A stretch of DNA of 9,359 bases, taken from the IMG/VR virus record IMGVR_UViG_2541047443_000006; one strand, 5' to 3'. The notes under the pieces were generated by a model. That model worked only from the letters and a program-made list of their open reading frames with translations. It had not been told where the DNA came from and ran no database searches. The stretch comes from a virus (Duplodnaviria > Heunggongvirae > Uroviricota > Caudoviricetes). Shown piece by piece: positions 1 through 9,359 of this stretch. Positions within the stretch are counted from its first letter, which is position 1. Each line of letters starts with the position of its first letter. The position numbers were made by a program, and so were the translations under genes.

Positions 1-39
1 CCAGGCATAAGTATCATGTGAAATCCAACTATCCTTCTG

Positions 40-82
40 AGCCAGCACCTCTCCACCGAAAGTCAGTGCTGGCTGTTTTTTT
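40..82 (+). terminator. Rho-independent terminator-like hairpin: perfect 9-bp stem with 17-nt loop, followed by a T7 run
   Basis: Seen in sequence: agccagcac (40-48) is the exact reverse complement of gtgctggct (66-74), followed by g + ttttttt (76-82). No T-run follows the stem on the minus strand, so it is oriented for + strand transcripts. No ORF of 60 aa or more in 1-430. Confidence 0.5.
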
Positions 83-287
83 CCTTAATAAAGCATCTGT
101 AACTGGTTGTTGTTCTGCGGGTTCTGTTCTTCGTTGACATGAGGTTGCCCCGTATTCAGTGTCGCTGATTTGTATTGTCTGAAGTTGTTTTTACGTTAAG
201 TTGATGCGGATCAATTAATACGATACCTGCGTCATAATTGATTATTTGACGTGGTTTGATGGCGTAGATGCACGTTGTGACATGTAG

Positions 288-304
288 ATGATAATTATTA
301 TCAT
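288..304. repeat. 17-bp perfect palindrome atgataat-t-attatcat, about 35-50 bp upstream of cosN; possibly in the cosQ region
   Basis: Seen in sequence: 288-304 is self-complementary around the central t at 296. Assigning it to cosQ is inference from its position relative to cosN; I do not recall exact cosQ coordinates. Confidence 0.4.
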
Positions 305-339
305 TTTGCGGGTCCTTTCCGGCGATCCGACAGGTTACG

Positions 340-351
340 GGGCGGCGACCT
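340..351 (+). other. cosN: cosN cohesive-end sequence GGGCGGCGACCT (12-nt 5' overhang of the lambda-type cos site); top-strand nick predicted between 339 and 340
   Basis: Seen in sequence: caggttacg (331-339) then gggcggcgacct (340-351), which matches the joined right and left termini of phage lambda as I recall them. Supported by the lambda-type terminase genes immediately downstream. Confidence 0.85.
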
Positions 352-387
352 CGCGGTTTTTCACTATTTATGAAAATTTTCCGGTTT

Positions 388-504
388 AAGGCGTTTCCGT
401 TCTTCTTCGCCGTAACCTAATGTTTTTATTTAAAACACCCCCTGAAAAGAAAGGAAACGACAGGTGCTGAAAACGGGCTTTTTGGCCTCTGTCGTTTCCT
501 TTCT
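388..504 (+). promoter_or_regulatory. cosB: cosB terminase small-subunit binding region: R3 (about 388-403), AT-rich putative IHF site I1 (about 411-440), R2 (448-463) and R1 (489-504)
   Basis: Seen in sequence: cgtttcc at 392-398 and 493-499, and its complement ggaaacg at 453-459. R2 and R1 form a perfect 16-bp inverted repeat (agaaaggaaacgacag 448-463 / ctgtcgtttcctttct 489-504). The R3-I1-R2-R1 layout is established for lambda cosB; the IHF site position is approximate. Confidence 0.75.
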
Positions 505-528
505 CTGTTTTTGTCCGTGGAATGAACA

Positions 529-1048
529 ATGGAAGTCAACAAAAAGCAGCTGGCTGACATTTTCGGCGCGAGTATCCGTACCATTCAGAACTGGCAGGAG
601 CAGGGAATGCCCGTTCTGCGGGGTGGTGGCAAGGGTAATGAGGTACTTTATGACTCTGCCGCCGCCATAAAATGGTATGCCGAAAGGGATGCTGAAATTG
701 AGAACGAAAAGCTGCGCCGGGAAGTTGAAGAACTGAGGCAGGACAGCGAGACAGATCTCCAGCCAGGGACTATTGAGTACGAACGCCATCGACTTACGCG
801 TGCGCAGGCCGACGCACAGGAACTGAAGAATGCCAGAGACTCAGCTGAAGTGGTGGAAACCGCATTCTGTACTTTCGTGCTGTCACGGATCGCAGGTGAA
901 ATTGCCAGTATTCTCGACGGGATCCCCCTGTCGGTGCAGCGGCGTTTTCCGGAACTGGAAAACCGACATGTTGATTTCCTGAAACGGGATATCATCAAAG
1001 CCATGAACAAAGCAGCCGCGCTGGATGAACTGATACCGGGGTTGCTGA

Positions 1049-1074
<26 letters not shown>
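529..1074 (+). CDS. nu1: Terminase small subunit gpNu1 (181 aa), with N-terminal winged-HTH DNA-binding domain that recognises the cosB R elements
   Basis: ORF 529..1074; the translation (MEVNKKQLADIFGASIRTIQNWQEQGMPVLRGGGKGNEV...) matches lambda gpNu1 almost residue for residue from memory. Same length as lambda Nu1, positioned directly downstream of cosB. TAA stop at 1072-1074 overlaps the A gene. Confidence 0.95.
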
Positions 1075-4755
<3,681 letters not shown>

Positions 4756-4775
<20 letters not shown>

Positions 4776-6075
4776 TCTCCCGCATATTGCCAGCATGGCT
4801 TTTAATGAGCCGCTGATGCTTGAACCCGCCTATGCGCGGGTTTTCTTTTGTGCGCTTGCAGGCCAGCTTGGGATCAGCCGCCTGACGGATGCAGTATCCG
4901 GCGACAGCCTGACTGCCGGAGAGGCACCCGCGGCGCTGGCGTTATCCGGTGATGATGACGGACCACGACAGGCCCGGAGTTATCAGGTCATGAACGGCAT
5001 CGCCGTGCTGCCGGTGTCCGGTACGCTGGTCAGCCGGACGCGGGCGCTGCAGCCGTATTCGGGAATGACCGGTTACAACGGCATTATCGCCCGTCTGCAA
5101 CAGGCTGCCAGCGATCCGATGGTGGACGGCATTCTGCTCGATATGGACACACCGGGCGGGATGGTGGCGGGAGCATTTGACTGTGCTGACATCATCGCCC
5201 GTGTGCGAGACATAAAACCGGTATGGGCGCTGGCCAACGACATGAACTGCAGTGCAGGTCAGCTGCTTGCCAGCGCCGCCTCCCGGCGTCTGGTCACGCA
5301 GACCGCCCGGACAGGCTCCATCGGCGTCATGATGGCTCACAGTAATTACGGTGCTGCCCTGGAGAAACAGGGCGTGGAAATCACGCTGATTTACAGCGGC
5401 AGCCATAAGGTGGATGGCAACCCCTACAGCCATCTACCGGGTGATGTCCGGGAAACACTGCAGTCCCGGATGGATGCAACCCGCCGGATGTTTGCGCAGA
5501 AGGTGTCGGCATATACCGGCCTGTCCGTGCAGGCTGTGCTGGATACCGAGGCTGCAGTGTACAGCGGTCAGGAGGCCATTGATGCCGGACTGGCTGATGA
5601 ACTTGTCAACAGCACCGATGCGATCACCGTTATGCGTGATGCACTGGATGCACGTAAATCCCGTCTCTCAGGAGGGCGAATGACCAAAGAGACTCAATCA
5701 ACAACTGTTTCAGCCACTGCTTCGCAGGCTGACGTTACTGGCGTGGTGCCAGCGACGGAGGGCGAAAACGCCAGCGCGGCGCAGCCGGACGTGAACGCGC
5801 AGATCACCGCTGCGGTTGCGGCAGAAAACAGCCGCATTATGGGGATCCTCAACTGTGAGGAGGCTCACGGACGCGAAGAACAGGCCCGCGTGCTGGCAGA
5901 AACCCCCGGTATGACCGTGGAAACGGCCCGCCGCATTCTGGCCGCAGCACCACAGAGTGCACAGGCGCGCAGTGATACTGCGCTGGATCGTCTGATGCAG
6001 GGGGCTCCGGCACCGCTGGCTGCAGGTAACCCGGCATCTGATGCCGTTAACGATTTGCTGAACACACCAGTGTAA
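4756..6075 (+). CDS. C: Head maturation protease gpC (439 aa; S49/ClpP-like serine peptidase family), GTG start inside the B 3' end
   Basis: The long ORF 4621..6075 contains gtg at 4756-4758 preceded by gaggaggag (4743-4751), giving MTAELRNLPHIASMAFNEPLMLEP... as in lambda gpC (439 aa). Overlaps B by 20 nt. The upstream part of the ORF track entry (4621-4755) is rejected as a spurious extension. Confidence 0.9.
5470..6075 (+). CDS. nu3: Scaffolding protein gpNu3 (201 aa), translated from an internal in-frame ATG within C, sharing C's C-terminus and stop
   Basis: ATG at 5470-5472 is in frame with C (5470 minus 4756 = 714 = 238 codons); translation begins MDATRRMFAQKV. Coordinates match lambda Nu3 (lambda 5132..5737) at the same offset as neighbouring genes. 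No obvious strong SD is seen upstream. Confidence 0.8.
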   Translation: MDATRRMFAQKVSAYTGLSVQAVLDTEAAVYSGQEAIDAGLADELVNSTDAITVMRDALDARKSRLSGGRMTKETQSTTVSATASQADVTGVVPATEGENASAAQPDVNAQITAAVAAENSRIMGILNCEEAHGREEQARVLAETPGMTVETARRILAAAPQSAQARSDTALDRLMQGAPAPLAAGNPASDAVNDLLNTPV

Positions 6076-6084
6076 GGGATGTTT

Positions 6085-6417
6085 ATGACGAGCAAAGAAA
6101 CCTTTACCCATTACCAGCCGCTGGGCAACAGTGACCCGGCTCATACCGCAACCGCGCCCGGCGGATTGAGTGCGAAAGCGCCTGCAATGACCCCGCTGAT
6201 GCTGGACACCTCCAGCCGTAAGCTGGTTGCGTGGGATGGCACCACCGACGGTGCTGCCGTTGGCATTCTTGCGGTTGCTGCTGACCAGACCAGCACCACG
6301 CTGACGTTCTACAAGTCCGGCACGTTCCGTTATGAGGATGTGCTCTGGCCGGAGGCTGCCAGCGACGAGACGAAAAAACGGACCGCGTTTGCCGGAACGG
6401 CAATCAGCATCGTTTAA
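6085..6417 (+). CDS. D: Head decoration protein gpD (110 aa)
   Basis: ORF 6079..6417 in the track; the second in-frame ATG at 6085 gives [12 protein letters not shown]... as in lambda gpD (110 aa), with aaggga (6074-6079) 5 nt upstream. TAA stop at 6415-6417. Confidence 0.92.
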
Positions 6418-6437
6418 CCTGACCCTTCATCACTAAA

Positions 6438-6459
6438 GGCCGCCTGTGCGGCTTTTTTT
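6438..6459 (+). terminator. D-E intergenic hairpin: GC stem gccgc / gcggc with ctgt loop, followed by a T7 run; terminator-like or attenuator-like
   Basis: Seen in sequence: gccgc (6439-6443), loop ctgt (6444-6447), gcggc (6448-6452), then ttttttt (6453-6459). Lies between the D stop (6417) and the E start (6473). Confidence 0.45.
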
Positions 6460-6472
6460 ACGGGATTTTTTT

Positions 6473-7498
6473 ATGTCGATGTACACAACCGCCCAACTGC
6501 TGGCGGCAAATGAGCAGAAATTTAAGTTTGATCCGCTGTTTCTGCGTCTCTTTTTCCGTGAGAGCTATCCCTTCACCACGGAGAAAGTCTATCTCTCACA
6601 AATTCCGGGACTGGTAAACATGGCGCTGTACGTTTCGCCGATTGTTTCTGGTGAGGTTATCCGTTCCCGTGGCGGCTCCACCTCTGAATTTACGCCGGGA
6701 TATGTCAAGCCGAAGCATGAAGTGAATCCGCAGATGACCCTGCGTCGCCTGCCGGATGAAGATCCGCAGAATCTGGCGGACCCGGCTTACCGCCGCCGTC
6801 GCATCATCATGCAGAACATGCGTGACGAAGAGCTGGCCATTGCTCAGGTCGAAGAGATGCAGGCAGTTTCTGCCGTGCTCAAGGGCAAATACACCATGAC
6901 CGGTGAAGCCTTCGATCCGGTTGAGGTGGATATGGGCCGCAGTGCGGCGAACAACATCACGCAGTCCGGCGGCACGGAGTGGAGCAAGCGTGACAAGTCC
7001 ACGTATGACCCGACCGACGATATCGAAGCCTACGCGCTGAACGCCAGCGGCGTGGTGAATATCATCGTGTTTGACCCGAAAGGCTGGGCGCTGTTCCGTT
7101 CCTTCAAAGCCGTCAGGGAGAAGCTGGATACCCGTCGCGGCTCTCATTCCGAACTGGAGACAGCGGTAAAAGACCTGGGCAAAGCGGTGTCTTATAAGGG
7201 AATGTATGGCGATGTGGCCATCGTCGTGTATTCCGGACAGTACGTGGAAAACGGCGTCAAAAAGAACTTCCTGCCGGACAACACGATGGTGCTGGGGAAC
7301 ACTCAGGCACGCGGTCTGCGCACCTATGGCTGCATTCAGGATGCGGACGCACAGCGCGAAGGCATTAACGCCTCTGCCCGTTACCCGAAAAACTGGGTGA
7401 CCACCGGCGATCCGGCGCGTGAGTTCACCATGATTCAGTCAGCACCGCTGATGCTGCTGGCTGACCCTGATGAGTTCGTGTCCGTACAACTGGCGTAA
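6473..7498 (+). CDS. E: Major capsid protein gpE (341 aa)
   Basis: Track ORF 6446..7498; the ATG at 6473 gives MSMYTTAQLLAANEQKFKFDPLFLRLFFRESYPF..., matching lambda gpE (341 aa). The upstream M at 6446 would read through the D-E hairpin and is rejected. Confidence 0.95.
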   Translation: MSMYTTAQLLAANEQKFKFDPLFLRLFFRESYPFTTEKVYLSQIPGLVNMALYVSPIVSGEVIRSRGGSTSEFTPGYVKPKHEVNPQMTLRRLPDEDPQNLADPAYRRRRIIMQNMRDEELAIAQVEEMQAVSAVLKGKYTMTGEAFDPVEVDMGRSAANNITQSGGTEWSKRDKSTYDPTDDIEAYALNASGVVNIIVFDPKGWALFRSFKAVREKLDTRRGSHSELETAVKDLGKAVSYKGMYGDVAIVVYSGQYVENGVKKNFLPDNTMVLGNTQARGLRTYGCIQDADAQREGINASARYPKNWVTTGDPAREFTMIQSAPLMLLADPDEFVSVQLA

Positions 7499-7500
7499 TC

Positions 7501-7525
7501 ATGGCCCTTCGGGGCCATTGTTTTT
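7501..7525 (+). terminator. E-FI intergenic hairpin: perfect 7-bp stem with a UUCG tetraloop, followed by tgttttt
   Basis: Seen in sequence: atggccc (7501-7507), ttcg (7508-7511), gggccat (7512-7518), then tgttttt (7519-7525). Starts 3 nt after the E stop codon. Confidence 0.5.
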
Positions 7526-7539
7526 CTGTGGAGGAGTCC

Positions 7540-7938
7540 ATGACGAAAGATGAACTGATTGCCCGTCTCCGCTCGCTGGGTGAACAACTGAACCGTGATG
7601 TCAGCCTGACGGGGACGAAAGAAGAACTGGCGCTCCGTGTGGCAGAGCTGGAAGAGGAGCTTGATGACACGGATGAAACTGCCGGTCAGGACACCCCTCT
7701 CAGCCGGGAAAATGTGCTGACCGGACATGAAAATGAGGTGGGATCAGCGCAGCCGGATACCGTGATTCTGGATACGTCTGAACTGGTCACGGTCGTGGCA
7801 CTGGTGAAGCTGCATACTGATGCACTTCACGTCACGCGGGATGAACCTGTGGCATTTGTGCTGCCGGGAACGGCGTTTCGTGTCTCTGCCGGTGTGGCAG
7901 CCGAAATGACAGAGCGCGGCCTGGCCAGAATGCAATAA
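7540..7938 (+). CDS. FI: DNA packaging / head assembly accessory protein gpFI (132 aa)
   Basis: Track ORF 7501..7938; the ATG at 7540 preceded by ggaggag (7531-7537) gives MTKDELIARLRSLGEQLNRDV..., matching lambda gpFI. The extension back to 7501 would read through the hairpin and is rejected. Confidence 0.92.
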   Translation: MTKDELIARLRSLGEQLNRDVSLTGTKEELALRVAELEEELDDTDETAGQDTPLSRENVLTGHENEVGSAQPDTVILDTSELVTVVALVKLHTDALHVTRDEPVAFVLPGTAFRVSAGVAAEMTERGLARMQ

Positions 7939-7949
7939 CGGGAGGCGCT

Positions 7950-8303
7950 GTGGCTGATTTCGATAACCTGTTCGATGCTGCCATTGCCCGCGCCGATGAA
8001 ACGATACGCGGGTACATGGGAACGTCAGCCACCATGACATCCGGTGAGCGGTCCGGCGCAGTAATACGTGGTGTTTTTGATGACCCTGAAAATATCAGCT
8101 ATGCCGGACAGGGCGTGCGCGTTGAAGGCTCCAGCCCGTCCCTGTTTGTCCGGACTGATGATGTGCGGCAACTGCGGCGTGGTGACACGCTGACCATTAA
8201 CGGCGAGATGTTCTGGGTGGACCGTGTTTCTCCGGATGACGGAGGGAGTTGTTATCTCTGGCTCAACCGTGGGCAACCACCGGCAGTTAACCGGCGACGA
8301 TAA
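7950..8303 (+). CDS. FII: Head-tail connector / head completion protein gpFII (117 aa), GTG start
   Basis: ORF 7950..8303 with gtg at 7950-7952 preceded by gggagg (7940-7945); translation MADFDNLFDAAIARADETIRGYMGTSAT... matches lambda gpFII (117 aa). The C-terminal third appears more diverged from lambda than the N-terminus (from memory). Confidence 0.9.
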   Translation: MADFDNLFDAAIARADETIRGYMGTSATMTSGERSGAVIRGVFDDPENISYAGQGVRVEGSSPSLFVRTDDVRQLRRGDTLTINGEMFWVDRVSPDDGGSCYLWLNRGQPPAVNRRR

Positions 8304-8317
8304 ACGCAGGGTGAATT

Positions 8318-8851
8318 ATGGCGATAAAAGGGCTTGATCAGGCGATTGAAAATCTGAGCCGGGTTCGTAAAAACGCCATTCCGGCGGCTTCAGCAATGGC
8401 CATTAACCGCGTGGCCACAACGGCGATTAATCAGTCTTCATCACAGGTTGCCCGGGAGACAAAGGTACGCCGGAAACTGGTAAAGGAACGGTCCAGACTG
8501 AAACGGGCCACGGTCAGAAATCCGAATGCCAGAATTATCGTTAAACGCGGTGATCTCCCTGTGATTAAGCTGGGGATCAGGATGCTGGGCCGTCGTCCGG
8601 ACAGCATACTTAAAGCTGGTCAGCATCGGTATCAGCGGGCATTTATCCAGCGATTAAAAAATGGTCGCTGGCATGTCATGCAGCGTGTGGCCGGGAAAAA
8701 CCGTTACCCCATTGATGTGGTGAAAATCCCGATGGCGGCCCCACTGAAACAGGCGTTTGATGAGAATATTGACCGTATCCGGCGTGAACGTCTGCCCGGA
8801 GAACTGGCATACGCGCTGAAACAACAACTTAGGATTGCGATAAAACGATGA
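8318..8851 (+). CDS. Z: Tail completion protein gpZ homolog (177 aa), a diverged allele relative to lambda gpZ
   Basis: ORF 8318..8851 in the position of lambda Z; the N-terminus (MAIKGL...) and C-terminal half (...RLKNGRWHVMQRVAGKNRYPIDVVKIPMA...) resemble lambda gpZ, but the protein is 177 aa against 192 aa as I recall for lambda. ATGA overlap with U at 8848-8851. Confidence 0.85.
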   Translation: MAIKGLDQAIENLSRVRKNAIPAASAMAINRVATTAINQSSSQVARETKVRRKLVKERSRLKRATVRNPNARIIVKRGDLPVIKLGIRMLGRRPDSILKAGQHRYQRAFIQRLKNGRWHVMQRVAGKNRYPIDVVKIPMAAPLKQAFDENIDRIRRERLPGELAYALKQQLRIAIKR

Positions 8852-9243
8852 AACATACTGATATCCGTGCGGCAGTGCTGGATGCACTGGAGCTGCATGA
8901 ACACGGGGCGACGCTGTTTGATGGTCGCCCCGTTGTTTTTGACGAAGAGGATTTTCCGGCCGTCGCGGTTTATCTGACGGATGCAGAGTATACCGGTGAA
9001 GAGCTGGATGCAGATACCTGGCGGGCCACACTGCATATTGAGGTGTTTTTACCGGCACAGGTACCGGATTCGGAGCTTGATCAGTGGATGGAAAGCCGGA
9101 TTTATCCGGCGGTGACTGCGATCCCGGCACTGGCAGACCTGATTACGACGATGGTTACGCAGGGCTATGAGTATCGTCGTGATGACGATATGGCGTTATG
9201 GAGTTCTGCGGATCTGACTTATTCCATTACATACGAGATGTGA
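8848..9243 (+). CDS. U: Tail terminator protein gpU (131 aa)
   Basis: ORF 8848..9243; 131 aa as in lambda gpU, with recognisable but not identical sequence ([15 protein letters not shown]...[10 protein letters not shown]). Confidence 0.88.
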
Positions 9244-9250
9244 GGACGAT

Positions 9251-9359
9251 ATGGCAACACCAAATCCCCTTGAGCCGGTAAAAGGTGCCGGTACCACTCT
9301 GTGGGTTTACAACGGCAAGGGTGATGCTTATGCAAACCCGTTGTCAGACGATGACTGGC
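9251..9359 (+). CDS. V: Major tail tube protein gpV, 5' partial (first 36 codons; runs off the window end)
   Basis: ATG at 9251-9253 preceded by gagga (9242-9246); translation [36 protein letters not shown] resembles the lambda gpV N-terminus ([10 protein letters not shown] core). The position after U matches lambda gene order. Not in the ORF track because no stop falls inside the window. Confidence 0.8.

Follow-up and report, generated by a model that had tools for sequence, protein, structure and literature searches.

We are highly confident that the window analysed here, a 9,359-nt stretch of DNA, holds a complete cos site of lambda specificity (cosQ-cosN-I2-R3-I1-R2-R1) between the late/lysis end and the terminase genes nu1-A of a temperate lambda-like genome, most probably an integrated prophage of an O157:H7-like E. 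coli. The main argument is base-for-base identity with the experimentally dissected lambda site, rather than counts of motifs. A cos of this type is already known, ordinary and very common, and its recognition matters little beyond annotation, where it marks the place at which the ends of the virion DNA would lie. Cleavage of this cos and its binding of IHF would be expected from near-identity to lambda; the element itself may be inducible.

The lambda reference (NC_001416), with both ends joined right to left, was globally aligned to window positions 1-1140, and the cos subsites were mapped by definitions from the work of Feiss and Murialdo (PMC4669245, PMC4856287 and PMC9026076; Table 1). 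The alignment places lambda bp 48502 on window position 339 and lambda bp 1 on position 340; the right-end homologue upstream is 95.7% identical to lambda (235 bp, ungapped), and window 340-9358 shares 94.7% identity with lambda 1-9062. Since the homology to lambda runs unbroken over 339|340, the two genome ends are joined inside the window, in agreement with an earlier note on this DNA, made from the letters alone, which had read right-end sequence as contiguous upstream and cosB and nu1 as lying downstream. The lambda-type cosN nick that it had set near 339/340 also falls where the alignment puts the 48502|1 junction, and the strings it quoted are present: positions 331-351 read CAGGTTACG|GGGCGGCGACCT, with CAGGTTACG ending at 339. 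Its span for the whole site, 290-510, is slightly narrower than the equivalent of the experimental cos fragment, lambda 48446-182, which was used with its cosQ, cosN and cosB in pOER plasmids (PMC4856287).

Over the 238 bp of the full cos the window is 94.5% identical to lambda, differing by 13 substitutions and a 1-bp deletion, none of them in the named protein-contact elements. I2 accounts for two of the substitutions and the R3-R2 interval for five; the stretch from R2 to R1 holds one more, together with the deletion. In this way, the comparison with lambda cos that had been proposed as a check mapped each subsite, and cosQ, cosN, the cohesive-end sequence, R3, R2 and R1 all proved identical to their lambda counterparts, with the same cosN-R3 spacing.

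Table 1. Features of the window and their lambda equivalents.
Feature	Position	Strand	Description
Left flank	1-104		Other mosaic module, outside cos; all lambda-like matches begin at 105
Terminator-shaped hairpin	40-74	+	GCCAGCAC...GTGCTGGC, then T-run 75-83
Lambda right-end homologue	105-339	+	Lambda bp 48268-48502
Full cos	283-520	+	Lambda 48446-182, mapped via the alignment
cosQ	310-316	+	GGGTCCT; 7/7 identical to lambda 48473-48479, without indel up to cosN
cosN	335-356		22/22 identical to lambda 48498-17
Cohesive-end sequence (predicted)	340-351	+	5' overhang of the left end, GGGCGGCGACCT; 12/12 identical to lambda bp 1-12
I2	357-389	+	Bent, AT-rich spacer that separates cosN from cosB; lambda bp 18-50
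R3	389-404	+	Critical TerS (Nu1) binding site; lambda bp 50-65, identical
I1 region	405-447		Putative IHF-binding/bent segment between R3 and R2, by positional homology to lambda
R2	448-463	-	TerS binding site, opposite to R3/R1; reverse complement CTGTCGTTTCCTTTCT, same as lambda R2 and as R1
R1	489-504	+	Accessory TerS binding site; CTGTCGTTTCCTTTCT, identical to lambda
nu1	529-1074	+	Terminase small subunit (TerS), 181 aa; start equivalent to lambda bp 191
A	1049-2974	+	Terminase large subunit (TerL: ATPase motor and cos endonuclease), 641 aa
W, B (portal), C/Nu3, D, E, FI (packaging chaperone), FII, Z, U	2971-9243	+	Intact, in lambda order

cosQ is the site needed for the termination of packaging. 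Its lambda coordinates in Table 1 are presumably those of Wieczorek & Feiss 2001. In an alignment of the cos region with eight phage records, lambda among them, and a further O157 prophage type (Sp4-like), cosQ is kept in 10 of the 10 sequences, and hardly any variation is seen in cosQ, cosN and the three R elements of those with lambda specificity; a cosQ of 7 bp is described as highly conserved (PMC4669245). Ten of the 22 cosN positions are self-complementary, and a size of about 22 bp with partial twofold symmetry has been reported for cosN (PMC4856287, PMC9026076). The predicted cohesive-end sequence has a single exact match in the whole window, and the record of phage DE3 labels the homologous 12 bp 'cos site'. 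A 33-codon open reading frame on the plus strand (288-389), whose homologue in phage Kati (56-157) is listed as a hypothetical protein, spans cosN; it is probably a spurious gene call, because virion DNA would be cut inside it. An Rfam scan returned no family, and a promoter/terminator scan of positions 1-700 remained at background level, the sites within cos (338-353 and 475-488) being taken as chance or structural.

The I2 spacer keeps its 33 bp without an indel relative to lambda, is 79% A+T, and carries single-base changes at 357 (G>T, lambda bp 18) and 363 (G>A, lambda bp 24). These are the sole bases of the window's cos that went unseen in the compared phages: the pair 357T/363A occurs in 0 of the 8 phage records aligned and not in the Sp4-like prophage, and is present in the O157 chromosomal prophage allele. 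I2 acts early after recognition, and replacement of the whole of I2 is lethal in lambda (PMC4856287).

Next, we examined cosB, for which the earlier note had described three cgtttcc-type R elements with R2 inverted. CGTTTCC lies at 392 (+), 453 (-) and 493 (+), and a repeat finder agreed with this arrangement, returning R3/R1 as a direct pair and R3/R2 and R2/R1 as inverted pairs. The whole-window count of the motif is four, a value reached in 19 of 200 shuffles and so unremarkable by itself; as this count is not significant, a clustering simulation was used instead, in which three copies within 120 bp arose in 9 of 20,000 Markov-1 runs, indicating unusual clustering. R3, the extent of which follows PMC9026076, is identical to lambda throughout the contacted bp 55-63, including the genetically defined bp 56/58/59. 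The R2-R1 spacer has the shorter length left by its deletion in 7 of the 7 other phage records as well. The R3-R2 interval, substituted at its five positions without an indel, is about 88% identical to lambda, and the I1 region within it is base-identical to that of the Stx1a phage Stx1_9793. The claim that an AT-rich segment for IHF lies between R3 and R2 stood as to composition (63% A+T over 406-446 vs 44% for the whole window), whereas its IHF site is given by position: the consensus WATCAANNNNTTR with up to two mismatches gave 44 matches against 52 expected in the window, and is thus unenriched and non-discriminating, although IHF-like cores occur at 413-425 and 418-430 (-). As the scan is uninformative, the site in I1 is placed by its positional homology to lambda.

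The genes downstream of the site are counterparts of lambda genes. Nu1 is identical to the lambda protein at 177 of 181 residues, including all of residues 1-45, and the Pfam family Phage_Nu1 is recorded for the exact protein. Because the differences are confined to residues 46, 72, 75 and 132, the recognition helix (17-24) and the wing (31-39) are unchanged. Packaging specificity has been attributed to the recognition helix of TerS (17-24, including E24), its wing (31-39) and bp 56/58/59 of R3 (PMC9026076, PMC4669245), and in the window both the helix and wing of Nu1 and R3 bp 55-63 are those of lambda. The large subunit gpA shares 635 of 641 residues (99.1%) with lambda gpA, and Pfam GpA_ATPase and GpA_nuclease (PF05876, PF20454) are recorded for the exact protein, so that a lambda-type rather than a headful large terminase, as the earlier note had expected, is confirmed. 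The proteins from W to FI are full length and 97.9-99.1% identical to those of lambda, and the gene order from Nu1 to U within the window is the same. A mosaic boundary is visible near the head-tail joining genes (7950-9243), where identity to lambda falls from about 98-99% (Nu1-FI) to 92% for FII, 69% for Z (177 aa vs 192) and 81% for U.

Given this near-identity, and following the lambda literature, gpA would be anchored on cosN and would introduce nicks offset by 12 bp (top strand 339/340, bottom strand 351/352), leaving 5' GGGCGGCGACCT overhangs. The terminase would then stay on the end bearing cosB, dock on the portal and translocate the DNA until a terminating cut, guided by cosQ and cosN, is made at the next cos. 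In a prophage the cos lies internally because integration at att permutes the map, and it would be idle until excision and replication, or until a helper of lambda specificity cuts it in trans.

The source of the window was assessed by comparison with sequenced genomes. A chromosomal prophage of the O157:H7 strain Gim1-1 (CP038344), like many others, shares 99.8% identity with window 105-9359; the Gim1-1 prophage has 19 mismatches over 9255 bp, none of them over 105-884, which contains all of cos, and its gpA is identical. That prophage (2793735-2829443) adjoins icd, carries int/xis and is bordered by bacterial genes at either end. On the far flank lies a partial ydfJ, and a chromosomal rearrangement at a prophage is possible. 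An exact copy of the 238-bp cos is present in 15 retrieved O157 chromosomal loci, with a 100% match in strain PV15-279 also, and exact-protein look-ups placed gpA and Nu1 in chromosomal contexts of the order O-P-nin-Q-lysis-bor-cos-nu1-A...tail, the bor-ylcI-nu1 context being the only type returned. Counting matches that cover at least 80% of the 238-bp query, 73% of complete E. coli genomes (3971 of 5426) carry a lambda-type cos, almost always on the chromosome; for all this frequency, the cos sites are unannotated in RefSeq E. coli genomes, where no annotated feature lay under cos among the matches listed.

Taken together, the identical alleles in chromosomal O157:H7 prophages, the integration beside icd and the high prevalence make an integrated lambdoid prophage with the packaging specificity of lambda, perhaps a defective one, the likeliest source, and they favour the prophage among the four origins that the earlier note had offered (a prophage, a circularised or a concatemeric replicative form, or an assembly joined across the ends). 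It is very unlikely that the window instead represents phage, replicative or circular DNA, or an assembly circularised or permuted so that cos became internal. Such an origin would fit the window itself, in which there is no att site, integrase or bacterial gene, and many GenBank records of lambda-like phages hold cos internally (at about 20 kb in PhiR* records, for example), so that an internal cos alone does not exclude a permuted phage assembly. However, the best cos match in a phage record reaches 97.1%, against 100% in chromosomal prophages that extend at 99.8% over 9.25 kb, and the exact junction at the left edge of the window is absent from IMG/VR.

The prophage origin bears on whether the site is still in use. 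The Gim1-1 prophage has a truncated O and no immunity region (cI/cro/N), and therefore looks defective; emrE and a serine recombinase lie in its nin region. Compared by description, its profile resembles that of Sakai Sp8, which is without cI/cro and has intact morphogenesis, and for which no excision, replication or packaging was detected (PMC2669165, Asadulghani et al.). These features of the relatives, together with the two I2 bases missing from the phage records in a segment of functional importance, are what speaks for a cos that is complete yet effectively a relic, either in a defective, non-inducible prophage or through I2 changes that hamper an early packaging step. We nevertheless consider this unlikely, as no subsite whose sequence requirement is known departs from lambda, the length and AT-richness of I2 are kept (lambda G18T extends a T-tract), and the intactness of Nu1, A and all head genes at about 98-99% identity argues against long neutral decay; moreover, defective O157 prophages have been packaged in trans by others (PMC2669165).

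To the left of position 105 the window belongs to a different module. Bases 1-105 are 100% identical, on the opposite strand, to H-19B and an Stx1a phage, in the region upstream of the holin gene, and bases 1-104 match on the same strand the Sp4-like O157 prophage, whose S-R-Rz lysis cassette abuts cos in inverted orientation. By comparison, the Gim1-1 prophage has ylcI-ybcW-ybcV-bor and a forward lysis cassette to the left of the equivalent of window position 105, where the window has the module associated with the inverted cassette. The 104/105 junction is a mosaic or inversion breakpoint lying within ylcI, a gene that in the closest relative overlaps 105-140. Small open reading frames over the junction do not discriminate between the two prophage types. 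The hairpin in this flank, with a run of seven T after the stem, has a folding energy of -17.1 kcal/mol over 40-83 (z = -3.4); being co-directional with nu1, it would face plus-strand transcription entering cos from the left.

The left edge is either a natural recombinant of co-resident prophages or an assembly chimera formed via a shared stretch, and in both cases cos is unaffected. A chimera of co-resident Sp4-like and Sp8-like prophages at the 1-104/105 join is a real if somewhat doubtful possibility. The window equals the Sp4-like locus over 1-207 and from 208 onwards agrees with the other prophage type (alleles 208G, 240G, 357T, 363A), both types co-occur in the same genomes (CP022689, CP016755 and CP017669, for example), and the exact junction (60-250) was found neither in 5426 complete E. 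coli genomes, where the best match is 99.4%, nor in GTDB representative genomes, IMG/VR or JGI metagenomes. On the other hand, there is ample documentation that the lambdoid prophages of O157 recombine (PMC2669165), and a natural recombinant would have the same appearance. We attach very little weight to a further proposal, that the paired I2 changes might alter early packaging and that, separately, the window may record a natural recombinant of an Sp4-like inverted lysis flank with an intact cos and terminase of lambda specificity; if true, this widespread, I2-altered prophage cos would be cut or packaged unlike that of lambda, for example only in trans or with changed efficiency. The reading given above, a complete cos of lambda specificity, holds for either origin of the left edge.

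Finally, the site was set against related cos types. The Stx1a phage Stx1_9793 is homologous to the window only from about position 289, just left of cosQ, and its cosB is base-identical to that of the window. The Sp4-like prophage (CP030767) shares the 1-104 flank and cosQ-cosN-I2 up to position 384, but beyond this it has an unrelated cosB with repeats of its own (20385-20560 of the CP030767 locus), ATGTCCGGTT followed by AACCGGACAT twice, and another terS that is split by ISEc8; furthermore, it has G at lambda bp 18 and 24, where the window has T and A. Its cosB may be phage-21-like. In the Sp4-like prophage the specificity module cosB/terS has been cleanly exchanged where I2 meets R3, and disruption of nu1 in Sp4 has been described (PMC2669165). 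According to the Feiss laboratory, lambda, 21 and N15 have strong conservation of cosQ, cosN and I2, while cosB and TerS set the packaging specificity (PMC4669245); the homology boundaries at about 289 and at 384 agree with these modules, a common cosQ-cosN-I2 and a specificity-setting cosB/TerS.

The element is accordingly assigned the packaging specificity of lambda, not of 21 or N15, and from this one can predict the helper phages or PICIs that would be able to mobilise it in EHEC strains, with their pool of multiple prophages. Specificity of the phage 21 kind was ruled out by the R sequences and the Nu1 helix, which are those of lambda, and a cosmid vector or PICI by the 9 kb of lambda head genes and the full cosB downstream of the site. 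Both N15-type and PICI cos have a conserved cosQ and cosN with lambda-like cohesive ends (PMC4669245, PMC9026076). The N15-type simple cos has a single R3, without I1, R2 and R1, and was ruled out by the presence of R2 and R1 in the window. The cos of PICIs is without lambda R sequences and has rpp in place of terS, whereas the window has the lambda R sequences together with a full-length nu1.

Follow-up and report, generated by a model that had tools for sequence, protein, structure and literature searches.

Conserved hairpins before and after the major capsid gene E in the late operon of a lambda-family phage

Gene layout and the two intergenic hairpins

The window (the whole stretch of DNA that was analysed, 9,359 nt) corresponds to the left arm of a phage of the lambda family. 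Region 6000-7800 matched 86 phage records, with 99.0% identity to phage 434 and 98.8% to lambda, and in the gene E region DNA identity to these two phages is likewise 98.8-99.0%. Positions are converted by window = lambda + 338; gene D is 5747-6079 in lambda coordinates. Start codons were placed at 6085 (D), 6473 (E) and 7540 (FI), all ATG, which is a small correction to the preliminary description of this DNA. The genes are tightly packed: no intergenic gap exceeds 15 nt apart from D|E (55 nt) and E|FI (41 nt). The preliminary description had reported compact GC hairpins after D and after E; both are present, occupying these two gaps, and are referred to here as hp1 and hp2. The features of the region, all on the + strand, are listed below.

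6085 to 6417, + strand: gene D, head decoration protein (stop codon 6415-6417; Pfam HDPD, E = 1.1e-21)
6418 to 6434, + strand: spacer from the D stop codon to hp1, C-rich and G-poor (1 G in 17 nt)
6435 to 6456, + strand: hp1 stem-loop (-12.2 kcal/mol; GC core 6439-6452, loop 6444-6447)
6453 to 6461, + strand: U7 tract and AC after hp1, reading GC(U)7AC with the preceding GC
6462 to 6472, + strand: E ribosome-binding region, a weak Shine-Dalgarno GGGA and then the second U7 tract (6466-6472)
6473 to 7498, + strand: gene E, major capsid protein, 341 aa (stop codon 7496-7498; Pfam Phage_cap_E, E = 1.1e-71)
7501 to 7518, + strand: hp2 stem-loop (-13.2 kcal/mol; cUUCGg tetraloop 7508-7511)
7519 to 7529, + strand: pyrimidine-rich tail UGUUUUUCUGU from hp2 to the FI Shine-Dalgarno, varying among near-identical phages
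7530 to 7938, + strand: FI Shine-Dalgarno GGAGGAG (7530-7536) and gene FI, from ATG 7540 to stop 7938 (Pfam Packaging_FI, E = 3.1e-58)

Hairpin hp1, AAAGGCCGC-CUGU-GCGGCUUU, starts 18-21 nt from the D stop codon. Its GC core, GCCGC-CUGU-GCGGC (6439-6452), can be extended by G.U and A-U pairs to 6435-6456, giving 9 bp. An uninterrupted run of seven U residues (6453-6459) directly follows the GC core, and a second U7 (6466-6472) lies 13 nt past the core, so that the order is U7-ACGGGA-U7.

Hairpin hp2, AUGGCCC-UUCG-GGGCCAU (7501-7518), starts 2 nt past the E stop codon and ends 21 nt before the FI ATG. The extra-stable UUCG tetraloop noticed earlier is a true cUUCGg, C7507-UUCG-G7512, closed by the pair C7507-G7512. 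In the window the tail of hp2 is UGUUUUUCU (7519-7527), in which the U-run is interrupted, with U5 at 7521-7525.

The energy of hp1 (-12.2 kcal/mol) compares with -8.0 +/- 2.3 kcal/mol for shuffled sequences (z -1.9; 8 of 200 shuffles as good) and that of hp2 (-13.2 kcal/mol) with -5.9 +/- 1.9 kcal/mol (z -3.8; 0 of 200). When the hairpins' own 70-80 nt regions were dinucleotide-shuffled, an equally good hairpin arose in 1 of 100 cases for hp1 and 3 of 100 for hp2, and both hairpins survive folding with 121 nt of context. The + strand of the window holds about 35 separate hairpins of -8 kcal/mol or better, among which these two rank 5th and 9th. By stability itself, hp1 and hp2 are unremarkable in the window; it is their position and conservation that stand out.

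A generic terminator scan of the window returned 15 sites against 9.0 +/- 3.5 expected, a count so near chance that the scan is uninformative taken alone. It detected hp2 and missed hp1, probably because the hp1 stem was extended into the U-run. A compact hairpin (-11 kcal/mol or better) with a T-rich tail occurs at just three + strand sites in the window, if the U7 of hp1 is counted from its GC core. Two of the three are hp1 and hp2, which lie in the two intergenic gaps and are conserved in relatives, and this combination of hairpin, T-rich tail, gap position and conservation is above chance. A search of the whole window against Rfam 15 at a permissive threshold found no family at its gathering score, the sub-threshold chance overlaps being isrK (18.1 bits against 50) and PhotoRC-I (14.2 against 45).

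Neither hairpin is annotated in the lambda RefSeq record. In the phi80 record FN582354 a 'rho-independent terminator' after gene 8 is the counterpart of hp2 (GUGGCCC-UGUC-GGGCCAC), and on the strength of this annotation the kind of element described here is ordinary and essentially known. At the position of hp1 phi80 differs, in that a predicted promoter and not a terminator is given. This D-E gap promoter, found in one phi80 record, was rejected as a software prediction, its annotated start lying within the loop of hp1; a promoter scan of the window gave no site in the D-E gap.

Conservation across E homologues

About 265 loci encoding E homologues were fetched and the start and stop codons of E were located in 233 of them. 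These were grouped at 95% E identity into 34 clusters, which have 28-100% identity to the protein of the window. The order D (HDPD) then E (Phage_cap_E) is kept down to 30% E identity. Each junction was scored by its best ungapped hairpin, and hairpins of -9 kcal/mol or better were counted as strong.

The median at the D|E junction was -13.0 kcal/mol and that at the junction after E was -12.9 kcal/mol, with a strong hairpin in 29 of the 34 clusters in each case. In the control windows, the 70 nt upstream of D had a median of -5.0 kcal/mol (strong in 3/30) and the 70 nt past the next gene one of -5.2 kcal/mol (strong in 5/33), while windows within E averaged -3.3 to -6.3 kcal/mol. The D|E hairpin was equalled by no more than 5 of 100 dinucleotide shuffles in 29 of 34 clusters, and the hairpin after E in 28. 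As strong hairpins are found at both junctions and are rare at neighbouring ones, they bracket the major capsid gene specifically.

The manner of conservation differs between the two. The core of hp1, G(G)CCGC-N4-GCGG(C)C, is almost invariant, with a loop that varies freely. Changes in its stem core are mainly one-sided G.U substitutions, and only the outer pairs covary. After hp1, a run of U6-9 followed by R-Y (A-C or A-U) is found in 18 of 34 clusters, including 13 of the 14 enteric ones. A few lineages (L176, L157, L183 and L174) keep hp1 without the U-run; terminator function therefore appears to be dispensable in some relatives. In almost all clusters 18-24 nt separate the hp1 core from the ATG, and lineages without the U-run still hold hp1 about 16-20 nt before the start codon. 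The second U7 is present in just 3 of the 14 enteric clusters and is replaced by A5UCU in the clade of 87-90% identity. Over 28 clusters, the stretch from the D stop codon to hp1 has 11.7% G and 36.6% C, where the background composition is 29.5% G and 27.5% C.

The stems of hp2 are wholly different between clades: AUGGCCC, GUGGCCC, CGGCCC, AGGCUCC, GGGGCGC, AGGCGCGC, GGGUGCCC, CGCCGGGG and GCGAGCGCGC were all found. Both sides of all 7 stem pairs have changed, and the proportion of paired cells is 93%, compared with 30-51% when the partner is slid, although the pair counts come from hairpin-anchored alignments and are therefore biased towards structure. Among enteric relatives UUCG is the hp2 loop most often found, and it is seen again in L192, where the stem is unrelated; in other lineages it is swapped for UGCG, UGUC, UGUU, UCCG, UUUC or AUUC. 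A run of at least six U residues followed by R-Y comes after hp2 in only 1 of 34 clusters. In clades of about 40% identity the 9 nt past the hp2 stem contain 0-2 U and the stem abuts the GGAG of the next gene. In several clades a gap of 2-4 nt separates the hp2 stem from the longest U-run that follows it. The tail differs even between near-identical phages: UGUUUCUCU is the commonest form (36 fetched loci, mostly lambda-identical contigs), and UUUCUCUCU and UGUCUCUCU also occur. On these comparisons it is the predicted structure of hp2, not its sequence, that is conserved.

The fold of the + strand was more stable than that of the - strand in 25 of 30 clusters for hp2 (p = 3e-4) and in 21 of 30 for hp1 (p = 2e-3), and of the non-Watson-Crick pairings noted in the stems G.U/U.G was much the most frequent. 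The strand bias and the G.U pairs thus point to selection on the + strand RNA, that is, on the late mRNA. The earlier placing of the hairpins inside one late operon agrees with these results, in which conservation and strand bias locate the selected element at the RNA level on the + strand. The possibility of hp1 being a bidirectional terminator was rejected, its - strand fold being weaker (-9.4 kcal/mol) and the tail on that side, CUUUAGUG, poor.

Comparison with intrinsic terminators

It has recently been proposed that strong intrinsic terminators need, beyond a hairpin and a U-tract, GC at the base of the stem and R-U (C being tolerated) after U7 (10.64898/2026.05.29.728758). The motif put forward in this 2026 preprint by Battaglia et al. 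is GC(U)7RU, with a pause consensus GS(N)7RY (10.64898/2026.05.29.728758). The GC(U)7AC of hp1 agrees with GC(U)7RU at 10 of 11 positions and matches GS(N)7RY fully. At the edges of the bubble, the GC at -11/-10 and the R at -2 match, and -1 is C, the weaker of the allowed bases. In clades L234 and L190 the match at hp1 is perfect, GC(U)7AU. Judged by its anatomy, hp1 is a complete intrinsic-terminator signal, and release of unmodified RNA polymerase is predicted at about 6460-6461. The requirement of the motif for GC offers a reason for the base of the hp1 stem being fixed in sequence.

Hairpin hp2 has the GC-rich stem-loop of a terminator and lacks a conserved, uninterrupted U-tract. Its stem ends in ...CCAU, so that GC does not stand at the stem base beside the U-tract. 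From its sequence, hp2 is best described as a plain, very stable RNA hairpin with a weak, unconserved U/C tail, and not as terminator-grade. The preliminary description had treated the hairpins as two of a kind, each with a downstream T-run. Both hairpins are real, but they are not equivalent: the run after hp1 forms part of GC(U)7AC, whereas that after hp2 is interrupted and unconserved.

Canonical intrinsic terminators are thus resembled by hp1 in its GC-rich stem of 5-9 bp, 4-nt loop, stem-end GC, U7 and A-C. The differences are that hp1 has C rather than U at -1 and lies inside an antiterminated operon, 11-12 nt before the most highly expressed gene, and that hp2 has no GC beside its U-tract and an interrupted U-run.

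Possible functions of the hairpins

At the RNA exit channel of the polymerase the lambda Q protein builds a nozzle that prevents the folding of terminator hairpins, and the protein remains bound to the polymerase for tens of kilobases (10.1101/2022.03.25.485794). Because the nozzle blocks hairpins, real termination at hp1 and hp2 in late transcription should be small; read-through in vivo may be incomplete, with some real termination as the result. The explanation that is tentatively preferred, with a little less than even confidence, is that the hairpins chiefly protect mRNA 3' ends and that hp1 additionally halts polymerase without Q. During lytic growth the late operon is transcribed by Q-loaded RNA polymerase, which would read through both hp1 and hp2; the hairpins would then fold in the finished mRNA. 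Once the long transcript had been cut, the folded hairpins would block 3'-to-5' exonucleases, and the segments ending in D and in E would outlive the downstream segment carrying FI/FII/Z/U. Polymerase lacking Q, for instance when transcription is leaky or spurious during lysogeny or early infection, would be halted at hp1, and such transcription would thereby be kept from E and the genes beyond. With the anatomy, position, conservation and strand of the hairpins established, we infer the read-through by Q-loaded polymerase at these sites, the exonuclease barrier and the insulator role.

Intercistronic 3' stem-loops stabilise the upstream mRNA segment in several operons: the REP elements in malEFG, the hairpins of the puf operon and the hairpin after papA, which encodes the major pilin. 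In the phage, as in these systems, a stable hairpin is found directly after the gene whose product is in highest demand within one operon, structure is kept over sequence and a U-tract is not required. A stable stem-loop lies just 3' of a cistron in a polycistronic transcript (hp1 after D and hp2 after E), and it is pairing rather than sequence that seems to be selected on the transcribed strand, for all 7 pairs in hp2 and for the outer pairs only in hp1. The phage hairpins differ in that hp2 is only 2 nt past a stop codon and that both are short (7-9 bp) single stems and not REP-type repeats, and their role as stabilisers is one that we infer. In the searchable literature no 3'-end mapping, RNA-seq step or mRNA half-life was found for the lambda late operon. 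Of the two roles offered in the preliminary description, 'partial terminators or 3' mRNA stabilisers', the second fits best, especially for hp2, and partial termination conflicts with the mechanism of Q-lambda.

Other phages have comparable arrangements. A terminator stands at the end of the procapsid module of phage L, and the authors of that genome, who noted terminators inside late operons and listed the same possible roles, described the roles as 'not known' (PMC8022706). The resemblance of the lambda-family hairpins to these phi80 and phage L elements is in their place, directly after the major capsid gene or the procapsid module and within a single late operon.

Partial termination during late transcription, in which a fraction of polymerases stop and the genes downstream of E receive fewer transcripts, is possible but unlikely. 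It would account for the full terminator anatomy of hp1, for the U5 in the hp2 tail of the window and the detection of hp2 by the terminator scan, and for the label given to the hp2 counterpart in phi80, and it is among the possibilities named by the phage L authors (PMC8022706). Inefficient terminators occur in T7, and leaky terminators are described as balancing expression in T7 and Pseudomonas phages (PMC9163698). Against this, Q-loaded polymerase sterically prevents terminator hairpins (10.1101/2022.03.25.485794), and the U-tail of hp2 is interrupted, variable in near-identical phages and absent in distant clades that keep the hairpin. The position of the hairpins also argues against it. 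The start of hp2 is so close to the E stop codon (2 nt) that its 5' arm would lie under the terminating ribosome. As hp1 precedes E, attenuation there would cut the protein that is most needed. For the latter reason the earlier suggestion that partial termination would suit a high output of D and E does not hold, since a terminator between D and E would lower E relative to D.

A role in setting the context for translation is less probable again. Each hairpin ends roughly 20 nt short of the following start codon and would lock up the upstream RNA. At E this would leave an unstructured, U-rich leader, U7-ACGGGA-U7-AUG, supporting very high initiation despite a weak Shine-Dalgarno, and at FI hp2 would keep initiation apart from the many ribosomes translating E. 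Leaders rich in U recruit ribosomal protein S1. The spacing of 18-24 nt from the hp1 core to the ATG in nearly all clusters, kept at about 16-20 nt even in lineages without a U-run, is as this role would require, as are the 21 nt between hp2 and the FI ATG and the way in which hp2 abuts the GGAG of the next gene in distant clades. The weak Shine-Dalgarno of E, GGGA, has U- or A-rich runs alongside it in every enteric clade. For hp1, a translational role would fit the strict U-tract and the fixed distance of 18-24 nt to the E start codon equally well. However, short spacing may just reflect genome compaction, the clade of 87-90% identity has A5UCU instead of the second U7, termination accounts better for the exact GC(U)7A[C/U] layout and the context folds are not significantly unusual (z -0.8 and -0.6). 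Pairing of the hp2 tail with the FI Shine-Dalgarno or start codon, which appears in the minimum-energy fold, was rejected, the region not being unusually structured (z -0.6) and the pairing being unconserved in the 87-90% clade.

It is quite improbable that the hairpins are insulators only, which would just stop polymerase without Q, guarding a lysogen from leaky capsid and tail gene expression and leaving the late mRNA unaffected. The terminator-grade anatomy of hp1 would suit such a function, which has been proposed for the late-operon terminators of phage L (PMC8022706), and an insulating terminator is documented for the conjugative element Tn916 (PMC11658703). But hp2 is without terminator hallmarks in most clades and yet is conserved as strongly as hp1, hp1 itself is without the U-run in some lineages, and the bracketing of E specifically would be left unexplained.

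One or both sites might instead be Q-dependent terminators, a hypothetical class in which a hairpin is followed by a spacer matched to the extension of the nozzle and then by a U7-9 tract (Yin et al. 2022, 10.1101/2022.03.25.485794). Here the nozzle would delay the hairpin and release would occur at a displaced U-run, namely the second U7 (6466-6472) for hp1 and the displaced U5 (7521-7525) for hp2. The second U7, 13 nt past the hp1 stem, and the displacement of the U-run after hp2 in several clades are points of likeness, to be read with the proviso that Yin's spacer length is undefined and the class itself hypothetical. As the second U7 is found in only 3 of 14 enteric clusters, this is considered very unlikely; if true, a fraction of the antiterminated late transcripts would truly be terminated in the neighbourhood of the capsid gene.

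Finally, a palindrome acting at the DNA level (as a binding site for a protein or as the junction at which modules recombine), or chance, is hardly credible: both elements are perfect or near-perfect inverted repeats at gene boundaries and similarly stable hairpins are common in the window, but + strand folds are systematically stabler, stem variants are dominated by + strand G.U pairs, the stems of hp2 turn over completely yet remain paired, the hairpins are specific to the D|E and post-E junctions, shuffle controls reject chance and there is no Rfam family match. These readings were accordingly rejected on strand asymmetry, stem turnover and the position controls.

The finding that the hairpins bracket E and are elements of different kinds turns what was a vague idea into separate predictions. 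Hairpin hp1 should halt unmodified polymerase and be read through when Q is loaded, while hp2 should barely terminate either polymerase and should set the 3' end and the lifetime of the E mRNA. The practical value is modest, and would lie in the ratios of capsid proteins in lambda-like phages and in lambda vectors or display inserts placed next to D or E. What is added to the known kind of element is that the capsid gene has hairpins at both ends throughout the family, one of them terminator-grade by its anatomy and the other apparently a plain hairpin. Terminator-like hairpins persist in phage late operons that are read by antiterminated polymerase.

Source of the window and of lambda E sequences

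The window takes in the cohesive-end site, in the region 275-353, with GGGCGGCGACCT at about 340-351, and window position 339 corresponds to lambda coordinate 1. As the window crosses this site, its source is a prophage, a concatemer or a permuted assembly. Just 5′ of the cohesive-end site the promoter scan gave one candidate:

277-304: promoter-like site, GTGACA, a 16-nt spacer and TATCAT (10/12 matches)

Among the fetched loci encoding homologues of the major capsid protein E, the genome contigs L004-L019, L021, L036 and L038-L074 are short and carry sequence 96-100% identical to lambda E. Many have very low coverage labels, and the assemblies are from unrelated organisms (for example Neobacillus, Kitasatospora, Chitinophaga and an Akkermansia metagenome-assembled genome). 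Contaminating lambda control DNA is the most likely origin of this sequence.

The FI start and a hairpin in gene C

The first three bases of hp2, the stem-loop after the E stop codon, form an ATG in the FI frame (7501-7503), 13 codons 5′ of the real FI start, and it is because of this in-frame ATG that the mechanical ORF list contains a 145-aa FI. Judged from the sequence, this ATG is probably not used as a start, since it lacks a Shine-Dalgarno sequence and is located in the hp2 stem.

A third terminator-like hairpin, with a fold energy of -12.0 kcal/mol, lies within gene C, 47 nt 3′ of the stop codon of the portal gene B:

4822-4843, tail to 4852, + strand: GAACCCGC-CUAUGC-GCGGGUUU followed by UCUUUUGUG

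This 32-nt stretch is identical in phi80 and the window, in spite of synonymous differences in the flanking codons.

Sequence surrounding hp1

The stem-loop at the junction of D and E, hp1, is flanked by two features:

6418-6434: spacer from the D stop codon to hp1, strongly G-poor and C-rich
6453-6472: E leader, U7-ACGGGA-U7-AUG

The weak Shine-Dalgarno of E thus has a U7 run on each side. The 87-90% identity clade has A5UCU in place of the second run, but the run occurs again in two lineages, the Erwinia-type one (L034) and L040.

In one phi80 record (FN582354, 6101-6135; L001 1615-1649) a -35, a -10 and a transcription start are annotated between the D and E homologues, the start falling inside the hp1 loop. 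The promoter scan of the window gave no site comparable to this one, and the phi80 annotation is probably a software prediction.

In the equivalent spacer 5′ of hp1 in 28 clusters (loci grouped at 95% E identity), G makes up 11.7% and C 36.6% of the bases; for the loci overall the values are 29.5% and 27.5%. Such a composition might serve to keep the segment unstructured, or the spacer may be a binding site for a nuclease or other factor.

Follow-up and report, generated by a model that had tools for sequence, protein, structure and literature searches.

The locus considered here raises the question of where, and by what kind of event, a set of lambda-like head genes became joined to tail-proximal genes that are far less like those of lambda. 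The window, meaning the whole stretch of DNA analysed, comprises 9,359 nucleotides of the IMG/VR virus record IMGVR_UViG_2541047443_000006, and all features described are on its plus strand. A preliminary description of the same DNA had proposed a recombination breakpoint within or just after FII; a joint was found, and it lies within FII.

Gene layout and the lambda-type left segment

The open reading frame list of the window gave the late-operon gene order of lambda, with nu1 (529-1074), A (1049-2974), W (2971-3177), B (3174-4775), C, or C/Nu3 (4756-6075), D (6085-6417), E (6473-7498), FI (7540-7938), and FII (7950-8303), the last encoding a head-tail joining protein of 117 amino acids, followed by Z, U, and the start of V. 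The lambda reference used was PV340536.1 (locus L001), for which the window position equals the L001 coordinate minus 1396. From nu1 to FII, gene lengths and spacing were exactly equal to those of lambda, so the gene frame given in the preliminary description is correct; its offset of plus 338 to reference lambda numbering depends on nu1 lying at 191, which we take to be its position there. The cosN site (GGGCGGCGACCT) was located in the window sequence at 340-351.

The lambda-type segment spans 105-8172, taking in the region left of cos, cosN, nu1 to FI, and FII codons 1 to 74, with a nucleotide identity to lambda of about 97.8%. At the protein level, nu1 to FI were 97.8 to 99.1% identical to lambda and FII was 92.3% identical, and in a global alignment of 105-8000 most 100-base bins had 96 to 100% identity, with a few patches at 92 to 95%. 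The head genes are therefore near-identical to those of lambda, as had been said, but not identical, as had also been said. A megablast search of 50,697 phage records matched 105-9359 to lambda and many lambda-like Escherichia phages at 95 to 97%, and the left flank matched lambda-type heads in phage 2B8, in Stx1 phages, and in the O157:H7 prophage adjoining icd. We read the window as the left arm of a lambda-like phage or prophage.

Identity to lambda falls abruptly within FII

The identity scan across the junction, proposed as a check in the preliminary description, was not uniform over FII, Z, U, and V. DNA identity to lambda was 97.8% over 105-8197 and 73% from 8198 to the end of the window; by bin, it was 94% in 8001-8200 and 69 to 84% in each bin from 8201 to the end. 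The best breakpoint was 8198, with a maximum chi-square of 1013 against 23.9 or less in 500 permutations (Fisher p = 4e-141), that is, an abrupt step in identity beyond chance, as a mosaic joint would produce. The end of FII had been described as carrying scattered differences. It is indeed diverged, but to a degree that this wording understates, since 8201-8303 is only 72% identical to lambda.

Synonymous divergence followed the same step. From nu1 through FII codon 75, dS to lambda was 0 to 0.17, and right of the joint it was 1.47 for FII codons 76 to 117, 0.78 for Z, 1.12 for U, and 0.87 for V. On the diverged side dN/dS nevertheless remained at 0.09 to 0.22, the reading frames were intact, and FII kept its full 117 amino acids. 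Therefore, both sides are old functional alleles under purifying selection and not products of prophage decay.

These values also bear on a reading without recombination, in which nothing more than faster divergence in this lineage set apart the FII 3' end, Z, U, and V, for example under relaxed selection in a defective prophage. Such a history might be entertained because the closest complete-genome relatives are prophages of O157:H7, where defective prophages are numerous (PMC2669165), and because the annotations of strains Gim1-1 and TR01 give a truncated tail assembly gene T farther downstream. However, the step occurs within about 25 bases with no gradient, the low dN/dS and intact frames do not fit relaxed selection, and the proposal is refuted by the presence of the same allele, at 95 to 96% identity, on a different head module in plaque-forming phages. 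Faster divergence thus has practically no probability of accounting for the step.

The joint lies in a short stretch common to both parental types

To place the joint, seven sequences were aligned from FII to the V start, namely, the window, lambda, 2B8, an Stx1a phage, PhiR12_1, PhiR5_1, and phage 21. Up to 8172 the window agreed with the lambda-type sequences, and about 43% of positions differed from PhiR12_1, PhiR5_1, and phage 21, the last lambda-type-specific base being 8172 itself (C versus G). From 8173 these three phages were near-identical to the window in the multiple alignment, and from 8198 lambda, 2B8, and the Stx1 phage diverged from it. The crossover patch left between these limits, 8173-8197 (TGCGGCGTGGTGACACGCTGACCAT), is 25 bases long and covers FII codons 75 to 83 (LRRGDTLTI).

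The patch was then viewed in a wider set. Survey loci were the best 80 IMG/VR loci for the window FII and the best 80 for the phage 21 FII, and 148 sequences were typed block by block; the survey includes many near-clonal E. coli prophages, so its counts are not numbers of independent events. Across the 148 sequences, which represent both head types, 20 of the 25 patch positions were invariant, and the joint accordingly falls within a stretch common to both parental types, as expected of a mosaic joint. Position 8183 was diagnostic. It was T only in the 69/69 21-type sequences and in the window and loci L011 to L016, and it was A or C in all 70 of the lambda-type sequences that continue lambda-like. 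Because T at 8183 is diagnostic of the 21-type, the window's own exchange maps to 8173-8182, within FII codons 75 to 78. Two further loci, L017 and L018, have A at 8183 and window-type sequence thereafter; they represent a second exchange, at 8184-8197, inside the same patch as the window's joint.

The joint is therefore intragenic in FII, about 120 bases before the stop codon and in frame, and is not at the FII/Z gene border. An earlier start, at the differences found in 8036-8063, was considered and rejected. Of the six differences from lambda in that interval, the window shares five with 2B8 and the Stx1 phage, and the sixth, at 8050, is confined to the window class. Lambda, and not the window, is thus the outlier here.

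The position of the joint also weighs on illegitimate, that is, non-homologous, recombination at or near the gene border followed by selection. This is reportedly the classical model, associated with Juhala and coworkers in 2000 and with Hendrix and coworkers, in which sharp joints form between unrelated sequences, and it has been proposed for many phage mosaic joints. Here, the joint lies 120 bases inside FII, in frame, in a 25-base shared patch, and the flanks are homologous throughout, which is not what that model predicts; we regard it as very improbable for this locus.

Tail-proximal genes and their closest relatives

The tail-proximal segment, of PhiR12_1 type, spans 8183-9359 and comprises the FII 3' end, Z, U, and V codons 1 to 36, with 73% identity to lambda over 8201-9359. 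In the FII-Z spacer, alignments revealed an AAT insertion relative to lambda at 8314-8316. The same AAT is present in PhiR12_1 and PhiR5_1, each with one extra A just before it, and is missing from lambda, phage 21, 2B8, and the Stx1 phage. Because of this 3-nt insertion, the start of Z, at 8318, is 3 nt to the right of where lambda would place it.

Z (8318-8851), assigned as the tail completion protein by Pfam PF06763 and the lambda alignment, is a short allele of 177 amino acids. It matched PF06763 over profile positions 1 to 190 of 190 (E = 2.2e-58) and lies between FII and U. It was 69.3% identical to lambda gpZ in amino acids and 71% in DNA. The internal 15-codon difference from the 192-residue lambda protein, noted before, was borne out by alignment and resolved into a pair of in-frame gaps in a basic, variable stretch, one of 10 codons following about 8586 and one of 5 codons following about 8599. 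The short allele is carried by the plaque-forming phages PhiR12_1, PhiR5_1, and 2B8. No solved structure of gpZ was found in the PDB, and gpZ is unresolved in lambda virion maps (PMC10721106).

U (8848-9243), the tail terminator of 131 amino acids, is a non-lambda allele with 80.9% amino acid identity to lambda gpU; it matched PF06141 over positions 1 to 130 of 130 (E = 1.6e-60). V, the major tail protein, is represented by its first 36 codons (9251-9359) and is cut by the window end. The fragment gave a weak match to PF16461, below the cutoff because of its shortness, and in identical contexts the full-length V has 250 amino acids. The many substitutions previously noted in U and the V N terminus correspond to DNA identities to lambda of 77% and 74%, respectively.

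Thus, lambda (PV340536.1; gpFII structures 1K0H and 8K37) shares with the window the order, lengths, and spacing of nu1 to FII and the Pfam families of FII, Z, and U, but differs in having only 73% DNA identity after FII codon ~78 and a Z of 192 rather than 177 amino acids. The supplier of the Z-U-V alleles, which the preliminary description had left to be identified, was traced to phages of PhiR12_1 type with 21-type heads, at 95 to 96% identity. In megablast searches with 8200-9359, PhiR12_1, PhiR12_2, PhiR12_4, and PhiR12_5 matched at 96.3%, PhiR5_1 at 95.6%, and lambda-like phages at about 79%. Over 8198-9359, identity was 96.1% for PhiR12_1 and 95.1 to 95.2% for loci L165, L166, and L170, all with 21-type heads. 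The ECOR-derived phages PhiR12_1 (PV340549.1) and PhiR5_1 (PV340545.1) share the window-type FII 3' end, the 177-residue Z, U, and the V start. Their heads are unlike that of the window, with a packaging and head module of phage 21 type (Nu1 of 510 to 549 nt, B of 1593 nt, C of 1506 nt), and the 5' two thirds of their FII is only 57% identical to that of the window. Phage 21 itself (OL657228.1) has, over 8173-8270, an FII nearly the same as the window allele, and 8172 is likewise where it ceases to diverge from lambda-type sequence. It differs from the window in its 21-type head and FII 5' part and in being lambda-type after about 8270-8282, with a Z of 192 amino acids and lambda-like U and V. 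Each flank of the window therefore has closer relatives with other partners, the left flank with lambda-type tails (2B8 and Stx1 phages) and the right flank with 21-type heads, as a mosaic would.

A shared head-side boundary and scattered tail-side joints

Block typing of the 148 sequences assigned FII 7950-8172 to the lambda type in 79 and to the 21-type in 69. All 69 of the 21-type FII genes had the window-like allele at 8198-8270 (at least 90% identical to the window and at most 75% to lambda). Among the 79 lambda-type genes, the lambda-like allele was found in 70 and the window-like allele in 9, these being the window and L011 to L018. The FII 5' type was perfectly linked to the types of E and FI: of 140 loci, 76 were lambda-type in all three blocks, 64 were 21-type in all three, and none was mixed. 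Window-type Z, U, and V were found mostly behind 21-type heads in the survey.

Painting of 75 loci at 286 sites that distinguish the window from lambda placed further joints downstream. The joint at 8173-8197 was seen in the window class, one at 8246-8253 in L019, L020, L022, and L023, and others in the middle of Z in L039, L063, and L069; phage 21 has its joint at 8270-8282. In an Stx1a-converting phage, Stx1_9793, and in L042 and L065, the sequence is lambda-like to about 9127, and over 9128-9359, from a point inside U, it switches from lambda-type to window-type, with 98% identity to the window. Z occurred in the 148 sequences in forms of 579 nt (n = 93), 576 nt (n = 30), and 534 nt (n = 19), and the 534-nt form was present behind both head types. 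The specific head/tail-completion module boundary proposed earlier therefore stands for the head side, where it is sharp and common, but not as one fixed boundary. Among the sequences compared, only the head side is a sharp, shared boundary, and the tail side is a patchwork that differs by lineage.

FII as a natural chimera

FII (7950-8303) is a natural chimera, with codons 1 to 74 of lambda type and codons ~78 to 117 from the allele that every sampled 21-type FII gene carries. Its identity as a head-tail joining protein was supported by a match to Pfam PF05354 (E = 9.4e-21; 74.7 bits, with a cutoff of 26; profile positions 4 to 96 of 99) and by alignment of residues 1 to 117 to PDB 1K0H (E = 5.5e-70). 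Relative to lambda gpFII, 108 of 117 residues were identical, and six of the nine changes were after residue 83. In the lambda virion, the N-terminal helix of gpFII (residues 4 to 24) seats on gpW, the hairpin 46 to 62 and the C-terminal loop 108 to 117 bind the gpU O-loop, and residues 63 to 107 are part of the beta-sandwich (PMC10721106). The joint, at residues 75 to 78, is thus inside the beta-sandwich, with one gpU-binding element on each side.

This arrangement invites the reading that the joint marks a domain boundary kept by selection, with FII residues 1 to 75 matched to the head (gpW and portal), residues 76 to 117 matched to the tail (gpU and gpZ), and the patch serving as a selected linker; chimeras joined at any other point would then not be viable. 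The perfect linkage across 140 loci, the contacts of the N-terminal helix with gpW and of the C-terminal loop with the gpU O-loop (PMC10721106), and the fact that the 25-base patch was the site of two or more separate exchanges are all in keeping with it. On the other hand, the gpU-binding hairpin 46 to 62 lies on the head side and differs by type, yet both types occur with both U alleles, and the joint falls within the beta-sandwich rather than between domains. Each of the two FII C-terminal types is found with each of the two U types, so that all four pairings occur; this speaks against the reading and was also the ground for rejecting co-adaptation of the FII C terminus with U. In addition, the upstream linkage is explained more simply by the 57% nucleotide identity there, which leaves nothing to pair. 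Selection on a domain boundary is therefore considered unlikely.

Recombination linkers were postulated in the modular theory of phage evolution. A bolder proposal along these lines would make FII a two-part adaptor, with its first 75 residues locked to the head lineage and its last 42 freely exchangeable, and would make the nearly invariant patch a universal right border of the head module in lambda-type and 21-type phages alike, a conserved recombination linker maintained partly for re-pairing of heads and tails. We hold this to be improbable.

Occurrence in E. coli and O157:H7

Among complete E. coli replicon records, 299 contain the region 7400-9359, joint included, at an identity of 99% or higher. 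Identity was 100% in many O157:H7 genomes, and each 100% match listed was to O157:H7 or close kin. The identical joint was also present in the IMG/VR contigs L011 to L014. In RefSeq, the proteins of the O157:H7 block are WP_000753016.1 (FII), WP_000975020.1 (Z), and WP_000683063.1 (U). O157:H7 genomes hold five to nine places that match the 2-kb query, a repeat of the kind that confuses assemblers, and it could be asked whether the joint is an assembly chimera of two co-resident lambdoid prophages. The recurrence of the identical joint in the 299 complete records, the work of many laboratories on many platforms, and again in IMG/VR contigs that are independent of them, argues so strongly against an artifact that we give it virtually no credence.

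The prophage beside icd in the O157:H7 strain Gim1-1 was 99.8% identical to the window over 105-9359, with 19 substitutions, in the head region. Window positions 1-104 were matched by no complete E. coli genome in the megablast search, in which no match started before 105, and exact-pattern scans of species-representative genomes found nothing for this part; in a viral-contig scan, its hairpin was found at 84 loci.

The prophage at the Sp9 position in strain TR01 contains the same lambda-type head-tail block, together with paa, nleA, nleH1-2, and nleF. An identity of the window with Sp9/CP-933P, suggested by this context, was rejected: the Sakai Sp9 head module differs, with a fused prohead-protease gene of 1938 nt and a large terminase gene of 1662 nt, and the window is closest to the Gim1-1 icd prophage. 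The contrast between the TR01 and Sakai Sp9 heads also points to the exchange of blocks between prophages resident together, a process discussed for O157 by Asadulghani et al. (PMC2669165).

Proposed origin of the joint

As the sequence comparisons suggest, the late operon is very probably a product of homologous recombination, the two parents being lambdoid lineages that had diverged from each other. From one parent would come the packaging and head genes of lambda type, nu1 to FII codon ~75. The other would have combined a phage-21-type head with PhiR12_1-type tail-proximal genes and would have given FII codons ~78 to 117, the 177-residue Z, U, and V. The exchange took place in the 25-base FII stretch 8173-8197, nearly the same in both lineages, and position 8183 narrows it to 8173-8182. 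On the simplest reading, the recipient was the lambda-type-headed genome and the donor a 21-type-headed genome of the PhiR12_1 kind, a direction suggested by the majority pattern only.

Upstream of 8173, lambda-type and 21-type sequences are only about 57% identical, and downstream the allele families are 70 to 80% identical, with many short conserved runs. Going rightward, the patch is the first stretch alike enough to pair, and the right edge of the head module would lie inside FII in every sampled relative for that reason; the many downstream positions of joints would follow from the 70 to 80% identity and the short conserved runs. Phage Rad52-like recombinases or RecA may have carried out the exchange, between co-resident prophages or infecting phages. 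Recombination between diverged lambdoid phages depends on phage Rad52-like recombinases and RecA and tolerates divergence, and intragenic exchanges of about 100 bp were also found, all by experiment (De Paepe et al. 2014, PMC3945230). The lambda-prophage mosaics of that study, products of relaxed homologous recombination, likewise arose by exchange between diverged homologues at short shared stretches, also inside genes, but in laboratory crosses with selected markers in the lysis, terminase, and side-tail-fibre regions, whereas the joint described here is natural, old, and in FII. The Chi site (GCTGGTGG) was absent from both strands of the whole window, so that a Chi-stimulated RecBCD event is not indicated.

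No tail-side parent more than 96.1% identical was found; hence, either the exchange was not recent or the true donor is unsampled. In the 10 contexts listed of the 44 contigs with the exact Z protein, E, D, FI, and C were of lambda-type length, and no 21-type-headed carrier of the exact window Z allele was found among those 10.

Meaning for lambdoid phages

The feature is real and statistically unambiguous, and it is ordinary textbook lambdoid mosaicism by homologous recombination, as the preliminary description had judged. That lambdoid phages swap head and tail gene blocks has been clear from heteroduplex maps since about 1970. The sequences can already be found, with annotation, in hundreds of public genomes, and the kind of event is fully known, while in the literature searched no published description of an FII-internal mosaic joint (gpFII, phage 21, lambda) was found. 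Head and tail genes are separate co-transferred modules in lambdoid phages (PMC9836094). With this co-transfer and the enzymology already documented (PMC3945230, PMC9836094), the importance of the finding beyond bookkeeping is small.

Within that compass, the head module of lambda-type and 21-type phages ends on its right inside FII, at codon ~75, and not at a gene border; therefore, annotation or typing of prophages gene by gene misassigns FII. The chimeric FII, the 177-residue Z, and the mixed FII/U pairs are neck-protein combinations that nature tolerates, which is helpful in designing hybrid lambda particles. Finally, the presence of the same head-tail block in different O157:H7 prophages illustrates the continuing exchange of parts in this pathogen.

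Mosaic joints and alleles in related phages

Relative to the window and lambda, the FII gene of phage 21 (locus L006) was a three-part mosaic. In window numbering, it was of the 21 type up to 8172, of the window type at 8173 to 8270, and of the lambda type from approximately 8282, positions 8023 to 8130 of L006 being equivalent to 8173 to 8282 of the window. Stx1a-converting phages (Stx1_9793; L002) were lambda-type across FII, Z, and most of U but were 98% identical to the window from approximately position 9128 (9128 to 9359). The 3' end of U and the start of V are common to the Stx1a-converting phages and the window, by way of a different joint.

A third Z allele of 576 nt was found in 30 of the 148 sequences (L138 to L160 and relatives), which brings the number of Z allele families to at least three. 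Its carriers mostly had 21-type heads, and its 3' half, equivalent to window 8601 to 8847, was just 71 to 75% identical to the window.

Within the window's lambda-type head block, identity to lambda fell to 92 to 94% in short patches at 1401 to 1500, 4901 to 5000, and 7101 to 7200. The highest dS of the block was that of W (2971 to 3177), at 0.17, while D and FI gave a dS of 0 against lambda. These low-identity patches and the uneven dS form a patchwork on a fine scale that is consistent with small gene-conversion tracts.

Left end of the window

Window 1 to 104 had no match in lambda or in any record of the phage collection, and by megablast against 5,426 complete E. coli genomes the earliest match started at base 105. 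This segment contains a 9-bp inverted repeat with arms AGCCAGCAC (40 to 48) and GTGCTGGCT (66 to 74), followed on its 3' side by a run of seven T residues (76 to 82), which together look like an intrinsic terminator. Exact copies of the hairpin occurred in 84 IMG/VR prophage contigs, 79 of which aligned to the window from position 1 or 9 to 105. As other matches begin only at 105, a sharp mosaic joint is placed by these alignments at 104/105.

Five IMG/VR contigs (L191, L216, L217, L248, and L258) matched window 1 to 384 at 99% as a single contiguous piece and diverged beyond it, suggesting a further joint at approximately 384, to the right of cosN (340 to 351) and between it and the cosB/nu1 region.

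O157:H7 prophages

In E. coli O157:H7 strain TR01 (L005), the packaging, head, and tail genes of the prophage with paa, nleA, nleH1-2, and nleF formed a block of the lambda type. The head module of the corresponding prophage in strain Sakai, Sp9 (L009), differed; its fused prohead-protease gene spanned 1,938 nt and its large terminase gene 1,662 nt. The difference between the two strains amounts to replacement of a whole module.

Downstream of the window's equivalent, the tail assembly gene T was annotated as truncated, without its C terminus, in the closest complete-genome relatives (L010, 25368 to 25670; L005, 23067 to 23369). T was intact, at 137 aa, in L171 to L175, which carry a Z identical to that of the window. 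Given the truncated annotations, some copies of the window-like prophage are probably tail-defective.
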